This document shows positions 1-58,165 of a stretch of 58,165 bases of DNA, piece by piece. A model generated the notes under the pieces. That model was not told where the DNA came from. It made no database searches and saw only the letters and a list, made by a program, of their open reading frames with translations. The position numbers were made by a program, and so were the translations under genes. The stretch comes from Bacilli bacterium. GTDB taxonomy: Bacteria > Bacillota_I > Bacilli_A > RF39 > UBA660. Within the stretch, counting starts at the first letter, position 1. Each line of letters starts with the position of its first letter. The stretch covers positions 1 to 58,165 of the forward strand of contig JAQVWT010000002.1 in NCBI GenBank assembly GCA_028709545.1. The letters run 5' to 3'.

Positions 1-219
1 ATAATCATACCATTCTGAGTCGTATATATTTGTTTCTATTTCATTAAAAGAGTCATCCCACTTGACTGGAGTCATGCCCGTAAATAAGACGGGTTTATTT
101 ACGCCTTTTGATTCATTATAAGGAATACTATCGTAATCAAAGTTTTCTACTATAACATGGGCTTTGATTTGTTTTTCTTGATTCTCATTTTGATCATAGT
201 TTTCATTTGGAAAATATAG

Positions 220-699
220 TTATAAATTATAAGTATGAACTTTATCAGTCGAAGTTGGTACTGTGAAGTTTCCATAACCTAAAGTATATGTTCCTTCACC
301 ACTTCTTATATTTGTAAGGACATTAATCGGTGCGGCAACATTTCCACTATTATCATTGTTAGTGCTTATCATTTTATATTGAATAGCGTTTTCAGAAAAT
401 GTATTTTCTTCTACTACTAAACTTATTTTATATCCCATTGGTGTATTAGTATTATTAAAGCCAGTTACAGTAAATGTTTTGGTTCCAAATGGAGTACTAC
501 TTGGTTCAATAGCATCAACATCAACTTCACTTCCACCACTAAAAGTAATAAGCATTTTACCACCTTTAGCAGTGATAGTAGTTGTTTCTTCACTACCAGT
601 TATATTTGCAGTAAAATAGGCAAAAGATAACCCTATTGTTATAAGTAATAATATTGCAATACTTAGTACTGCTGATAAAATCATGTTTTTCTTCTGCAT
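220..699 (-). CDS. N-terminally anchored secreted/surface protein (N-terminal part). The reading frame continues in frame past its TAA to the window edge.
   Basis: Hydrophobic N-terminal anchor followed by SFAYFT. The beta-rich TFTVTG segment resembles the N-terminal region of the DGR target at 34533..36080 (ISYAYWR...YTFKVTN). The frame stays open from 219 to 1 after the stop. Confidence 0.5.
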   Translation of the reverse strand: MQKKNMILSAVLSIAILLLITIGLSFAYFTANITGSEETTTITAKGGKMLITFSGGSEVDVDAIEPSSTPFGTKTFTVTGFNNTNTPMGYKISLVVEENTFSENAIQYKMISTNNDNSGNVAAPINVLTNIRSGEGTYTLGYGNFTVPTSTDKVHTYNL

Positions 700-762
700 C
701 TATGTTCACATCCTATATTAATACTATCATTTTTATTTTACTTATTCAATATAAAGTAGATA

Positions 763-1494
763 TTATTTATAATCTATGATTGTTTCTAAAAACTTTTTAC
801 TTTTTAAATATAGACCTGTATATCTATCATAATAGACATTAATAAATTTATTTATATTATTAATAACAGTATCACTTATTTTTAAATCTGTTATTGAAGA
901 TATATCAACTAAATAATACATTCTTAACATCTTTAAAGTTTTATCATCATAGATTATTTCATTTTTATAACAGTTTTTGCAGATATATCCACCTACATCA
1001 CCGTCAATTGTTATTATATTTGTTTTTGAGTTGCATTTAGTACACTGATTAAAGTTTATACCGACACCTAGGTAGTCTAAAGCTTTAAGCTCAAAAATAT
1101 TACACATGATTATTGGATTTAATCCTTTATTTATTTTTAAAATAGTTTCTATATATATTTTATATAAATCTTTTTCTCTATTTTGTTTCATTATCTGATA
1201 AGTTAAATCTGATATATAACTTAGATAACTAATTAAGACTAAGTCTTTTTTTATAAGTGATAATTCATCTATAACATCAACTGATTTTATTAGTGATAAT
1301 TTATTTTCTTTATAATAAATCATAAAAGAACCAAAGGTGAATTTTTGAGTATAACTTCTAAGAGGGCTTTTAAGACTCTTAGCCCCCTTAGCGATACATC
1401 CTATTATTCCATCTTTGGTTAATATATTAACTATCTTACTAGTTTCCCCATAGTTAGTTTCGCTTACTATAATTCCTTTTACTTCTTTAAGCAT
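763..1494 (-). CDS. recO: DNA repair protein RecO
   Basis: 243 aa with an N-terminal OB-fold-like region and a CxxC...CxxC zinc motif (CTKCNS...CKNC). Sits in the conserved era-yqzL-recO position. Confidence 0.85.
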   Translation of the reverse strand: MLKEVKGIIVSETNYGETSKIVNILTKDGIIGCIAKGAKSLKSPLRSYTQKFTFGSFMIYYKENKLSLIKSVDVIDELSLIKKDLVLISYLSYISDLTYQIMKQNREKDLYKIYIETILKINKGLNPIIMCNIFELKALDYLGVGINFNQCTKCNSKTNIITIDGDVGGYICKNCYKNEIIYDDKTLKMLRMYYLVDISSITDLKISDTVINNINKFINVYYDRYTGLYLKSKKFLETIIDYK

Positions 1495-1578
1495 TTATTT
1501 ATCACTTCTCTTATATATTAAATAATATTCTATTTTCCCAGTTTTTTTAAATAATTCCCAAGCTTCCTTTTTATTCAT
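1495..1578 (-). CDS. YqzL-like small protein (27 aa), not in the ORF track
   Basis: Translation is MNKKEAWELFKKTGKIEYYLIYKRSDK. It has the W..F..TG.i.YYL pattern of YqzL-family peptides that lie between era and recO in bacilli. AAAGGG RBS; its stop abuts the recO start. Confidence 0.5.
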   Translation of the reverse strand: MNKKEAWELFKKTGKIEYYLIYKRSDK

Positions 1579-1617
1579 TTTTATCCCTTTCTAAAAGTAT
1601 ATTGGGATAAATAATTG

Positions 1618-2967
1618 TTATTTATTCAAATTTTCAGAATTTAATATTAGTTCTCCTCTAATATATTCTTCAAAAGCTAAATAATAAAGATTTTGATATA
1701 GAGGGATATTTTGATTTTTTAAATAATTAATTATTTGATGTTTTTCAGTATCATTATCAAGACAAATACCATTATAAGCACAATATAAAGATAATAGTTC
1801 TTCTTCAGTACACAAACGATTATTACTAATAATTTTATCTGTAAAATTTTGAATCTTAGTTAATTCAATCCGAGAAATTAAGTTTCTTCTTAAACATTGT
1901 CTTGCTTTTTTTAGAAACTTATCTGGTTTTTCATTAATTATACGCCAGTAATCAAGAGCATTAAAACTACTTAACTGCCCATGTTTTTCAATCCCGTTTT
2001 CTAAATAATTATATATAGTCTTAATTAATATTCCAGTTTTTCTATATTCTTCTTCTAAATAATTTTGATATTCATTGTATAAAAGTTTTTCTTTATCAGT
2101 ACCTTTATTAAGAGTTGATAAAACTTTAACAAATGTTTTTGGATTTAAAGCATGTTCGTTAATTAAGTAATCTATATCAAGAGTTGGATTAATACAAAAT
2201 TTAGTTAAAACTTCGATAGTTTTAACTTTAGATATAGTTCCCGTACTACTTATATACTCTTTTGAATTATTTTCATTTATTTTATTTTTAATATATTCTT
2301 GGTTTACTTCTAAATGTTTTTTTATTAATGTTAATTTATTAATACTTCTAACCAATTCAGGATTATATTTTAAATATAAATCTATTTTGGTCAGTAAGTG
2401 TTTAGGATCAACTTTGTTATCAATTATTAAATTTAAATAATCTATAACTTTATTAGACTTAAAATTTAAAAGTTTTTCGATAATAGAAAAATCTATTTTA
2501 TCTTTTTGTAGTGATTCAGATCTATTTTTATTAATTACTTTAAATAATTCTAACTTTTCACCATGAGCATATTTCTTAGCATAGTTAAAAGCTTCTGTTC
2601 TAATTTCCTCAGGATTAACATTTCTTTTAAATGCTAAATCAATTAATGCTGATGGGTTATTAGAAGTTTCAATAAATACTTCAAATGACTCTTTTAGTTG
2701 TGTTAGTTCATTATCATTTTTATTTTGACTGTTTTGATATCTTGTTTGAAACATTCGTTCCTTATATGCTTCATACGCATGTAGTTCTTCTTTGGTTGGT
2801 TTTGGTTCAATAACCTGGTTAATATATGAAGAACGATAGCCCTTTAATGTCTTAAGAGCAATGCCAGCTTCTTTGGCAAGATCTTCTAGCCCTTCTCCTT
2901 CATTATATATCGTTATAGTAAAAGCTTGTTTGCCCAGTTCTATCGTTTTACTTCTTTTATATCTCAT
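1618..2967 (-). CDS. Hypothetical 449-aa protein with a possible N-terminal HTH
   Basis: Long ORF with no family I recognise. The N-terminus (LEDLAKEAGIALKTLKGYRSSY) looks helix-turn-helix-like. Inserted between era and yqzL/recO. Confidence 0.5.
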   Translation of the reverse strand: MRYKRSKTIELGKQAFTITIYNEGEGLEDLAKEAGIALKTLKGYRSSYINQVIEPKPTKEELHAYEAYKERMFQTRYQNSQNKNDNELTQLKESFEVFIETSNNPSALIDLAFKRNVNPEEIRTEAFNYAKKYAHGEKLELFKVINKNRSESLQKDKIDFSIIEKLLNFKSNKVIDYLNLIIDNKVDPKHLLTKIDLYLKYNPELVRSINKLTLIKKHLEVNQEYIKNKINENNSKEYISSTGTISKVKTIEVLTKFCINPTLDIDYLINEHALNPKTFVKVLSTLNKGTDKEKLLYNEYQNYLEEEYRKTGILIKTIYNYLENGIEKHGQLSSFNALDYWRIINEKPDKFLKKARQCLRRNLISRIELTKIQNFTDKIISNNRLCTEEELLSLYCAYNGICLDNDTEKHQIINYLKNQNIPLYQNLYYLAFEEYIRGELILNSENLNK

Positions 2968-2982
2968 AATACTCTCCTACTT

Positions 2983-3867
2983 CTAAACAAGCTCTTTAAA
3001 TCCAAGTTCTTGTAAATATTTTTCTTTATCTCGCCAACTTTTTATTGTTTTAACAAAAAGTTCCAAATAAACTTGTTTACCTATTAAATTTTCTATATCA
3101 CGTCTAGCAAGTGAGCCAATATTTTTAAGCATTGATCCTTGCTTACCAATAATTATTTTTTTTAGTGAATCACGGTCAATTATAATATCCACATAAATAT
3201 CAACTACTTGACCTTTATCTTGGTAATGAGTAGTTGCACATGTTATTGAATGAGGTACTTCTTCACTTGTTAAATTAAGTATCTTTTCTCTAACTAGTTC
3301 AGCTACCATAAAATGAATACTAGTATTAGTAACTGTTCCATCATCATAATAAATTACATCATCAGTTAAGTAATCTTTAATAACTTTAATTAATCTTTTT
3401 ATATTATCATTTTTCATCGCACTTATTGGTACGATTTCAGCAAATTCATATAGATCTTTTGACTGACCTATTACTTTAATTATTTCCTCATCAGTAAGTT
3501 TATCTATTTTATTTAATACTAGAATTACTGGAGTATCAGTATTTTTAAAAGTATCAATAATGAATTTATCCCCTTTACCAATACCAGTAGATGCATCAAC
3601 TACAAATAAAATAACATCAATATCTTTAGTCGCATTATAACTTTGACGATTCAAATATTTGCCAAGTTTATCTTTAGGTTTATGAATACCAGGTGTATCT
3701 ATGAAAACAATTTGAGCATTCTCATCGTTATAAACACCTTGAACTGTATTTCTAGTCGTACCAGCAACATTACTAACAATTGCTACTTTATTATCAAGTA
3801 TAGTATTTAAAAGCGTGCTTTTTCCCGTATTAGGTCTACCAACTATACATACAAATCCACTTTTCAT
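2983..3867 (-). CDS. era: GTPase Era
   Basis: G1 motif GRPNTGKST, DTPG, NKID, and a C-terminal KH domain (KIIIGKQGSMLKNIG). Confidence 0.95.
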   Translation of the reverse strand: MKSGFVCIVGRPNTGKSTLLNTILDNKVAIVSNVAGTTRNTVQGVYNDENAQIVFIDTPGIHKPKDKLGKYLNRQSYNATKDIDVILFVVDASTGIGKGDKFIIDTFKNTDTPVILVLNKIDKLTDEEIIKVIGQSKDLYEFAEIVPISAMKNDNIKRLIKVIKDYLTDDVIYYDDGTVTNTSIHFMVAELVREKILNLTSEEVPHSITCATTHYQDKGQVVDIYVDIIIDRDSLKKIIIGKQGSMLKNIGSLARRDIENLIGKQVYLELFVKTIKSWRDKEKYLQELGFKELV

Positions 3868-3883
3868 AAAACTCCTCTTTTCA

Positions 3884-4252
3884 TTAATATATATTAAATA
3901 GTAAATGTCCCGCTTTTAAAACTCTCATATTACGATTTTTATCATATAAGAAAACTTCACTACTAGGTTCAAAATGCTCAGTAATCATATCTTTATTAAT
4001 ATGACGAAGATCATTTATATTATTAGTACTGACCATAATATGAATTTCATTAAAATCATTATATTTATAACCAGCAGTTATAGCTCTTGCAATTGCTACT
4101 TGTTCAGCATATATTGCATCTCTATAAATATCATTTTTTACTGTTACGCCACCAAAAGAACTTCCATCTTTCATAATAACAATACTACTAAAACAGATAG
4201 TATCATTTGGTGAATGTGAATTACTAAGAAGTCTTTCAAGTTCATTTACCAT
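3884..4252 (-). CDS. Cytidine-deaminase-fold paralog lacking zinc ligands (likely pseudo-enzyme subunit)
   Basis: Aligns to the upstream cdd (HSPNDTICFSS..MKDGSSFGGV..). It has YAEQ instead of CAE and no PCxxC motif. Overlaps the cdd stop by 11 nt. Confidence 0.6.
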   Translation of the reverse strand: MVNELERLLSNSHSPNDTICFSSIVIMKDGSSFGGVTVKNDIYRDAIYAEQVAIARAITAGYKYNDFNEIHIMVSTNNINDLRHINKDMITEHFEPSSEVFLYDKNRNMRVLKAGHLLFNIY

Positions 4253-4637
4253 TATTTGCCTCCTTTAAATTAAAAGCGTGAGGACATAAGTCACTGACTA
4301 GAAATTTTTCGTTCTTTCCTAAGCTATTATAGCAGAAAACAGTCGCATTTGCATCAAAGAATTCAACTAGCAACTGCCTACATAGAAAGCAAGGACGAGT
4401 TATTGTCTTGGTCTGTCCCATTACATGCATCTCTTTAAAATCAAAGTTAGTATACCCTTCAGCTATTGCTGATGATACTGCTACTTGCTCCGCACATAAT
4501 CCATTTTTAAATGATGCATTTTCAACATTTACCCCTAAAAATTCTTGACCATCTTTCATAACTACTATACAAGCTGTTTTAAAGTTAGAATATGGTGAAT
4601 AAGAATTTTTAATAATTAATTTTAAATTATCTTTCAT
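4242..4637 (-). CDS. cdd: Cytidine deaminase (homotetrameric type)
   Basis: YSPYSNF, CAEQ (Zn-Cys plus catalytic Glu) and PCFLCRQ (two Zn-Cys). Confidence 0.9.
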   Translation of the reverse strand: MKDNLKLIIKNSYSPYSNFKTACIVVMKDGQEFLGVNVENASFKNGLCAEQVAVSSAIAEGYTNFDFKEMHVMGQTKTITRPCFLCRQLLVEFFDANATVFCYNSLGKNEKFLVSDLCPHAFNLKEANNGK

Positions 4638-5020
4638 ATTAAACCTCTTATTATTTCTATTATTTTTGGAACAAATATTATTAAACCTATTATTACTGCC
4701 ATAATGCTTAAGACCATAACATAGGCTGCAGCGGTATCTTTAGCAAGCATAGCTTTTCTTTTATATTCCTGAGTTGCTAGATCTACTAAATGCTCGATTG
4801 CGGTATTAAGAAGTTCAGCCCCGATTACAAGGCCAATAACTGATACAATAAATATCCATTCAAGTGATGATAACTTTAAAAATAAACCTGCTATAATAAC
4901 TAAAATACCTATTATTGTATGAAACTTCATATTAGGCTCGCTATGAAAAGCATTCTTATACCCTTCAAAAGCATATTTAAAACTCTTATCAACTCTTTTA
5001 AAACTAAATTTCCTTTTCAT
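4634..5020 (-). CDS. dgkA: Diacylglycerol/undecaprenol kinase DgkA family
   Basis: About 128 aa with 3 TM segments and the EPNMKFH and ELLNTAIEHLVD motifs. Sits in the ybeY-dgkA-cdd-era order. Confidence 0.85.
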   Translation of the reverse strand: MKRKFSFKRVDKSFKYAFEGYKNAFHSEPNMKFHTIIGILVIIAGLFLKLSSLEWIFIVSVIGLVIGAELLNTAIEHLVDLATQEYKRKAMLAKDTAAAYVMVLSIMAVIIGLIIFVPKIIEIIRGLI

Positions 5021-5435
5021 TTAATATCTCCTTTTGCAGTCCAAACATTATTTCTTCATCATCCTTATTTTCATGATTATAACCTAGTAAGTGAAGTAGC
5101 CCATGAAGAGCCAGAAATGATAATTCTTGCCTCTGTCCAGTTTGATACTCCTTTGCTTGCTTCATCATTACTGGAACTGATATATATATATCACCTAGCA
5201 TGTTAACTGGACTTTCTAATTTCATCCCATCGTTTAAAGCAAAGGAAAGAACATCTGTGGTTTTAGAAATACCCCGGTACTGAGTATTTAACTTTTTAAT
5301 AACTTCATCACTTGTTAAAATAACTGAAAAATACGAGTTTTTTACCTTTAATTTCTTTAAAGTAAATTTTAGTAAATCATCTAAATAATCATAATCTTGA
5401 TAACCTACTTCATCTATTATATCAAACTGATTCAT
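5004..5435 (-). CDS. ybeY: rRNA maturation endoribonuclease YbeY
   Basis: HGLLHLLGYNH zinc-binding motif; 143 aa. Confidence 0.9.
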   Translation of the reverse strand: MNQFDIIDEVGYQDYDYLDDLLKFTLKKLKVKNSYFSVILTSDEVIKKLNTQYRGISKTTDVLSFALNDGMKLESPVNMLGDIYISVPVMMKQAKEYQTGQRQELSFLALHGLLHLLGYNHENKDDEEIMFGLQKEILNEKEI

Positions 5436-6073
5436 AAAAACACCCCATATAAAGTAAATATTATATAAGCTAGGATTAAAATAACTATAAATAAGATCAC
5501 ATTAAGTAAAATATTGTTTCGTAGTTTAACTGAGTAATATTTTAAGACCTTGCCAGATAGTACATAAATAACATAACCTAAATAACCACCGATTAAATTT
5601 AAAATAATATCATCAATATCAAAACTTCTCCCAATCATACTTTGAATTATTTCAATTGAAAAACTCGTTATAAAAATAACTAATAAATTATAATAATATT
5701 TATTTAATTTACAATAATAAGAAACAAAGAAACCAAATGGTAAAAACAAAATTACATTACCAATTACATTTCTATAAAAAAGAACACTACTCATTCTATA
5801 TCTAAAAATTTCTTTAAAAGGAATAAAGTTATTACTAAAAGAGTGAAAATCAGTACTAGTGACAAGTTCAAAAAGTAAAAGTGCATAGATAACAAAACAT
5901 AAACTAATAAGCTCTTTATATAATACAAAAGGTTTATTATTAGTTTTTAAATAGACCGTTCTAATCGTAATTAAAACAATAATAAATAAAGTAAGCATCG
6001 GCCATAATTCATATATAACTTTAGTTGCTATTTTCGGGATCAACTTCATCACTTCCAATATCATAATATTCAT
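5432..6073 (-). CDS. VanZ-like family membrane protein
   Basis: Multi-TM protein with the GRSFDIDDIILNLIGGYLGY motif typical of VanZ-like proteins. Confidence 0.6.
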   Translation of the reverse strand: MNIMILEVMKLIPKIATKVIYELWPMLTLFIIVLITIRTVYLKTNNKPFVLYKELISLCFVIYALLLFELVTSTDFHSFSNNFIPFKEIFRYRMSSVLFYRNVIGNVILFLPFGFFVSYYCKLNKYYYNLLVIFITSFSIEIIQSMIGRSFDIDDIILNLIGGYLGYVIYVLSGKVLKYYSVKLRNNILLNVILFIVILILAYIIFTLYGVFL

Positions 6074-7172
6074 ACTTACTAATCAGCTGATTAGTAATAA
6101 CAAATACTCTTAATAACATTGTACTATTATTTTCTTCTTTTTTCAAAACTTTTTGACTAATTACCTTACCTTTTCCATTTAATTTTATTAAAAACTCTTC
6201 TTCAATCTTTTTTAAGGCAAGTTCCTCTGCTTTTTCTTTTGAATAATCAATTGTTTTAAGAACATATTCTTCTTCATTATAAAAAGAAATATTAAAACCT
6301 AATATATTTAATTTCTTAAGATTAGTTTGCTCAAAATATTTAAATTTATTTCTAAATAATATTTTATTATTTAAGCTTAAATTAAATCTTTTTTTACCAG
6401 TATATTCTTTTTCTTCTTTTTGCATCGGATAACTAATATCGGTTGTATACCAAACATCACCATAAACCTCACCCTTAGCAAAAACATTACCTTTTACCTC
6501 TTCATAAAGTTTAATCTCCCCAGATATTAAAACACTGCCCTTTTTAACATAATCCCCGCTTCTAACAAGAACACTTCCTCTAGATGAAATAATTTTAGTA
6601 ATAAGTGCATCTTTTGTTGCAACAAGATGAGCATATCCTTCATCCTTAGTTATTTCGGTAATTATTCTTTCTTCAATTCTAACTACATAGGTCATACCTC
6701 TTCTCGTAATACTAAGCCACTCTAAAGTATTAGGGTTATTTTTCAAAATATTGTTTTTAATTATATTAAGCTGATCAAAGTCTTTAGCAAGTGATATTTT
6801 ATCAATACCATTTTCTATTAAATTTTCTTTAACTAGTTTTCTTATATTACTATTTTCATGAATAATATCTACTTTTACAATAAAGTTAGTACTAATATCC
6901 ATTAAAATAAAACAAAAAATAACAATTAAATAAATATATATATACTTTTTAAAATGTCTCTTTATACCTTTTGTACCTTCATATTTAACTATTTTAATAT
7001 TACTGTAATAATTAAGTCTTTTGACTTTAGTATAATCTTCAAGTTTTATTTTAACTAATATATTATCTTTATCAATATAACTAACTTCAAATAAATTTAT
7101 TTTATAATCAATACATTTTCTAATAAACCTATTAATATGTTTACTAACTTTAATAATTATTAAATTAGTCAT
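6021..7172 (-). CDS. yqfD: Sporulation protein YqfD-like
   Basis: About 380 aa with a single central TM. Lies directly after a YqfC-like gene and upstream of ybeY, as in the Bacillus yqf operon. Confidence 0.6.
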   Translation of the reverse strand: MTNLIIIKVSKHINRFIRKCIDYKINLFEVSYIDKDNILVKIKLEDYTKVKRLNYYSNIKIVKYEGTKGIKRHFKKYIYIYLIVIFCFILMDISTNFIVKVDIIHENSNIRKLVKENLIENGIDKISLAKDFDQLNIIKNNILKNNPNTLEWLSITRRGMTYVVRIEERIITEITKDEGYAHLVATKDALITKIISSRGSVLVRSGDYVKKGSVLISGEIKLYEEVKGNVFAKGEVYGDVWYTTDISYPMQKEEKEYTGKKRFNLSLNNKILFRNKFKYFEQTNLKKLNILGFNISFYNEEEYVLKTIDYSKEKAEELALKKIEEEFLIKLNGKGKVISQKVLKKEENNSTMLLRVFVITNQLISKYEYYDIGSDEVDPENSN

Positions 7173-7398
7173 ATTTCACACTTTCAATAATGCCTTCAAT
7201 TAATAATTCATGAACATGCATCTTCTTTATAAGCATATTTTTTCCTTTTATTTTAATTAAAGTATCTTTTAAAGATACTTTAATTAAATCATTATTAAAA
7301 CTAACTATTTCTAGATAGTTATATATATATACTCTATTTTTATATAAACAAATATAGTAATCGGTATTCTTTAAGGCATTATTAATAACATCAAGCAT
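7165..7398 (-). CDS. yqfC: Sporulation protein YqfC-like (YabP/YqfC family)
   Basis: 77 aa; size and position immediately upstream of yqfD. Confidence 0.5.
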   Translation of the reverse strand: MLDVINNALKNTDYYICLYKNRVYIYNYLEIVSFNNDLIKVSLKDTLIKIKGKNMLIKKMHVHELLIEGIIESVKYD

Positions 7399-7423
7399 TT
7401 ACTTAATCACCTGCTAAATTATA

Positions 7424-7458
7424 TGCAAAAAAATAGCAAGCTATTATTATAACTTGCT
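7424..7458 (-). terminator. Rho-independent terminator after the yqeY-like gene
   Basis: Stem AGCAAG / CTTGCT, followed by a U-run on the minus strand. Confidence 0.5.
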
Positions 7459-7893
7459 TAGCGCATCTCTTACAAGATTGCTGACTTTTTTCATATCAGC
7501 ACGCGCTCCATATTTAGTTTGAACTAATTTTATAATCGTCCCCATCTGTTTAATATCAGTCGGTTTTTCTTCTAAAATAATATCATCCACTATTTTAGAT
7601 AATTCTTCATCAGTTAATTCTTCTGGTAAATATTTACTTAAAATATCAATTTCTTTAGCTAAATTATCAGCTAAATCTTCTCTATTATAAGATAAATATT
7701 CCTCACGCGAATCTTTTCGCACCTTAACTTGTTTTTTTATAATTGAAAGCAGTTCAGTTTCATCAAGGGCATCTCTTTTATTAATTTCCGCATTTTTAAT
7801 TTCACTTTTCAGCATTCTTAAAACTGATAATTTAAACTTCTCTCCAGCTTTTAACGCTGCAGTTAAGTCAGCATTTAATTTGTCTAGCATCAT
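7447..7893 (-). CDS. GatB/YqeY domain protein
   Basis: 148 aa; LTAALKAGEK..LSVLRMLKSEIKNAEI is typical of the YqeY family. Adjacent to rpsU. Confidence 0.85.
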   Translation of the reverse strand: MMLDKLNADLTAALKAGEKFKLSVLRMLKSEIKNAEINKRDALDETELLSIIKKQVKVRKDSREEYLSYNREDLADNLAKEIDILSKYLPEELTDEELSKIVDDIILEEKPTDIKQMGTIIKLVQTKYGARADMKKVSNLVRDALSKL

Positions 7894-7898
7894 ATCAC

Positions 7899-8087
7899 CT
7901 AGTCTCTAGTCTTTCTTTTACGTGAATTTTTAATCATTTCTTTTTGTTCTTCACGTTTTTTAACTCCCGGTTTAGCATAAAATTTATGCTTTTTTAGTTC
8001 AGAAGGGATACCAGATCTAGCTACACCAACTTTAAACCTTTTAATAGCACCGTCAACATTACCGTTTCTAACTTCTACTCTAGTCAT
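7899..8087 (-). CDS. rpsU: 30S ribosomal protein S21
   Basis: 62 aa and basic; the RFK...FY.KP..KR pattern of S21. Confidence 0.9.
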   Translation of the reverse strand: MTRVEVRNGNVDGAIKRFKVGVARSGIPSELKKHKFYAKPGVKKREEQKEMIKNSRKRKTRD

Positions 8088-8116
8088 TATATTTCCCTCC
8101 TTTCAAGCTACTTTGT

Positions 8117-8145
8117 ATTATACCATTGATAAGAGGAGCATGCAA
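8117..8145 (-). promoter_or_regulatory. Sigma-A-type promoter for rpsU
   Basis: Minus strand reads TTGCAT - 17 nt - TATAAT, about 30 nt upstream of the GGAGGG RBS. Confidence 0.55.
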
Positions 8146-8167
8146 GAATAAATTTATAAAAACTCCA

Positions 8168-8196
8168 TATAAAAACTATACGGTTTTCGTATAGTC
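8168..8196 (-). terminator. Rho-independent terminator after trx
   Basis: Stem ACTATACG / CGTATAGT, followed by a U-run on the minus strand. Confidence 0.6.
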
Positions 8197-8202
8197 TTGT
8201 TA

Positions 8203-8505
8203 TTATAAACCTTTAAGAATTTCTTCGATTTCTTCTTTAGTTTTAAAACCTAAAAAAGTAGTGGCAATTTTTTTATTCTTATATATTTCAACAAAAGGAA
8301 TAGACATAATACCTTTTTCTCTTGATAGTTCTTGATGTTTATCAGTATCTACTTTAATTATTTTTATACTATTATCTCTAGTTAGTAAATCTTCAAGTTC
8401 AAGTGATAGCATTTGACATGGTCCACACCAATTAGCAAAATAATCAACTATTGTTATATCTTCTCCTAAAACATCTTCTAAATTTTGTCCGCTTAAAAAT
8501 TCCAT
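8203..8505 (-). CDS. trxA: Thioredoxin
   Basis: WCGPC active site. I place the start at the internal ATG (8505), which has a GAAAGGA RBS. The longer ORF would overlap cvpA. Confidence 0.85.
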   Translation of the reverse strand: MEFLSGQNLEDVLGEDITIVDYFANWCGPCQMLSLELEDLLTRDNSIKIIKVDTDKHQELSREKGIMSIPFVEIYKNKKIATTFLGFKTKEEIEEILKGL

Positions 8506-8506
8506 A

Positions 8507-9223
8507 TTAATCCTTTCTATATTTATCAATAACACTTGTTGCACCAGGTGTTGTTAATCTTTCTTTATTTATTAATTTATCAGCTGATTTAACACTTAAT
8601 ATTTCATATTTTAATAAAACATCTAAGCTATCTAAATTTGCCTCATCTTTATTCAGATTATCTTTGTTATGGTTAACTATATCATAAACTTCTTTAACAG
8701 AGTTATAAGTATCTCCCACTATGCTAGATAAGACAGGGGTCTTTTCCATAACGAAGCCAGCATATTTACTTTCATTTACTTTAGTTGCTGTTCCACTTAT
8801 TAAACTAAATATAAAAACTAGTAAAAAAACTAATATATAGCCTTGGAAGAGTCCAACTAATGCCCCGAGTATTTTACTAGGAAAACCTAATAATAAAGTT
8901 TTATTCATTAAACTATTTACAGCACCAGTTACTTTAGATATTACTCTTAGGATAATAGCTAAGAGTGATATTGTAATTGAATAACTAATTGCTTCATAAA
9001 TTAAAATATTAAAAACAGTTACCCCAGCAAATTTACCACCTAAGCTAAAAAATGGTAAATGTTCATATAATAAACTTGATATTGGGTTTTTTAAATAAAA
9101 CGCTAAAACAAAGACCAACAGTGTACCTATAAATGTTACAACACTATTAATTATTCCTTGTCTAAATCCATTTAATATAGCCATTCCTATGATAATAATA
9201 ATTAAATAATCTATTATATTCAT
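8507..9223 (-). CDS. cvpA: CvpA family membrane protein
   Basis: N-terminus MNIIDYLIIIIIGMAILNGFRQGII and 4 TM segments, typical of the colicin V production protein family. Confidence 0.7.
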   Translation of the reverse strand: MNIIDYLIIIIIGMAILNGFRQGIINSVVTFIGTLLVFVLAFYLKNPISSLLYEHLPFFSLGGKFAGVTVFNILIYEAISYSITISLLAIILRVISKVTGAVNSLMNKTLLLGFPSKILGALVGLFQGYILVFLLVFIFSLISGTATKVNESKYAGFVMEKTPVLSSIVGDTYNSVKEVYDIVNHNKDNLNKDEANLDSLDVLLKYEILSVKSADKLINKERLTTPGATSVIDKYRKD

Positions 9224-9314
9224 AATCTTTTCACATCCTTATAATTAAGTATATAATAAAACTTTAGAAAAAGAAAGAAAAAATCATGAATCACACTTGC
9301 GACCCATTTATTAA

Positions 9315-9860
9315 TTACTTCATTATATATATACTTGGATAAGTAACCTTACCATTAGTTATTACAACTCTTTCATTTAAAATGGCTTCTTTGGTATTGT
9401 TTAAATCAAACAGATGATAAACTTTATAACCTCGAGATAATAAATAATCAGTAATAATTCTTCTATGGCAACGCCACCATAAAGCCTCAGCACACATAAC
9501 CACACATGTATATTGAGAAGAAAGACTTATAAGTTTTTTTAAACCTTCATCAAATTCATCACTTAAAGTATAATCCGCATAATTATGAAAGCTTTTATTT
9601 TCCCAATAACCATTTATATCTGGGGATATCTTTTTATTTATTTTACGTAAACCACCTAATATTTTAAGATGAACATAAATTATATTATATTTATCTAAAG
9701 TTTCAGATAATATTTCTTTGTTATACTGAGGATATTTATTTGAACCAGGCAAACTTCTGACGTCTACTACTAAGTTTATTTTATTTTTCTTTAAAACTTT
9801 AATTAAGTCATCTACTGGCCGGTTGGAATGACCTATTGTATAAATTGGATTCATAAGCAT
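9315..9860 (-). CDS. DUF488 family protein
   Basis: IYTIGHSNR...LVDVRSLPGS...WWRCHRR motifs. The start is trimmed to ATG 9860 or 9854 (AGGTG RBS); the 60-aa N-terminal extension in the ORF track overlaps rnhC and looks spurious. Confidence 0.7.
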   Translation of the reverse strand: MLMNPIYTIGHSNRPVDDLIKVLKKNKINLVVDVRSLPGSNKYPQYNKEILSETLDKYNIIYVHLKILGGLRKINKKISPDINGYWENKSFHNYADYTLSDEFDEGLKKLISLSSQYTCVVMCAEALWWRCHRRIITDYLLSRGYKVYHLFDLNNTKEAILNERVVITNGKVTYPSIYIMK

Positions 9861-9944
9861 CACCTTTAATAGTTTAAATCTAATGCTAAAAAATATTCTA
9901 TCAAAAACTCCTAATAATATGATATGATTATGTCGGTGATTTAA

Positions 9945-10883
9945 GTGACAATTGTATTTAAAGTTAGTGATAATATTAAAGAAAAAATGGTTGAGTATTA
10001 TAATGATCTTAAAAGAGATAAGACACCTGCTTATGCCTCTTTTCAAGCTGATGAGGCGGGAACAGTTATAACATTATATGATTCTGGTAAAGTTGTTTTT
10101 CAAGGTGATAGTGCTGATATTGATGCAAATATGTGGATTGATTTAGAAAAGTCAATTAATAATCGTGATATTAAAACTGAACTAGAAAAAAATGATGATA
10201 AAAAAGAAGAAGAAAAAGATACTAGATTTATTGGTGTCCCAACGATTGGTTCTGATGAAACCGGAACTGGTGATTATTTCGGTCCAATAGTTGTTGCTGC
10301 TACATATGTTGGTAAAGAACATTTTAATCTTTTGTATGATTTAGGAGTTAGAGATTCTAAAAAAATAAAGGATGATAAAATCATGAAAATAGCCCCTATT
10401 ATTATGAAAAACATTCCTCACGTTACATATATTCTAAGTAATAAAGAGTTTAATGAAAGACCTACTAATATGAATAAAATAAAAGCTATTCTTCATAACA
10501 AAGCTTTATGTTCTTTATTAAAAAAAGATAATTTTAATTATAAATATATTGTAGTTGATCAGTTTTGCTTTCCTAAAGTCTATTTTTCTCATCTTAAGGA
10601 AGTTCCTGAAAAATGTACTAATATAACTTTTACAACTAAAGCTGAGGATAAAGCTTTAAGTGTTGCAGCTGCCTCTATTATTAGTAGATATATCCTATTA
10701 TTAGAATTTAAAAAATTAGGTGATACGCTTAATATCTTTTTAAATAAAGGTGCTAGCAATACTGTAGATCAGCAAGGTGCAATGATTGTCAAAAAATATG
10801 GAGAAAAAAAATTAGCAGAAATTGCTAAATTAAGTTTTAAAAATACTGATAAAATAAAAGCTATTTTAAAAGATCAAGCCTAG
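9945..10883 (+). CDS. rnhC: Ribonuclease HIII
   Basis: N-terminal DUF3378-like domain plus GSDETGTGDYFGPIVVAA catalytic motif; 312 aa. Confidence 0.85.
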   Translation: MTIVFKVSDNIKEKMVEYYNDLKRDKTPAYASFQADEAGTVITLYDSGKVVFQGDSADIDANMWIDLEKSINNRDIKTELEKNDDKKEEEKDTRFIGVPTIGSDETGTGDYFGPIVVAATYVGKEHFNLLYDLGVRDSKKIKDDKIMKIAPIIMKNIPHVTYILSNKEFNERPTNMNKIKAILHNKALCSLLKKDNFNYKYIVVDQFCFPKVYFSHLKEVPEKCTNITFTTKAEDKALSVAAASIISRYILLLEFKKLGDTLNIFLNKGASNTVDQQGAMIVKKYGEKKLAEIAKLSFKNTDKIKAILKDQA

Positions 10884-10900
10884 TGCTTGATCTTTATTTA

Positions 10901-11788
10901 TTAAACATTAACTAAAAATATTTTTAAAAGCATATATTTATCAACTGTACTAGTCTTTAAATTATAATCAAGATCACATAAATCAAGAAGCTTTTTTTGT
11001 AATTCCTCTCTCGTATACATATAGCTTTTTTCTTTAGCAAGTTTTACCCTGTATGGATGAACTCCTAAATCTTTAGCTATAGCATCCGGCGTTTTATTTA
11101 AAGACTTCACTGCATACATTAAACGATACTGACTAGCAAGAAGAGCAATAAAAGGTATAACTTCTTGTCTAAGCTGTTTAAATTCATTAAAATATGTCAT
11201 TATTTCTTGATAATCTTTTTTGATAACAATATCACAAAAAGCAAAATTATCCTCACCAATTAATTTAGATGTATATTTTAATACTTTATCTAAACTAATA
11301 TTATTAGTAACAAGATTTATCTTATCTATTTCATTTAAAACTAAATCATAATTATGGAGATTATTTTCTAGTAATTTATTAATTGCTTTAAAATCAATCT
11401 TTATATTATTATTTAAAGAGTATTCACTAATCTTTTGATTTAAATTTATTGTATTTTCAACAATAATTAATTTGCCACTTTTAACTATTTCTTTATAAAT
11501 GACACTTCTTTTATCAATTTTATCAGTAATTAATATCAAAACCGTATCTGGATGAGGATCTTTTAAATAATCTGTTATTTTATTATTATCCTTTATTAAT
11601 TTAAAATTATTTACTACGACATATTTTTTTTCATTTAATAAAGAATAATATGAACATTCATTAATTAAATCACTGATCGTTATTTCATCCATATTAAGCT
11701 TAATAATATTATTTGAACCCGCCGTTATATTATCTATTTCGTCATATAAAAGCCTAAGGGAAAAAGAATTAATTAAATAAGTATTCAT
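10901..11788 (-). CDS. holA: DNA polymerase III delta subunit (HolA-like)
   Basis: Size, helical C-terminal domain and the HPYRVKLA motif resemble HolA/YqeN. Confidence 0.6.
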   Translation of the reverse strand: MNTYLINSFSLRLLYDEIDNITAGSNNIIKLNMDEITISDLINECSYYSLLNEKKYVVVNNFKLIKDNNKITDYLKDPHPDTVLILITDKIDKRSVIYKEIVKSGKLIIVENTINLNQKISEYSLNNNIKIDFKAINKLLENNLHNYDLVLNEIDKINLVTNNISLDKVLKYTSKLIGEDNFAFCDIVIKKDYQEIMTYFNEFKQLRQEVIPFIALLASQYRLMYAVKSLNKTPDAIAKDLGVHPYRVKLAKEKSYMYTREELQKKLLDLCDLDYNLKTSTVDKYMLLKIFLVNV

Positions 11789-12360
11789 TTTATAATCCCA
11801 AAGCGATCAATTGGAAAAAGAAGAAGATTAGTTTTACCTTTTATATCTTTTTGGTTAACGGGTCCAATTGATCTGCTATCTTTAGATATAATCCGGTTAT
11901 CGCCCATAACAAAGTATTCATCTTTTTTTAATTTTACGACTTCAAAGTCCTCTGTTTCTGTTAAAGAATATTTATCTTCAAGTACTTTGCCATTAATATA
12001 TAATTTATTATTATTATAATAAATAGTTTCACCAGGAAGGGCAACTACTCTTTTAATTAAATGACTATTATCAGTATCAATAACAACAATATTCCATCTA
12101 TTAATTCCTTTTGTTTTCATTCCTAGTTTATTTAAAATCATTGTTTCGCCATTATGAAGAGTCGGATCCATACTTGTTCCATTTACTCTTACTGGAGTTG
12201 CGATAAATGTTCTTAAAATAACAACAACTAAAACAATAATTATATATGGTAAATAATCTAAAAAGACATCTCTTGCAGCTTTTTTTTGTTTTATTTCTTC
12301 ATTATTTAATTCTTTATCTTTATTTTTACTCATCTCATACCTCTTAAATAAGTATATCAT
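11785..12360 (-). CDS. lepB: Signal peptidase I
   Basis: NGTSMDPTL (catalytic Ser), IKRVVALPGE (Lys box) and GDNRIISKDSR. Confidence 0.9.
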   Translation of the reverse strand: MIYLFKRYEMSKNKDKELNNEEIKQKKAARDVFLDYLPYIIIVLVVVILRTFIATPVRVNGTSMDPTLHNGETMILNKLGMKTKGINRWNIVVIDTDNSHLIKRVVALPGETIYYNNNKLYINGKVLEDKYSLTETEDFEVVKLKKDEYFVMGDNRIISKDSRSIGPVNQKDIKGKTNLLLFPIDRFGIIK

Positions 12361-12383
12361 AAACGAGATAAAATTTGCGTAAA

Positions 12384-13601
12384 TTATCTTTTATAATAAT
12401 TTTTTTTAGTTCTTTTTTTATTATATGATTTTTTAACGGGATTTTTATAATGTTTATGTTTACTTTTTACATTAAGATCAAGATGATATTCATGGTTTGT
12501 TTCTAATTTTATTTTTTCTTTAAGTAAAGCTTCTATTGCCTTTAAATTCTTTATTTGGCTATTATCACAAAAAGATATCGCTGTTCCTTTTTCACCAGCT
12601 CGGCCAGTTCGTCCAATTCTGTGAATATAAACTTCTGCTTGATCAGGTAAATCGTAATTTATAACATGTGATAAACCAGAAATATCAATCCCATGTGCTG
12701 CAACATCGGTTGCTATTAAGATATTTGTTTTACCAGTTTTAAATCTTTTTAAAGCCGATGTTCTTTTTCTTTGTTCTTTACCTCCATGAATTACTTCATT
12801 TGGTATTTTATAACTATTAAATAATCTAGCAAGTTTATCTGCCCCTATTTTAGTTCTAGTAAATATTAGCGCTGATTTTACTTCTTGTTTTTTAAATATT
12901 TCTAAAAGCAAATTAAATTTATTTTTCTTATCGACATAATAAAGAGACTGATCAATTAAAGGAGCTGGACTTGAAACAGCATCTATCTGAATGTTTATAT
13001 GATTTTTAAGTAGCTTTTCACCTAATTTTCTAATTTCTGATGGCATTGTTGCTGAAAATAAAAGTGTTTGACGTTCACTTGGTATTTTAGATATGATTTT
13101 TTCAATATCTTTTATAAAACCCATATCAAGCATGGTATCTGCCTCATCTAAAACCACAGTTTTAATATTATGAGTTTTGACTACTTTTTGATTCATTAAA
13201 TCAAGAAGTCTTCCAGGAGTTGCGACTAATATATCTACTCCTTCTTTTAAAACTCTGATTTGGGATTTCATATTTGCCCCACCGACAACAACACTAGTTT
13301 TTAGATTTGTATATTTTCCATACATGCGAAAATTATCTCTAATTTGCATAGCAAGTTCTCTTGTTGGCGTTATAATTAAAGCTTTGATGCCACTTTCTTG
13401 GGAAGCATCTAATAAAGATTCCATAATTGGAATTGCAAAAGCTGCGGTTTTTCCTGTTCCAGTTTGAGCGCATGCTAAAACATCTTTATTGTTTAAAATA
13501 TAAGGAATAGCTTTTTCTTGGATCGGAGTTAGATTTATATATCCGCTTTCCTTTATTCCTTGCATTAATTTTCTTTTTAATTTAAGTTCAGTAAATAACA
13601 T
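12384..13601 (-). CDS. DEAD-box ATP-dependent RNA helicase
   Basis: AQTGTGKT, PTRELA, DEAD, SAT and HRIGRTGRAG motifs, plus a basic C-terminal tail. Confidence 0.9.
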   Translation of the reverse strand: MLFTELKLKRKLMQGIKESGYINLTPIQEKAIPYILNNKDVLACAQTGTGKTAAFAIPIMESLLDASQESGIKALIITPTRELAMQIRDNFRMYGKYTNLKTSVVVGGANMKSQIRVLKEGVDILVATPGRLLDLMNQKVVKTHNIKTVVLDEADTMLDMGFIKDIEKIISKIPSERQTLLFSATMPSEIRKLGEKLLKNHINIQIDAVSSPAPLIDQSLYYVDKKNKFNLLLEIFKKQEVKSALIFTRTKIGADKLARLFNSYKIPNEVIHGGKEQRKRTSALKRFKTGKTNILIATDVAAHGIDISGLSHVINYDLPDQAEVYIHRIGRTGRAGEKGTAISFCDNSQIKNLKAIEALLKEKIKLETNHEYHLDLNVKSKHKHYKNPVKKSYNKKRTKKNYYKR

Positions 13602-13623
13602 TTTGATTCTTCTTTCTAAATAT

Positions 13624-13654
13624 AAAAGAGATAGTTTTGTTTCCTATCTCTTTT
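13624..13654 (-). terminator. Hairpin terminator after dnaJ
   Basis: AAAAGAGATAG / CTATCTCTTTT inverted repeat flanked by A/T runs. Confidence 0.55.
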
Positions 13655-13706
13655 GATAAGCTATGCAATCTTAACATAATGTTTGTAAAAGAGCAAGTAA
13701 AATATT

Positions 13707-14825
13707 TTATAAATATTTATCAAAATTTTTAAAAGCTGTTTCATTTGTAAGATTAGTTGCATCGAGTTCTTTTAATAATGATTTTTGCTTGCGATCAAGC
13801 TTATTAGGAATAATAATATTTGTGATTAAATACATATCTCCAGTGGATCTATTTTTTTCAGATTCTATTCCCTTACCTCTTATTTTAATGTTTTCATTAT
13901 TTTGAGTTCCGGCTTTAAATGAAAATTTTTCAGTTCCATAGATAGTCGGAATTTTTTTGGTACATCCTAAGGCAGCTTCTGTGATTGTAAGAGGTACGAC
14001 TAAATATATATCTTTACCATCTCTTTTAAATAGAGGGTGATTTTTAACTTTAAAGTTAATATAGATATCACCATTTGGTCCACCACCTGTTCCCGCCGAG
14101 CCTTTACCAGCAAGGCGCATTTGGTCACCATCTTCAACTCCGCTTGGAACTCTTAGTTTAATGTCTTTATTTTTTTTGACATTTCCCTTTCCTTTACAAG
14201 CAGAACAAGTTTTTTTAAATTGTTTACCTGCTCCTTTACAATAAGGGCAAGTTGTTTCGGTTTGAATTACTCCTAGGATAGTTCTTTGTTCAGTAATTAC
14301 ACGACCTCTACCAGAACAATGCGAGCATGTTTCTGGGTCGTGTCCACCCTCTCCGTTGCAATCAGAACATTCTTCATCAATAGTTATATTAAAACTTTTT
14401 TCGGTTCCGAAAATAGCTTCTTCGAAAGTTAAATCAAGTTTAACTAAAAAATCTTCTCCCTTAGTTTTTCTTTTAGAGCCTTTATTTCGGCTGGTAAAGC
14501 CACCACCCATAAACTGCTCAAAAATACTTCCTAAGTCTAGATCGTCAAAATCAAAACCACTAAAACCACCGGAGAAACCACCACCATAGCCACCAGCATT
14601 ATTATCAAAGGCTGCTGAGCCAAACTGATCATATTGTTTTCTTTTTGATGTATCACTTAGAACCGAGTACGCCTCTCCTATTTCTTTAAATTTATCTGCT
14701 GCTGCTGGATCCTTATTAACATCAGGATGATATTCTTTAGCTTTTTTTCGAAAAGCACTTTTTATATCTGCATCACTTGCGTTTTTATCAACCCCTAGTG
14801 TTTCATAATAATCTTTTTTAGCCAT
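13707..14825 (-). CDS. dnaJ: Chaperone DnaJ
   Basis: J domain (YYETLGV...HPD), G/F region and four CxxCxGxG repeats. Start taken at MAKKDYY. Confidence 0.95.
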
Positions 14826-16626
14826 AATGTTCCTCACTTACTTTCATAAATTCATTTATTAAGTAATCCATGTAGTCAAGTGCTTCATTTATTACTTTAG
14901 GTTTTGTTAGATCAACACCAATTTTCTCTAAAAGATTAGTTGGATAATCTGATCCTCCATAAGTTAAAAATTCTAAATATTTTTCTTTCATGTTATTTTT
15001 ATTAGCGATTATATTTGTTGCGATATATATCGCGCTTGATATACCGGTTGCATATTTAAATAGATAATATGGTGAGAAATAATGCATTCTTCTAATCCAC
15101 ATACTTTTAACTCGATTATCTAAAATAACACTATCTCCATAGTAACTTTTTCGAATCTCATATATTGTTTCATTAAAAGCATCAGCATTTACTTCCTCAC
15201 CGGCTTCAAGCTTTGCATAAATTATATTTTCAAATTTACCTTCTATACAAGCATCAAACAAATTATTTTGAATTGTATCAAGAAGTGATGAAATCGCGGT
15301 TAATTTTAAGTTTTTATCGCTTGCTTTTTTAATAATATAATCAGATACTAAAATCTCATTAGTAAGTGATGCTACTTCAGCTGTAAGAAGTGATCCATTC
15401 CAGTTTTGAATAGGCTGAATACCTGATAATTCAAAATTAATTGCATGTCCTAGTTCATGAGCAAGAGTACTAATATCTTGAAATTTACCTAAAAAGTTAG
15501 TTGAAACTAGTGGTGTGTTTCCATAATTACATGTTGCATAGATACTTGATGTTTTACCTTTATAGGTTCCAAAATCAATCCACTTCTCATCAAAAGCTCT
15601 TTTTAAGATTTTTAAATAATCATTACCTAAAATACTTAGTGAGTTTTCTAAAATTAATCTCGCCTCTTCAATTGTAAAAGTTAAATCAGTACTTACTATT
15701 TCAGCTTTGATATCATAATATTCAAGTTGATCAAGCGCAAGATTTTGTTTGATTAAAAGAAAATATTTTCTTAATATATCTAATCTTTTTTCTACAGTAG
15801 TATATAAATTACTTACTACTTTTGTAGGAATATTTGATGCAAATAAATCCATCTCCAGAACTGTTTTAAAGTTATAAACTTCAGCTAGATTTTTTACATA
15901 TTTCATATTTGCAGCTAAATTCATTCCATAAATACTTTCATATGTTTTAATATTATTAGTTATTTTCTCAAAAGCTTCTTTTCTAGTATTACGATCTTTA
16001 TTAGTAATAATATTTCGGTAATTAGCATTTGTTAACTGGGTTTCTTCTCCATCAACTATTATCGTCCCATAGTCAATTACTGAATTAGTTAAAACCTCAC
16101 TTATTTTTTCATTTAGATCACTAGTACTTGATAATTTAGAGATAATCATCTCTTCTCTTTGTGATAAAGTATGTTCTTTTTCACGAATTATATTTTCTAA
16201 ATAAAATTGATATGGTTTTAAGTTTTTAGTTTTTAAATACTTTGTTAGAACAGATTTACTTCCTTTTAATATTTCCGGTTTTAAATATGAACTAGCTTCT
16301 ATAAATTTATAATATAAAGATAGAGCTTTATTAAGTCTTAGTTCGTTTTTACTATCTTCAACATTTTCATTTAATTTACAATTTGCATATACATATAGTT
16401 TTAAAATATTTTTTTTAATTTTAAAATATTTATTTAAAGCATCAAGTAAAGTTTTAGATGATTCTAAAACTTTGCCTTGATATTTAGTGATTTCTTGATA
16501 ACTTTTAAGATTTTTTTGATAATCTTTTTCAAAAGCATCATCATTTTTATATCTAGTTGTTAAATCCCACTTATAAATATCTGGGACATCTTCTCTTTTA
16601 TCGTAGTTCATATTACTCCTCCGCAA
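14818..16626 (-). CDS. pepF: Oligoendopeptidase F (M3B)
   Basis: 602 aa with the HELGHA zinc motif and overall PepF-like layout. Confidence 0.8.
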
Positions 16627-16653
16627 AAAGTTCTAGTTAACCTAGAACTTTGA

Positions 16654-19015
<2,362 letters not shown>

Positions 19016-19022
19016 ATTATCT

Positions 19023-20012
19023 TTACCTTTCTAGATAGTTTTTTAAAAATTGAAGTAAATATACTACTTTGTCATACTCCATACGTTTAGGACCAATTAT
19101 AGCAAGGGTACCTTCTTCACTGCCAAGTTTATAACTTGTTTTAATAATTGTCACATCTTCATCAAACTTACTTTCCTCACCTATATAAACATTAATTCCT
19201 TCTTCATCAGTTTCAATCTTTTTAACAAGCTCTGTATTTTCAAGTTTACTAATAATAGCTTTGATTTTATCCGGCTCATTATATTCTGGTTGCTTTAAAA
19301 TATTAGTTTTACCTGAGAAAAATACATCACTTTGTTTAACTGAAAAATCATTAAATGCATCTTGAAAGAAACACATAACTTCTTCATACTGCTTAATCTT
19401 TGTTGCAATAATAGGTTTTATTTCATATTCTAGTTTAGCATTAATATCTGATAAAGGCGTTCCAACTAAATGCTTATTAATTATCTCGCATGCTTTAACA
19501 ATTTCAGTAACATTTATTGCATCAGTAATATTTGTCTGTTTATTTTCAACATGACCAGTACTTGTAATAACAACAGCAACTACTTTCTTATCATCAATTG
19601 GGACAATATTAACTTGTTTTAAAGTTTGATCTTTACTATCTTTTCCTAAAACTATACTTGTATAATTAGTAATTTCACTAATTATTTCCATACATTTAAG
19701 AATTGCATCACTTACAACTAATTCTTTATTATTTAGGATAGTTTGAAGTTTTAAAACATCATCACCAGTTATCTCTTTTGGTTTCATTAAATTATCTACA
19801 TAATATTTATAACCATCTTCACTAGGGATCCTTCCACTTGAAAGGTGAGTCTTTTCTAAATAACCAAGTGTTTCTAAATAGGCCATATCATTTCTAATTG
19901 TTGCACTTGAACATTTAAGTTTTTTAACAAGCGATTTACTTCCAACTGGTTTTACAGTTTTAATATAAGTTTCAATTATAATTTTTAAAAGATTATTTTG
20001 CCGATTATTCAT
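19023..20012 (-). CDS. hrcA: Heat-inducible repressor HrcA
   Basis: N-terminal wHTH (PVGSKSL...SSATIRNDM..LE..G) and operon position. Confidence 0.9.
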   Translation of the reverse strand: MNNRQNNLLKIIIETYIKTVKPVGSKSLVKKLKCSSATIRNDMAYLETLGYLEKTHLSSGRIPSEDGYKYYVDNLMKPKEITGDDVLKLQTILNNKELVVSDAILKCMEIISEITNYTSIVLGKDSKDQTLKQVNIVPIDDKKVVAVVITSTGHVENKQTNITDAINVTEIVKACEIINKHLVGTPLSDINAKLEYEIKPIIATKIKQYEEVMCFFQDAFNDFSVKQSDVFFSGKTNILKQPEYNEPDKIKAIISKLENTELVKKIETDEEGINVYIGEESKFDEDVTIIKTSYKLGSEEGTLAIIGPKRMEYDKVVYLLQFLKNYLER

Positions 20013-20027
20013 GTGTCACCGCCTTTT

Positions 20028-20054
20028 TTAGCACTCACATTTCTTTTGTGCTAA
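20028..20054 (-). promoter_or_regulatory. CIRCE operator 1 (imperfect)
   Basis: TTAGCACTC-N9-TTGTGCTAA, between the -10 box and the hrcA start. Confidence 0.7.
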
Positions 20055-20058
20055 TGGT

Positions 20059-20087
20059 ATTATAATATTATATTTAGCACTTGTCAA
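20059..20087 (-). promoter_or_regulatory. Sigma-A promoter of the hrcA operon
   Basis: Minus strand reads TTGACA - 17 nt - TATAAT. Confidence 0.65.
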
Positions 20088-20101
20088 TATATGAGTGCTA
20101 A
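20074..20101 (-). promoter_or_regulatory. CIRCE-like operator 2, overlapping the -35 box
   Basis: TTAGCACTT-N10-GAGTGCTAA. The spacer is 10 nt rather than the canonical 9. Confidence 0.6.
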
Positions 20102-20123
20102 TTTATTAAAAATAATTATTTTC

Positions 20124-20168
20124 ATTAAAAAAACTGTTTTTATATTTTTATATATTAGTAAAAACAGT
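20124..20168 (-). terminator. Terminator after frr
   Basis: ACTGTTTTTA / TAAAAACAGT stem, followed by a U-run on the minus strand. Confidence 0.5.
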
Positions 20169-20181
20169 CTTATATTTTCAT

Positions 20182-20724
20182 TTAAATATTCATTAGTTCT
20201 TGTTCTTTACTTTTAGTTTTCTCATCAACAATTTTATTATACTTATCAATTAGATCTTGGACTTCTTTATAATACCTTTCTGTCTCATCTTCGGGAAGTT
20301 CTGCTTTTTTAATTATATTCCTTGCGTCTTCTCTAGCGTTTCTTAAAGAAACTCTTGCATCTTCTCCCATGCTTTTTATTTGTTTAACATACTCGCGTCT
20401 TCTTTCTTCATTAAGTTCAGGAATCGTTAAAATAATCATCTCACCATTATTAGTTGGAGTTATGCCAAGGTTTGCCTCATTTATTGCCCTATCAATTTCT
20501 TTAAGTGATCCTTTATCAAATGGTTTAATAAATAACTGGCGCGCCTCAGGCACACTTATTGTTGCAAGATTTTGAATAGGCGTAGGTGCTCCATAATAAT
20601 CCACCATAATTCCATTTAACATTCCGGGACTCGCTCTACCTGCTCTAACAGTTGTAAATCTATTTTCAAGTGTTAAAATCGCTTTCTCCATTTTATTTTT
20701 AGTTTCCACAATAATATTTTCCAT
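20182..20724 (-). CDS. frr: Ribosome recycling factor
   Basis: About 180 aa; RTGRASP-like RAGRASPGML, and IRNIRRDA-like LRNAREDA. Confidence 0.95.
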   Translation of the reverse strand: MENIIVETKNKMEKAILTLENRFTTVRAGRASPGMLNGIMVDYYGAPTPIQNLATISVPEARQLFIKPFDKGSLKEIDRAINEANLGITPTNNGEMIILTIPELNEERRREYVKQIKSMGEDARVSLRNAREDARNIIKKAELPEDETERYYKEVQDLIDKYNKIVDEKTKSKEQELMNI

Positions 20725-20761
20725 ATTTTTTTATCTCCTTTAATTTATTATACTTATTTTT

Positions 20762-21193
20762 TTATCTTTTGACAAGAGCGACTATCCCCAGCAATATTCC
20801 AAGTAATAGAGTCACTTCAATAATTACTACTGTAACAACAGCCCCCGTTGTATTTATATTACTAGGTAGTAACTTAAGTTTTTTATCTTCACTTTGATTT
20901 ATTATACCTTGAATCTTCTCTTCTCTTTTTTTAATAACATTTCTATATTCAGATAACTGCCCCGTTTCTCTAGGAGATATAGTTTCTAATATTTCTTTTT
21001 CTTCTAAATAAACAATATAAATATCTATCGTATTTTGATAATCAAAGTGCAGTTCTTTTTCTTTCATGTTATTTATCCCATTATTAATAAACCTATTTAA
21101 AGCCTTAGCCTCACCTAATGATAATGGCATTCTTTCATATAGTTTAGCAATTAAATTATTAATAGTATTAAGACTCACAAATTTTTCTTCCAC
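20762..21193 (-). CDS. Hypothetical C-terminally anchored protein (last gene of the pseudopilin cluster)
   Basis: 143 aa with a single C-terminal TM (AVVTVVIIEVTLLLGILLGIVALV). Confidence 0.4.
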   Translation of the reverse strand: MEEKFVSLNTINNLIAKLYERMPLSLGEAKALNRFINNGINNMKEKELHFDYQNTIDIYIVYLEEKEILETISPRETGQLSEYRNVIKKREEKIQGIINQSEDKKLKLLPSNINTTGAVVTVVIIEVTLLLGILLGIVALVKR

Positions 21194-21203
21194 TGATATC
21201 CTC

Positions 21204-21677
21204 CTATAACGCTACTGTTGCAAAATATGTATAATTTAAAACCTCATCTTCATTTCTTTCTATATATTTAACTATTATATTTACTTTAGCTTCATCATAA
21301 CCATCCATGTTATTTATATAATTAATAGTGGAACCATCTAACTGTAATAAAAAGTTTTTACTAGTAATATTACTATAACTTCCCTTAGCTAAATAAATTT
21401 TATCTATATCAAAGGCATCAGCAATATTTATAAGATCATTGTCTATTAAAACATCTTTAAAATTACCACTAAAATTCAAATAATTATTTTCTTCTAAATA
21501 CTTACCAACAAAATAACTTTTATAAACGTGCTCAGCATTATCATAATAACTTTTAGTAGATGCTTTACTTAATATTAAATTATATGATGAATAAAGAGAA
21601 ATTAACCCAATTGAAAGAATAGTTACAACAATAATCGTTTCAATCATAACAAAACCTTTATTATTCACTGATTCCAC
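21204..21677 (-). CDS. Prepilin-type N-terminal cleavage/methylation domain protein (pseudopilin)
   Basis: KGFVMIETIIVVTILSIGL: G/F cleavage site with Glu at +5. Confidence 0.7.
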   Translation of the reverse strand: MESVNNKGFVMIETIIVVTILSIGLISLYSSYNLILSKASTKSYYDNAEHVYKSYFVGKYLEENNYLNFSGNFKDVLIDNDLINIADAFDIDKIYLAKGSYSNITSKNFLLQLDGSTINYINNMDGYDEAKVNIIVKYIERNEDEVLNYTYFATVAL

Positions 21678-22972
21678 CTCATATCTACATTATAATTATG
21701 AATTATTTGTTCTTCAGTTAAGGAAGTATTATAAACTCTAATTGATTTAAAAATCTCATCATAACTACTTCCGCCAATATATAAGATATTATTTGCTACA
21801 CTCACTAAGTTAGAAGTGTTTTTTAAAAATTCACCATTTATATAAATATCAATATTTGTAGAATTTTTTACAAGGGTAATAGTATTAAATGAATTTACTG
21901 TAAGTCCAGTTGAATTACTAGTTGTATATACAATTAAACTAGCATTATTATTTAACATAATAAAATTAGTTAAATAATTGGGACTAGAAGCCAACCTTAA
22001 ATGATTTTTAGCTCTAAATTCAATCGTATATCTATCTACGCTATTAATAATATTATATATATTTAATTTAGTATTAATAAATATAGTGGCTGGAATAGTT
22101 ACCCCACTAGTCAGATTATTAGTAAAATTTCCGCTGTTGAGAGTTCCATCCATATTAGTTCCAGATAAATCTTTAAAATAATTAGCAGAAGTTTTAAATC
22201 CTAGATTTCCACTATAATTTAAATTATCATAATGAAGTACTAGTGACTTTTCATCATTAACCTCATGAGTATAATATAATACATTATAAGGATTATTTAT
22301 TACTCCAATACCAGAAGAAATAGGAGTATTCTTTGATACATTTATAACAAGTCTTAGCCCATATTTAGTTGAATTATTTTGTGTTATTTTAGTTCTTTTT
22401 TTCACACTACACAGATTATTTACATCACAAGAATATTGATATAAATAAAAACTATTACTACTTTGATCATAATAAAAATATTCACTATTATTACTAAGTA
22501 AAGATTTTTTTAAAAGGAGATCATCTATCATCTCAAAGCTAGTTATTAACTCTTTAGTAAAATAAGTAATATAATTTTTAGAGGTCGACCCGGTTGTATA
22601 CATATTATAAAAGCGGTTAATTTCATCTTGTAAAAATGTTATATCTTTATTAACACTAGTCATCATAACCACATTATCACTAACAAGTGTAATATCATTA
22701 CTATTAACACTTGATACAACCCAATTTATATTCTTGGTGCTGACATTATTAATATTAGTAAAAACTGGTATATTAATATAACTTCCAACTTCTACATCAG
22801 CAAGTGTCCTTTTACCAACATTAGATAAGTTTTCTTTAATACTATCAATTGTATTATTATGAAGAGTTCGATTATGTAAAAAGTTCCCAACTAAACCTAA
22901 TAGCACTGCACAGAAAATCAAGAAAAATGAATATAATAAAGACGTTGCTATAAAGCCACTATTTTTTTTCAT
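21665..22972 (-). CDS. Minor-pilin-like protein with a C-terminal LamG/concanavalin-A-like lectin domain
   Basis: N-terminus KKNSGFIATSLLYSFFLIF (pilin-like, no Glu at +5). The C-terminus ...IFKSIRVYNTSLTEEQIIHNY is typical of LamG_3 domains. Start at the ATG 6 nt after AGGAGAG. Confidence 0.55.
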   Translation of the reverse strand: MKKNSGFIATSLLYSFFLIFCAVLLGLVGNFLHNRTLHNNTIDSIKENLSNVGKRTLADVEVGSYINIPVFTNINNVSTKNINWVVSSVNSNDITLVSDNVVMMTSVNKDITFLQDEINRFYNMYTTGSTSKNYITYFTKELITSFEMIDDLLLKKSLLSNNSEYFYYDQSSNSFYLYQYSCDVNNLCSVKKRTKITQNNSTKYGLRLVINVSKNTPISSGIGVINNPYNVLYYTHEVNDEKSLVLHYDNLNYSGNLGFKTSANYFKDLSGTNMDGTLNSGNFTNNLTSGVTIPATIFINTKLNIYNIINSVDRYTIEFRAKNHLRLASSPNYLTNFIMLNNNASLIVYTTSNSTGLTVNSFNTITLVKNSTNIDIYINGEFLKNTSNLVSVANNILYIGGSSYDEIFKSIRVYNTSLTEEQIIHNYNVDMRWNQ

Positions 22973-23043
22973 AACCATCTCTCCTACTATTATCATTTTA
23001 CTAAACTTATCTTAAAAAGTCTAATATATTTTTCCACAGAAAA

Positions 23044-23073
23044 AATCAATTATAAGATTATTTATAATTGATT
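23044..23073 (-). terminator. Terminator (12-bp perfect inverted repeat)
   Basis: AATCAATTATAA-N6-TTATAATTGATT, followed by a U-run on the minus strand. Confidence 0.5.
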
Positions 23074-23276
23074 AGCACCCTTTTACTTAAAAGAATATAT
23101 TATACTAGGTGATAGTCGTGTGTGGTAAACCAAATCCTTTTAATGGTTTTTTCGGAATAATTGGTATATTTATTTTATGTGTTTTAATAACTTATCAAGT
23201 AATACTTACTTTCTTTGTACCATTTAGATTTAATTTAATAATTTTATTTGTTGAAATATGTCTCTTATTTTTTATT

Positions 23277-24134
23277 TTATATAAAATAATATGGCCTTAT
23301 TAAATTTTCGGTTTTATATATATATGTCATTAGATTGTTTACTTTCGTAGTATTATCATATTCAAAATTAGTAAACTCGATCTTTTTAGGAAGAGATATC
23401 ATAATAAAAAACAATTTCTTTTCTTCATCACTTAAAGGAAATCTTTGATTATATACTTCAAAAAAATTACTAAATTCATATTTATTATAATCATTTGAAT
23501 AAAGATTCATTAAATCAAGAACTGGAGTATCAATTGTATATTTATCCCAAGATATAAAGTAATCATCAGTACTTGATAAAAAATGTTCAACCGATAAATT
23601 ATTATGACAATAAACTACTCTTTCTTTAGTTTTCTCACTCATCATTTTTAACCACTCATCTAACTCTTTTTTTATAAAGGTAAAGTTGGCGAGCAGTTTA
23701 CTGCTATTACGAATTAGTAAATAACTAGATGGACTCATAACTACATCCCCAGCGATAACATCAAACTGCTGATTATAATAGTTTTCAATATCAATAATAT
23801 TACTTTCAATACCTTCATATATTTTTTTAACATAATCAGCAGTTATCGGTTTAAAGTAAGCTGTTTTATTATGAAGAAGGGCAAGTAAATTTGCCATATC
23901 TGATGCTTTTTGGTTAGTAGGAATATTTACACTATCAATATAGTCAAATATATAATTATTATCATCTTCATCAATAATCTCTGGATAATTATGAAACTGT
24001 CTTGTATTTAAATAATCATATAAAGATTTTAAATCTTTATTTTTTTCTTTAATTACATATTTTTTATCATCACTTGATAATATTTTAGTTTTACCAGCAA
24101 GAGTTATTTTAGCTCGCTGCTTCTTCATCAGCAA
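23277..24134 (-). CDS. CotS/YsxE-like spore coat kinase-fold protein
   Basis: Follows a SpoVID-like gene as in B. subtilis spoVID-ysxE. Has a phosphotransferase-like CHNNLSVEHF segment. Confidence 0.45.
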   Translation of the reverse strand: MLMKKQRAKITLAGKTKILSSDDKKYVIKEKNKDLKSLYDYLNTRQFHNYPEIIDEDDNNYIFDYIDSVNIPTNQKASDMANLLALLHNKTAYFKPITADYVKKIYEGIESNIIDIENYYNQQFDVIAGDVVMSPSSYLLIRNSSKLLANFTFIKKELDEWLKMMSEKTKERVVYCHNNLSVEHFLSSTDDYFISWDKYTIDTPVLDLMNLYSNDYNKYEFSNFFEVYNQRFPLSDEEKKLFFIMISLPKKIEFTNFEYDNTTKVNNLMTYIYKTENLIRPYYFI

Positions 24135-24801
24135 TTATTAACTTGGAATTAATAGTAAGCTCATCAATATTATTAAGTTTTTTTAAATCATTTAAAGATA
24201 TATCATATTTAGAACATATACTTTCAACAGTATCTATAGGAGTTACCGTATGAACATGATAAGTAATAAAACTTTCCTCAGAATTAATATTATTTATAAT
24301 TGCTTCTTTATTAATACCTTCTTCATCTCTTATGTCTTCAACAGGTGGTTCTTCTTCTGGAGTCTTTACTTCTTCCGGGGTCTTTACTTCTTCTGTTCTA
24401 TTTTCTTCAGATAAATCGATAACTTCTGCATCTGTTTCTTGCAAAAACTCCTCTAAATCACTTTCCTCGGCAAACTCAATCAAACTTTGTTCTCCACTTA
24501 CTAAGTATTCGATATGAACGCTTAGTTCATCTTCATTAACATTATAAGAAAAATCATTTATTTCTACTTCAACAGTATCTAAATTAACATTACTTCTTAC
24601 TTCATTATTAAAGGGTACCTTAAAACTAAAGTCTTCTTTATTAATACTTACTTCATGAAGACGATAGTCACCAGAGATAATAAACTCACCTATTACTTTA
24701 GAATCATCAACATCAAAACTATGTTCAAGTGATATACTTGTAATAGCATGAATATTATTTTTAAATAAAAACTCTTTATCTAGTACATAAACTTCATTCA
24801 T
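24109..24801 (-). CDS. spoVID: SpoVID-like protein (N-terminal SPOCS-like region, acidic repeat, C-terminal LysM)
   Basis: C-terminal LysM (YHVHTVTPIDTVESICSKYDISLNDLKKLNN), an acidic KTPEEV repeat, and its context with the ysxE-like gene. Confidence 0.5.
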   Translation of the reverse strand: MNEVYVLDKEFLFKNNIHAITSISLEHSFDVDDSKVIGEFIISGDYRLHEVSINKEDFSFKVPFNNEVRSNVNLDTVEVEINDFSYNVNEDELSVHIEYLVSGEQSLIEFAEESDLEEFLQETDAEVIDLSEENRTEEVKTPEEVKTPEEEPPVEDIRDEEGINKEAIINNINSEESFITYHVHTVTPIDTVESICSKYDISLNDLKKLNNIDELTINSKLIIADEEAAS

Positions 24802-24873
24802 CTAATCAATCCTTTCTAAAAAATTATATGTAATAGATAAAATTTTACCACTAAAAAAGAAGCCAATGACTTC

Positions 24874-27153
24874 TTATCTTAAAAACAACTTTTTATATAC
24901 CTCATCATATTTAGAGACGGTTATTAGTGATAAATCATCAATAATAAATTTAGGTATATCTTTTAGATCTATAATATTAGCTTTAGGTAAATAAATAGTT
25001 TTAATCCCATTATTATAAGCCGTAATTATTTTATCTTTTAGTTTACTTACTTTTAAAACATTACCATATAAATCTATACTACCAATAAAAGCGATCGTGT
25101 TATCAATTTTCTTTTTACTTATTAAACTTAAAATTCCCGATATTATTCCCAGTGCACCACTATAACCATCTATTTTAAAATTAGATTCAAAATGAAGATG
25201 AAGACCACTGTTTTTTAATATTTTAGAATCTATATAATTCACGCTTTTTAAATAACTAATAATTAAATTAATCGAGTCAAGTAATCTTTCGCCAACATTA
25301 CCAGTAACTGTTAAAGTAGTATCACTTGAAACAAGCGCTGAGCCAACATTTATTATTTCTCCCCCTAAAGGGCTTGCTCCTAATATATTAACTGAGCCGA
25401 TCATTCCTTCTTTTAAAACAGTTTCATATAATTTATTGCCAAGTACCGATGAAACATATTCTAAAGTTATCTTACTAGGAGTAATTTTATTAATAATAAT
25501 ATTACGAATTAGTTTATCTAAAACTCTTTCTAACTCTCTTACTCCACTTTCTAAAGTATAATTACTAATTATATAAAGAATTATATCTTCACTGATTTTG
25601 ACTTTTCTAGCACCATATCTAATAAATATATTAGGTATTAAATAATTAAGAGCAATATATTTTTTATCATAAATAGTATATGAATCAAGATGGATGATTT
25701 CTAGACGATCTTTTAAAGGAGCGGGAATTACTTCTTCATCATTTGCAGTCAATATAAATAAGACTTTAGATAAATCAAATGGTTCTTCTATATAATTATC
25801 AACAAATAATTTATTTTGATTAACATCAAGTATATCCAAAAGAACTGATGCTGGATCTCCCTTAAAATCTTTAACCATTTTATCAACTTCATCAATTAAA
25901 ATTACGGGATTATCGACTCCTACTTTTTTAATTCCGGAAATTATTTTACCAGGAGATGCCCCTAAATATGTTCTCCTGTGACCAGTTAGTTCACTAGAAT
26001 CATTAAGTCCACCGACACTTATTTTAAAGAATTCTCTTTTTAAAGCTTTACTAATACTCATCGCTAGGGTTGTTTTTCCAACCCCAGGCGGACCCACAAA
26101 ACAAAGAATTGGACTAGAAATATCATTATTTAACTCTTTTAAAGCTGCATACTCTTCTATTCTTTCTTTAATAATACTTACACCATAATGAGTTTTATCA
26201 AGAGATGTTCTAATATTTTTAGCTTTTAATTCTTCTTTAGATGATTTATTAAAAGGAAGACTTATAACTGTTTCAATATAATTTCTTATTATCGATAAAT
26301 CCGGACTATTATCAGGAGTGTATTCATATTTTCTAAGTTCATTCAAAAGCTTTTCTTTTGTTTCATTACAGACATCTAAATTATTGATTTTATCATGGTA
26401 AATAGATGCTTCTTCAGTTTTAGAACTAGATACACCTAATTCTTCATTAAGCTTCTGTATTTTAGCTTTAAGTAAATAATCTTTTTGCTCTTTCTCAAAA
26501 TCATTTCTAATTTCATAATCAAGTTTATTATTAAGTTTAATAACTTCAAGTTCTATATTTAATTCTTTAATTAACTTTTTAGCTCTTTTTACTTCACTTA
26601 GCTCATTCATATAGATTGTTTTTTTATTTATAGGAAGATTAATAAAATTAACAATAAGATCAGTTAATTCATCAAGGGAAACACTTTCATTAATTTTATG
26701 AGAAATACTGTTTGATACTTCTGGATTTAGTCTAATATATGATTTAGTAAGATCAATTAACTTTCTTTTTAAAGCTACTCCCTCAGTATTTTCTCCAGTA
26801 TCAATATATAATCTTTTAATTGAAGAAATAATAACTTTTTGGTCATCTTTATAGGTTGAATAATTAAGTACCTCAACCCTATGAAGACCTTTTATTACAA
26901 CTCGGTAGTTCCCATTAGGAAGCTCAATTTTACTAACTACTGAAGTTAAAATCCCTACCTTTGGTAAATCTTTAACTGATGGAGATACTTCTAAAAAATT
27001 AATTGGTAAAATAACTAATATTTTATTATGAAAAACGCCCTCACTTAAATCAATAATCTTCTTAGAAAGATCATTATTAAGTTCTAGGCGCACTTCTTGA
27101 AGAGGCAAAAGAGTTAGTTTTTTAAGTAAAAGAACTGGTAAATTCTCTTTCAT
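24874..27153 (-). CDS. lon: ATP-dependent Lon protease (LonA type, divergent protease motif)
   Basis: N-terminal LON domain, Walker A GPPGVGKT, and a C-terminal Ser-Lys domain (DGYSGALG...KLKDK). Confidence 0.85.
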   Translation of the reverse strand: MKENLPVLLLKKLTLLPLQEVRLELNNDLSKKIIDLSEGVFHNKILVILPINFLEVSPSVKDLPKVGILTSVVSKIELPNGNYRVVIKGLHRVEVLNYSTYKDDQKVIISSIKRLYIDTGENTEGVALKRKLIDLTKSYIRLNPEVSNSISHKINESVSLDELTDLIVNFINLPINKKTIYMNELSEVKRAKKLIKELNIELEVIKLNNKLDYEIRNDFEKEQKDYLLKAKIQKLNEELGVSSSKTEEASIYHDKINNLDVCNETKEKLLNELRKYEYTPDNSPDLSIIRNYIETVISLPFNKSSKEELKAKNIRTSLDKTHYGVSIIKERIEEYAALKELNNDISSPILCFVGPPGVGKTTLAMSISKALKREFFKISVGGLNDSSELTGHRRTYLGASPGKIISGIKKVGVDNPVILIDEVDKMVKDFKGDPASVLLDILDVNQNKLFVDNYIEEPFDLSKVLFILTANDEEVIPAPLKDRLEIIHLDSYTIYDKKYIALNYLIPNIFIRYGARKVKISEDIILYIISNYTLESGVRELERVLDKLIRNIIINKITPSKITLEYVSSVLGNKLYETVLKEGMIGSVNILGASPLGGEIINVGSALVSSDTTLTVTGNVGERLLDSINLIISYLKSVNYIDSKILKNSGLHLHFESNFKIDGYSGALGIISGILSLISKKKIDNTIAFIGSIDLYGNVLKVSKLKDKIITAYNNGIKTIYLPKANIIDLKDIPKFIIDDLSLITVSKYDEVYKKLFLR

Positions 27154-27182
27154 ATGTACTGCCTCCTTTTGATATGTGTTTT

Positions 27183-27211
27183 ATTATAGTATTTAAAAAA
27201 TGTTTTGTAAA
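27183..27211 (-). promoter_or_regulatory. Candidate promoter for lon
   Basis: Minus strand reads TTTACA - 17 nt - TATAAT, upstream of the AAGGAGG RBS. Confidence 0.4.
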
Positions 27212-27376
27212 GGATTAGGTCGTATTTTGTCGAAAAAATTGGAAGTTAATTTTTCATTTCTAATTTACTAAGATAGTTTTTAGCAATATGAGTATCACTT
27301 CTCATTATCTTTTTATCTGGCGAACCTTTTCATATAATTATTCCTGATGACACGTTTTTTATCTGAATTTTTTTAA

Positions 27377-27905
27377 TTATTTATTTTTAATTGATGATAG
27401 TTCAGATATATTTTCAAGTTTTTGGATTCTATTGTCTGTTGTTAATAATTTCATTTGATATATGGCAATTTCATTAAGTCTAATTAACCTTTCTTTTTGA
27501 ATTAAACCTTCGTTTATATAAACCGAATTTAAATTTTCTAAATTAACTAAACATACTAACTCTGCAACATTAGCATAATTTCTCACGTTATCGACTTTAT
27601 CTTGATTTTTATTTTGCCAAACAGAAGCAGTCATACCAAATAATGCCATGTTTATTTGCATCAGTATGAATATTATAATTTATTTTTGATAGTGTTCTTT
27701 TTAAATTCCATCCAAATTCTTTTTGTTCCATTGTCTTTAATCGTTTGAACTCCGTCATAACATATAATCTAAATTCTGGACTCATCCAACTAGCAAATTC
27801 TAGTGCAATATCAACATGTGCAAAAGTTTCTATACTGTATTTACCACCTTTTGATATAAAACCAATGGCACTTGTTCTTTTTTTGTATTTCTTTCAATTT
27901 AATAA
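27377..27905 (-). pseudogene. KilA-N domain protein remnant (N-terminally truncated, internal deletion plus frameshift)
   Basis: One frame reads GFISKGGKYSIETFAHVDIALEFASWMSPEFRLYVMTEFKRL...NYNIHTDA. It then shifts to a second frame, ..ALFGMTASVWQNKN...NVRNYANVAELVCLVNLENLN... Confidence 0.55.
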
Positions 27906-28225
27906 ACCTCCTAAGACTGTTTTATAATCTTTTATATTTGTTTTGATAATGATTTTTTATTAAATCGTACGATAATTTTTTTCTTTTACTCTAAATCAAT
28001 TTGATTCCATATGTTAACAAAGTTTGAAAATATCACATAATGATCTTTCTACATTAGAAAAATTGATTTCTTCACTTTGAATACTTTTAATTATTGTCCT
28101 TCTACTAAGATATATTGTAGTAAAATTTCTATTTGCTTTTTTATTAATAGCAATGTTAAGTTATATCTATAATTAAATTAGTATGTACCTTCACTAAGGA
28201 AAAATTTTCCTCTTCTCCTTACAAA

Positions 28226-28305
28226 AGTAACATAAATAAAACTGCACTAATTTTAGTACAGTTTTATTTTATTGAAAATATTTTTAAATCTTCATCAGTT
28301 AATTT
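28226..28305. repeat. 80-bp direct repeat, copy A (duplicate of the pdp 3' end plus terminator)
   Basis: Identical to 29748..29827 except for 1 nt. Contains the CTGCACTA/TAGTGCAG hairpin. Confidence 0.9.
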
Positions 28306-28316
28306 TATATTTTTGA

Positions 28317-29516
28317 TTATTCTTCTAATAAAAAGTCAATTATATTTATTAGTTTTATACCTCTAATATCCTTAATAAAATTTTTATCATTAGAAATGAT
28401 TGTTTTCTCATAATGATTATTAGGGATATCTAAACTTCTAGTTTCTCTTTCTAAAACATCTGAGGATAGATTATAAACAACTTGATAGTACTTCTTTTCT
28501 GATTCTTTAGTCGCTATAAAATCTATTTCATAATCATTATTTTTACCAATCCATACTTGGTATCCTCTTCTAATAAGTTCTAAATAAACTATTGTTTCTA
28601 AAATATGTCCATAGTCAGTATCCCGGTATCCAACTATTGCGTTTCTTACTCCAGTATCAATAATATAATATTTAGCAAGAGTTTTTAATAATAATTTCCC
28701 TTTAATATCATATCTAGGAACTTTAGATATAATATAAGCTTTTTCTAAATATAAAAGATAATTATCTACCGTATTATGACTAGTTAACTGACCGCCATCT
28801 TTTAAGTAATTACTTATTTTGTTTGGAGAAATAATATTACCAGTATTTTGAGCTACAAATGCCATAACGTTATGAAGCAGTGCTATATCTTTAATATCAT
28901 TTCTTTCAATAACATCTTTCATTATAACCGTATTGTATATATCCTTTAGATATGTATTAATTGTTGCTTCATCTTTTTTTAATTCGCTTATTACTGGCAA
29001 TCCTCCATATTTAGTGTAATTTATGAAGTGCTCATCAGTGGTAATATTATTATTTTGATTAAAATCCAAATATTCCTTAAATGAAAGAGGCATCATTTTT
29101 ATTTCAACATATCTTCCAGATAAAAGAGTTGATAATTCGCTTGAAAGCAAATAAGCATTTGACCCAGTTATATAAAGATCTGAATTAAAATCTACCATAA
29201 ATGAATTAATAGCTTTTTCCCATTTTTCTATCAATTGAACTTCATCAAGAAGTATATATACTTTTCCTTTTAATTTACTTATTAGGAGTTTAACATAATC
29301 GTATAAGTCTTCATAATTCTGAATTTCCTTAAATTTAACAGATTCAAAATTAATTAAAATTATATTATTTTCTTTGATACCATTATTAATTAAATATTCC
29401 TTAAATAATAAGAGCAATGTTGATTTACCACTTCTTCTCATTCCCGTAATTACTTTTATTAAATTCGTATCTTTAAAATCAACTAATTTATTTAAATATA
29501 AATCTCTTTTTTTCAT
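28317..29516 (-). CDS. AAA-family ATPase with a DUF4143-like C-terminal domain
   Basis: Walker A GMRRSGKST and Walker B ILLDEVQ. The C-terminus resembles the restriction-endonuclease-like DUF4143. A paralog fragment lies at 57834..58165. Confidence 0.75.
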   Translation of the reverse strand: MKKRDLYLNKLVDFKDTNLIKVITGMRRSGKSTLLLLFKEYLINNGIKENNIILINFESVKFKEIQNYEDLYDYVKLLISKLKGKVYILLDEVQLIEKWEKAINSFMVDFNSDLYITGSNAYLLSSELSTLLSGRYVEIKMMPLSFKEYLDFNQNNNITTDEHFINYTKYGGLPVISELKKDEATINTYLKDIYNTVIMKDVIERNDIKDIALLHNVMAFVAQNTGNIISPNKISNYLKDGGQLTSHNTVDNYLLYLEKAYIISKVPRYDIKGKLLLKTLAKYYIIDTGVRNAIVGYRDTDYGHILETIVYLELIRRGYQVWIGKNNDYEIDFIATKESEKKYYQVVYNLSSDVLERETRSLDIPNNHYEKTIISNDKNFIKDIRGIKLINIIDFLLEE

Positions 29517-29536
29517 AACATTTCACCCTAAAAATC

Positions 29537-29594
29537 ATTATACTACTGCAATAAGCAAAAGTCAAGTTTTGTTTGTGCAGAGACAAAACTTGAC
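29537..29594 (-). promoter_or_regulatory. Promoter of the ATPase gene with an overlapping 12-bp inverted repeat
   Basis: Minus strand reads TTGACT - 17 nt - TATAAT. The inverted repeat GTCAAGTTTTGT-N10-ACAAAACTTGAC (29561..29594) covers the -35 box. Confidence 0.45.
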
Positions 29595-29747
29595 ATTTAT
29601 CCAACTTTTCGTTTGTAGTTACCAGAAAATATACAGCCAAATTTATGTATAAGCAACAGCGAATATCAAGAAATATTTGTTTATTTCTAACTTCATAGAT
29701 AACAATAACCCTCTTCTAAGGAGATTATGTCTTTTTTTCCTTAGAGA

Positions 29748-29827
29748 AGTAACATAAATAAAACTGCACTAATTTTAGTGCAGTTTTATTTTATTGAAAA
29801 TATTTTTAAATCTTCATCAGTTAATTT
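29748..29827. repeat. 80-bp direct repeat, copy B (authentic pdp 3' end plus bidirectional terminator)
   Basis: See copy A. The hairpin is flanked by A- and T-runs. Confidence 0.9.
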
Positions 29828-31006
29828 AATATTTAAATTTTTAACATAGAGCTCAGCTAAAGCTTCATCTTTTTTAACTTTATCACCTATATTTTTCAGT
29901 AGTTTAATACCTACTCCATAATCAATTTTAGATTTTTTAGTTTCTCTGCCAGCCCCAAGCTTCATAGCAAGACGTCCACAGTTTATTGCGCTTATCGCAT
30001 CAATTGTACCTTCTAAACTACTTTTTAAAGTAATAACTTTATCACTTACTTTAAGCTTTGATAAGTCTCCACCTTGAGTTATAATCCATTTCTTAAACAT
30101 CTTATGAGCGTTATCATTATCAAGAGCATTCTTGCAAAGTATTTTAGCATCTTTAACCGGAATCTCTTTTGCCATAGCAACAATACTTGCTGCAATATCT
30201 ATACTTACATCACGAAGGGGACATTTCTTTCCTTTTAAGACTTCAATAGCCTCAAGTACTTCTAAAGCATTACCAATAGAAGAAGATAAAGGACTATCCA
30301 TTGGCGTAATTAAAGTTTTAACATCCTTTTTAAAATGTTTACCGATCGATAAAAGCATCTTACTAAATTCTTTAGCATCATCAACACTCTTAATAAATGC
30401 CCCATTACCATACTTGATATCAATAACAATATAAGAAGCTCCACAGGCAATCTTTTTACTCATAATGGAAGCTGCTATTAAAGGCATTGACTCAGTGGTG
30501 CCCGTTACATCTCTTAAACTATAAATAACTTTATCAAGTGGAACTAAGTCATCAGTTTGAGAGCTAATAACAATACCTATTTTATTTACTTGATTATAAA
30601 ACTCTTCTTTACTTAACTCTACTTTATAACCAGGGATACTCTCAAGTTTATCAATAGTACCACCTGTATAACCAAGACCCCTACCACTCATTTTTGCCAT
30701 AGGGATATTCATACTAGCTACAATCGGCGCGATTATAAAAGTTGCAGTATCACCTATTCCTCCCGTACTATGCTTGTCACTTACCTTTTTATTAAATTTA
30801 TAAACATCTCCACTTTTTATAAAGACATCTGTTAAAGCAAGAGTTTCCTTCATTGTCATTCCATTAATAGTGATTGCCATTAAAAGTGCACTCATTTGAT
30901 AATCGGGAATACTTTTATTTAAATAAGAACAGAATGCAAAAGAAAGTTCATCATACGATAACTCTTCTTTATTTTTCTTTTTCAATATTATTTCTATTAT
31001 ATTCAT
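29786..31006 (-). CDS. pdp: Pyrimidine-nucleoside (thymidine) phosphorylase
   Basis: DKHSTGGIGD phosphate-binding motif and overall family layout. Confidence 0.9.
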   Translation of the reverse strand: MNIIEIILKKKNKEELSYDELSFAFCSYLNKSIPDYQMSALLMAITINGMTMKETLALTDVFIKSGDVYKFNKKVSDKHSTGGIGDTATFIIAPIVASMNIPMAKMSGRGLGYTGGTIDKLESIPGYKVELSKEEFYNQVNKIGIVISSQTDDLVPLDKVIYSLRDVTGTTESMPLIAASIMSKKIACGASYIVIDIKYGNGAFIKSVDDAKEFSKMLLSIGKHFKKDVKTLITPMDSPLSSSIGNALEVLEAIEVLKGKKCPLRDVSIDIAASIVAMAKEIPVKDAKILCKNALDNDNAHKMFKKWIITQGGDLSKLKVSDKVITLKSSLEGTIDAISAINCGRLAMKLGAGRETKKSKIDYGVGIKLLKNIGDKVKKDEALAELYVKNLNIKLTDEDLKIFSIK

Positions 31007-31026
31007 AATTATCCCAACTTTTTTCG

Positions 31027-31058
31027 GTGCTGAGAGGACTAAAGCCCTCTAACAGCAC
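31027..31058 (-). other. Conserved imperfect hairpin downstream of the target1 stop codon
   Basis: GTGCTGAGAGG-loop-CCTCT-aa-CAGCAC, with no following U-tract. Duplicated at 34495..34526. Confidence 0.5.
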
Positions 31059-31064
31059 ACCATC

Positions 31065-32192
31065 TTAACTTATTATTATGTATGGATCAGATATACTACC
31101 TGTTCCTGTTAGTTTTTTAACAGTAGATTTTAGATATAAAGAAGGACGCCCCCCGAACCCAATGCTCGCATAGTCATAGTCCACGTAGCCGCTAAAGTAC
31201 ACATACCACACACAGCTTGAGTATGACGAGTGCGGGACTAATGTCCACTCATATCCTTCTCCTCTTAACCATGCTTTCCCACCGCACATTGCACTACTAT
31301 AGCTTCCTAAACTGGTTGTTCTGGCACATGATGTTTCTAAAACAGAATATCCATAATCACTAGCATACATTAATCCTATATATCCACTTGTCTCTGTTGT
31401 CCCTCTTTCATCTGCATAAACAGCTTCTGCAGTTGACATCGAAGCTATTCCTCCTAGTTTCCATGTTACATTTTCTATCATTTCTCTATAATAATTACTT
31501 GTTATTCCAGTTTCTGTAAAATTACATACTCCTGGTATTGTAGTACTATATTGATAACAATAATTTAGACTTTCTTCATTGCTGCCATTGTAATAGTGAG
31601 TATTTAATAAATTATATAAAGATGATGCTGGCCAATCATTAGTATTACTCTTATCCCAAGCAAATGCTCCAATTGATGATCCTCTTATTATTTTAACTAA
31701 GTTTTCTCCTTCTTTTCCATGAGTACTTTCATCAAACACACCAATTATTCGCCAGAGTTCATTATTAAACATTAACCAGTTATCTGGGTTTTCTCCTTCA
31801 TAACGATAATCTGTTGCATCATATTGAATATCACCTACAACATACGACATCTCTTCAGCATATACACCATCATCATTTGTTAAACTCATTATATAAGCTG
31901 CTAGGTTTTCTGTAGTTTCAGTTGTAAAATTTAAAATACATCTTGCTTCATTATTAATATTTTTTATATTAAGTACCCAATCATCATAATCCCATGAAGC
32001 ATCCGCATTTTGACAAACACTCTTAATTTTAAAATTTCCTTTAGTAGGAATTGAGGATTGTTCTACTCCATCGACCATTACGGCAAGATATACATTATCA
32101 TCGTATAAAAAGTATTTATCTCTACTTTTTATATTTATTAATATTAGTGATATCACTAATATTAATAATCCTATTCCAATCTTTTTTTTCAT
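31065..32192 (-). CDS. DGR target protein 1 (signal-anchored surface protein with a variable C-terminal ligand-binding-type domain)
   Basis: N-terminal TM. The C-terminal ~280 aa is nearly identical to 34533..36080 except inside the VR. VR1 encodes ...LVPHSSYSSCVWYVYFSGYVDYDYASIGFGGRPSLYLK. Confidence 0.85.
   Translation of the reverse strand: MKKKIGIGLLILVISLILINIKSRDKYFLYDDNVYLAVMVDGVEQSSIPTKGNFKIKSVCQNADASWDYDDWVLNIKNINNEARCILNFTTETTENLAAYIMSLTNDDGVYAEEMSYVVGDIQYDATDYRYEGENPDNWLMFNNELWRIIGVFDESTHGKEGENLVKIIRGSSIGAFAWDKSNTNDWPASSLYNLLNTHYYNGSNEESLNYCYQYSTTIPGVCNFTETGITSNYYREMIENVTWKLGGIASMSTAEAVYADERGTTETSGYIGLMYASDYGYSVLETSCARTTSLGSYSSAMCGGKAWLRGEGYEWTLVPHSSYSSCVWYVYFSGYVDYDYASIGFGGRPSLYLKSTVKKLTGTGSISDPYIIIS
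31148..31241 (-). repeat. DGR variable repeat VR1 (94 bp)
   Basis: Colinear with the TR. Of 17 differences, 15 fall at TR adenines (coding strand). Confidence 0.9.
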
Positions 32193-32194
32193 TT

Positions 32195-32476
32195 TTAATC
32201 AGCAGTCCCTTCTATTTGCTTTATCATATTTATAAAAAATGCTCTTAATAAATATAACTGATAATTATTATCTTCATTTTCACTAATAAATTCTATTTCT
32301 AAATTATCTATTATAATATAATTAATTTTATTTTTTTGAAGATCCCTAATGTTTTTAAAATTAATAAAGTTTAATATTAATTTATCATAATTAAATGTGT
32401 GATATTTATCTTTCTTTTTGACTAAAAGTAAATAATTATTATATTTTCTTTTAAAAAATAAATATCTGTTTTTCAT
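32195..32476 (-). CDS. Small protein weakly resembling the MutS-domain-I-like gene at 34075..34467
   Basis: YLLLVKKKDKYHTFNYDKLILNFINFK parallels ALIIYKNNGKFYNVFDIDAYIFNILFNYK. Its stop abuts the target1 start. Confidence 0.35.
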   Translation of the reverse strand: MKNRYLFFKRKYNNYLLLVKKKDKYHTFNYDKLILNFINFKNIRDLQKNKINYIIIDNLEIEFISENEDNNYQLYLLRAFFINMIKQIEGTAD

Positions 32477-32507
32477 TCTACTCCCACTCTCTTTAGATAT
32501 AGTGCTA

Positions 32508-32530
32508 AGAAAGCAAATATTTTGCTTTCT
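32508..32530 (-). other. Perfect 10-bp hairpin downstream of the TR
   Basis: AGAAAGCAAA-tat-TTTGCTTTCT. Confidence 0.5.
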
Positions 32531-32636
32531 ATCTATATTTATATTCGGAAAATATATTCCAGGATAACTTATGTTCTTTAAATGCTCCTTTAAAAAGCCT
32601 TAACCATTTTAACATTCTACATTTAATGAGCTAGTA

Positions 32637-32730
32637 GCCCCCCGAACCCATTGTTCGCATTGTTATTGTTCACGTTGCCGTTATAGTTCACATTCCACAC
32701 ATTGTTCGAGTTAGACGAGTGCGGGACTAA
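32637..32730 (-). repeat. DGR template repeat (TR, 94 bp, non-coding)
   Basis: The minus strand carries 13 AAY codons in the VR frame (LVPHSSNSNNVWNVNYNGNVNNNNANNGFGG). It starts 31 nt after the RT stop, with a TAG just upstream in frame. Confidence 0.9.
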
Positions 32731-32761
32731 ATTAAGCTACCCCTATCATAATTAATAAAAT

Positions 32762-33739
32762 TTAATCCCAAATTTTATTAATTATTTTACCTATTTCATA
32801 TTTATTTGCAAATATAAATGAATTTTTATAATTCATAATACTAGAAAATTCTTCTTCCAGTGATAACAAATTATTTTTAGTTTCATAATTAAGTTTTTTT
32901 AGATTCTTTTCTATTCTCTTTTTTGTATCCGTACTTATTTTAATTATTGTTTTTTTGTTAATAATTTTAAAATTATAACCTAAGAACACTATCCCGTGCT
33001 TAATATTTCTAATATAAGTTTTTTTCTTATTTAATTCAATATCAAATTCTTTATTTAACTTCTCTTCGATTTTATATTTGTGTAGCTTTGATAAATAAAA
33101 TATAGCAAGAAACTGGGAAGAAAGATTACCAATAGGAATACCTTTACCATCTTTATATTCAGGAATTTTATTCGCGCCGTTTTTATTTACTTCAGTAATA
33201 TACTTTTTTATATAGTTTTTATTTGTACTGTCAATTACTTTTTCTACTAATAAATATTCATCCTTACTTAAATCTTTTCTTAACAGCTGTTTTAAAATAT
33301 CATGATTTATGCTATAAAAATATTTCGATAACTCAAACTTTAAAACAAAAATATCATTATGAATTTTATTTTTTTCTAAAAATTTTTTTAACATTTTTAT
33401 AGCATAACTTGTCCCCATTCCTTTTCTAGTTGCTGAATTATTTTTAAGCAAATACTTGCTTAATTTAGGCTCTAAAATATATCTTGTAATATAATGATTA
33501 ATTATCTTATCATATATATTTTGACTCATAATCAACCTTAATTTCGGTTTAGTTATTAAAAATAAATTATATTTGCCACCATCATATTTTCCATTTAATA
33601 AATTATCTCTAATATCAAGCAAATACTCTATTTTATGTAATTCAAATTTATATAATTTACTTTTATTCTTAACATTTTTGGAAATTTCATTATCATAGAT
33701 ATTAAGTAAATTTTCTAAAGTTAAAGAATCACTAAGCAT
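32762..33739 (-). CDS. DGR-type reverse transcriptase, apparently missing the YxDD box
   Basis: KPKLRLI, RKGMGT and IPIGNLSSQ (DGR hallmark) motifs, and FLGYNF. No YxDD anywhere in the ORF, and the motif-A position reads FELSKYF. Confidence 0.8.
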   Translation of the reverse strand: MLSDSLTLENLLNIYDNEISKNVKNKSKLYKFELHKIEYLLDIRDNLLNGKYDGGKYNLFLITKPKLRLIMSQNIYDKIINHYITRYILEPKLSKYLLKNNSATRKGMGTSYAIKMLKKFLEKNKIHNDIFVLKFELSKYFYSINHDILKQLLRKDLSKDEYLLVEKVIDSTNKNYIKKYITEVNKNGANKIPEYKDGKGIPIGNLSSQFLAIFYLSKLHKYKIEEKLNKEFDIELNKKKTYIRNIKHGIVFLGYNFKIINKKTIIKISTDTKKRIEKNLKKLNYETKNNLLSLEEEFSSIMNYKNSFIFANKYEIGKIINKIWD

Positions 33740-34088
33740 TATTACCTTCTTTATTCTTTTTCCAAGCTTTAACCATTTTTGTTATTTCTGTTAACAGATA
33801 TCCTTCTTTTTCAAGTTGTTTAAGAGATATGTACTTTTTTCTATATAATATTTCTAATAAAAAATCAAGAATGCTAATATTTTTTATAATATTTAAATAA
33901 TGAGTTTCAAAATCATCTAAATCAGAATTTGCTAGATATATGTTTTCTAATAAATCAAAAGTTGTAAGATTAATTTTTTCTTTTATAAAAAAATCTTTTC
34001 TAGGAATATTTTCCATTAAGTTATATAAATCTAATATAAACTTTTTTGTTTTTTTAGATATAATAAAATTATCATTAAAGACTCTCAT
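33732..34088 (-). CDS. avd: Accessory variability determinant (Avd-like four-helix-bundle protein)
   Basis: 118 aa, helical, with an IPRK motif near helix 1 and a basic C-terminus. Overlaps the RT start. Confidence 0.75.
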   Translation of the reverse strand: MRVFNDNFIISKKTKKFILDLYNLMENIPRKDFFIKEKINLTTFDLLENIYLANSDLDDFETHYLNIIKNISILDFLLEILYRKKYISLKQLEKEGYLLTEITKMVKAWKKNKEGNNA

Positions 34089-34467
34089 TAATAATATCTA
34101 TGATCCTTTCTAAATCATCAGCACTAGCAACCATTAATTTCTTATTAATTAAATTTAATTTATCATTCAATAAAATTTTGTTTTTTGCCTCGTTATAATA
34201 TTTAGAATAAGTATTAAATTTAAATTTTTTACCTTCGGCATCTTTATCTTTATAAATAATTTGATAAGAAATTTTCTCGTTTTCTATTGTATTTATAATT
34301 TTGTTTAAAGCATTGTCTGGAAATCCCGCTTTATTATTAATTACTTTATAATTAAATAATATATTAAAAATATAAGCATCTATATCAAAAACATTATAAA
34401 ACTTACCATTATTCTTGTAGATTATTAATGCTGTTTTTTTATTTTTATTAATATGCTTGGTAGACAA
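34075..34467 (-). CDS. MutS domain I (mismatch-binding)-like small protein, DGR accessory
   Basis: ALIIYKNNGKFYNVFDIDAYIFNILFNYKVINNKAGFPDNALNKIINTIENEKISYQII aligns by eye with E. coli MutS [30 protein letters not shown]...[25 protein letters not shown]. Confidence 0.6.
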   Translation of the reverse strand: MSTKHINKNKKTALIIYKNNGKFYNVFDIDAYIFNILFNYKVINNKAGFPDNALNKIINTIENEKISYQIIYKDKDAEGKKFKFNTYSKYYNEAKNKILLNDKLNLINKKLMVASADDLERIIDIINESL

Positions 34468-34494
34468 TTTTCTTCCTCCTTCTATTTTTTTTTG

Positions 34495-34526
34495 GTGCTG
34501 AGAGGACTAAAGCCCTCTAACAGCAC
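34495..34526 (-). other. Conserved imperfect hairpin downstream of the target2 stop codon
   Basis: Same sequence as 31027..31058. Followed by an A-run and the AGGAGG RBS of the next gene. Confidence 0.5.
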
Positions 34527-34532
34527 ACTTTC

Positions 34533-36080
34533 TTAACTTATTATTATGTATGGATCAGATATACTACCTGTTCCTGTTAGTTTTTTAACAGTAGATTTTA
34601 GATATAAAGAAGGACGCCCCCCGCACCCATTGCTCGCAGGGTCATTGTACACGAGGCCGGTACCGGACACAAGCCACACACTGATTGAGCTTGACGAGTG
34701 CGGGACTAATGTCCACTCATATCCTTCTCCTCTTAACCATGCTTTCCCACCGCACATTGCACTATTATAACTTCCTAAACTGGTTGCTCTGGCACATGAT
34801 GTTTTTAAAACAGAATATCCATAATCACTAGCATACATTAATCCTATATATCCACTTGTCTCTGTTGTCCCTCTTTCATCTGCATAAACAGCTTCTGCAG
34901 TTGACATCGAAGCTATGCCTCCTAGTTTCCATGTTACATTTTCTATCATTTCTCTATAATAATTACTTGTTATTCCAGTTTCTGTAAAATTACATACTCC
35001 TGGTATTGTTATACTATATTGATAACAATAATTTAGACTTTCTTCATTGGTTCCATTGTAATAGTGAGTATTTAATAAATTATATAAAGATGATGCTGGC
35101 CAATCATTAGTATTACTCTTATCCCAAGCAAATGCTCCAATTGATGATCCTCTTATTATTTTAACTAATTTTTCTCCTGTTTTTCCATGAGTACTTTCAT
35201 CAAACACACCAATTATTCGCCATAGTTCATTATTAAACATTATCCAGTTATCTGGGTTTTCTCCTTCATAACGATAATCTGTTGCTGGTTCATTATATAC
35301 ACCATCATCATTTGTTAAACTCATTATATAATCAGCTAGATTTTCTGTGTTTTCAGTTTTACTAGTTAAATTTATTTTCTGATCAGTACTATCTAGTGAG
35401 TTTATTGTAATACCCCCTAGTTTATAATTCCAAGTGGCACCTACAAAGTTAGTATTATATGAGCCTGATGGTTGATCTGGTATTTGAAGTGTTAAATTTG
35501 CTGGCATTGTTACTACTGAGGCTGTTACGGTTATTTTTGATTGAAAAGTTTTGTTTGCTCCCTGTTCAGTAGTTGTTGCCTCATCTACCCACAATCTTAA
35601 ATCAAATGTTGCAAAATCATTTGGAAATAAACTAGTTCCAGAGGAAATAGCATAGCTCGTAGCACCATCTATAGTAGGTGTTACTTGTGGGTTACTACTA
35701 AGTAAACTTGATGTATTATTAAGTGCTACTTTGACATAATCCGAGCTTAGAGTTGACACTGGCAATACTTCTAAGTTTATATCAAGTTCTGTATATACAT
35801 CACAGTTATTTGTTACTTTAAAAGTATATGGGGTTTTAGTCATACCTTCAGAGTCTGGTATAGGATACTCTCCTTCCAAGTTAATTGCATTTGTTACATC
35901 TGTAAAAGTTATATCTAAGCATTTTAAAGTATCTAGTTGATTAATACCTGATTGAGTAGCTGACTTTCGCCAGTAGGCATAGGAAATACTCAATATTATA
36001 ACTAGTAATAATATTGGTCCTAAAATAATTAAAAATTTTTTTGACTTACTATCTATCTTTTTCATAATTTTATTATACAA
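34533..36080 (-). CDS. DGR target protein 2 (signal-anchored surface protein, longer N-terminal region)
   Basis: N-terminal anchor plus ISYAYWR, Ig-like segments, and a C-terminal domain paralogous to target1. VR2 encodes LVPHSSSSISVWLVSGTGLVYNDPASNGCGGRPSLYLK. Confidence 0.85.
   Translation of the reverse strand: MYNKIMKKIDSKSKKFLIILGPILLLVIILSISYAYWRKSATQSGINQLDTLKCLDITFTDVTNAINLEGEYPIPDSEGMTKTPYTFKVTNNCDVYTELDINLEVLPVSTLSSDYVKVALNNTSSLLSSNPQVTPTIDGATSYAISSGTSLFPNDFATFDLRLWVDEATTTEQGANKTFQSKITVTASVVTMPANLTLQIPDQPSGSYNTNFVGATWNYKLGGITINSLDSTDQKINLTSKTENTENLADYIMSLTNDDGVYNEPATDYRYEGENPDNWIMFNNELWRIIGVFDESTHGKTGEKLVKIIRGSSIGAFAWDKSNTNDWPASSLYNLLNTHYYNGTNEESLNYCYQYSITIPGVCNFTETGITSNYYREMIENVTWKLGGIASMSTAEAVYADERGTTETSGYIGLMYASDYGYSVLKTSCARATSLGSYNSAMCGGKAWLRGEGYEWTLVPHSSSSISVWLVSGTGLVYNDPASNGCGGRPSLYLKSTVKKLTGTGSISDPYIIIS
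34616..34709 (-). repeat. DGR variable repeat VR2 (94 bp)
   Basis: Colinear with the TR. Of 20 differences, 16 fall at TR adenines. Confidence 0.9.
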
Positions 36081-36104
36081 AAAAAAAGCCTTGATTTCAA
36101 GACT

Positions 36105-36452
36105 TTAGTTTCCAGTTCTTTCTTTTACTTTGTATTCTTTAACCATTTTGTCTAAGAAGTTAAGTTTAGCTCTTCTAACAAAACCTTTTTTAATAACAGT
36201 TATCTTATCAACAAGCGGGCTATTTACTGGGAATGTTCTTTTAACAACAACACTTCCACTTTTCTTTCTTACTGTAAAAGTCTCTGAGACTGATCCACCT
36301 TTTTTAGATATTACTAACCCTTCAAAAGCTTGGATTCTTTCTTTTTTTCCTTCTTTGATCCAAACATCAACTCTAACAATATCTCCTACTCTAAATTCAG
36401 GAGTATCAGGTTTAATTTGTTTAGCATCAATCTTCTTAATTAATTCATTCAT
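36105..36452 (-). CDS. rplS: 50S ribosomal protein L19
   Basis: PEFRVGDIVRVDVWIKEGKKERIQAFEG is typical of L19. Start at MNELIKK (115 aa). Confidence 0.93.
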   Translation of the reverse strand: MNELIKKIDAKQIKPDTPEFRVGDIVRVDVWIKEGKKERIQAFEGLVISKKGGSVSETFTVRKKSGSVVVKRTFPVNSPLVDKITVIKKGFVRRAKLNFLDKMVKEYKVKERTGN

Positions 36453-36535
36453 TAAGTACGTTTCCTTTCTGTAATATAATCTATTATAATCATTAATATA
36501 TAAGCGGATTACAACGGCTTTTAACAAGCAAAATG

Positions 36536-36564
36536 ATTATAGCACATCATTTTGACTTGTACAA
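36536..36564 (-). promoter_or_regulatory. Candidate promoter for rplS
   Basis: Minus strand reads TTGTAC - 17 nt - (TGc)TATAAT, about 85 nt upstream of the start. Confidence 0.4.
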
Positions 36565-36689
36565 GTCCCTTAATTACTCTGGTATGCCTAGTAACTAATC
36601 TAAGATATATATTTTTTTGATTCCGTTATATAATATTATTTTAAACTAAAACTTGCTAAAATTGAGTAGTTTTAGAATTACGAACTAAA

Positions 36690-37088
36690 TTATCGTGTTT
36701 TTGTCTTCTCGGTTTTATAAGTATATGTTTTAAGTCTTTTTTGTAGTTCTAAAGCAAGAAATCTGATATTTTTAAAATACTTGTCTCTTGCTTCTCTTGA
36801 TAAATGTTTTTCATATTTTTTTAAAATAATACTTCTTTGTTTAGCAAGTTCATCGTATAACTTACCAGTCTCAGTTTCTTCATCTTCTTCTGAAGTAAGA
36901 TATGTTAAAACTTTAATTAAAATAGGATTCAATATTTTAAATACTTCTTTTAATAAGATAGTATCAATATACTTTTGATAGTTAAGTGATATTTCTTGTT
37001 TTTTAAATTTTATTAGATAAGCATTTTGGTTATTCTCAAAGTCTAAGACTTTGAGATTGATTTTTTCTTTTATTAATACATAATTCAT
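36690..37088 (-). CDS. Hypothetical protein
   Basis: 132-aa ORF between trmD and rplS; no recognisable motif. Confidence 0.4.
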   Translation of the reverse strand: MNYVLIKEKINLKVLDFENNQNAYLIKFKKQEISLNYQKYIDTILLKEVFKILNPILIKVLTYLTSEEDEETETGKLYDELAKQRSIILKKYEKHLSREARDKYFKNIRFLALELQKRLKTYTYKTEKTKTR

Positions 37089-37108
37089 TCTTAATTCCCC
37101 CTAATAAT

Positions 37109-37771
37109 TTATTTAATTAAATCTGGTCTTCTTTCCTTAGTAATTCTAAGTTGTTCAGATTTTCTATATTCGGCTATTTTTTTATGATTACCAGATATAA
37201 GTACCTCTGGTACTTTTAATCCTCTATATTCATCAGGTTTGGTATATACTGGGTAATCTAAAAGATTATCATTAAATGATTCATCTTCTAAACTACTTGT
37301 TGATATTACTCCATCAAGTAGTCTGATAACACTATCGGTTATTATCATAGCTGGAAGTTCTCCTCCAGTTAGAATATAATCGCCTATACTAATTATTTCA
37401 TCAGCTAAAATTTTAATTCTTTCATCAAAGCCTTCATAATGACCACATATAATAATTAAATGTTTTTTAAGTGATAAATTTCTTGCTTTTTCTTGATTAT
37501 AAGTAACTCCAGTTGGACACATTATTATTATATAAGAGTCTTCGGTTTTGATTTTGTCTAAACACTCAAAGATTGGTTCACATCTTAAGACCATTCCTGA
37601 TCCTCCACCATATGGTGTATCATCTACTTGTTTATGATTAAGTGGTGAGTAATCTCTAAAATTTATTATTTCTATTTCCACTATCTTTTTATCTAGTGCT
37701 CTTTTAATAATTGATTCGTTTATAAAGCCACTAAACATTTCTGGAAATAAACTAAGTATTGTTATCTTCAT
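37109..37771 (-). CDS. trmD: tRNA (guanine37-N1)-methyltransferase TrmD
   Basis: ILSLFPEMF, DDTPYGGGSGMV and GHYEGFDER motifs. Start at MKITIL with a GGAGG RBS. Confidence 0.93.
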   Translation of the reverse strand: MKITILSLFPEMFSGFINESIIKRALDKKIVEIEIINFRDYSPLNHKQVDDTPYGGGSGMVLRCEPIFECLDKIKTEDSYIIIMCPTGVTYNQEKARNLSLKKHLIIICGHYEGFDERIKILADEIISIGDYILTGGELPAMIITDSVIRLLDGVISTSSLEDESFNDNLLDYPVYTKPDEYRGLKVPEVLISGNHKKIAEYRKSEQLRITKERRPDLIK

Positions 37772-38243
37772 AAAGTTCCTCCAAATTCTTACCAATTATT
37801 TTTTTATCTTTTATATTTATATTAGTAATAAAATCACTTTTTAAAGGAATATAAAACCTATTATTAACATTTATTAAAGGATTATTTTTATTTAGTGAGA
37901 CATTTGTTACTTTACCAATTAATTCTTCTTTGTTATAAACATCTAAGTGAATTAGATCCTTTAATAAATATTCATGAGACTCTAAATTTAAACTTGAATA
38001 TTTTATATATACTTTATAATTACGATAATCTTTAAGTAAATTAATATCTTTTATATTATCAATTTGGATTAAATATTTATTTTTATGAAATCTAACATTA
38101 GTAATTAGATGTTCTTCTTCATTTAAATATATTTGATTGTTTATTTTAAATGCTTTATCTGGAATTTCAAAATCACTTAATACTTTAAGTTCTCCTTTGA
38201 GACCAAAAGCACCAGTTATAGTTCCTAATAATATTTTTTCCAT
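37752..38243 (-). CDS. rimM: 16S rRNA processing protein RimM
   Basis: GTITGAFGLKGELKV N-terminus and position upstream of trmD. Confidence 0.85.
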   Translation of the reverse strand: MEKILLGTITGAFGLKGELKVLSDFEIPDKAFKINNQIYLNEEEHLITNVRFHKNKYLIQIDNIKDINLLKDYRNYKVYIKYSSLNLESHEYLLKDLIHLDVYNKEELIGKVTNVSLNKNNPLINVNNRFYIPLKSDFITNINIKDKKIIGKNLEELYEDNNT

Positions 38244-38432
38244 AAAGAAAGCCTCTTTCCTTTAAGTAAATTGTACTAAATTTAATCAGTTTTGTCTATA
38301 ATTGGATGTTTTTGATTAATAAATCCATTTAACAAAATTGCTCATTATCATTTAACACTTTTGCGCTTACTTTTAAGCATATTATTTCGAGGAGTTTAAT
38401 AAAATTAGTTAGCAGTACTAAAATGAAAGGAA

Positions 38433-39074
38433 ATGATTAAAATTAGAGAAAGACAAAATAATTATGGATTACTCGTAGCAATCTTACTAATAATTGTTAT
38501 GGTACTTATTAGTTATATTGCTTATAGCAAAGGGCTTGAAAAAAGTAAGACTGATAGTAGTCCGACAACCACTACTAAAGAAGTAGAGGCTAAAAAAATC
38601 AATAAACTAATTAAATTTAGTGATATTTGCGATAAAGATGAATGTAATGAAAATGTTTTTGATTATGGTGATATTAATATAAAATTAGAATCTAAGACTC
38701 AAGATGATTTAATTACTCATAATTTAGTATTTACTGGTAAAGTAGATAAAATTATTAATCTAAAAAGATTTGTTAGTTTAAGAATTATTGACAGTGAATT
38801 TTTACTTATTGAAGAAACTCTAAATATCGAAACAGAAATTAATACTTTATTATTATATGATAATGAGTTAAATAAACTTGATAAGAGCGAATTTAATAAT
38901 AGTCTAGAATATTCACTTAATGGTTTAGAAATAACTTATTTTACTTATGATGATACTTGTAAGACAGAAGATAGTAAATATTATCTTAAAAACAGTATTT
39001 TAATAAGTGATAAAGGATTTAATTTATTAGGTACTAGTAAAGGACCACTAAAAGAAAAAGGCTTTGTTTGTTAG
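38433..39074 (+). CDS. Hypothetical membrane-anchored protein
   Basis: N-terminal TM and a Thr-rich linker; no recognisable family. Confidence 0.45.
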   Translation: MIKIRERQNNYGLLVAILLIIVMVLISYIAYSKGLEKSKTDSSPTTTTKEVEAKKINKLIKFSDICDKDECNENVFDYGDINIKLESKTQDDLITHNLVFTGKVDKIINLKRFVSLRIIDSEFLLIEETLNIETEINTLLLYDNELNKLDKSEFNNSLEYSLNGLEITYFTYDDTCKTEDSKYYLKNSILISDKGFNLLGTSKGPLKEKGFVC

Positions 39075-39086
39075 CCTTTTTTTAGT
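39054..39086 (+). terminator. Rho-independent terminator
   Basis: AAAAAGGC...GCCTTTTT stem followed by a T-run; overlaps the stop codon. Confidence 0.55.
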
Positions 39087-39207
39087 TTATATTTTATAGT
39101 TAAAAATTCAATAGATGCTCCCAAAAAAGGGGGCGGGAGTATGGTCGCGATTATACTATTTTTTCTTAATTTTCAGTTATTGCATTTTTTGCAAGCAACT
39201 GAATTTT

Positions 39208-39927
39208 TTATAATATTTCTTCAGTCATCTGCAGCTCATAAACATTATCAATAAATAAATTATCAAAGATATCTTTATAAACTAAGTATTTTTCTTGATC
39301 ATCTATTAGATAACCTAAGACAAAAGAATCTTCTTTAATTTTCTTTATTTTATATAGATCATAATAGTTAATATTAATACTTTTAAAATCAGTATTAATA
39401 CAACAATTAACAATAAAATTAGTAAGTGATAGATTTCTTTTTTTAGTCAGTACCTCACCTACTATATAATCTGGTTTGTTTTTATTAAACCAATATATTG
39501 ATTTGGCATATTTGCTAAGAATCGCAAAAGACCCTTGATAATTATCAAGAGTAGTTGATAAAATTTTTTCTAGATAGTATTTATGACTGGTTGTTCTAAT
39601 ATCTAAGATTATTCCTACCTGACCATTTATAAGCTCTAGAGCTTCTTTTAAAGTAGGAATATGATAAGAACATAAATAGTTAAGTTCCTCATATGTAATA
39701 GAACTAATCTTATCTTTTAAATTCATAAGTCTTGTTAAATCATTATCATAATAAAGAATCATAACATTATCTTTAGTAAGATTAACACTAAAAATAATTG
39801 AATATTTATTTTTAATAGCTTCTTTAAAGCTCTCTAAAGTATTTTCATAAATTATTTGATTATCATATATCCCTTTATTAACAAATAAAGAGGATTTTAA
39901 AAAGTTTATATCTTTCACTGCTAGCAC
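39208..39927 (-). CDS. Glycerophosphodiester-phosphodiesterase-fold protein with substituted catalytic residues
   Basis: NKGIYD..ENTLESF (HRG -> NKG), SVNLTKDNVMILYYDND (E.D..TkDg..HD pattern substituted) and IPTLKEALELI. Confidence 0.5.
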   Translation of the reverse strand: MLAVKDINFLKSSLFVNKGIYDNQIIYENTLESFKEAIKNKYSIIFSVNLTKDNVMILYYDNDLTRLMNLKDKISSITYEELNYLCSYHIPTLKEALELINGQVGIILDIRTTSHKYYLEKILSTTLDNYQGSFAILSKYAKSIYWFNKNKPDYIVGEVLTKKRNLSLTNFIVNCCINTDFKSININYYDLYKIKKIKEDSFVLGYLIDDQEKYLVYKDIFDNLFIDNVYELQMTEEIL

Positions 39928-39968
39928 TTCCTATAGCTATCTTATCATGAAAAGATAATAGTTGTATA

Positions 39969-40985
39969 TTAATTATTCTTATTATTAAATATTTTTTCAT
40001 TTAACATATATTTTCTGCCTTTATTTTCACCTATAGGAAGAAGTAAGCCTAGTTTCATAAATTTAGCAAAATATTTTCTTATATTTACTTTACTTTTATT
40101 TAGAAGACTCGCTACTCTACTTGTTTCGATTAACTTGTCTTTATTAAAATAAACTATCAAAGCACTTAAGACTTCTTTTTCGGTTTTAGTTAAGCCTTTA
40201 AAATAATCTTCATTTACTTTAATAAAATTATCATTATTAAATTTTTCGATAGTTTGGAGAATCATCTTTAACATAAATTCGATAAATAAAGTTGAACTTG
40301 CTTCTTTTTCTGATGCCAAGAGCACTTCATAGTAAGCTTCTTGATTTTCATATATTAATGTTTCTATAGGTAAATATTCAAAGATATTATTATATTTGCA
40401 TAGGATTAGTGATTGCCATAATCTTCCTATTCTTCCATTACCATCACTAAAAGGGTGAATAAATTCTATTTCAAAGTGAATAATTGATGACTTAATTAAA
40501 GGGTTAAGATTACTTTCTTTTCCCCAATTAAATAAATCTTTTATTAATTTTGAAACATATTCTGGTCTTGCCCCCATATGAATTACATTATTACCATCAA
40601 AAACCCCAACATCTCCACTTCTAAACACTCCACTTTCATTTTGCAAATTTTTTGTTAAATTTTTGTGAGCTTCTAAAAATGATTTTACTTTATAGGGATC
40701 ATAGTTAAGAATGTTAGTATATGCATTATAGGCATTTTGAACTTCATTAATTTCATTTTGCGGGGCGATGACTTTTTTACCATTAACTATACTTATAATT
40801 TGTACTTCGCTTAAACTATTAGCCTCAATCGCGCAGGATGAATTCACTGATTTGATCTTACTTGATTTTCTTAAAAGCAAATCTTTCTTTTCATCAATAT
40901 TTATTTCTAAGTGGGCTAATTTCTCAGTTATATCAGCAACTAAATTTACAATTTTTTCATTAATTTCATATGTCGGTATGTTCAT
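39969..40985 (-). CDS. Fic family protein with a C-terminal wHTH-like region
   Basis: HPFSDGNGRIGRLW Fic motif. The N-terminal SCAIEAN resembles the (S/T)xxxE(G/N) inhibitory helix. Confidence 0.85.
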   Translation of the reverse strand: MNIPTYEINEKIVNLVADITEKLAHLEINIDEKKDLLLRKSSKIKSVNSSCAIEANSLSEVQIISIVNGKKVIAPQNEINEVQNAYNAYTNILNYDPYKVKSFLEAHKNLTKNLQNESGVFRSGDVGVFDGNNVIHMGARPEYVSKLIKDLFNWGKESNLNPLIKSSIIHFEIEFIHPFSDGNGRIGRLWQSLILCKYNNIFEYLPIETLIYENQEAYYEVLLASEKEASSTLFIEFMLKMILQTIEKFNNDNFIKVNEDYFKGLTKTEKEVLSALIVYFNKDKLIETSRVASLLNKSKVNIRKYFAKFMKLGLLLPIGENKGRKYMLNEKIFNNKNN

Positions 40986-41038
40986 ATCTATTCTCTCTTT
41001 CTTATAATATTATATCATTATATTATAAAAGTAGCGAT

Positions 41039-41074
41039 ATAAGTAGCGATATAAGTAGCGATATATTTTAATTT
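41039..41074. repeat. 3 x 12-bp perfect tandem repeat (AAGTAGCGATAT)
   Basis: Read directly. Lies 54-89 bp upstream of the fic start and overlaps the stop of the methyltransferase gene. Confidence 0.9.
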
Positions 41075-41784
41075 ATATTTAGTTGATACATTAAAATGCT
41101 AGCAGCCACTGCTGCATTTAAACTTTCACACTTAGGGTTCATTTTTATTAAGATGTTTTTATCACAAAGTTCTAATATTTCTGGTTTAATTCCAGCTGCT
41201 TCACTGCCAATAATTAAAGCATGTTTTGTCTTGCTAATCTCAGTTGAACTTTCTTTTTTTAAGTCAGTTCCATATATTAAATAATTATCCTCTTTTAAAG
41301 TAGGAATGATTTCTAGTGGATCCTTAATAACTATATTTATATTAAAAATCATCCCTTCAGCTGCTCTTATAACTTTAGGGTTATACAGATCAACTGTTTT
41401 TGGGCTTAATATTATAGTTTCGTAGTTGAAAGCAACAGCTGATCTAATAATTGTGCCTAGATTGCCTGGGTCACTTATATCATCTAAAATAAGAATATTA
41501 CCTTTAATAGGTTTAGGTTCGATTTTTTGACAGATAGCTAAAACTTTAGGAGCGCTTGTTAGACCTGATAATTTTTTTAAAATATCACTAGTTACAAATG
41601 TTACTTCTCCATAAATGTTTGCCTCATCTTTAAGAAGAAATACTTCTTTTACTATTTCATTTTTTAAAGCTTCTTCTACTAAATGTTTACCAGGAGCAAT
41701 AAACATCCTGGTTTGATCACGATACTTTTTATCGTTTAATTTAGCATAATTTTTTATTTTTTCATTTTGAAGTGATTCAATCAT
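41068..41784 (-). CDS. TrmH/SpoU family RNA 2'-O-methyltransferase
   Basis: DPGNLGTIIRSA, IIGSEAAG and ESLNAAVAASILMY motifs. Confidence 0.85.
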   Translation of the reverse strand: MIESLQNEKIKNYAKLNDKKYRDQTRMFIAPGKHLVEEALKNEIVKEVFLLKDEANIYGEVTFVTSDILKKLSGLTSAPKVLAICQKIEPKPIKGNILILDDISDPGNLGTIIRSAVAFNYETIILSPKTVDLYNPKVIRAAEGMIFNINIVIKDPLEIIPTLKEDNYLIYGTDLKKESSTEISKTKHALIIGSEAAGIKPEILELCDKNILIKMNPKCESLNAAVAASILMYQLNIN

Positions 41785-42434
41785 TAATATTTTAGTTCCT
41801 TTCTTGCTTTTTTATAATATGGATAATATTTTTCAACATGGTTCCAATATTCTTTTGAGTGATTCATATGTTTAAAGTGACATAGCTCATGAATGATAAC
41901 ATAATCAATTAAATGAATATCTTTGGTAATTAGCTCAGTATTAAGAGTAATACTCATACTATTTTTATTACATACTCCCCACTTGCTTTTCATCTTTCGC
42001 ACCTTTAATGTGAATTCTGGTAAATCATTAAACTGTTGTTTTATTTGATTAAGTCTATTTAGAAATATATTAGGAGCTAGAGTATAAATAAAACTTTTAC
42101 ATTCTTCTTTACTTGTGCCATATATATTATTATTATCTAGATATGGGCTACATTCTTTATACTCAAAATTTAAAATATTACCTAAATATTTAAGATCATC
42201 ATTAGTTTTATTTTTCTGATTTAAATATAATTTTTCGATATTACTAGCATTTTCTTGTAATAATTTTTCTATCTTGCTAGTGCTTACTAAATGACTTGCA
42301 CTGATATGAATTTTTAAGTCTTCTTTAACTCGGAAATAAATATGTTTAATTTTTTTTCTGTTTATTATATAAGTATATTCTTGATTATTTAAATATACTT
42401 TATTTTCCACTAAAGATTTCATACCAAGCCTCAA
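41784..42434 (-). CDS. YgjP-like (DUF45/M48-type) metal-dependent hydrolase
   Basis: HELCHFKHMNHSKEYW motif. Confidence 0.75.
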   Translation of the reverse strand: MRLGMKSLVENKVYLNNQEYTYIINRKKIKHIYFRVKEDLKIHISASHLVSTSKIEKLLQENASNIEKLYLNQKNKTNDDLKYLGNILNFEYKECSPYLDNNNIYGTSKEECKSFIYTLAPNIFLNRLNQIKQQFNDLPEFTLKVRKMKSKWGVCNKNSMSITLNTELITKDIHLIDYVIIHELCHFKHMNHSKEYWNHVEKYYPYYKKARKELKY

Positions 42435-43224
42435 GCTCTTTTCTACTTTTATCAGTGATACTAGTAATAAATGACCAAGTAATATTTAAACTTTTCTTTA
42501 AGGTTTGAAAATTTGTTTTTGCATCATCACAAACTAAATCGTTGTTTTGGCAAAACTCATTGGTTTTATCTAAATATAAAGAAATAAGTTTACCTTTTAT
42601 ATTAATATAAGATGATTCTAATTCATTTTTATAATTAGGAAATTTATTATTAATAGTATTATCTAATTCTAAAGCTATTTCTATTATTTTAAGTTTACCT
42701 TTATTTGATAAATCAATAAATTTAAAGCCAGCTATTTCTTTATTATTAAAAATAAAGTCTATTACAGTCATAATATATTTCTTAGCACTCTTTTTAGAAT
42801 CAGGACTAATGTTTTCATTATTAATGATACTTATATAATTAGAAAAATCGCTGATTATAGCATATTCTATTTCAATGTTATTATTTTCCTCAATTAAATT
42901 AGTAATAGATGTTGTAATTTTATTTTTTTGAATTAATTTATGAGATATAACATTCATTCTAACTGGATAAGTTTCAAGCATTTCATTATGAGCGATAATT
43001 TCGATAATATCTCCTGGATTATAATTTTTATCTAGTTCTACACTAATTAAACTTGGTAAATCTTCTGATAAAGGAGTAATAAGATAATTAGAAGTATTTA
43101 CTTCCTTTACTACAGCAGTAAAGGTGATTTTAGATTCTTGTTTATATAAATAGCACAATATTAAACCAAGTATAAAAACTGATAATAACGATAATATTAT
43201 TGTAATAAATGTTTTCTTTTCCAC
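42400..43224 (-). CDS. Hypothetical membrane-anchored protein
   Basis: N-terminal TM; no recognisable family. Confidence 0.4.
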   Translation of the reverse strand: MEKKTFITIILSLLSVFILGLILCYLYKQESKITFTAVVKEVNTSNYLITPLSEDLPSLISVELDKNYNPGDIIEIIAHNEMLETYPVRMNVISHKLIQKNKITTSITNLIEENNNIEIEYAIISDFSNYISIINNENISPDSKKSAKKYIMTVIDFIFNNKEIAGFKFIDLSNKGKLKIIEIALELDNTINNKFPNYKNELESSYINIKGKLISLYLDKTNEFCQNNDLVCDDAKTNFQTLKKSLNITWSFITSITDKSRKELEAWYEIFSGK

Positions 43225-44534
43225 TACTTCTCACCTCTATTTGAAAATTTAATTATTATTGGTGTTCCGGTAAAATCAAATGATTCTCTGATTTTATTTT
43301 CTAGATATCTTTCATAACTAAAATGAACTAGTTTTTTATTATTAACTGAAAATTCAAATTTTGGTGGTTTAGTTCCCGCTTGATGAACAAAATATATTTT
43401 AAGTCTTTGGGATTTATAACTAGGAGCTGGATGAAGAAGCGCAGCTTCTCTAATACAGTCATTTAGTACTGAGGTTTTAACTTCTTTAGTGGCTGATGCA
43501 TAAGCTTTTATAACCTCAGGCATAAGTGTATGAATTCGCTTTTTTTCAAGTGCTGATAAAAAGACAATGTTAACATAAGGCATAAACTGAAAGTTATCAC
43601 GAATATTTTGGGTCCACTCTTTTATAGCTTTATCTTTATTATCAATTTTATCCCATTTATTAACAACTAACACAACTGCTTTTCCAGCATCTAGTGCATA
43701 GCCAGCTATATGTTTATCATGTTCAATTATACCTTCTTCGGCACTGATTATTATCGCACATACATCTGATCTATCGATAGCTTTTAAACTTCTGATTAAG
43801 CTATATTTTTCGATGTTGTAATAAATTTTTCCTTTTTTTCTCATTCCTGCAGTATCTATTACTATATAATCATTTTTTTCATAGGTAAAACGGGTATCTA
43901 CAGCATCTCTTGTTGTTCCGGCAACATCTGAGACAATAACTCTTTCTTCATTAAGAAGAGCGTTTATTAGAGAGCTTTTACCAACATTTGGTCTACCAAT
44001 AATACTAAATTTTAAAATAGATTCATCTTCTTCAGTTGAATAATTATTAAAATCTTTAGTTATCTCATTAAGTAAATCTTTTATTCCCCTATTATGTTCA
44101 GCTGATACAGGAATATATGCATCAAATCCCAGTTCAAAATAGTTATATATTTCTTCATCATGACGTGGATCATCAAGCTTGTTAACAGCTACTACTATTT
44201 TTTTATTACTTTTTCTAAGGAGATTTGCGATCTCTAAATCATTACTAGTAAGTGATGATCTTCCTTCAATTACAAATACGATAACATCAGATTCATCAAT
44301 TGCTAGCTCTGCTTGCATTTTAATATTCAGATTAAAGTCTTCATCAGTAGAATCAATACCTCCGGTATCAATTAAATGAAAACTTTTATCCTCATGATTA
44401 ACAATTCCATATATTCGATCTCTAGTAATGCCTGGAGCATCATCAATTATTGATCTTTTTTCTTTTATTAAACGATTAAATAAACTAGATTTACCAGTAT
44501 TAGGTCTTCCTATTAAACAGACAGTTTTTCTCAT
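43224..44534 (-). CDS. der: GTPase Der (EngA)
   Basis: Two G domains (GRPNTGKSS and GRPNVGKSS) plus a KH-like C-terminus. Confidence 0.95.
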   Translation of the reverse strand: MRKTVCLIGRPNTGKSSLFNRLIKEKRSIIDDAPGITRDRIYGIVNHEDKSFHLIDTGGIDSTDEDFNLNIKMQAELAIDESDVIVFVIEGRSSLTSNDLEIANLLRKSNKKIVVAVNKLDDPRHDEEIYNYFELGFDAYIPVSAEHNRGIKDLLNEITKDFNNYSTEEDESILKFSIIGRPNVGKSSLINALLNEERVIVSDVAGTTRDAVDTRFTYEKNDYIVIDTAGMRKKGKIYYNIEKYSLIRSLKAIDRSDVCAIIISAEEGIIEHDKHIAGYALDAGKAVVLVVNKWDKIDNKDKAIKEWTQNIRDNFQFMPYVNIVFLSALEKKRIHTLMPEVIKAYASATKEVKTSVLNDCIREAALLHPAPSYKSQRLKIYFVHQAGTKPPKFEFSVNNKKLVHFSYERYLENKIRESFDFTGTPIIIKFSNRGEK

Positions 44535-44573
44535 GTATTTTCCTCCATTTGCTAAATAAATTTTAACATAGAT

Positions 44574-44604
44574 AAGAAAAAAACTCTATCATTTATGATA
44601 AAGT
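44574..44604 (-). terminator. Terminator after toxN
   Basis: Imperfect hairpin followed by a U-run on the minus strand. Confidence 0.45.
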
Positions 44605-44628
44605 CTTTTTTAATATATCAAAGCTACT

Positions 44629-45144
44629 CTATAATAGATCAATTTTATTATATTCTTTACATTTCTTTTCTAGTAACATAAAATTACAGCATCGAGCTTC
44701 TACGTTTTTAGGTAACTTTTTATTTTTATATAATTTATATAATATCTTCGATTTTGTTAATACATCAGTTCTGTTTGCAGTTAACCATCGTAATTGATTG
44801 GTTAATAATTCTATTCTGAACATTTCTTCTTTAATGTTGGTTTTTTTATTTAAATTAAACTCTTGATAATTACCACTAGCAACCGGAAGCATGTTATTAA
44901 AATTGATAACACCATAAATACCATTTTCTATTTTTAATAAATCTAAAGTATTTTTTAATATTTTATGTTTTGGCTTTGGACTAGCTAATGGAGCAAAATA
45001 TTCATGTTTTTCAACTATGAACAAGACACCTATAAATGGTCTCAATTCTTTTTTACCAGCATTATAAGGAACTTTGTTATCAAAAGTTCTTAGATAATCA
45101 CAATAATCAGAATTAATTTTTACTATTTTAAAGTTTTTATACAT
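44629..45144 (-). CDS. toxN: Type III toxin-antitoxin toxin, ToxN/AbiQ family endoribonuclease
   Basis: YCDYLRTFDNKVPYN...RPFIGVLF...HEYFAPLASPKPKH...CCNFMLLEKKC resembles L. lactis AbiQ. Start at MYKNFKI with a GAGGTGG RBS. Confidence 0.8.
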   Translation of the reverse strand: MYKNFKIVKINSDYCDYLRTFDNKVPYNAGKKELRPFIGVLFIVEKHEYFAPLASPKPKHKILKNTLDLLKIENGIYGVINFNNMLPVASGNYQEFNLNKKTNIKEEMFRIELLTNQLRWLTANRTDVLTKSKILYKLYKNKKLPKNVEARCCNFMLLEKKCKEYNKIDLL

Positions 45145-45191
45145 TCTTAGCACCACCTCTTATAATTATACATTGTTTTTACATTGTTTTT

Positions 45192-45229
45192 AATAAAAAG
45201 AAAAGATTAGAGGTTGCTCTCTAATCTTA
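45192..45229 (-). terminator. Terminator between the antitoxin repeats and toxN
   Basis: AAGATTAGA / TCTAATCTT stem, followed by UUCUUUUUAUU on the minus strand. Confidence 0.7.
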
Positions 45230-45349
45230 CTTTTTTAGCTGCCATTTATAGAGCTGGCTTCACTCGCTTTTTTAGCTGCCATTTATAGAGCTGGCTTCAC
45301 TCACTTTTTTAGCTACCATTTATAGAGCTGGCTTCACTCGCTTTTTTAG
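45230..45349 (-). ncRNA. toxI: ToxI/antiQ-like antitoxin RNA: 3 full 37-nt tandem repeats plus a 9-nt partial
   Basis: Units at 45230-45266, 45267-45303 and 45304-45340 differ at 1 nt each. Contiguous, with no spacers, and directly upstream of toxN. Confidence 0.8.
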
Positions 45350-45536
45350 AGCTACACTGTGTAGCATTAATATTATATGTAATATTAAACAATTAATTAA
45401 AAAACAATAACTAACTGCATAAATAATATACCACATTTAAGGTTAAAATACTATACCTTTATAACTTTTGTTATTTTTAAATAAATTGGTTCAAATTTAC
45501 TTGACATGGAGGAGTAGCTAGTATCTAAATTTTTTT

Positions 45537-45986
45537 CTAACAAGATTCATCTTGGTTGTCTAAATCCATATTTGTTTTAAAGGACTTGTTTTTTTTATTA
45601 TAAGTTAATTTAATTATATAGTTATTTAAACATTTTTCTGAGTCTTTTGGATTTTCAATTTTATCATCGCTATCATAATCATAATATTGCTCCTTAGCTA
45701 GCATTTCTAAAGTAATATTACAAGTTTTTAAATCTCCGCTAAGTGTGCAATTTGCATTTAGAGTAGATGGATACTCTGAGCACCCACTACCAGAAAAACA
45801 ACTCCGATTATCTTGTCCCCATAATACAGCTGCTTTTTCAGCAAAGTCAAGCTTATCACTCAGAAGTTTATCTTTAATTTTATTACCTATTGTTATTGAT
45901 GAGGGAATGGCAACAGCTATAATTAAACCTAAAACAATAATTACTGCAAGTAATTCTACTAGCGTAAACCCTTTTTTATTTTTCAT
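45537..45986 (-). CDS. Type IV pilin / pseudopilin (prepilin N-terminal methylation domain)
   Basis: KKGFTLVELLAVIIVLGLI, with Cys-rich C-terminal pairs. Start at the ATG with a GAGGA RBS. Confidence 0.8.
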   Translation of the reverse strand: MKNKKGFTLVELLAVIIVLGLIIAVAIPSSITIGNKIKDKLLSDKLDFAEKAAVLWGQDNRSCFSGSGCSEYPSTLNANCTLSGDLKTCNITLEMLAKEQYYDYDSDDKIENPKDSEKCLNNYIIKLTYNKKNKSFKTNMDLDNQDESC

Positions 45987-46581
45987 TATCTTCATCCTCA
46001 CTTAGGGTACTATCAATAATTCCGTAAATTTCTTCACGTCCTTTTTTAGTAATACTAGAAAAGTATACTAAGTTATCACCTTCTACTAAATTTAAACTAT
46101 TTTTAACACTTTTAAATGTTTTATCTCGGTCTTTTGGTTTAATTTTATCATATTTAGTAGCAACTACAGTAACATTTATGTCATAGTGTTTTAAATAATT
46201 ATACATAATTAAATCGTTTTCTGTTGCTTTCATTCGCCCATCAATTATCATAAATACTCTTTTTAAGTTCTTTCTGTTTTTTAAATACTCTTCGATCATT
46301 AAACCAAACTTTTTTTGAGTAGCTTTATCAACTGATGCATATCCATAACCAGGCACATCTACTAAATAGAAGTTTTCATTACACAAATAAAAATTTAAAG
46401 TTTGGGTTTTACCTGGTTTACTACTTGTCCTCGCATAGTTTTTTCGTCCTAATAAAGAATTAATAAAACTACTTTTTCCTACATTACTTCTACCAACTAA
46501 TAAAAATTCAGGTTTATTATCTTCAGGATACTGACTAATTCTTACAGCTATAACACTTAAAATTGAATTATCTATTTTCAT
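45976..46581 (-). CDS. engB: GTPase EngB (YsxC)
   Basis: GRSNVGKSSFINSL, DVPGYGYA and TKYDK. Confidence 0.9.
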   Translation of the reverse strand: MKIDNSILSVIAVRISQYPEDNKPEFLLVGRSNVGKSSFINSLLGRKNYARTSSKPGKTQTLNFYLCNENFYLVDVPGYGYASVDKATQKKFGLMIEEYLKNRKNLKRVFMIIDGRMKATENDLIMYNYLKHYDINVTVVATKYDKIKPKDRDKTFKSVKNSLNLVEGDNLVYFSSITKKGREEIYGIIDSTLSEDEDNEK

Positions 46582-46683
46582 AATATCTTCCTTACCTCTG
46601 TATTATATATAAATGTGTCAAAAAATGCAAATAAATAAGTGTTAACTAGAATTTTCTAACAATATATTATATAATTAATAAAG

Positions 46684-47262
46684 GTGATGAGCATGCTCTA
46701 TCCGGGTAATATAAAAAAGGAATTTAATAAACAAATTAATTATGCAAATCGGGGGATGGATTTAGAAGCTCTAGTAAATGAAGCTAATAAGTTTTATGAG
46801 ATAAATGATATAGCGATTATTTATAAAAAACCTACTCCGGTAAATATTACTAAGGTTAAATACGAAAACAATAAAGTATTAACAAAGGGCCAGTTAAAAA
46901 GTAAATCTAGTTTAGATTATGTCGGTGTCTATAAAGGTAAATATTTAGATTTTGATGCTAAAAGTACTCTTTCTAAAACTTCTTTTCCTTTAAGTAATAT
47001 TAGTAATCACCAAATTAAACATATTAAAAATGTTTTAAAACATGGAGGACTTACCTTTTTAATAATTGAAATTAACAATGAGATATATTTATTTAAAGGA
47101 GAAACTTTAATTGAGTTTATTAATAATAATGAAAGAAAAAGTATTCCATATAAAGAGATTAAAAATAATGGAGAAAAAATAGCTCTTAAGTATAATCCTA
47201 CTTTAGACTATTTAAATATAGTTAATAGACTATATTTTAAAGGAGAAAATAATGAAAAATAA
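46684..47262 (+). CDS. recU: Holliday junction resolvase RecU
   Basis: NRGMDLE...IYKKPTP...DYVGVYKGKYLDFDAKST..KTSFPL pattern; recU-ponA arrangement. Confidence 0.85.
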   Translation: MMSMLYPGNIKKEFNKQINYANRGMDLEALVNEANKFYEINDIAIIYKKPTPVNITKVKYENNKVLTKGQLKSKSSLDYVGVYKGKYLDFDAKSTLSKTSFPLSNISNHQIKHIKNVLKHGGLTFLIIEINNEIYLFKGETLIEFINNNERKSIPYKEIKNNGEKIALKYNPTLDYLNIVNRLYFKGENNEK

Positions 47263-49990
47263 AATGAAAAGTAAAATGACAAAAGTTAAATCGAAATTTA
47301 GAAAAAGTAGTTTAGGAGAAAAGATTCTAATATTATGTATGCTTGGTTTAATTGCCATTGTTTTTCTAGCTATAGCGTTCTTTATTTATATTGTCATAAG
47401 TGCGCCTAACTTTACTGAAGAAGGTTTGTATACATCTGATGCATCGATTATTTATTATGCTAATGGTGATGAAATGACCAGAGTTGGTACAAAGAACCGA
47501 GAAAAAGTTTCATATGATGAAATCCCTGAGGTCTTTATTGATGCCCTACTCGCAACTGAAGACTCAAGATTTATGGAACATAGTGGAATTGACTTAGCAA
47601 GATTTTTAAAAGCATCTGTTAGTCAAGCTCTTGGAAATAGTGATGCCGGAGGTGCATCTACTTTAACAATGCAAGTTGTTAAACAAACCTTTACTGAATA
47701 TACATCAACTGGCATTAAAGGGATTATTCGTAAATTTACTGATATTTATATGGCAGTATTTAAAATAGAAAAAAAATATACTAAAGAACAAATTATTGAA
47801 TTTTATGTCAACATCCCCTATTTAGGAGCCAGTACTTATGGTATTGAGCAAGCAGCTCAAGCCTATTTCGGAAAAACCATCGGCGAAGTTTCTTTAACCG
47901 AAGCAGCTATTATTGCTGGACTATTCCAAGCTCCAAATGCTTTTGATCCATTTAGTCATCCGGAAAAAGCTGAAAACAGACGAAATCAAGTATTAAATTT
48001 AATGAAAAAACACGGTTATATTACTGATGAAGAATGTGAAATTGCTAAAAGCATTTCCGTTGAATCACTTTTAATAAAAACTGAATCTGAGGCAATGCGT
48101 AACCAAGGAATGATTGATACCGTTGTAGCTGAAGTAAAAACTCGAACGGGGCAAGATCCTAACTTAGTAGCAATGAAAATATATTCAACATTTATTCAAG
48201 AAAAACAAGAAGTTATTAATAATATTAATGATGGTACTAGTTATAAATGGCCAAATGAAATGCTGCAAACAGGGATTGCCGTTCTAGATGTTGATACTGG
48301 CGGAATTGTTGCCATTGGAGCCGGACGCAATAAGCAATCAAAGTTAAGTTGGAACTACGCAACAAGGACGGAAAGGCACCCAGGTTCTACTTCTAAACCA
48401 CTTTTTGATTATGGACCAGCGATTGAATATTTAAACTGGGGAACTGGTCAAATGATTATTGATGATGTTCACGGCTACAGTGGTGGTGGTAATGTTAAAA
48501 ACTGGGATGGCGGTTATAAAGGTATTATGACTATTAAAAGAGCTTTAGCCGCATCTCGAAACACAACTGCCCTACAAACATTTCAAGCTGTTCCTAACAA
48601 AAAAATAAATGAGTTTGTTACTGGTCTTAACTTACACCCAGAATATGATGCTAATGATTATATTCATGAATCACATAGTATCGGAGGTTATACTGGCGAA
48701 AGTCCACTAGATATGGCTGCAGCTTACGCAACTTTTGCAAGAGGGGGAATTTATATTGAACCTCACTCATTTACTAAAATAGAATTTGTTGATACCGGGG
48801 AAATTTATACGGTTACTCCTGAAAAAAGAACAGTTATGAAAGATTCAACTGCTTATATGATAAATATGATTTTAAGATTTGCGGTAACTAATGGTGATAT
48901 TGGAGCTGGTTCTAAAAGCGGAACTGATGTTGCTAGTAAAACCGGAACTTCCAGTGTTGATAGATCTCATATTAAAGCTCTTGGATTAAAAGGTGATGTT
49001 ATTGGTGATTCATGGCAAATTGTCTATTCTCCAGATTATGTCTGCTCGACCTGGATTGGTTATAAAGATATAGCCACTAAAGAGTATTATTTAACTAACT
49101 CTGTTGGGTCTGGTGCCAGAAGAGTTGTCTCAAGACTACTTACAGCGGGTATACTAGAAACTAATTCAAGATTTAAAAGGCCATCAAGTGTTGTAACGGC
49201 AACTATTGAACTAGAAACAAATCCTTTAATGCTTGCTAGTGAATACACTCCAACTAATTTAAAAAGTGTTGAGTACTTTAGAAAAGGAACTGCTCCAACT
49301 GAGGTTTCTACGCGTTTTTCTAAATTAGCATCACCCACTAATTTAAAGATAGACACAACAGAAGGCACTACAAATTTAAGTTGGTCAGGGATTTCTACCC
49401 CCGATGCAATAAGTTCCTCATATTTAACCGATTATTTCAGCGAGGGCTATGGAAAATGGTCTACTAAATATTTAAATAGACGCTTAGAATATATTAACTC
49501 AAGTATTGGTTCAATCGGATATCAAGTTTATTTAAATACCGGCACGACTACTACTGATTTAGGTTGGACACCTATTACAAGCTTTCAATATTCTGGCACG
49601 ATACCAATCGGATCAAAATTTATTGTTAAATCTAGCTACTCAATATTTAAAGCAAATATGAGTGATGGAATAGAAGCAGGTGTAGCTGCTAATATTCCAG
49701 AAGTCGATCCTACTAGCTGGCAAGCTGACTTATTAGGGGCAAAGTGTCTTACCATAAAAGAATTCAATGACAGGCTTAATAGTAATACCTTGATTAAGGT
49801 TACAGAAAATGGAATTGATATTACTGAAAGTGATTATATCAATATCACAAATTCTTGCGAAGATAGTTCTAATATGCAAATCAATTGCCGCTCTTTAAGT
49901 AATAATGAATATAAAATAACGCATATTATAACTAACAAGCAAGCAGGCTCATCTAAAACATTAACCCGTCAAGTTAAACAATCTTGCTAA
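47252..49990 (+). CDS. ponA: Bifunctional class A penicillin-binding protein (PBP1A type)
   Basis: GT51 motifs EDSRFMEHSGID and RKFTD; transpeptidase motifs STSKP, SRN and KTGTS; long C-terminal extension. Confidence 0.92.
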   Translation: MKNKMKSKMTKVKSKFRKSSLGEKILILCMLGLIAIVFLAIAFFIYIVISAPNFTEEGLYTSDASIIYYANGDEMTRVGTKNREKVSYDEIPEVFIDALLATEDSRFMEHSGIDLARFLKASVSQALGNSDAGGASTLTMQVVKQTFTEYTSTGIKGIIRKFTDIYMAVFKIEKKYTKEQIIEFYVNIPYLGASTYGIEQAAQAYFGKTIGEVSLTEAAIIAGLFQAPNAFDPFSHPEKAENRRNQVLNLMKKHGYITDEECEIAKSISVESLLIKTESEAMRNQGMIDTVVAEVKTRTGQDPNLVAMKIYSTFIQEKQEVINNINDGTSYKWPNEMLQTGIAVLDVDTGGIVAIGAGRNKQSKLSWNYATRTERHPGSTSKPLFDYGPAIEYLNWGTGQMIIDDVHGYSGGGNVKNWDGGYKGIMTIKRALAASRNTTALQTFQAVPNKKINEFVTGLNLHPEYDANDYIHESHSIGGYTGESPLDMAAAYATFARGGIYIEPHSFTKIEFVDTGEIYTVTPEKRTVMKDSTAYMINMILRFAVTNGDIGAGSKSGTDVASKTGTSSVDRSHIKALGLKGDVIGDSWQIVYSPDYVCSTWIGYKDIATKEYYLTNSVGSGARRVVSRLLTAGILETNSRFKRPSSVVTATIELETNPLMLASEYTPTNLKSVEYFRKGTAPTEVSTRFSKLASPTNLKIDTTEGTTNLSWSGISTPDAISSSYLTDYFSEGYGKWSTKYLNRRLEYINSSIGSIGYQVYLNTGTTTTDLGWTPITSFQYSGTIPIGSKFIVKSSYSIFKANMSDGIEAGVAANIPEVDPTSWQADLLGAKCLTIKEFNDRLNSNTLIKVTENGIDITESDYINITNSCEDSSNMQINCRSLSNNEYKITHIITNKQAGSSKTLTRQVKQSC

Positions 49991-49996
49991 TATTAG

Positions 49997-50026
49997 TTGA
50001 TTAAACACAGTTAAATGTGTTATACT
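49997..50026 (+). promoter_or_regulatory. Candidate promoter for csp
   Basis: TTGATT - 18 nt - (TGt)TATACT, followed by a ~70-nt 5' UTR. Confidence 0.45.
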
Positions 50027-50098
50027 CAATTAGTACTTCAAAGTTATTTTAATTATTTAGAGTCTTAAAGGAGTATAAATGCAAAGGAGGCAAAACTT

Positions 50099-50302
50099 GT
50101 GAATGGTACAGTAAAATTCTTTAATAGTGAAAAAGGTTATGGTTTTATCAAAAATGATGAAACTGGTAATGATGTTTTTGTGCATATGACTGCTTTAAAT
50201 GATGGTCTAAAAGAACTACAAGAAGGACAAAAAGTTTCTTATGAAATTGAAAAAGATCCTAAAAGCAATAAAGATAGAGCAACAAACGTTTCAGTATTAT
50301 AA
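50099..50302 (+). CDS. csp: Cold-shock protein (CspA family)
   Basis: [15 protein letters not shown] and DVFVH RNP motifs; GTG start after a GGAGG RBS. Confidence 0.93.
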
Positions 50303-50357
50303 TTAAAATTCTTTTTTTAGAAAAGATCAAAAAACGCGATTAAATAATCACGTTTTT

Positions 50358-50981
50358 TTATTTATCAATTTTTTTATATATTAGACATTCTTTTTTTAAG
50401 AGACAAGAGCCACATTCCGGTTTAATACTTTTACAATAATATCTACCAAATAAAAGTATCTGTTCACCTACTTTATTCCATTTATCTTTAGGAATGAGTT
50501 TCATTAAACTTTCTTCTACTTCAGTTGGTGAATAATCTATTTTAGCAAGGCCTAAACGTTTTGATACTCTTTCAACATGAGTATCAACTGGAATACATGG
50601 TTCATTAAATAAGTTTTTTAAAACAACACTTGCAGTTTTTCTGCCTACTCCAGGTAAACTTTCTAAATAAACTCTATTATTTGGAACGACTCCTTTATAA
50701 TTACTTATTAAAGACTTGGCAATACTTTTTAAATAAGTTGCTTTTTTATTAAAACTTCCAACACTTCTAATAATGTTTTTTATTGTATCTTCATCAGCAC
50801 TTGCGAGTTCTTTGAGGGTATATTTTGAAAATAAATCTTTTGTCACAATATTTACTCTTTTATCGGTTGACTGGGCACTTAACATTGTAGCAATTAACAG
50901 TTCATAATCTTTTTCATAATTAAGTTCACATTTAGGATTAGGAATTAAAGTATCTAAGACCTCATATATTTTATTCATCAT
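50358..50981 (-). CDS. nth: Endonuclease III
   Basis: HhH-GPD (LPGVGRKTASVVL), catalytic-region DTHV, and a C-terminal CxxxxxxCxxCxxxxxC cluster. Confidence 0.9.
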   Translation of the reverse strand: MMNKIYEVLDTLIPNPKCELNYEKDYELLIATMLSAQSTDKRVNIVTKDLFSKYTLKELASADEDTIKNIIRSVGSFNKKATYLKSIAKSLISNYKGVVPNNRVYLESLPGVGRKTASVVLKNLFNEPCIPVDTHVERVSKRLGLAKIDYSPTEVEESLMKLIPKDKWNKVGEQILLFGRYYCKSIKPECGSCLLKKECLIYKKIDK

Positions 50982-51618
50982 CAAGCCAGTTATAATCAAA
51001 TAAGGGTTCCACATCTTTTTTTACAGGTTTTTTTAAATGATTATCAACATCCTCACCTGTTTTTAAACCTTTCTTGCCCCACTCATAAATAATCTTATCA
51101 ATATACCTTAAATTACTTACCCCATTAAATGTTGCCTCTTTTAAAGCTTTAATAATAAGCTCTTCAGAAGTTCCTACTTTAAGCCAAGCGTTAATTATTT
51201 CAAATTCAATCGGGCTTAGTGTCCTGCCAAATTCTTTTTCAAATATTGTAAAAATATTCTCTGCATTTTTAGCTTTAATACTCGTATTTATTTCACTAAC
51301 CATTGATCTATAAACTCTACTTAAATCAATAACTTCTTTCATTTTACCTGATTCATCTTTTACAACGTTAACCGATATTAATTTTTTCGATGTTAGTGAT
51401 GAAAAAGCTTCCATTATTTTTACATCAGATAAATATGTAACTTCCTTAATATTATTTAAATTAAAATCAGGTTTATCTAAATTAATAAAATGAATTAAAA
51501 TAAGTAATTCTGCTAAAGAAAAGTCATGATCAACTGCCACTTTAAATAATTGTTTTTTAAAACAATAATCTTTTTCTTTAACTAAGTCTTCTAGTACTGC
51601 ATTACTCATTTTAATCAC
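50971..51618 (-). CDS. dnaD: Replication initiation/membrane attachment protein DnaD
   Basis: DnaB_2/DnaD C-terminal domain (FEKEFGRTLSPIEFEIINAWL...YIDKIIYEWGKKG); dnaD-nth synteny. Confidence 0.8.
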   Translation of the reverse strand: MIKMSNAVLEDLVKEKDYCFKKQLFKVAVDHDFSLAELLILIHFINLDKPDFNLNNIKEVTYLSDVKIMEAFSSLTSKKLISVNVVKDESGKMKEVIDLSRVYRSMVSEINTSIKAKNAENIFTIFEKEFGRTLSPIEFEIINAWLKVGTSEELIIKALKEATFNGVSNLRYIDKIIYEWGKKGLKTGEDVDNHLKKPVKKDVEPLFDYNWLDDE

Positions 51619-51619
51619 A

Positions 51620-52699
51620 TCACTTCCATTTATTTAATATATATTTTTTTAATATTGCATTATTATTCTTTAATTCACCACTGATTACTTTAGTTACTAA
51701 ATCTTCATAAATAATCTTTAACTCTTTAGATGGCTTAATATTTAAAATCTCTAAAATTTCATCAGCGCTTATTTTTAGATCCTTAAGTGATTTTATTGGT
51801 AAACTAGCATATTGTTTGGTAATCTTTTTTCGGTCATAACCAATTACTTCACCAGCTACTGTTAAAACATATAGATCATTTTCATAAAGAGTGATTTTAT
51901 CAATTTTTCCTTTTTTAATAATCTTTCTTACTTTAGTTATAACATCTAAACTATTTTTTGTAAAAGGATACTTTTCATCAAAATCAATTTGTGCCCAGAT
52001 ACCTAAAATATCTGGAACAACTTTAACATAATCATAATTTATTCCTAAAGCTTTTAGCAGATCTAAGTCTTTTAATAATTTTAATCCTGCCCCACATTTT
52101 TTTGATGAAAAGATGCGATTTAGTTCTTCTTCCTTTTTTGTAAAGCTAAGAGTCTCTAAGAGATATTTATTATTTTTAATAAAATCAATTATTTTCGGAT
52201 CTATCTTAAAATCTAATACTACCGAGAATCTAATAGCTCTTAAAATACGTAGTGGGTCTTCAGTTAATTTTTGTTCCAAAGACCCGATTACTTTAATTAT
52301 TTTATTGTTAATATCTTCTTTGCCTCCAAGAATATCAATAATTTGTCCTTTAGAATTCATACATAAAGAGTTAATAGTAAAATCACGCCGATTAATATCA
52401 GTAATTAAATTATTAACATATTCTACGTGCTGAGGCTTGCGGTTTTTATAATCAGATTCACTACGATAGGTGGTAATATCAAAATTATATTTACCATCTT
52501 TTAAGGAAAATGAACCATACTCGTGTTTTGCATTTACTTTAAATATTTTAACAATATCTTTAGGAAGAGCATTAGTACATATATCTATATCTGTTGATTC
52601 TATACCAAGAATATGGTCACGTACATAGCCACCAACGATATATGCTTCAAATCCATTTTCTTCTATTTTTTTTAGAATTCTTCGTAGTTTATTATTCAT
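51620..52699 (-). CDS. cca: CCA-adding tRNA nucleotidyltransferase
   Basis: VGGYVRD..LG....DIDI, RRDFTINS and DPLRILRAIRF. Confidence 0.88.
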   Translation of the reverse strand: MNNKLRRILKKIEENGFEAYIVGGYVRDHILGIESTDIDICTNALPKDIVKIFKVNAKHEYGSFSLKDGKYNFDITTYRSESDYKNRKPQHVEYVNNLITDINRRDFTINSLCMNSKGQIIDILGGKEDINNKIIKVIGSLEQKLTEDPLRILRAIRFSVVLDFKIDPKIIDFIKNNKYLLETLSFTKKEEELNRIFSSKKCGAGLKLLKDLDLLKALGINYDYVKVVPDILGIWAQIDFDEKYPFTKNSLDVITKVRKIIKKGKIDKITLYENDLYVLTVAGEVIGYDRKKITKQYASLPIKSLKDLKISADEILEILNIKPSKELKIIYEDLVTKVISGELKNNNAILKKYILNKWK

Positions 52700-52743
52700 A
52701 TAGCACCCAAGATAATTATAGCACTAAATAACTAGTTTGTGAA

Positions 52744-52902
52744 CTAACATTTAGCACCTCTTTTGGCCATACTTATTGCTGACCCAATTGCCCGACCAAC
52801 ATCAAAAAATGTTGTAATAAGCTTGGCAATAGCATTAAGAAGGGTTCCTGAGATAGACGCGCCGCCATCAAGTTTTATCAGCTGATTATTATTTAATATC
52901 AT
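52744..52902 (-). CDS. Double-glycine-leader peptide B (52 aa), not in the ORF track
   Basis: MILNNNQLIKLDGG / ASISGTLLNAIAKLITTFFDVGRAIGSAISMAKRGAKC. The mature part has a GxxxG motif (GRAIG). Starts 1 nt after the peptide A stop. Confidence 0.65.
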   Translation of the reverse strand: MILNNNQLIKLDGGASISGTLLNAIAKLITTFFDVGRAIGSAISMAKRGAKC

Positions 52903-52903
52903 A

Positions 52904-53038
52904 TTAATTACACTTTAGTGGTCTTAAGTATCCATCGATTATTCCCGTTATAAAACTAATTGCTGCCCCAATTAAAGCAATAACTGACCATGACACCCGC
53001 CCACCATTTATGCTAAGCATTTCATTATTTGTTAACAT
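52904..53038 (-). CDS. Double-glycine-leader peptide A (44 aa), not in the ORF track
   Basis: MLTNNEMLSINGG / RVSWSVIALIGAAISFITGIIDGYLRPLKCN, with a GxxxG motif (GIIDG). Its ATG overlaps the exporter stop (ATGTTAA), and there is an AAAGGA RBS. Confidence 0.65.
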   Translation of the reverse strand: MLTNNEMLSINGGRVSWSVIALIGAAISFITGIIDGYLRPLKCN

Positions 53039-54987
53039 ATTTTTTCCTTTCTAGCACTTAAATTAATTACCTTGTCATACTTTATTTTATCATCATAATG
53101 ACTAATACAAACTATCGTTTTGTGGGAATAATATTTAAATATATTAGTTAAAATAATACTTCTTGTCTCTTTATCAATTTCATTTAAAGACTCATCAAGT
53201 AGAAGCAAATCAAAATTTTGATAAAGAGCTCTAGCTAAAATAATTTTCTGTCTTTCTCCCCCACTGATGTTTGTTAAAGACTTTATTTCTAAATCATAAC
53301 CTGATTCTTTACTTTCTATAAACTTATCAAGAGTTGTAATTTTTGCTATATGCTTAAATTTTTTCTCATTATACTTTTCATTTAAGATAATATTATTTAG
53401 AATTGTTGTCGAAAACAGCTCACTATTTTGATGAATATAACTTATTTTAGGAGGTCTTTTTACCATACCTTTATAGTCATTAATACTTCCATAAATAATA
53501 TCAAATAAAGTACTTTTCCCAGAACCATTTTCACCTTTAATTAAAACTTTGCTTCCAAACTTTATTTTTAAATTAAAGTTTTTAAAAATTATATTAATAT
53601 TATCAAAACTATAACTTATATTATTTAAACTTAAAGTTTTGCTATCTATTAAACGATGATTTGGTTTTGGTAGCTCTATATCATAAACACTCTTAATTCT
53701 TTTAATAACATCCTTAAAATACATTATACTAGGCCCTAAATTTATATAATATTTAATCGTTTCTAAATAATTACTATAAATAGTTAAATATAATAGTAAA
53801 TAGGATAAATCAAAACCTCCTTGATAATAATAAATTATAATAATGATCAGTGATATTTCTTCTAAAAAATTACTAACTAAATTAAATAAATTTATTTTTT
53901 TATTTACTAAGAGCTCAGCTTTTCCAGCATGACTTATCTTAGAATTTAGTTCTTTTTTAAAATAAGATATCTTATTAGTTTTAACAGTCCTAATATTATT
54001 TAAATATTCAATAATAGTATCTGCCCTGTTATTATCACTTTCAACATTTAAGATAATATCATGATATAGTTTTTTATTTATTTTAACTAAAACTATCGAA
54101 AAGATAAAGGTTATTAAGATTAAAACAAGACTTAATTTAAATTCAAAAACAATTAAAATTATCATTCCTAAAACAAAGATTAAAGTATTAATAAAAACAT
54201 CTAAAACAGTTTTAGAAAACAAATTTTTTATTGCATCTAAATCATTAATCCGATTTATAAAGTCACCAGTTTTTTTAAGTTGCAAATATTTTAAAGGGAG
54301 ATTAATAATCTGAGTTAAATAGTTATTTAATAAACTTATATTAATTTTCATATTTAAGTGAGACATTATATTATTTTTAATATAAGTTATTATTATTTTA
54401 CTCAAAGATATAATTATAACTAAAATAAGAAGTTTATCTGTTTTTAATAAAACCGGATTAAAACTAGTAATAAGTGATAATATCACGACTGTTAAAGCTA
54501 AAATAAATAACATCATAATTACTTTTAAATTTTCTTTATAAATCTTAATAATAAGATTTTTAAATAAATTATTTTTCTCATATTTTAGTAGCTTACCAGC
54601 TGGAATAAGCTCTAAAACATGTCCAGTAAATATTTTATTAAAGTTTTTTAGATTCATTTTAACAAGTCCACTAGCTGGATCCATTAAAGTAGCTTCTTTA
54701 TCTATTTTATATATAACAACAAAATGATAAAGATTGTTTAACTTAACTCTAGCAATACAAGGCAGTTTTAAATCTTTTAAATTACTTGTTTTAAGACCAC
54801 TAGCAGTAAATCCATATTTTTCACTAGCTAGTTTTAAATAATAAAAATTAGTACCTGCATCATTTGTTAAAGAGTCGGTTTTAATTACTTCAAGTGGGAC
54901 ATATCCATCATAATACTTAAGGATAGATAAAAGCGTGCATGCCCCACAATCAGAAGGATCTTCTTGTTTAATAATAATCTTTTTCAT
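53032..54987 (-). CDS. Bacteriocin-processing ABC exporter with an N-terminal C39 peptidase domain
   Basis: QEDPSDCGACTLLSIL (C39 Cys), downstream His/Asp, 6 TM, Walker A GENGSGKST, signature ISGGERQK and Walker B LLLLDE. Confidence 0.85.
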   Translation of the reverse strand: MKKIIIKQEDPSDCGACTLLSILKYYDGYVPLEVIKTDSLTNDAGTNFYYLKLASEKYGFTASGLKTSNLKDLKLPCIARVKLNNLYHFVVIYKIDKEATLMDPASGLVKMNLKNFNKIFTGHVLELIPAGKLLKYEKNNLFKNLIIKIYKENLKVIMMLFILALTVVILSLITSFNPVLLKTDKLLILVIIISLSKIIITYIKNNIMSHLNMKINISLLNNYLTQIINLPLKYLQLKKTGDFINRINDLDAIKNLFSKTVLDVFINTLIFVLGMIILIVFEFKLSLVLILITFIFSIVLVKINKKLYHDIILNVESDNNRADTIIEYLNNIRTVKTNKISYFKKELNSKISHAGKAELLVNKKINLFNLVSNFLEEISLIIIIIYYYQGGFDLSYLLLYLTIYSNYLETIKYYINLGPSIMYFKDVIKRIKSVYDIELPKPNHRLIDSKTLSLNNISYSFDNINIIFKNFNLKIKFGSKVLIKGENGSGKSTLFDIIYGSINDYKGMVKRPPKISYIHQNSELFSTTILNNIILNEKYNEKKFKHIAKITTLDKFIESKESGYDLEIKSLTNISGGERQKIILARALYQNFDLLLLDESLNEIDKETRSIILTNIFKYYSHKTIVCISHYDDKIKYDKVINLSARKEKIC

Positions 54988-55036
54988 TAGTACTCCCTTC
55001 ACTACTACAAGTTGTAAGAAGAAAGTCGATTTCCTT

Positions 55037-55699
55037 TTATTTTAACTTATTTTTTATTTTATTGGTTTTATCTTTAATTTCATTTTTTAAATTTTCAAGT
55101 CTTACCAAGAGATCTAAATTATTTTTAATTAAATGAGGATAAGCTTTTAAAATTCTCAGCTTAATATTTTGATTTAAATCAATGTTTTTACTTGTAATAT
55201 AAGCATCTATTACACTAAAAATAAAATCAATAATAATGATAAGTACAAAAATAACCGCTAGTACTAATTTTAAAGTATTGTTAATATTCTCGAGCACTAT
55301 ATTAATACTAGGAGATAGAGCATAAATAATTATTAATGAACCAATTCCAAATAAGACGCTGTTTTTTAAAGCAACTCTGCCATTAATATTATATTTATAT
55401 TCAGAATAATCCCACCAACGTCTTTTAAATACTAACTCCATAATATGACTAGTAATATATTCTAGAGCAGAACAAATAAACATACCAATTAAAAACACTA
55501 TTATTAAATCATCAGAATATTTAGTTAAAAATAAAATAATAAATAAACTCCCAAATGCATAAATAGGTATATAAGGTCCATGTAAAAATCCTCTGTTTAT
55601 CCATTTTTTACTACCTAAATAAACATAGATTACTTCGGTAATATATCCAAGTATTCCAAAAAACATAAACTTTAATATTAAATCTATCATGTACCTCAC
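55037..55699 (-). CDS. Polytopic membrane protein (resembles the 'putative ABC-transporter type IV' / CmpB-like family)
   Basis: GILGYITEVIY...RGFLHGPYIPIYAFG pattern and about 5 TM segments. Confidence 0.45.
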   Translation of the reverse strand: MRYMIDLILKFMFFGILGYITEVIYVYLGSKKWINRGFLHGPYIPIYAFGSLFIILFLTKYSDDLIIVFLIGMFICSALEYITSHIMELVFKRRWWDYSEYKYNINGRVALKNSVLFGIGSLIIIYALSPSINIVLENINNTLKLVLAVIFVLIIIIDFIFSVIDAYITSKNIDLNQNIKLRILKAYPHLIKNNLDLLVRLENLKNEIKDKTNKIKNKLK

Positions 55700-55912
55700 C
55701 TATCTTAATTATATATTAAATTATTTAAAAAGGAAATAAGATTTTTCTTACAACAAATACTAATGAGAGATAAATCTCTCTTAAGTGAGACAAAAGGAGG
55801 TATTATGTTTAAATTAGTAATAAAAATTATTATTTATGCGATTAGTTTATTTCTTTAATTAGTAATAATTAAAGAGAACATAAATATAATATACAAAGAA
55901 AGAGGATTTAAG

Positions 55913-56407
55913 ATGATTAATAAACAAAATCTATGGTTTTTAACCTTGTTTAGTATTATTTTAGTACTATCAGTATATTATATTGCCCTTCCAAGTGATA
56001 AACTTTCAAATCTGATTAATAACGGTGAATCTATTAGTGATACTGTTAACACAAATATTACTGAAAGTGATGTTTTAGTCAGTTTAAGAGTCGAAAATGA
56101 CGAGGCAATCTTAAAAGAGATGACTGATTTGCAACAAACACTACTTGATGCTGCCGCATCAGCTGAGGTAAAAAATAATGCCTATGAAAAGCTTTTAAGT
56201 ATTAATTTAAATAAAGGTAAAGAAAGTACATTAGAATCTTTAGTTTTAAAAAATCATAAATTAAAATGTTTTATTAAAATAAAAGATGATAAAATAAATG
56301 TTATCATTTCATCAAAAGACAGTTCATATGAGAGTGCTAATGAGATTATTAGGACTATTCAAGAACAGTTTGATGAGAAGATGTATATTACCATTAAATA
56401 TCAATAA
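55913..56407 (+). CDS. spoIIIAH: SpoIIIAH-like sporulation protein
   Basis: The N-terminus KQNLWFLTLFSIILVLSVYYI matches the characteristic SpoIIIAH start; size ~160 aa. Confidence 0.55.
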   Translation: MINKQNLWFLTLFSIILVLSVYYIALPSDKLSNLINNGESISDTVNTNITESDVLVSLRVENDEAILKEMTDLQQTLLDAAASAEVKNNAYEKLLSINLNKGKESTLESLVLKNHKLKCFIKIKDDKINVIISSKDSSYESANEIIRTIQEQFDEKMYITIKYQ

Positions 56408-56482
56408 TCTGCTTTAAAACTCACTTAATCGTATTTTTTTCATAAACTACTATGAAGGGACTATGAAAGTGAGGGAGCATAA

Positions 56483-56686
56483 GTGAAAAGTATACTAACC
56501 CTTAGAGAGAAAGAAGTTTTTGAACTTTTAGTTTTGAATAAAACAACTAAAGAAATTAGTGAGTTTTTAGGTATCAGTGAAAAAACAGTCAGAAACCATA
56601 TTTCTAATGTCATGCAAAAATTAAATGTCAAAGGAAGAGCTGGAGCAATAGTCGAATTATTAAAATTAGGTGAATTAACATTATAA
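56483..56686 (+). CDS. gerE: LuxR/GerE-type single-domain HTH regulator
   Basis: LTLREKEVFELL...TKEISEFLGISEKTVRNHISNVMQKL; 67 aa as in GerE. Confidence 0.75.
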   Translation: MKSILTLREKEVFELLVLNKTTKEISEFLGISEKTVRNHISNVMQKLNVKGRAGAIVELLKLGELTL

Positions 56687-56736
56687 AAGTTGCTAAATGC
56701 GACTTTTTTTTAGTTTAATATCATATATTTAGTGAG

Positions 56737-57672
56737 GTGCTAAATATGTTAAAAAGAAGTTTACTTAAAAAAATATTTCTAATTCTTTCTTCACTTTTTA
56801 TCCTTTTTATTTTATATTTATTTCCTGCTAAAGAAAATACTCACATTAAAGAAAATGAAGATATAATTCCCGAAACATCTATTTATTTAATTGATAGTCA
56901 TAATTATGTTTCTAGAGTAAATGTTGCGATTAATCATAAAGATTTAGAAGCTAAGATTAAAGAAATAATTAATTATTTAACCATTGGCAGTCCAAACTCT
57001 GGTTATATTAAAGAAGGCTTTAGCCCTATTATTCCTAAAAACACTAAGCTTTTATCAGTTCAAATAGATGATAATCTAGTTAAAGTTAATTTCAGTAAAG
57101 AGTTTTTAAATATTAGTCCTGAACTTGAAGAAAAAATGCTCAGTTCAATTATTTACTCACTAACTAGCTTAGATAACATAGATAAAATAAGTATTTATAT
57201 TGAAGATAGTCTTTTAATTGCCATGCCCCATTCTAAAATTAGTTTATCCCCTACTTTAGACAGAAGTTTTGGTATAAATAAAATATATGATCTAACTAAA
57301 ATTAAAGGCTCAACTAAAACGACGGTATATTATTTAAGTAGATATAAAGATTACTATTATTATATTCCAGTTACAATGGTAAATAATTCTGATAAAGATA
57401 AAATTGAAATAATTATTGAAGAATTAACTAGTAAAGCTGTATATCAAACTAATTTAATTAGTTATTTAAACGATGCAAAAAAAATCAGTTATGAAATAAC
57501 TGATGAATATATGATAATAAAGTTAAATAGTCAGCTTTATCATGATTTAAATGAAAGTAATCTAATAGAATCAGTAATCTACTCAATCAACTATTCGATT
57601 AAAGAAAATTATAATATAAAAAGTGTTATGTATATGATGGATGAAATAGTAATTAAGAATTATAATATTTAA
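56737..57672 (+). CDS. gerM: GerM-domain germination/sporulation lipoprotein-like protein
   Basis: N-terminal anchor and two GerM-like repeats (LLSVQIDDNLVKVNFSKEFL). Confidence 0.55.
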   Translation: MLNMLKRSLLKKIFLILSSLFILFILYLFPAKENTHIKENEDIIPETSIYLIDSHNYVSRVNVAINHKDLEAKIKEIINYLTIGSPNSGYIKEGFSPIIPKNTKLLSVQIDDNLVKVNFSKEFLNISPELEEKMLSSIIYSLTSLDNIDKISIYIEDSLLIAMPHSKISLSPTLDRSFGINKIYDLTKIKGSTKTTVYYLSRYKDYYYYIPVTMVNNSDKDKIEIIIEELTSKAVYQTNLISYLNDAKKISYEITDEYMIIKLNSQLYHDLNESNLIESVIYSINYSIKENYNIKSVMYMMDEIVIKNYNI

Positions 57673-57710
57673 ATAATATTTACTTATAGTAATTAAAGTT
57701 TATCCGTCCA

Positions 57711-57749
57711 CACTCGAAAAAAAAACGAATTATCGTTTTTTATCGAGTG
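57711..57749. terminator. Long bidirectional hairpin terminator
   Basis: CACTCGAAAAAAAAACGA...TCGTTTTTTATCGAGTG, between convergent genes. Confidence 0.6.
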
Positions 57750-57833
57750 CAATATAAATTATTATTATATAGTATTAAAAAAACGCACCCCTAAGGATAC
57801 GCATTATATTTGATTTACAAATCGATTTTTAAA

Positions 57834-58165
57834 TTATTCATTACCTAATAACCAATCTAATACATTTATTTGTTTTATTCCGTTATGGGAAACTTTTGGA
57901 ACAATATCCATAGTTAATAAATATTTTGGATTATGATCTTTTATAGAATCTAAAGGCTTTAATTCTCTTTCTAGTGTTTCTTCTTCAATAACTGTGTACG
58001 CTACTTGATAGTATTCTGTACCATTATCACTAGTAGCAATAAAATCTACTTCTACATCATCAATTTTACCAATATAGATTTCATAACCACGTCTTTTTAA
58101 TTCTAAATAGACTATATTTTCTAATATATGACCAAAATCCACTTTTTTATCGCCAAGTAAATATT
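57834..58165 (-). CDS. AAA/DUF4143 ATPase paralog, C-terminal part (gene runs off the window edge)
   Basis: The C-terminal ~100 aa align with 28317..29516 (GHILENIVYLELKRRGYEIYIGK..EVDFIAT..YYQV). The frame stays open and homologous (YLLGDKKVDFGH) up to position 58165. Confidence 0.75.
   Translation of the reverse strand, partial: YLLGDKKVDFGHILENIVYLELKRRGYEIYIGKIDDVEVDFIATSDNGTEYYQVAYTVIEEETLERELKPLDSIKDHNPKYLLTMDIVPKVSHNGIKQINVLDWLLGNE

Follow-up and report, generated by a model that had tools for sequence, protein, structure and literature searches.

Between the housekeeping genes rplS and pdp, the chromosome of a Bacilli bacterium carries a cassette in which two paralogous target genes enclose the parts of a diversity-generating retroelement (DGR). 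To our knowledge, prokaryotes have no natural system other than DGRs for the targeted hypermutation of proteins. We analyzed the cassette within a window of 58,165 nucleotides, i.e., the whole stretch of DNA under study. The host is very AT-rich (26.8% GC) and belongs to uncultured gut Bacilli that are probably wall-less. The operon order is target 2–msl1–avd–RT–TR/RNA–msl2–target 1, with msl1, avd, a reverse transcriptase (RT) gene encoding an IGNLSSQ motif, the template repeat (TR) and a second small gene lying between the two targets. A promoter-like site (36100-36072; 11 of 12 positions matched) directly follows a terminator-like hairpin of rplS. The flanking genes are pdp on one side and rplS, trmD, and rimM on the other, confirming the housekeeping neighborhood proposed by an earlier, sequence-only reading of this DNA.

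The TR is a non-coding 94-nt repeat (32637-32730, minus strand); the ORF list contains no ORF of at least 50 aa that covers it. It lies 31 nt past the RT stop codon, as it does in related loci that have the TR after the RT. Two variable repeats of the same length, VR1 (31148-31241) and VR2 (34616-34709), are located at the 3′ ends of targets 1 and 2, respectively. All three repeats are on the minus strand and align without gaps over all 94 nt, exactly the geometry of one TR and two colinear VRs that had been described. The TR consists of 29 adenines and 65 other bases and, in the VR reading frame (LVPHSSNSNNVWNVNYNGNVNNNNANNGFGG), contains the 13 AAY codons previously counted. Differences between the VRs and the TR were said to be nearly confined to TR adenines. 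Indeed, 15 of the 17 mismatches in VR1 and 16 of the 20 in VR2 fall at TR adenines (Fisher exact p = 8e-8 and 4e-7, respectively), and all 13 TR Asn codons are replaced in VR1. Both VR reading frames are open, with 81 nt between the end of each VR and the stop codon. Homology between TR and VRs stops at a G-rich block resembling an IMH, GGGTTCGGGGGGC, past which the sequences are unrelated, again as reported. No other TR-like sequence was found in the 58-kb window beyond TR, VR1, and VR2. As for a hairpin downstream of the VR, the window has an inverted repeat of 6 bp at a distance of 24 nt downstream, which is not conserved in relatives.

Target 1 (31065..32192, minus strand) encodes 375 aa; with AF2 models as part of the evidence, the protein has an N-terminal helix (residues 2-24) and a beta-sandwich, and VR1 lies in its DUF6273-like module at the C-terminus. 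Target 2 (34533..36080, minus strand) encodes 515 aa when counted from a TTG at 36080, with a hydrophobic anchor at the N-terminus and, at the C-terminus, a DUF6273-like module in which VR2 lies; its true start is likely the ATG at 36065 (MKKIDSK...), as in the orthologue P0122. Both targets are predicted to be membrane-anchored surface proteins of the host. The variable domain is DUF6273-like. The sequence-only reading had likened it to C-type-lectin or DUF1566-like ligand-binding modules; a C-type-lectin fold is a candidate for it. Pfam DUF6273 (PF19789) aligns with the window target below threshold (E = 0.16; residues 180-356 aligned to positions 26-172 of the 172-position model), 21 of 36 close target homologues match at E ≤ 0.01 (best 5e-5), and the top Foldseek match of target 1 is 9qa6, a DUF6273 structure (E = 1.6e-6, probability 1.00, TM 0.51 over 295 columns).

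The two targets have in common a duplicated 3′ module of 799 nt, within which divergence is concentrated in the VR: the paralogues differ at 14 of 576 nt upstream (2.4%), at 18 of 94 nt in the VR itself (19%), and at none of the 85 coding nt that follow. The same pattern is seen between strains. Target 2 is 94% identical to P0122, with the differences concentrated in the VR, and about 28 of 94 positions (about 30%) differ between VR2 and the VR of L083, a related strain, compared with 1.9% outside the VR. VR-restricted divergence is observed between strains as well as between the paralogues. The L083 VR differs from the TR at 17 positions, 14 of which are TR adenines. Because the VR2 of this related strain is heavily re-diversified, the element was active recently. 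The non-A mismatches are few in number and could be ordinary polymorphism; alternatively, they are possible signs of decay since the last homing. They include position 17 (T in the TR; A in VR1, VR2, and the L083 VR), position 23 (G in the TR; A, A, and T in the VRs), and two private changes in VR2, one of which is within the G-rich terminal block (GGGTTC to GGGTGC).

A total of 80 related cassettes have a common msl1-avd-RT-msl2 core, and nine related cassettes have two VRs per one TR (L004, L005, L006, L012, L018, L020, L025, L050, and L071). The same trmD-rplS/pdp site is occupied in related uncultured gut Bacilli, with synteny across species: L003 and L004 have the pdp flank in common, and the trmD-rplS flank is found in L004 too. 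These loci bear on one alternative, namely that there is no retroelement, paralogy or gene conversion having produced the repeats and chance the adenine bias. The two targets are recent paralogues, and nothing further speaks for this reading. Against it, the Fisher p value is about 1e-7 for each VR, the non-coding TR adjoins a DGR-clade RT and Avd, and dozens of homologous loci repeat the same TR/VR logic, with 70-100% of their mismatches at TR adenines. The adenine bias, its p values, and this recurrence effectively refute the alternative, and we give it a negligible probability.

The accessory gene avd (accessory variability determinant; 33732..34088, minus strand; 118 aa) overlaps msl1 by 14 nt and the RT gene by 8 nt. 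Its product matches Pfam bAvd (PF22296) at 48.3 bits, above the cut-off of 40, which bears out its designation as Avd-like; the NCBIfam DivGenRetAVD model gives E = 1e-11, yet the match is under that model's cut-off. Two small genes had also been described as MutS-domain-I-like. This holds for msl1 (MutS-like, Msl; 34075..34467, minus strand; 130 aa), which was found in 76 of 83 sources scanned. The window protein matches Pfam MutS_I at E = 9e-4 and 19.9 bits (cut-off 20.6), 20 of 31 family members match MutS_I (best 5e-7), and the family profile aligns with the mismatch-binding domain of MSH6 (GKFYE/GFPE versus GKFYN/GFP), with the Phe retained. It does not hold to the same degree for msl2 (32195..32476, minus strand; 93 aa), a conserved accessory ORF with homologues adjoining the RT or TR in 72 of the 83 sources: here the relationship to MutS_I is faint (0.096 in the window; 5 of 33 members at E ≤ 0.1). 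Comparison of the msl2 and Msl1 families with hhalign gives a probability of 58% (E = 1e-4), and msl2 is possibly a degenerate Msl paralogue. Profile searches of the cassette gave no match to an HRDC gene. An Msl gene together with avd, and without HRDC, places the cassette among Msl-type (Architecture D) DGRs.

Directly 3′ of the TR is a structured RNA of 140 nt (32495..32634, minus strand), the spacer-like part of the DGR RNA. Its helices are P1 (32629-32619/32585-32575), P2 (32612-32603/32598-32590), P3 (32561-32557/32550-32546), P4 (32538-32533/32502-32497), and P5 (32530-32521/32517-32508), all on the minus strand. A covariance model of 137 positions, built from seven other loci with the window left out, finds the window RNA at 65 bits (E = 5e-9). 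The element has 91 matches in related loci and, where the TR was mapped, starts within a few nucleotides of the TR end. Compensatory changes occur in 40 of 40 pairs, and 89.7% of cells are paired, compared with 43-49% when the partners are slid; the single-sequence MFE structure has the same architecture. No Rfam family matches the element. In some relatives, the RNA occurs in arrays of two to five alternative (tandem) TR modules. By analogy with Bordetella, the element may have a role in priming.

The RT gene (32762..33739, minus strand) is an intact ORF of 325 aa. Its best PDB match is the Bordetella bRT (8ub7, E = 1e-10), with E = 0.12 for the GsI-IIC RT, and the group II maturase model reaches 49 bits where its cut-off is 300. 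The IGNLSSQ motif is retained. A search found 518 homologues, about 355 aa long with YMDD and IGN[LM][ST]SQ motifs, and homologues of the RT sit in TR/VR cassettes. These similarities assign the RT to the DGR clade, as the sequence-only reading had done, rather than to group II, retron, or Abi RTs. More broadly, the DGR anatomy of one TR, two VRs in paralogues, Avd, and RT is upheld by the adenine bias, the bAvd and bRT matches, and the 80 related cassettes.

The RT has two lesions. First, an in-frame deletion of 96 nt, with its junction between 33073 and 33072, removes 32 aa including motif C/YMDD. In an alignment with 10 homologues, the window RT has a 32-column gap, and YMDD is present in 10 of 10; residues 219-243 of the window RT lie opposite bRT residues 197-251. 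Second, the codon at 33332-33334 is GAG, encoding Glu136, where all relatives have the motif-A Asp (GAT to GAG). The catalytic residues of bRT are D138, D215, and D216 (bioRxiv 10.1101/2023.10.23.563531); the window RT has no equivalents of these, with Glu136 aligned to D138. Because the YMDD motif is deleted and the motif-A Asp is Glu, the RT as encoded cannot be active, and because all three catalytic aspartates are missing, the element is most likely unable to diversify. The missing catalytic box had been overlooked in the earlier reading. The YMDD segment is kept in all 80 related loci and in a 99%-identical metagenomic fragment, L002, which is 99.35% identical over 770 nt, keeps the Asp, and then reads ...CYMDDYIIV.... 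L002 is a 2x-coverage contig that ends in adapter sequence and has a stop codon 13 codons past YMDD, and its own integrity is uncertain. Since all other parts of the cassette are intact and this fragment keeps both the Asp and YMDD, inactivation looks recent.

The lesion is known from assembled sequence, and a minority or intact allele may coexist. The DGR could then be fully active, the deletion and D136E being artefacts of assembly or consensus, or else a minority allele in a population with an intact RT. Consistent with this, L002 comes from another sample and has both the Asp and YMDD, the remaining parts are all intact, and the break of a MAG contig, L001 (GCA_028680795.1), within the RT gene at window position 33713 could reflect strain heterogeneity. 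However, exactly the same junction is found in two public records: L001 has the identical deletion and matches the window over 10.9 kb with 100% identity, although it is probably from the same sample and so gives weak independent support. Losing 96 nt cleanly and in frame, at a site without a repeat, would also be an atypical assembler error, and there is a second, independent catalytic change 260 nt away in the RT gene. We consider an artefact or minority allele unlikely.

Alternatively, the local RT may be dead while an intact DGR RT-Avd from another part of the genome acts in trans on the TR-RNA and on both VRs. The window covers 58 kb of the genome, such that an intact DGR RT could lie elsewhere; several DGRs are present in about 10% of DGR-containing complete genomes (PMC5758913), and at least one MAG among the relatives (bin BRZ_DE__bin3) contains two RT loci, L006 and L054. 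The TR, RNA element, avd, and msl genes all being intact would also fit. However, the 58-kb window contains no second RT and no further TR-like sequence, and a protein search gave no second close RT from the same organism. Moreover, because RNA recognition by the Bordetella RT-Avd rests on many specific contacts (bioRxiv 10.1101/2023.10.23.563531), cross-servicing would need a closely related RT. Servicing in trans is, in our judgment, very improbable.

The explanation we favor with good confidence is that the cassette is a chromosomal, Msl-class DGR between rplS and pdp whose RT has lost its catalytic aspartates, with diversification most likely off and the VRs frozen. It is probably an ordinary kind of DGR in a recently switched-off copy. 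In a working copy, the operon would yield an RNA comprising the TR and the folded 3′ spacer; RT-Avd would copy the TR RNA into cDNA, misincorporating opposite adenines; and in both targets the cDNA would replace the variable module's final ~94 nt, with the G-rich block as the 3′ bound of homology. Priming in cis from the spacer, the part played by Avd, and homing of the cDNA are modeled here on the Bordetella paradigm. With 13 Asn codons randomized, the DUF6273-type domain of the two proteins could yield about 15^13 = 2e15 peptides.

The RT ORF is in frame and complete to its C-terminus, a pattern also expected of a gene still under selection. A further and rather doubtful proposal is that the in-frame lesion is a segregating “lock” allele, not random decay, and that msl2 and the TR-RNA mark a distinct DGR subtype. 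Populations would disable the RT to stop diversification, freezing favorable VR1/VR2 combinations while keeping Avd, Msl1, Msl2, and the TR-RNA, and recombination with an intact allele (as in L002) would re-arm the cassette. On this reading, the toggling would take place in a vertically inherited lineage of chromosomal, Msl-type DGRs of gut Bacilli.

The known picture of how DGRs work is unchanged by these findings; the new point is the RT, which is defective as encoded. Detectors relying on scores for RT, TR/VR, and Avd would count this element as active, though its polymerase is without catalytic aspartates. Because such detectors would miss the catalytic loss, catalogues of “DGR-diversified” proteins should check RT integrity. 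The element is also a well-resolved example of a DGR from uncultured gut Bacilli with host surface DUF6273 proteins as its diversified products, and the covariance model of the TR-adjacent RNA, msl2, and the tandem TR modules provide handles for studying Msl function and DGR RNA recognition.

The prototype DGR, that of Bordetella phage BPP-1 (mtd-avd-TR-brt), has the same RT-Avd pair, with bRT as the closest solved relative; a non-coding TR, transferred with A-to-N changes to a VR located 3′-terminally in the gene for a ligand-binding protein; a G/C-rich 3′ homology boundary; and a structured RNA downstream of the TR, which is essential in Bordetella (bioRxiv 10.1101/2023.10.23.563531) and corresponds to the covarying 140-nt element here. 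The two systems differ in that BPP-1 is phage-borne and its order is avd-TR-RT, whereas the present cassette is chromosomal, has the order avd-RT-TR, and includes two targets and two extra small genes (msl1 and msl2). No match to Mtd is detectable for its DUF6273-like variable domain, there is no conserved hairpin downstream of the VR, and the RT is without equivalents of D138, D215, and D216.

Msl-containing and two-target DGRs are already described classes (PMC5758913). A MutS-domain-I-like protein with avd and no HRDC is also found in the Architecture D DGRs of Wu et al. 2018, as in Legionella pneumophila (PMC5758913), and in the Bacteroides Bfr, Bth, and Bun DGRs (bioRxiv 10.1101/2024.11.15.621889). 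Unlike those Msl-containing DGRs, the present one has an uncultured low-GC Bacilli host, a second conserved small ORF (msl2) flanking the RT/TR, DUF6273 targets rather than lipoproteins or pilus-tip proteins, and a defective RT. The location of the VR at the C-terminal end of a DUF6273 domain is shared with the DGRs of Faecalibacterium prophages and “tentaclin” phages, some of which also have two targets per cassette (PMC11792537, PMC10743442). In those systems the targets are phage receptor-binding or decoration proteins, whereas here they are membrane-anchored proteins of the host, encoded in a housekeeping neighborhood. Lastly, the only significant structural neighbor of the target C-terminal module is the Thomasclavelia ramosa IgA peptidase's N-terminal domain (9qa6, DUF6273). 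With 17% sequence identity to the target module, this domain is part of a secreted M64 peptidase, carries no functional assignment there, and is not DGR-diversified (PMC12402451).

The cassette is a diversity-generating retroelement (DGR) with the structural hallmarks of one, and it belongs to the Msl-containing class of DGRs. Its components are closely packed on the minus strand, in the order target 2 (34533–36080, with the start probably the ATG at 36065), msl1 (34075–34467), avd (33732–34088), the reverse transcriptase (RT; 32762–33739, 325 aa), the template repeat (TR; 32637–32730), a structured RNA (32495–32634), msl2 (32195–32476) and target 1 (31065–32192). A prior sequence-only reading had recognized an Avd-like gene, which scores 48.3 bits with Pfam bAvd against a cut-off of 40, and had placed the cassette between the housekeeping genes pdp and rplS; both neighbors are confirmed, and the rplS flank also includes trmD and rimM. 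Immediately upstream of target 2, after the terminator-like hairpin of rplS, is a promoter-like site that matches the consensus at 11 of 12 positions, and this match would fit a separate operon for the cassette. Genetic code 4 was rejected, given the long, complete ORFs under table 11. The surroundings have features of their own. A 132-aa ORF between trmD and rplS (36690–37088, minus strand), with no Pfam match, is an unannotated insert in the otherwise conserved rimM-trmD-rplS cluster. On the other side, two 119-nt direct repeats (28194–28312 and 29716–29834, 90% identical) bracket an AAA_14/DUF4143 ATPase gene (28317–29516); the second reaches into pdp at its 3' end, and the pattern resembles what a ~1.5-kb insertion would leave behind if it had duplicated that end of the gene.

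The TR and the variable repeats of target 1 (VR1, 31148–31241) and target 2 (VR2, 34616–34709) are each 94 nt long, lie on the minus strand, and align without gaps at exactly the coordinates first proposed for them. VR1 differs from the TR at 17 positions, 15 of which are TR adenines, and VR2 at 20, of which 16 are TR adenines. Since A occupies 29 positions of the TR and other bases 65, the adenine bias has Fisher's exact p = 8e-8 for VR1 and 4e-7 for VR2. Set in the frame of the VRs, the TR is LVPHSSNSNNVWNVNYNGNVNNNNANNGFGG and contains 13 AAY codons, all of them altered in VR1 and 11 of the 13 in VR2. The window's ORF list has no ORF of at least 50 aa over the TR, and the two VRs are the only further matches to the TR in the 58-kb window. 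Similarity between TR and VR ends at a G-rich block, GGGTTCGGGGGGC. The two targets share a duplicated 3' module of 799 nt (31019–31817 and 34487–35285), whose copies diverge by 2.4% upstream of the VR and by 19% within it, and are identical over the 85 coding nt that follow. A perfect 6-bp inverted repeat, CTGTTA-AAAAAC-TAACAG, is found within coding sequence 24 nt 3' of both VRs (31103–31120 and 34571–34588, minus strand). It is lineage-specific and not kept in the closest relatives, and is thus probably not a target-recognition hairpin. Downstream of 60 VRs, no consistent hairpin or cruciform was found. A GGGGGG/CCTTCT stem that resembles a terminator, located where the VRs end, was rejected, since it depends on G-T pairs and is missing in relatives.

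Comparison between strains points to past homing. A Logan contig (L083, SRR33579976) carries an orthologue of target 2 that differs from the window by 1.9% outside the VR; inside the VR, ~28 of 94 positions differ from VR2, which is the VR-only polymorphism that the sequence-only reading had proposed to look for. Against the window TR, 14 of the 17 mismatches in this third VR fall on adenines. A few positions depart from the pattern. At TR position 17, the window TR has T, where all three VRs, as well as the TRs of two related loci (L003 and L004), have A. At position 23, the TR has G and the three VRs have A, A and T. VR2 also has two private non-A changes, one of them within the G-rich end block. 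These changes would fit drift after the last homing event, but are suggestive only.

With the RT alignment as query, a scan of GTDB species genomes identified 80 related loci, nearly all in metagenome-assembled genomes (MAGs) of uncultured “Bacilli”, “Tenericutes” or “Mycoplasma” from gut or rumen. We found no literature specifically linking DGRs with Tenericutes or RF39. A set of 83 sources was made up of these loci together with L001, L002 and the window segment; 80 of them have Avd, 76 have Msl1 and 72 have Msl2. There are two cassette layouts, with the TR either after the RT, as in the window, or before msl1. In related TR/VR pairs, 70–100% of mismatches are on adenines. Nine loci (L004, L005, L006, L012, L018, L020, L025, L050 and L071) have two VRs per TR; L003 also has the two-target gene layout, with one VR matched because the contig end cuts the upstream target. 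The pdp flank is common to L003 and L004, and the trmD-rplS flank recurs in L004. These shared housekeeping flanks, syntenic across species, indicate that the cassette is an old chromosomal resident, and a phage origin was rejected on these grounds. In L004 (5059–5154 and 8560–8655) and L005 (1261–1348 and 4868–4955), the VRs of the two targets are identical to each other yet unlike the TR; gene conversion between the paralogues could explain this, as could a homing event common to both or a collapse in the assembly.

The RNA between the TR and msl2 is a conserved component of these cassettes. Sixteen sequences downstream of TRs, folded independently, adopt the same architecture of three hairpins and five helices. 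In MAFFT alignments of the 16, the 5' half was out of register, so that RNAalifold saw the 3' helix alone; a covariance model with 40 consensus pairs, seeded with seven sequences that excluded the window, solved this problem. The model matches the window with 65 bits (E = 5e-9) and finds 91 sites in related loci. Where the TR was mapped, no more than a few nt separate its end from the start of the site, whichever the layout. On the model alignment, which is fitted to the structure and so favors it, 89.7% of cells pair, against 43–49% with partners slid, a large margin; all 40 consensus pairs show double-sided changes. An Rfam scan of 30500–36600 at E ≤ 1 matched no family. Bordetella bRT-Avd requires a spacer RNA for cis-priming, and a wide distribution of such elements has been predicted, with Bacillota among the hosts (bioRxiv 10.1101/2023.10.23.563531). 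By analogy, the TR-adjacent RNA would correspond functionally to the Bordetella spacer RNA. Some related loci have tandem arrays of three to five “TR + structured RNA” modules (L033:7100–9170, L021:3950–5180, L077:1030–5125, L035:550–1400 and L032:2230–4115), and L019, L040 and L053 have two modules each. The TR copies within arrays differ from one another at A and non-A positions alike, and have the appearance of alternative templates that serve a single VR family.

Of the two small genes initially described as MutS-domain-I-like, msl1 retains that assignment, whereas msl2 is conserved in position with only a faint relation to Msl. Window Msl1 is borderline against Pfam MutS_I (19.9 bits, cut-off 20.6), while the model is matched by 20 of the 31 members of its family, at best with 5e-7. 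A profile of the family can be aligned with the mismatch-binding domain of MSH6 (GKFYN against GKFYE, with GFP conserved), and the invariant Phe23 falls opposite the Phe in the mismatch-binding motif Phe-X-Glu. Among DGR accessory genes, Msl has been described before (PMC5758913), also in Bacteroides DGRs (bioRxiv 10.1101/2024.11.15.621889). Msl1 may handle the mismatch-dense cDNA:VR heteroduplex, a role made plausible by the 5- to 10-fold increase in retrohoming seen when mutS was knocked out in Bacteroides (bioRxiv 10.1101/2024.11.15.621889).

Both target proteins begin with a hydrophobic helix (residues 2–24 in the model), which would fit membrane anchoring. Their common C-terminal module, modeled alone (pLDDT 82.5, pTM 0.87), has a single significant Foldseek neighbor in the PDB, 9qa6 (E = 1.6e-6, TM 0.51), the DUF6273 N-terminal domain of the Thomasclavelia ramosa IgA peptidase. 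The full-length model gave nothing significant against PDB and BFVD, and the target-family profile matched no PDB sequence even at E = 10.

The RT is of DGR type, as its IGNLSSQ motif had suggested: its best solved relative is Bordetella bRT (8ub7, E = 1e-10), with group II RTs far behind (E = 0.12). At 325 aa, it is shorter than the ~355 aa of more than 500 homologues, and alignment with ten of these reveals a 32-column gap where ...IIxxLxLKYxIxYMDDYIIxHxDKxYLKxCLxx... is missing. It also reads LKFELSKYF where all ten have LKxD[IL]xKYF. A 913-nt ENA contig, L002, follows the window for 770 nt with 99.35% identity and then runs on into TTATAGAAAATTTAAAACTTGAAGATATGATATGTTATATGGATGAT..., encoding CYMDD; at the same point, between 33073 and 33072, the window RT skips to AAATCGAAGAG..., encoding KIEEKL. 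One of the five substitutions between the two, GAT to GAG at 33332, gives D136E. In the bRT alignment, E136 is opposite D138, and window residues 219–243 bridge bRT residues 197–251. The catalytic aspartates of bRT are D138, D215 and D216 (bioRxiv 10.1101/2023.10.23.563531); thus, the RT as encoded has none of the three.

We consider the element a DGR of known kind, and one that most likely has no activity in the window's genome. The lesions are read from assembled sequence, and the same junction is present in a second MAG contig (L001, JAQUJT010000035.1), which matches the window at 100% identity across 10,952 nt and probably comes from the same sample. It is improbable that an unsampled intact allele keeps the DGR active. 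L002, which has the YMDD, is a contig of 2x coverage with a stop codon 13 codons past that motif. Exact-pattern scans of JGI metagenome contigs with the RT junction flank and the VR flank found no match and recovered no further strain alleles. Positions 881–913 of L002 are Illumina adapter sequence (AGATCGGAAGAGCACACGTCTGAACTCCAGTCAC), making its 3' end unreliable. Slightly less probable still is an RT acting in trans from elsewhere in the genome, in place of the one whose catalytic aspartates are lost. None of the 80 related loci has lost the YMDD segment. Other RTs of the family appear damaged: one locus has YMND (L044, RT 5989–7074) and two have RTs split into separate ORFs (L013, which also lacks detectable msl genes, and L039), indicating that sporadic decay occurs in the family. 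The practical lesson is that RT integrity needs to be checked before any DGR is called active. Cassettes with two targets make up ~13% of catalogued DGRs; where the window's element differs from a textbook DGR is in its host lineage, its extra msl2 ORF, its DUF6273 host-surface targets, and the loss of the RT catalytic residues.

Follow-up and report, generated by a model that had tools for sequence, protein, structure and literature searches.

The locus described here raises the question of whether the reverse transcriptase (RT) of its DGR can still do its work and, if not, since when. The RT gene (32762..33739, minus strand) lies in a 58,165-nt stretch of DNA from a Bacilli bacterium (GCA_028709545.1, JAQVWT010000002.1), referred to below as the window. 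An earlier note had claimed that the 325-aa product appears catalytically crippled, by an in-frame loss of motif C and a Glu in place of the motif-A Asp, yet that both VRs carry a clean adenine-mutagenesis signature. It offered three readings: the element was active until recently and is now fossilised, it depends on an RT acting in trans, or the RT-like protein has a non-polymerase role.

All genes of the cassette are on the minus strand, in the order target 1, MSL, avd, RT, TR, small ORF and target 2. Target gene 1 (34533..36080; 515 aa if its longest ORF is taken) encodes a protein with a hydrophobic anchor at the N-terminus and a variable domain at the C-terminus and carries VR1 (34616..34709) at its 3′ end. 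It is followed by a small MutS-domain-I-like accessory gene of putative MSL type (34075..34467, 130 aa) and by the accessory gene avd (33732..34088, 118 aa), which overlaps the RT start by 8 nt. Downstream of the RT gene are the 94-nt TR (32637..32730), a conserved 93-aa ORF located between TR and target 2 (ORF93, 32195..32476) and target gene 2 (31065..32192, 375 aa), a paralogue of target gene 1 with VR2 (31148..31241) at its 3′ end. Both VRs are in frame in the target ORFs, in codon phase 0 and ~30 codons ahead of the stops, and the TR, whose target-frame reading is LVPHSSNSNNVWNVNYNGNVNNNNANNGFGG, is rich in AAY codons (...NSNNVWNVNYNGNVNNNNANN...). The same layout is common to a large clade in gut Bacilli/Tenericutes MAGs, many of which contain two RTs of this DGR family. 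The window shares with the Bordetella phage BPP-1 DGR an IGxxxSQ motif 4, an Avd partner, adenine-specific TR/VR differences and a VR at the target C-terminus. In contrast to BPP-1, its TR is located downstream of the RT gene, a putative MSL-type gene and a further small ORF are present, and the cassette, which has a paralogous target on each side, lies in a chromosomal setting.

Avd was recognized by the Pfam bAvd profile (E 1.6e-12, 48.3 bits versus a cut-off of 40). The 130-aa product scored just below the cut-off of the Pfam MutS_I profile (E 8.8e-4, 19.9 bits versus 20.6), and the position of its gene is conserved among relatives. MSL accessory genes of DGRs were described in 2018 under 'Architecture D' (Wu et al., NAR 46:11; PMC5758913). 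The window resembles this architecture in having a small gene alongside avd that may be MutS-domain-I-like but departs from it in the MutS_I match just under the cut-off, in the conserved 93-aa ORF after the TR and in the target gene on each side. ORF93 itself shows a faint MutS_I similarity (E 0.096) and, as judged from sequence, may be a second MSL-like accessory gene; no significant similarity between the 130-aa and 93-aa proteins was revealed by BLASTP. Its orthologues, 92-97 aa in length, occupy the same position in contigs L083-L085 and L087-L090 (nucleotides 2032-2313 in L083, 2873-3151 in L084 and 2104-2394 in L087), and the L083 orthologue is roughly 60% identical to it by eye. ORF93 starts with an ATG in the window, whereas strains with an intact RT (see below) have an ATA there and a start further upstream.

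Over ~800 nt at their 3′ ends (34487-35285 versus 31019-31817), the two target genes share 95.6% identity. Half of the differences between the targets fall within the 94-nt VR, and the repeat is the point at which short-read contigs of this region break (e.g., L088-L090, L094 and the NCBI contig). The targets belong to a large protein family: 2077 members were retrieved at E ≤ 1e-20, and PF19789 is carried by a few of them; a protein search for target alleles of the same species retrieved none closer than 71% besides the window's own paralogue. Genes neighbouring the cassette are chromosomal: a pyrimidine-nucleoside phosphorylase and Lon are encoded on one side and, by sequence, a putative ribosomal protein L19 on the other. 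The GC content of the window is ~25%, the RT has its relatives in gut 'Bacilli/Tenericutes' MAGs, and the best RT homologue among the genome contigs searched is 63% identical. The host is likely to be an uncultured low-GC gut bacterium of the Bacilli/Tenericutes type that carries the DGR in its chromosome.

Reading of the 325-aa ORF agreed with the motifs that had been quoted for it and with the lack of any DD dipeptide: KPKLRLI, RKGMGT, IPIGNLSSQFLAIFYL and VLKFELSKYFYSINH are all present, motifs 1-2 are kept and RT motif 4, [LIV]GxxxSQ, is found as IPIGNLSSQ. The protein has more than 500 family homologues and matches DGR RTs at 45-63% identity. Its closest solved structure is bRT (PDB 8ub7), which ranks first in a sequence search (E 1e-10) and also in a Foldseek comparison with an AlphaFold2 model (E 3.5e-9, TM 0.60).

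In the family alignment, a 32-column gap opens in the window RT immediately C-terminal to LHKY, the point at which ~30 residues carrying YxDD had been said to be missing. Comparison with a full-length relative, P0241, gave the same figure: exactly 32 residues, IIEDLKLEDMICYMDDYIIVHPNKQYLKECLF, are absent, which make up motif C and its hairpin including YMDD. Among the best 120 homologues, [YF]xDD is missing from this gene only. When the protein was compared with PDB sequences by phmmer, query residues 6-156, 197-219 and 243-275 aligned with bRT residues 13-158, 175-197 and 251-282, respectively. The equivalents of bRT residues ~198-229 are absent from the window RT, so that the bRT YMDD (residues 213-216) has no counterpart, and Glu136 faces bRT Asp138, as had been proposed. 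The residue at position 136 is Asp in 115 out of 117 relatives; codon 136 (33332..33334) is GAG in the window versus GAT in all intact alleles. When 77 columns conserved at ≥95% in the 117 relatives were inspected, D136E and the deleted columns were the only private violations. The Pfam RVT_1 profile (PF00078) scored the 325-aa protein at 17.8 bits, under the gathering cut-off of 29.6, and aligned over profile positions 8-136 of 205 only, whereas all listed RT relatives carry a precomputed PF00078 match. No profile placed a YxDD or a motif-A Asp within the ORF. The AlphaFold2 model (pLDDT 78.5, falling below 50 at junction residues 222-224) has an RT fold with fingers and thumb kept and the motif-C hairpin absent, and bRT is its top PDB match; the model is uninformative on any residual function of the deletion protein.

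Changes of this kind are known to be inactivating in well-studied enzymes. Replacement of the bRT YMDD by SMAA, YMDA, YMAD or YMAA abolishes cDNA priming, and SMAA also abolishes homing (PMC5703328), and the D110E variant of HIV-1 RT serves as a catalytic-site dead mutant (PMC11042746). As in the engineered dead bRT and in HIV-1 RT D110E, motif-C and motif-A carboxylates are lost or altered in the window RT; unlike these laboratory point substitutions, the whole motif-C hairpin is gone, and inactivity is a prediction. A catalytically competent RT has a motif-A Asp and a motif-C YxDD, with the two Asp residues 100% conserved in the 2012 DGR survey, and the window RT has neither motif in this form. 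Both lesions named in the earlier note are thus present, and by analogy with the enzymes above the window RT is likely to be catalytically crippled. The locus does possess an RT of the DGR clade, an adenine-biased TR/VR pair, VRs in the 3′ ends of targets and Avd. Judged by these sequences, it is a DGR by descent that has been inactivated as far as RT competence is concerned.

The deletion removes 96 nt in frame, and the 325-aa reading frame stays open, in line with the remark that the ORF would look intact to a gene caller. The junction (33072..33074) lies between Y222 (33076..33074) and K223 (33073..33071), its placement being ambiguous by 1 nt. The only repeat common to both ends of this segment in the intact allele is an imperfect one of 12 nt (ATTATAGAAGAT / AAAATCGAAGAG, 8/12 identical).

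A check of orthologous loci for an intact YxDD, which the earlier note had proposed, retrieved such a version. In the 90%-identity cluster of a protein fragment, P0003, we found a full-length RT of 357 aa, P0241, which shares 98% identity with the window protein and contains Asp136 and HKY-IIEDLKLEDMICYMDDYIIVHPNKQYLKECLF-KIEE. Other samples yielded this allele on at least 13 contigs (SRR8925714, -720, -743, -764, -785, -810, -819 and others; ENA ERZ4239754). An ENA contig, L001, which is 99.35% identical over 770 nt, shows Asp136 and YMDD independently. The deletion allele, on the other hand, comes from one sample only (SRR22315502). On this distribution, the deletion is strain-specific and not a trait of the lineage. 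The MSL and avd genes are identical between the window and the intact strains. A DNA-pattern scan of metagenome and viral contigs for further strains gave 0 matches.

Comparison with the intact haplotype revealed that the window diverges from it very unevenly. From the deletion junction on (33072..32481), 27 of 592 positions are mismatched, versus 2 of 1446 upstream (Fisher p = 4e-13). The divergent tract, which extends from 32481 to 33002 (first and last mismatch, minus strand), comprises the 3′ third of the RT gene and the TR and reaches through the spacer to the start codon of ORF93; it has the appearance of a recombinant segment. Its divergence is 4.6% overall and 3.9% in the coding part, whereas upstream divergence is 0.14% (~99.9% identity); 3′ of 32481 the window is again nearly identical to contigs L089 and L090. 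Since 8 of the 12 differences in the 3′ third of the RT gene are synonymous and 4 are non-synonymous, the divergence appears to have accumulated under purifying selection and not through decay. The two upstream mismatches are a synonymous one at 33587 and the GAT to GAG change at 33332 that creates D136E, which, on this comparison, is a separate hit outside the tract. At the mismatch rate of the tract, the probability of the 259 mismatch-free nucleotides found upstream of the junction is 5e-5, and that of the 70 mismatch-free nucleotides downstream is 0.07. It follows that the left edge of the tract is located at the deletion or tens of nucleotides from it, i.e., within 70 nt of the junction. 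We consider that a single recombination event probably produced both the tract and the deletion.

The TR and VRs hold a record of past activity. The statement that both VRs carry a clean adenine signature stood as far as the strong A-site bias is concerned, but "clean" is a slight overstatement when the window's own TR is the reference: VR1 differs from it at 16 A sites and 4 non-A sites (Fisher p = 4e-7), and VR2 at 15 and 2, respectively (Fisher p = 8e-8). With the ancestral TR as the reference, VR1 shows 16 changes at A sites and 2 at non-A sites (T46G and T86G), and VR2 shows 15 and 0, respectively. The window TR has a T at position 18 (32713) and a G at position 24 (32707), whereas both positions are A in the TRs of all eight intact-RT contigs. 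Both window VRs have A at positions 18 and 24, matching the ancestral and not the resident TR. Thus, the VRs are not derivable from the resident TR, which would have to be identical to them at its non-A positions. The VRs must have been written from an older TR, and in neither VR has this part been overwritten by cDNA of the present TR. The lack of homing since the event may perhaps be due just to its recency.

In an intact-RT contig, L086, VR1 is mutated at both of these adenines (A to G and A to T) and has 14 A-site and 0 non-A changes. The VR1 sequences of the window and L086 differ at 24 sites, 22 of which are TR adenines, and their flanks are nearly identical; the element must therefore have been active in the species very recently. 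Non-A mismatches were considered as a clock of decay and rejected, since 55 TR/VR pairs from intact-RT relatives show 0-6 of them, which makes the 2-4 seen in the window unremarkable. The two private non-A changes of VR1, T46G (34664) and T86G (34624), are non-synonymous (Y to G together with A47G, and F to C, respectively), and they amount to 2 in 94 nt versus 2 in ~1450 nt of flank. Possible sources are RT errors at non-A sites and adaptation by point mutation after inactivation.

The ~99.9% identical intact allele, the A-site differences of VR1 and the TR/VR discordance at positions 18 and 24 favour the first reading of the earlier note. We put the probability at about 80% that this is a strain-specific, recently inactivated ("fossilised") DGR, with a crippled RT, in the chromosome of a host of the kind described above. 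The course of events may have been the following. The ancestral cassette would have been a working DGR, as in the sister strains, in which an Avd/RT complex would copy TR RNA with adenine errors and the cDNA would overwrite both VRs. Recombination with a ~4%-diverged allele would have brought in the 0.6-kb tract, and a crossover misaligned by 96 nt at the weak 12-nt repeat would have removed the motif-C hairpin and both of its catalytic Asp residues in frame. The motif-A Asp would have been changed to Glu separately. With all three metal-binding carboxylates lost or altered, no cDNA would be expected, and both VRs would be frozen.

One can ask whether the lesion exists in the organism at all, since the window derives from a metagenome and the deletion could have come from assembly, PCR or chimeric reads, or the contig could be a strain mosaic or minor variant while the dominant genome is intact. 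Contig JAQUJT010000035.1 of GCA_028680795.1 is 100% identical to window positions 22762..33713, and Logan contig SRR22315502_19458 is 100% identical to 34523..32522, with D136E, the junction and the TR included. Three assemblies therefore agree across the lesion, one of them built independently, and no error was found at ~33040-33080, where the earlier note had placed a possible one. Long direct repeats at the junction, which could have caused slippage or graph collapse, were looked for; only the imperfect 8/12 repeat is present there, too short for a de Bruijn graph to skip 96 nt. Since no direct repeat of k-mer length exists at the junction, k-mers spanning it must occur in the reads. An assembler switching between strains would likewise yield a divergent tract, and the related contig L001 demonstrably ends in a chimera. 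An artefact at the level of the reads may persist in all three assemblies if these were built on shared reads, and the linkage of the VRs, ~1.5 kb to either side, to the TR and RT gene could in principle mix co-existing strains in a metagenome-derived contig. Given the agreement of the assemblies, we regard an artefact or minor variant as highly improbable. If the lesion is real, another DGR RT, itself intact and encoded at a different place in the genome, could still serve the locus by acting on this TR RNA with Avd. No damage is seen in avd, the MSL gene, the TR, either VR or either target ORF, the visible sequence covers 58 kb of the genome, leaving room for an RT elsewhere, and two family RTs each are found in the related MAGs CAYTQE01, UREA01, CALVVI01, CALVVK01, CAKOLL01 and CASFPB01. 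The co-resident RTs of these MAGs, however, look like distant paralogues, judging by their differing identities to the window RT. Within the 58-kb window, no second RT was detected by tblastn with three family RTs or by a six-frame [YF]xDD scan, and no extra TR or VR copy was found. The A opposite T18 and G24 of the TR in both VRs also argues against use of the present TR by any enzyme. To our knowledge, no DGR RT has been established to work with the TR RNA and Avd of another element. We thus consider complementation in trans unlikely, and presumably no other RT serves the locus. Two NCBI-sourced family RTs that were candidates for a second RT of the same MAG, P0007 and P0051, proved to belong to other assemblies.

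Alternatively, the protein could be a pseudo-enzyme that is kept for a non-catalytic role, its loss of catalysis having been selected. Such a protein could bind Avd and TR RNA, locking the DGR off, or its translation could avoid polarity on ORF93 and target 2. The occurrence of two separate lesions in the catalytic centre, with the frame preserved and all other family-conserved residues intact, is unexpected under neutral decay, for which we estimate a chance of roughly 1%, and of the two substitutions private to the window in 1.4 kb, one falls on the motif-A Asp. The roughly 1% figure is weakened by ascertainment, the locus having been picked for its odd look, and by the little time elapsed: at 0.14% upstream divergence, the frame would be expected to stay open and the residues to stay intact even in the absence of selection, and a third of all deletions are in frame by chance. 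The modelled protein keeps the architecture of fingers and thumb, with bRT as the top structural match, but has a pLDDT below 50 at the junction. The overlap of avd with the RT start and the common direction of the genes would fit a role of translation, whereas the presence of the allele in one sample, versus at least 13 intact contigs, gives no sign of spread or persistence. A retained non-catalytic role, in either of the two forms, is accordingly very unlikely in our estimation. Hardly better are the prospects of the selective scenario as such, in which two independent in-frame hits at the active site created a stable RT-like pseudo-enzyme, a natural DGR "off-switch"; if true, it would lock an advantageous pair of VRs or interfere with another DGR, with expression of the operon kept.

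Recent fossilisation, the reading we prefer, has precedents. In the 2012 survey, RT genes were found disabled with VR/TR pairs that keep an essentially pure A-signature, which was read as very recent inactivation (BMC Genomics 13:430, Fig. 4). The window, with its disabled RT and retained A-signature, is a further example of these fossilised DGRs and not a new type of enzyme. Unlike the 2012 cases, which are truncations by nonsense mutation, frameshift or IS insertion, the lesion here is an in-frame 96-nt deletion plus a D-to-E change, invisible to gene callers. The comparative context is also unusually good and goes beyond those cases in offering an intact sister allele, a likely origin by recombination and a discordance of TR and VRs by which the last homing can be dated. 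An intact RT in many samples and a predicted dead RT in one, nearly identical outside a 0.6-kb tract, form a natural before-and-after pair with which one can test directly whether VR microdiversity vanishes once the RT dies. The pair also provides one concrete route of DGR loss, probably misaligned recombination with a diverged allele. Since gene callers and family BLAST searches can accept an RT ORF that has no active site, an RT accompanied by a TR/VR pair with A-bias is no proof of current activity, and DGR surveys should be read with this caution. Where a TR differs from both VRs at former adenines, the VRs are older than the resident TR, and this makes a simple marker that can be applied again elsewhere.

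Several further observations were made in the course of this comparison. Contig L001 (ENA ERZ12298776 NODE_76428) was considered as a second pseudogene with a premature stop. Its nucleotides ~843-913 turned out to be a fold-back chimera, the reverse complement of the true downstream sequence, which when reverse-complemented again reads QYLKECLFKI, with the Illumina adapter AGATCGGAAGAGCACACGTCTGAACTCCAGTCAC after it. Where L001 stops, eight other contigs continue normally, and the spurious stop of the called protein P0003 is due to the chimera. Two RT relatives, P0015 (KFNIKKYFY) and P0048 (KLGISKFFY), keep YMDD and have no motif-A Asp; active-site lesions may recur in the family, or these two may be sequencing errors. 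In contigs L005, L006, L011 and L048, the two VRs flanking the RT gene are identical to one another, whereas 12-31 sites distinguish them in the window, L007, L013 and L026. The identical pairs possibly reflect gene conversion between the paralogous targets or assembly collapse.

A strong promoter-like site (36100..36072, minus strand, TTGAAA-17-TATAAT, 11/12) is located directly upstream of target gene 1, which suggests that the cassette has its own promoter. The site overlaps a terminator-like hairpin (36106..36085) that follows the putative L19 gene. A 23-nt near-palindromic hairpin (AGAAAGCAA-loop-TTGCTTTCT) is found at 32508-32530, ~110 nt downstream of the TR, and could be a part of the DGR RNA or a terminator. 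Its stem is the same in the intact strains, and the loop is AATAT in one and TCTTT in the other of the two haplotypes compared.

Follow-up and report, generated by a model that had tools for sequence, protein, structure and literature searches.

Within the stretch of DNA analysed here (58,165 nt of contig JAQVWT010000002.1 from a Bacilli bacterium, hereafter the window), a DGR carries a small gene whose product resembles the domain with which MutS contacts mismatched DNA, and the locus raises two questions: whether this resemblance is genuine, and what a detached mismatch sensor would do beside the reverse transcriptase (RT) of a mutagenic retroelement. A previous sequence-only reading of the locus had drawn attention to the gene and had suggested that its product handles the heteroduplex formed between cDNA and VR. 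The gene is referred to as MSL below, following the name that it has in surveys of DGRs.

The gene and its cassette

The MSL gene (34075-34467, minus strand) encodes a stand-alone, MutS domain I-like protein of 130 aa, and was characterized by reading of the ORF, by Pfam, by an AF2 model and by Foldseek; the identical 130-aa protein was also found in the protein collection that was searched. The start codon is a TTG with a strong ribosome-binding site upstream, namely the Shine-Dalgarno element AAGGAGGA (34474-34481, minus strand), which was read from the sequence 6 nt ahead of the TTG. The computed isoelectric point of the product is 9.4 (i.e. the protein is basic). At the 3′ end of the gene, the last 14 nt (34075-34088) overlap the ATG of the following gene, avd, and an overlap of 13-14 nt is also found in three relatives (L001, L004 and L007). 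Both the ORF and its 14-nt overlap with avd had been proposed from the letters of the window, and both are borne out, the former by the TTG start with its Shine-Dalgarno element AAGGAGGA and the latter by its conservation in the relatives.

The remainder of the cassette is that of a DGR. The avd gene (33732-34088, minus strand; 118 aa) is recognized by Pfam bAvd at 48.3 bits and by the NCBIfam model DivGenRetAVD, and it overlaps not only the 3′ end of MSL by 14 nt but also the start of the RT gene by 8 nt. The RT gene itself (32762-33739, minus strand; 325 aa) lies approximately 340 nt downstream of MSL, and is followed by a template repeat (TR) of 94 nt containing 29 adenines (32637-32730, minus strand) and by orf93 (32195-32476, minus strand), which encodes a short MSL paralogue of 93 aa. 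Two target genes lie in the window, target 1 (34533-36080, minus strand; 515 aa, VR at 34616-34709) and target 2 (31065-32192, minus strand; 375 aa, VR at 31148-31241). When compared with the TR, the VR of target 1 has 16 of its 20 differences at TR adenines, and that of target 2 has 15 of 17. Three further VRs of the same TR are located elsewhere in the genome (contigs C55, C52 and C33), each with 14 of its 16-18 differences at TR adenines. A search for HRDC among the six ORFs of the cassette gave no match at E≤1.

A MutS domain I fold on its own

Taken by itself, the sequence of the product is an ambiguous guide to its origin. Specifically, residues 6-80 match profile positions 10-92 of Pfam MutS_I with E=8.8e-4, but the score of 19.9 bits is 0.7 bits below the gathering cut-off of 20.6 bits (a scan of the genome gave 19.4 bits), and a single-sequence search of the PDB sequences returned just weak matches to calcium-binding proteins. 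Both results would be expected if the similarity to MutS were due to chance, or were a compositional artefact of an AT-rich genome (27.7% G+C). The relatives of the protein, however, speak against such an artefact. A word-indexed search yielded 18 relatives, MutS_I is matched individually by 14 of 15 aligned homologues (best E=4e-5), and dozens of small RT-adjacent frames in related genomes exceed the MutS_I cut-off. When the MSL family profile is compared with the PDB sequences, the top match is domain I of MSH6, with an E-value of only 0.058, and the motif residues are conserved in register between the two (GKFYnvy.DA...GFP in the profile, GKFYELYHMDA...GFP in MSH6).

The AF2 model (mean pLDDT 90.4, pTM 0.77) has a beta-beta-alpha-beta-alpha-beta core, after which come two long helices (residues 87-112 and 116-129). 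The domain I core spans approximately residues 12-80, and the helical hairpin at residues 87-129 is specific to MSL. In a Foldseek search of the PDB, the best 50 matches are all domain I of E. coli or Taq MutS, of human MSH6 or of MSH3, and the best of them has E=3.7e-4 and an rmsd of 1.2 Å over 59 columns; the matches also include the E38 mutant entries 1wbd, 1wb9 and 1wbb. In a library of viral structures the top matches are small gut-phage proteins annotated as ‘MutS domain I’. A tblastn search against 50,697 phage records gave no match, and PHROGs yielded no family.

With structural matches that are exclusively to the MutS family, the fold search settled the question: as modelled, the product is confirmed to have the fold of MutS domain I, and the view that the similarity is accidental or compositional is effectively refuted. 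The sequence-only reading, which had aligned the product with domain I by eye and had suggested a comparison with profiles and structures, was right in this respect, given the 19.9 bits against MutS_I, the 14 of 15 homologues and the MutS-family origin of the 50 best structural matches. It had also described the mismatch-contacting Phe as retained and the accompanying Glu as replaced by Asn, which agrees with the motif GKFYN of MSL against GDFFE in the MutS of the same host, and had seen neither ATPase nor clamp domains. Indeed, in its 130 aa the protein has no connector, lever/clamp or ABC ATPase domains (domains II-V of MutS), and the two-helix hairpin is its sole addition. A different origin, in which MSL would be a piece of the host's mutS gene in decay, was ruled out, as an intact MutS of 858 aa is encoded elsewhere in the host and MSL forms a large conserved family with a C-terminal module of its own.

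A known and constrained family

The class to which the protein belongs was catalogued in 2017 as ‘Architecture D’, and was found in 16 of 372 DGRs, including that of Legionella, with sizes of 112-283 aa; in these elements avd is always present and HRDC never (Wu et al., Nucleic Acids Res 2018; PMC5758913). In Bacteroides, the DGRs Bfr, Bth and Bun carry a gene of this class under the name Msl (bioRxiv 10.1101/2024.11.15.621889). The sequence-only reading had mentioned an accessory gene called ‘MSL’ in DGR surveys, and this is correct with respect to both Wu et al. (PMC5758913) and Macadangdang et al. The ORF of the window belongs to this known MSL/Msl family, where it is placed by the published description and, indirectly, by its sequence link to a second MSL of the same genome (see below). 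No functional test of MSL was found in the literature that was searched.

With an exhaustive profile search, the family grew to 957 cluster representatives at a threshold of E≤1e-3, of which 338 remain at E≤1e-10. The top 150 are small without exception (61-225 aa), and most of the full-length proteins among them span nearly the whole profile, the C-terminal hairpin included. Residue conservation was counted across 141 family representatives. The wedge motif of the window protein reads G21-K-F23-Y-N25 and is followed by the loop G48-F-P50. Wherever one of the 141 representatives has a residue at the column of the wedge Phe (Phe23), that residue is Phe; G48-F-P is conserved in 92-100%, and Y40, Y68, N85 and Y87 are conserved in at least 90%. 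At the position of the MutS Glu, the same 141 representatives have Asn in 39%, Tyr in 11% and Glu in 8%. In MutS, the Glu of the Phe-x-Glu motif is linked to discrimination and to ATPase signalling. Judged by these residues, MSL is a distinct and constrained family that has kept the stacking Phe and dropped the MutS Glu, and the copy in the window keeps all of the family-invariant residues.

The association of MSL with DGRs was surveyed in 121 genomes of the host's taxonomic family (uncultured gut/rumen ‘Bacilli bacterium’ MAGs of approximately 1 Mb), 54 of which (~45%) contain a DGR-type RT. Related loci were found with a 6-sequence MSL alignment, and MSL loci in the 54 RT-positive genomes were counted with the family profile and Pfam MutS_I combined. 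The sequence-only reading had proposed to look at co-occurrence with DGR RTs, and an enrichment is indeed observed: of 57 MSL loci, 48 are no more than 1.5 kb away from a DGR RT, at a median gap of 358 nt, which is about the length of the avd gene. Three others are within 3.5 kb of an RT, and most of the last six are at contig ends or on fragments, with one clear orphan (G364). Conversely, 47 of 72 RT loci (about two thirds) have an MSL. The order MSL-avd-RT is found in all relatives with a long enough contig. In addition, several genomes (G378, G231, G425, G469 and G490) encode in-frame RT::MSL fusions with MSL at the C-terminus of the RT; where checked, these fusions are downstream of avd, and the complete fusions that were checked are 510-586 aa long.

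An intact protein beside an RT without the catalytic motif

The RT of relatives is 352-356 aa long against 325 aa here, and the alignment to four relatives reveals an in-frame gap of 32 residues that removes the box ...CYMDD...; this deletion is based on the assembly and on the comparison with these four relatives. With the YMDD box, the RT has lost its catalytic motif, so that the MSL of this cassette is currently a passenger of the DGR, albeit an intact one. One could go further and suppose that the gene is a relic, without present function in this genome, whose ORF has simply not decayed yet. The deletion in the RT would fit this, and so would the differences between TR and VRs that recur among targets: a T-to-A difference is common to all five VRs and a G-to-A difference to four of the five, which suggests, from the repeats themselves, that the TR has drifted since the last retrohoming. 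RT pseudogenes are, moreover, common in the host family. However, the family-invariant residues are all intact in this MSL, and the genome contains another DGR, in which the RT is intact and a separate MSL is present, so we regard the relic as improbable; in any case, it concerns the state of a single copy and not the role of the MSL family.

This second DGR (contig C63) has a TR, an MSL of 123 aa and an avd-like gene, and the YMDD box of its RT is intact. Its MSL passes the Pfam MutS_I threshold at 43 bits and is 29% identical to the MSL of the window over 68 residues (E=5e-6). One of the VRs of this DGR, located on contig C64, has 13 differences from the TR, all 13 at TR adenines.

Mismatch repair and the proposed role of MSL

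The host has a mismatch repair system of its own, with a separate full-length MutS of 858 aa (contig C11) and MutL. Whether the presence of MSL tracks that of host MutS was also examined, but full-length MutS is nearly universal (52 of the 54 RT-positive family genomes), so there is scant contrast for a correlation. Experiments in other systems have linked mismatch repair to DGR activity. In Bacteroides, mutagenesis of the DGR VR is 5-10 times higher once mutS has been deleted, and the effect is all-or-nothing (Macadangdang et al., bioRxiv 10.1101/2024.11.15.621889), and a dominant-negative MutL boosts DGR output in E. coli, in a study that cites MutS-like homologues as a rationale (bioRxiv 10.64898/2026.07.21.739853). 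Given that the host has MutS and MutL, and that mutS knock-outs raise DGR output to this extent, a protein that handles or shields the heteroduplex is plausible.

The reading that we favour, and to which we would assign a probability of roughly 40%, is that MSL is an RT/Avd-associated mismatch binder which shields the cDNA:VR heteroduplex. It is favoured because mismatch repair suppresses DGRs, and because MSL has the sensor of MutS without its signalling parts. More specifically, MSL shares a message with Avd and the RT through the overlapping reading frames, and would work physically with the RT/Avd complex, as a subunit or a close partner; such a partnership is suggested by the conserved adjacency of the genes and by the natural RT::MSL fusions. 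The protein would then travel with the mutagenized cDNA, and its Phe wedge would occupy the A-derived mismatches that are densely spread along the cDNA:VR heteroduplex. Host MutS-MutL would thereby be kept from restoring the parental VR, and the outcome would be a higher yield of mutagenic retrohoming.

There are nonetheless several points that count against a shield. In MutS, domain I grips DNA jointly with the clamp domains, and we know of no case in which DNA binding by domain I alone has been established. The RT::MSL fusions point to an action at or near cDNA synthesis, rather than on the later heteroduplex. Furthermore, the Bacteroides DGRs that are constitutively active (Bov and Bfi) are without Msl, and those that bear Msl are not constitutively active (bioRxiv 10.1101/2024.11.15.621889); since Bov and Bfi lack it, Msl is not needed for high activity in Bacteroides.

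The fusions could instead indicate an accessory of the RT itself, where MSL would sit on the nascent TR-RNA:cDNA duplex and stabilize A:N mispairs, thus aiding extension or setting the spectrum of misincorporation. In the natural fusions, MSL follows the thumb domain at the C-terminal end of the RT, and three RTs with MutS_I-like C-terminal extensions have been described previously (Wu et al., PMC5758913). The tight translational coupling of MSL, avd and RT is consistent with such an accessory as well, as is the loss of the Glu that serves ATPase signalling in MutS while the stacking Phe is invariant. On the other hand, about a third of the RT loci in the host family are without a detectable MSL, the bRT-Avd complex of the Bordetella phage performs adenine mutagenesis without any MSL, and the known ligands of MutS domain I are DNA duplexes, not RNA:DNA hybrids. 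A role during cDNA synthesis is, in our view, a live but less probable alternative, and the shielding of the heteroduplex is preferred over it.

A bulged hairpin after the target genes

There is also the possibility that the relevant ligand is located at the target and not in the cDNA. Directly after the stop codon of target 1 there is a hairpin (34494-34527, minus strand) in which a TT bulge separates a 6-bp stem from a 5-bp stem capped by the loop GCTTTAGT, and a hairpin of the same architecture follows the stop codon of target 2 (31026-31059, minus strand). All five VR-bearing genes of this TR, i.e. the two in the window and the three on contigs C55, C52 and C33, end in this arrangement of 6-bp stem, TT bulge, 5-bp stem and loop GCTTTAGT. 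Both stems are wholly different in sequence between the local and the remote copies, and in the relative L001 there is a third variant, whose bulge is CT. Compensatory double changes are found in nine of 11 pairs and 97% of the cells are paired, with the bulge and the loop invariant.

A narrow covariance model of this hairpin, run on 22 family genomes, found it in the genome under study only, besides a partial match at E=0.016 in G409 and a marginal match on contig C5, and nothing comparable was detected in the 20 other genomes of the family that bear MSL. An obvious hairpin common to the targets of the second DGR (C63) was likewise not seen. In its exact form the hairpin is, on the basis of these comparisons, specific to this clade.

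MutS-type domain I recognizes small insertion loops besides mismatches, and for this reason the conserved bulge is a conceivable ligand of MSL. Accordingly, MSL could be a reader of target sites that, possibly together with orf93, recognizes distorted target DNA and directs or licenses the integration of the cDNA, the candidate structure being the hairpin, or a cruciform with a 2-nt bulge, after every target gene. A covarying hairpin with fixed bulge and loop that is shared by all five VR-bearing genes argues for this, and the mutual exclusion of MSL and the DNA-binding accessory HRDC (Wu et al., PMC5758913) would fit analogous DNA-handling roles. Yet the narrow covariance model found nothing comparable in the 20 other MSL-bearing genomes, and the targets of the second DGR are without an obvious shared hairpin; we regard a reader of target sites as no more than a lead, about as probable as a role during cDNA synthesis.

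The Phe-less paralogue

The second MSL-like protein of the cassette, orf93, is conserved in this DGR clade, where it either follows the TR or lies immediately ahead of MSL, which it then overlaps. Weak MutS_I matches exist in five of 11 members of the orf93 family, and the model of orf93 (pLDDT 92) has domain I of MutS and MSH3 as its best matches (probability 0.99, TM 0.59, with a weak E=0.09). A first profile-profile comparison between MSL and the orf93 family was negative (probability 0.2%), whereas the profile built from 141 MSL sequences matched the orf93 family with a probability of 94.6% and E=7e-8. In the resulting alignment KKDKY replaces GKFY and the G-F-P segment is deleted, but the MSL-specific N-x-Y motif is kept; because of these three features, orf93 is, as far as can be judged by alignment, a Phe-less derivative of MSL.

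A more speculative combination of these observations is that MSL and orf93 form a two-protein ‘mini-MutS’, with an asymmetry of the Phe like that of the MutS dimer or of MSH6/MSH2. Brought by RT-Avd, the pair would recognize the conserved pyrimidine bulge (2 nt) of the covarying hairpin or cruciform after the target genes, and a repair sensor would thus have been turned into a selector of retrohoming target sites, with no shield against repair involved. We consider this a long shot, and clearly less probable than a shielding of the heteroduplex by MSL.

Implications

If MSL is the element's own answer to mismatch repair, this would account for the fixation of densely spaced mismatches by DGRs in hosts proficient in repair, and would offer a compact add-on of approximately 130 aa for directed-evolution tools that are based on DGRs. 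If, alternatively, MSL reads the bulged hairpin of its targets, it would represent a new way of choosing retrohoming targets. Since the catalytic motif is missing from its RT, the copy in the window contributes little in isolation. The host family, though, offers rich material for comparison, with DGR-type RTs in about 45% of genomes, MSL at around two thirds of RT loci, fusions and Phe-less paralogues, and this material could help in the design of decisive experiments on the mechanism of MSL.

Comparison with known systems

The closest known counterparts are the MSL/Msl proteins of Wu et al., with which the protein of the window shares its small, stand-alone form (130 aa, within the published 112-283 aa), its homology to MutS domain I and its position inside a DGR cassette with avd and without an HRDC gene. 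It differs from them in that it comes from a divergent, AT-rich subfamily that scores 0.7 bits under the Pfam cut-off, in its pI of 9.4 against a published mean of 7.2±1.7, and in that MSL is a near-standard part of the DGRs in the host family (47 of 72 RT loci, against 16 of 372 DGRs). The cassette of the window, in addition, has the short Phe-less paralogue and an RT without the catalytic motif.

Domain I of MutS and MSH6 (PF01624; PDB 1e3m, 1wbd and 2o8b) has the same fold as the MSL model, with an rmsd of 1.2-2.6 Å over 59-78 residues, and shares with it the G-x-F-Y wedge strand, the stacking Phe, the D-A start of a helix and the G-[FIV]-P loop. In contrast to these repair proteins, MSL is without connector, lever, clamp and ATPase, and the subfamily of the window is also without the N-terminal helix. 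The Glu of the Phe-x-Glu motif is Asn25 here (Glu being found in 8% of the MSL family), and MSL adds the C-terminal two-helix hairpin with its conserved N-x-Y motif.

Two other kinds of protein invite comparison. Giant multidomain proteins of mobile elements also contain a MutS domain I that is detached from the ATPase, and have been proposed to bind and protect the DNA of the element; there, domain I is one module among others, usually accompanied by ArdC-N, whereas MSL is a stand-alone protein of 130 aa in the operon of a retroelement. The HRDC accessories of Treponema-type DGRs (Wu et al. 2018) are likewise small nucleic-acid-binding proteins beside a DGR RT. Their folds are unrelated to that of MSL, and about half of the DGRs with HRDC are without avd while those with MSL always have it, but the mutual exclusion of the two accessories suggests that they occupy an analogous niche.

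Target genes served by the window's template repeat

Besides the two local target genes of the window's diversity-generating retroelement (DGR; 34533-36080 and 31065-32192, both on the minus strand), three remote variable repeats (VRs) in other contigs of the same genome (C55:6437-6524, C52:22167-22255 and C33:116-204) match the window's template repeat (TR; 32637-32730, minus strand). In each of them 14 of the 16-18 differences fall at TR adenines, and therefore at least five target genes were served by one TR. All of the target genes of this TR carry, immediately 3′ of the stop codon, a hairpin in which a 6-bp stem is followed by a bulge of two pyrimidines (TT or CT) and then by a 5-bp stem capped by the invariant loop GCTTTAGT. 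It lies at 34494-34527 and 31026-31059 (minus strand) in the window, at C55:6317-6350, C52:22047-22080 and C33:291-324 elsewhere in the genome, and at 816-849 and 4332-4365 of a relative's locus (L001). Compensatory changes are seen at 9 of its 11 pairs when three variants are compared, and a narrow covariance model did not find the hairpin in 20 other genomes of the host family.

State of the reverse transcriptase and a second DGR

Compared with relatives of 352-356 aa, the window's reverse transcriptase (RT; 32762-33739, minus strand) has an in-frame deletion of 32 residues that removes the YMDD box, and a Glu replaces the relatives' Asp in ...KFDL.... RT genes that are split or interrupted by stop codons are frequent among related genomes (G196, G266, G435, G470 and the loci L047 and L051).

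The same 1.15-Mb genome contains a second DGR (C63:1-2312; locus L020), with a TR at about 63-199, a MutS-like accessory protein (MSL) of 123 aa (Pfam MutS_I, 43 bits; GNFYI), an avd-like gene of 157 aa and an RT of 369 aa whose YLRYMDD box is intact. Contigs C64, C71 and C35 carry VR-like copies, and all 13 differences of the C64 copy are at adenines of this second TR; the upstream region has a 97%-identical copy on C6. Of the 121 genomes sampled from the host family (gut and rumen Bacilli of about 1 Mb), 54 carry DGR-type RTs, which is a high density given how small these genomes are.

MSL fusions, arrangements and a truncated paralogue

Natural RT::MSL fusions, in which MSL forms the RT C-terminus, occur in five related genomes (G469:C58, L052:2196-3728; G490:C51, L053:1614-3374; G378:C35; G425:C8; G231:C29). 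Among those checked, the complete proteins span 510-586 aa, and avd lies directly 5′ of the fusion in all three loci checked. Separately, an orphan MSL of 123 aa was observed in G364 (C5:27012-27377; L028:1498-1869), with no avd or RT beside it in the 3.4 kb inspected of the 39.6-kb contig; the RT of this genome is on a different contig.

An ORF of 93-101 aa is conserved across the window's DGR clade (orf93; window 32195-32476, minus strand; L001:2916-3197; L004:5682-6020; L007:535-831; L054:798-1103). Its placement varies, either after the TR or directly upstream of MSL, and in L054 (G490:C8) the successive genes are MSL, orf93, MSL, avd and RT. This family represents a shortened paralogue of MSL that lacks the Phe: orf93 has KKDKY where MSL has GKFY, and it has lost the G-F-P loop and retains the N-x-Y motif. 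A broad MSL profile aligns to the family with 94.6% probability (hhalign), and the best PDB matches of the AF2 model of orf93 (pLDDT 92) are domain I of MutS and MSH3 (E=0.09, probability 0.99).
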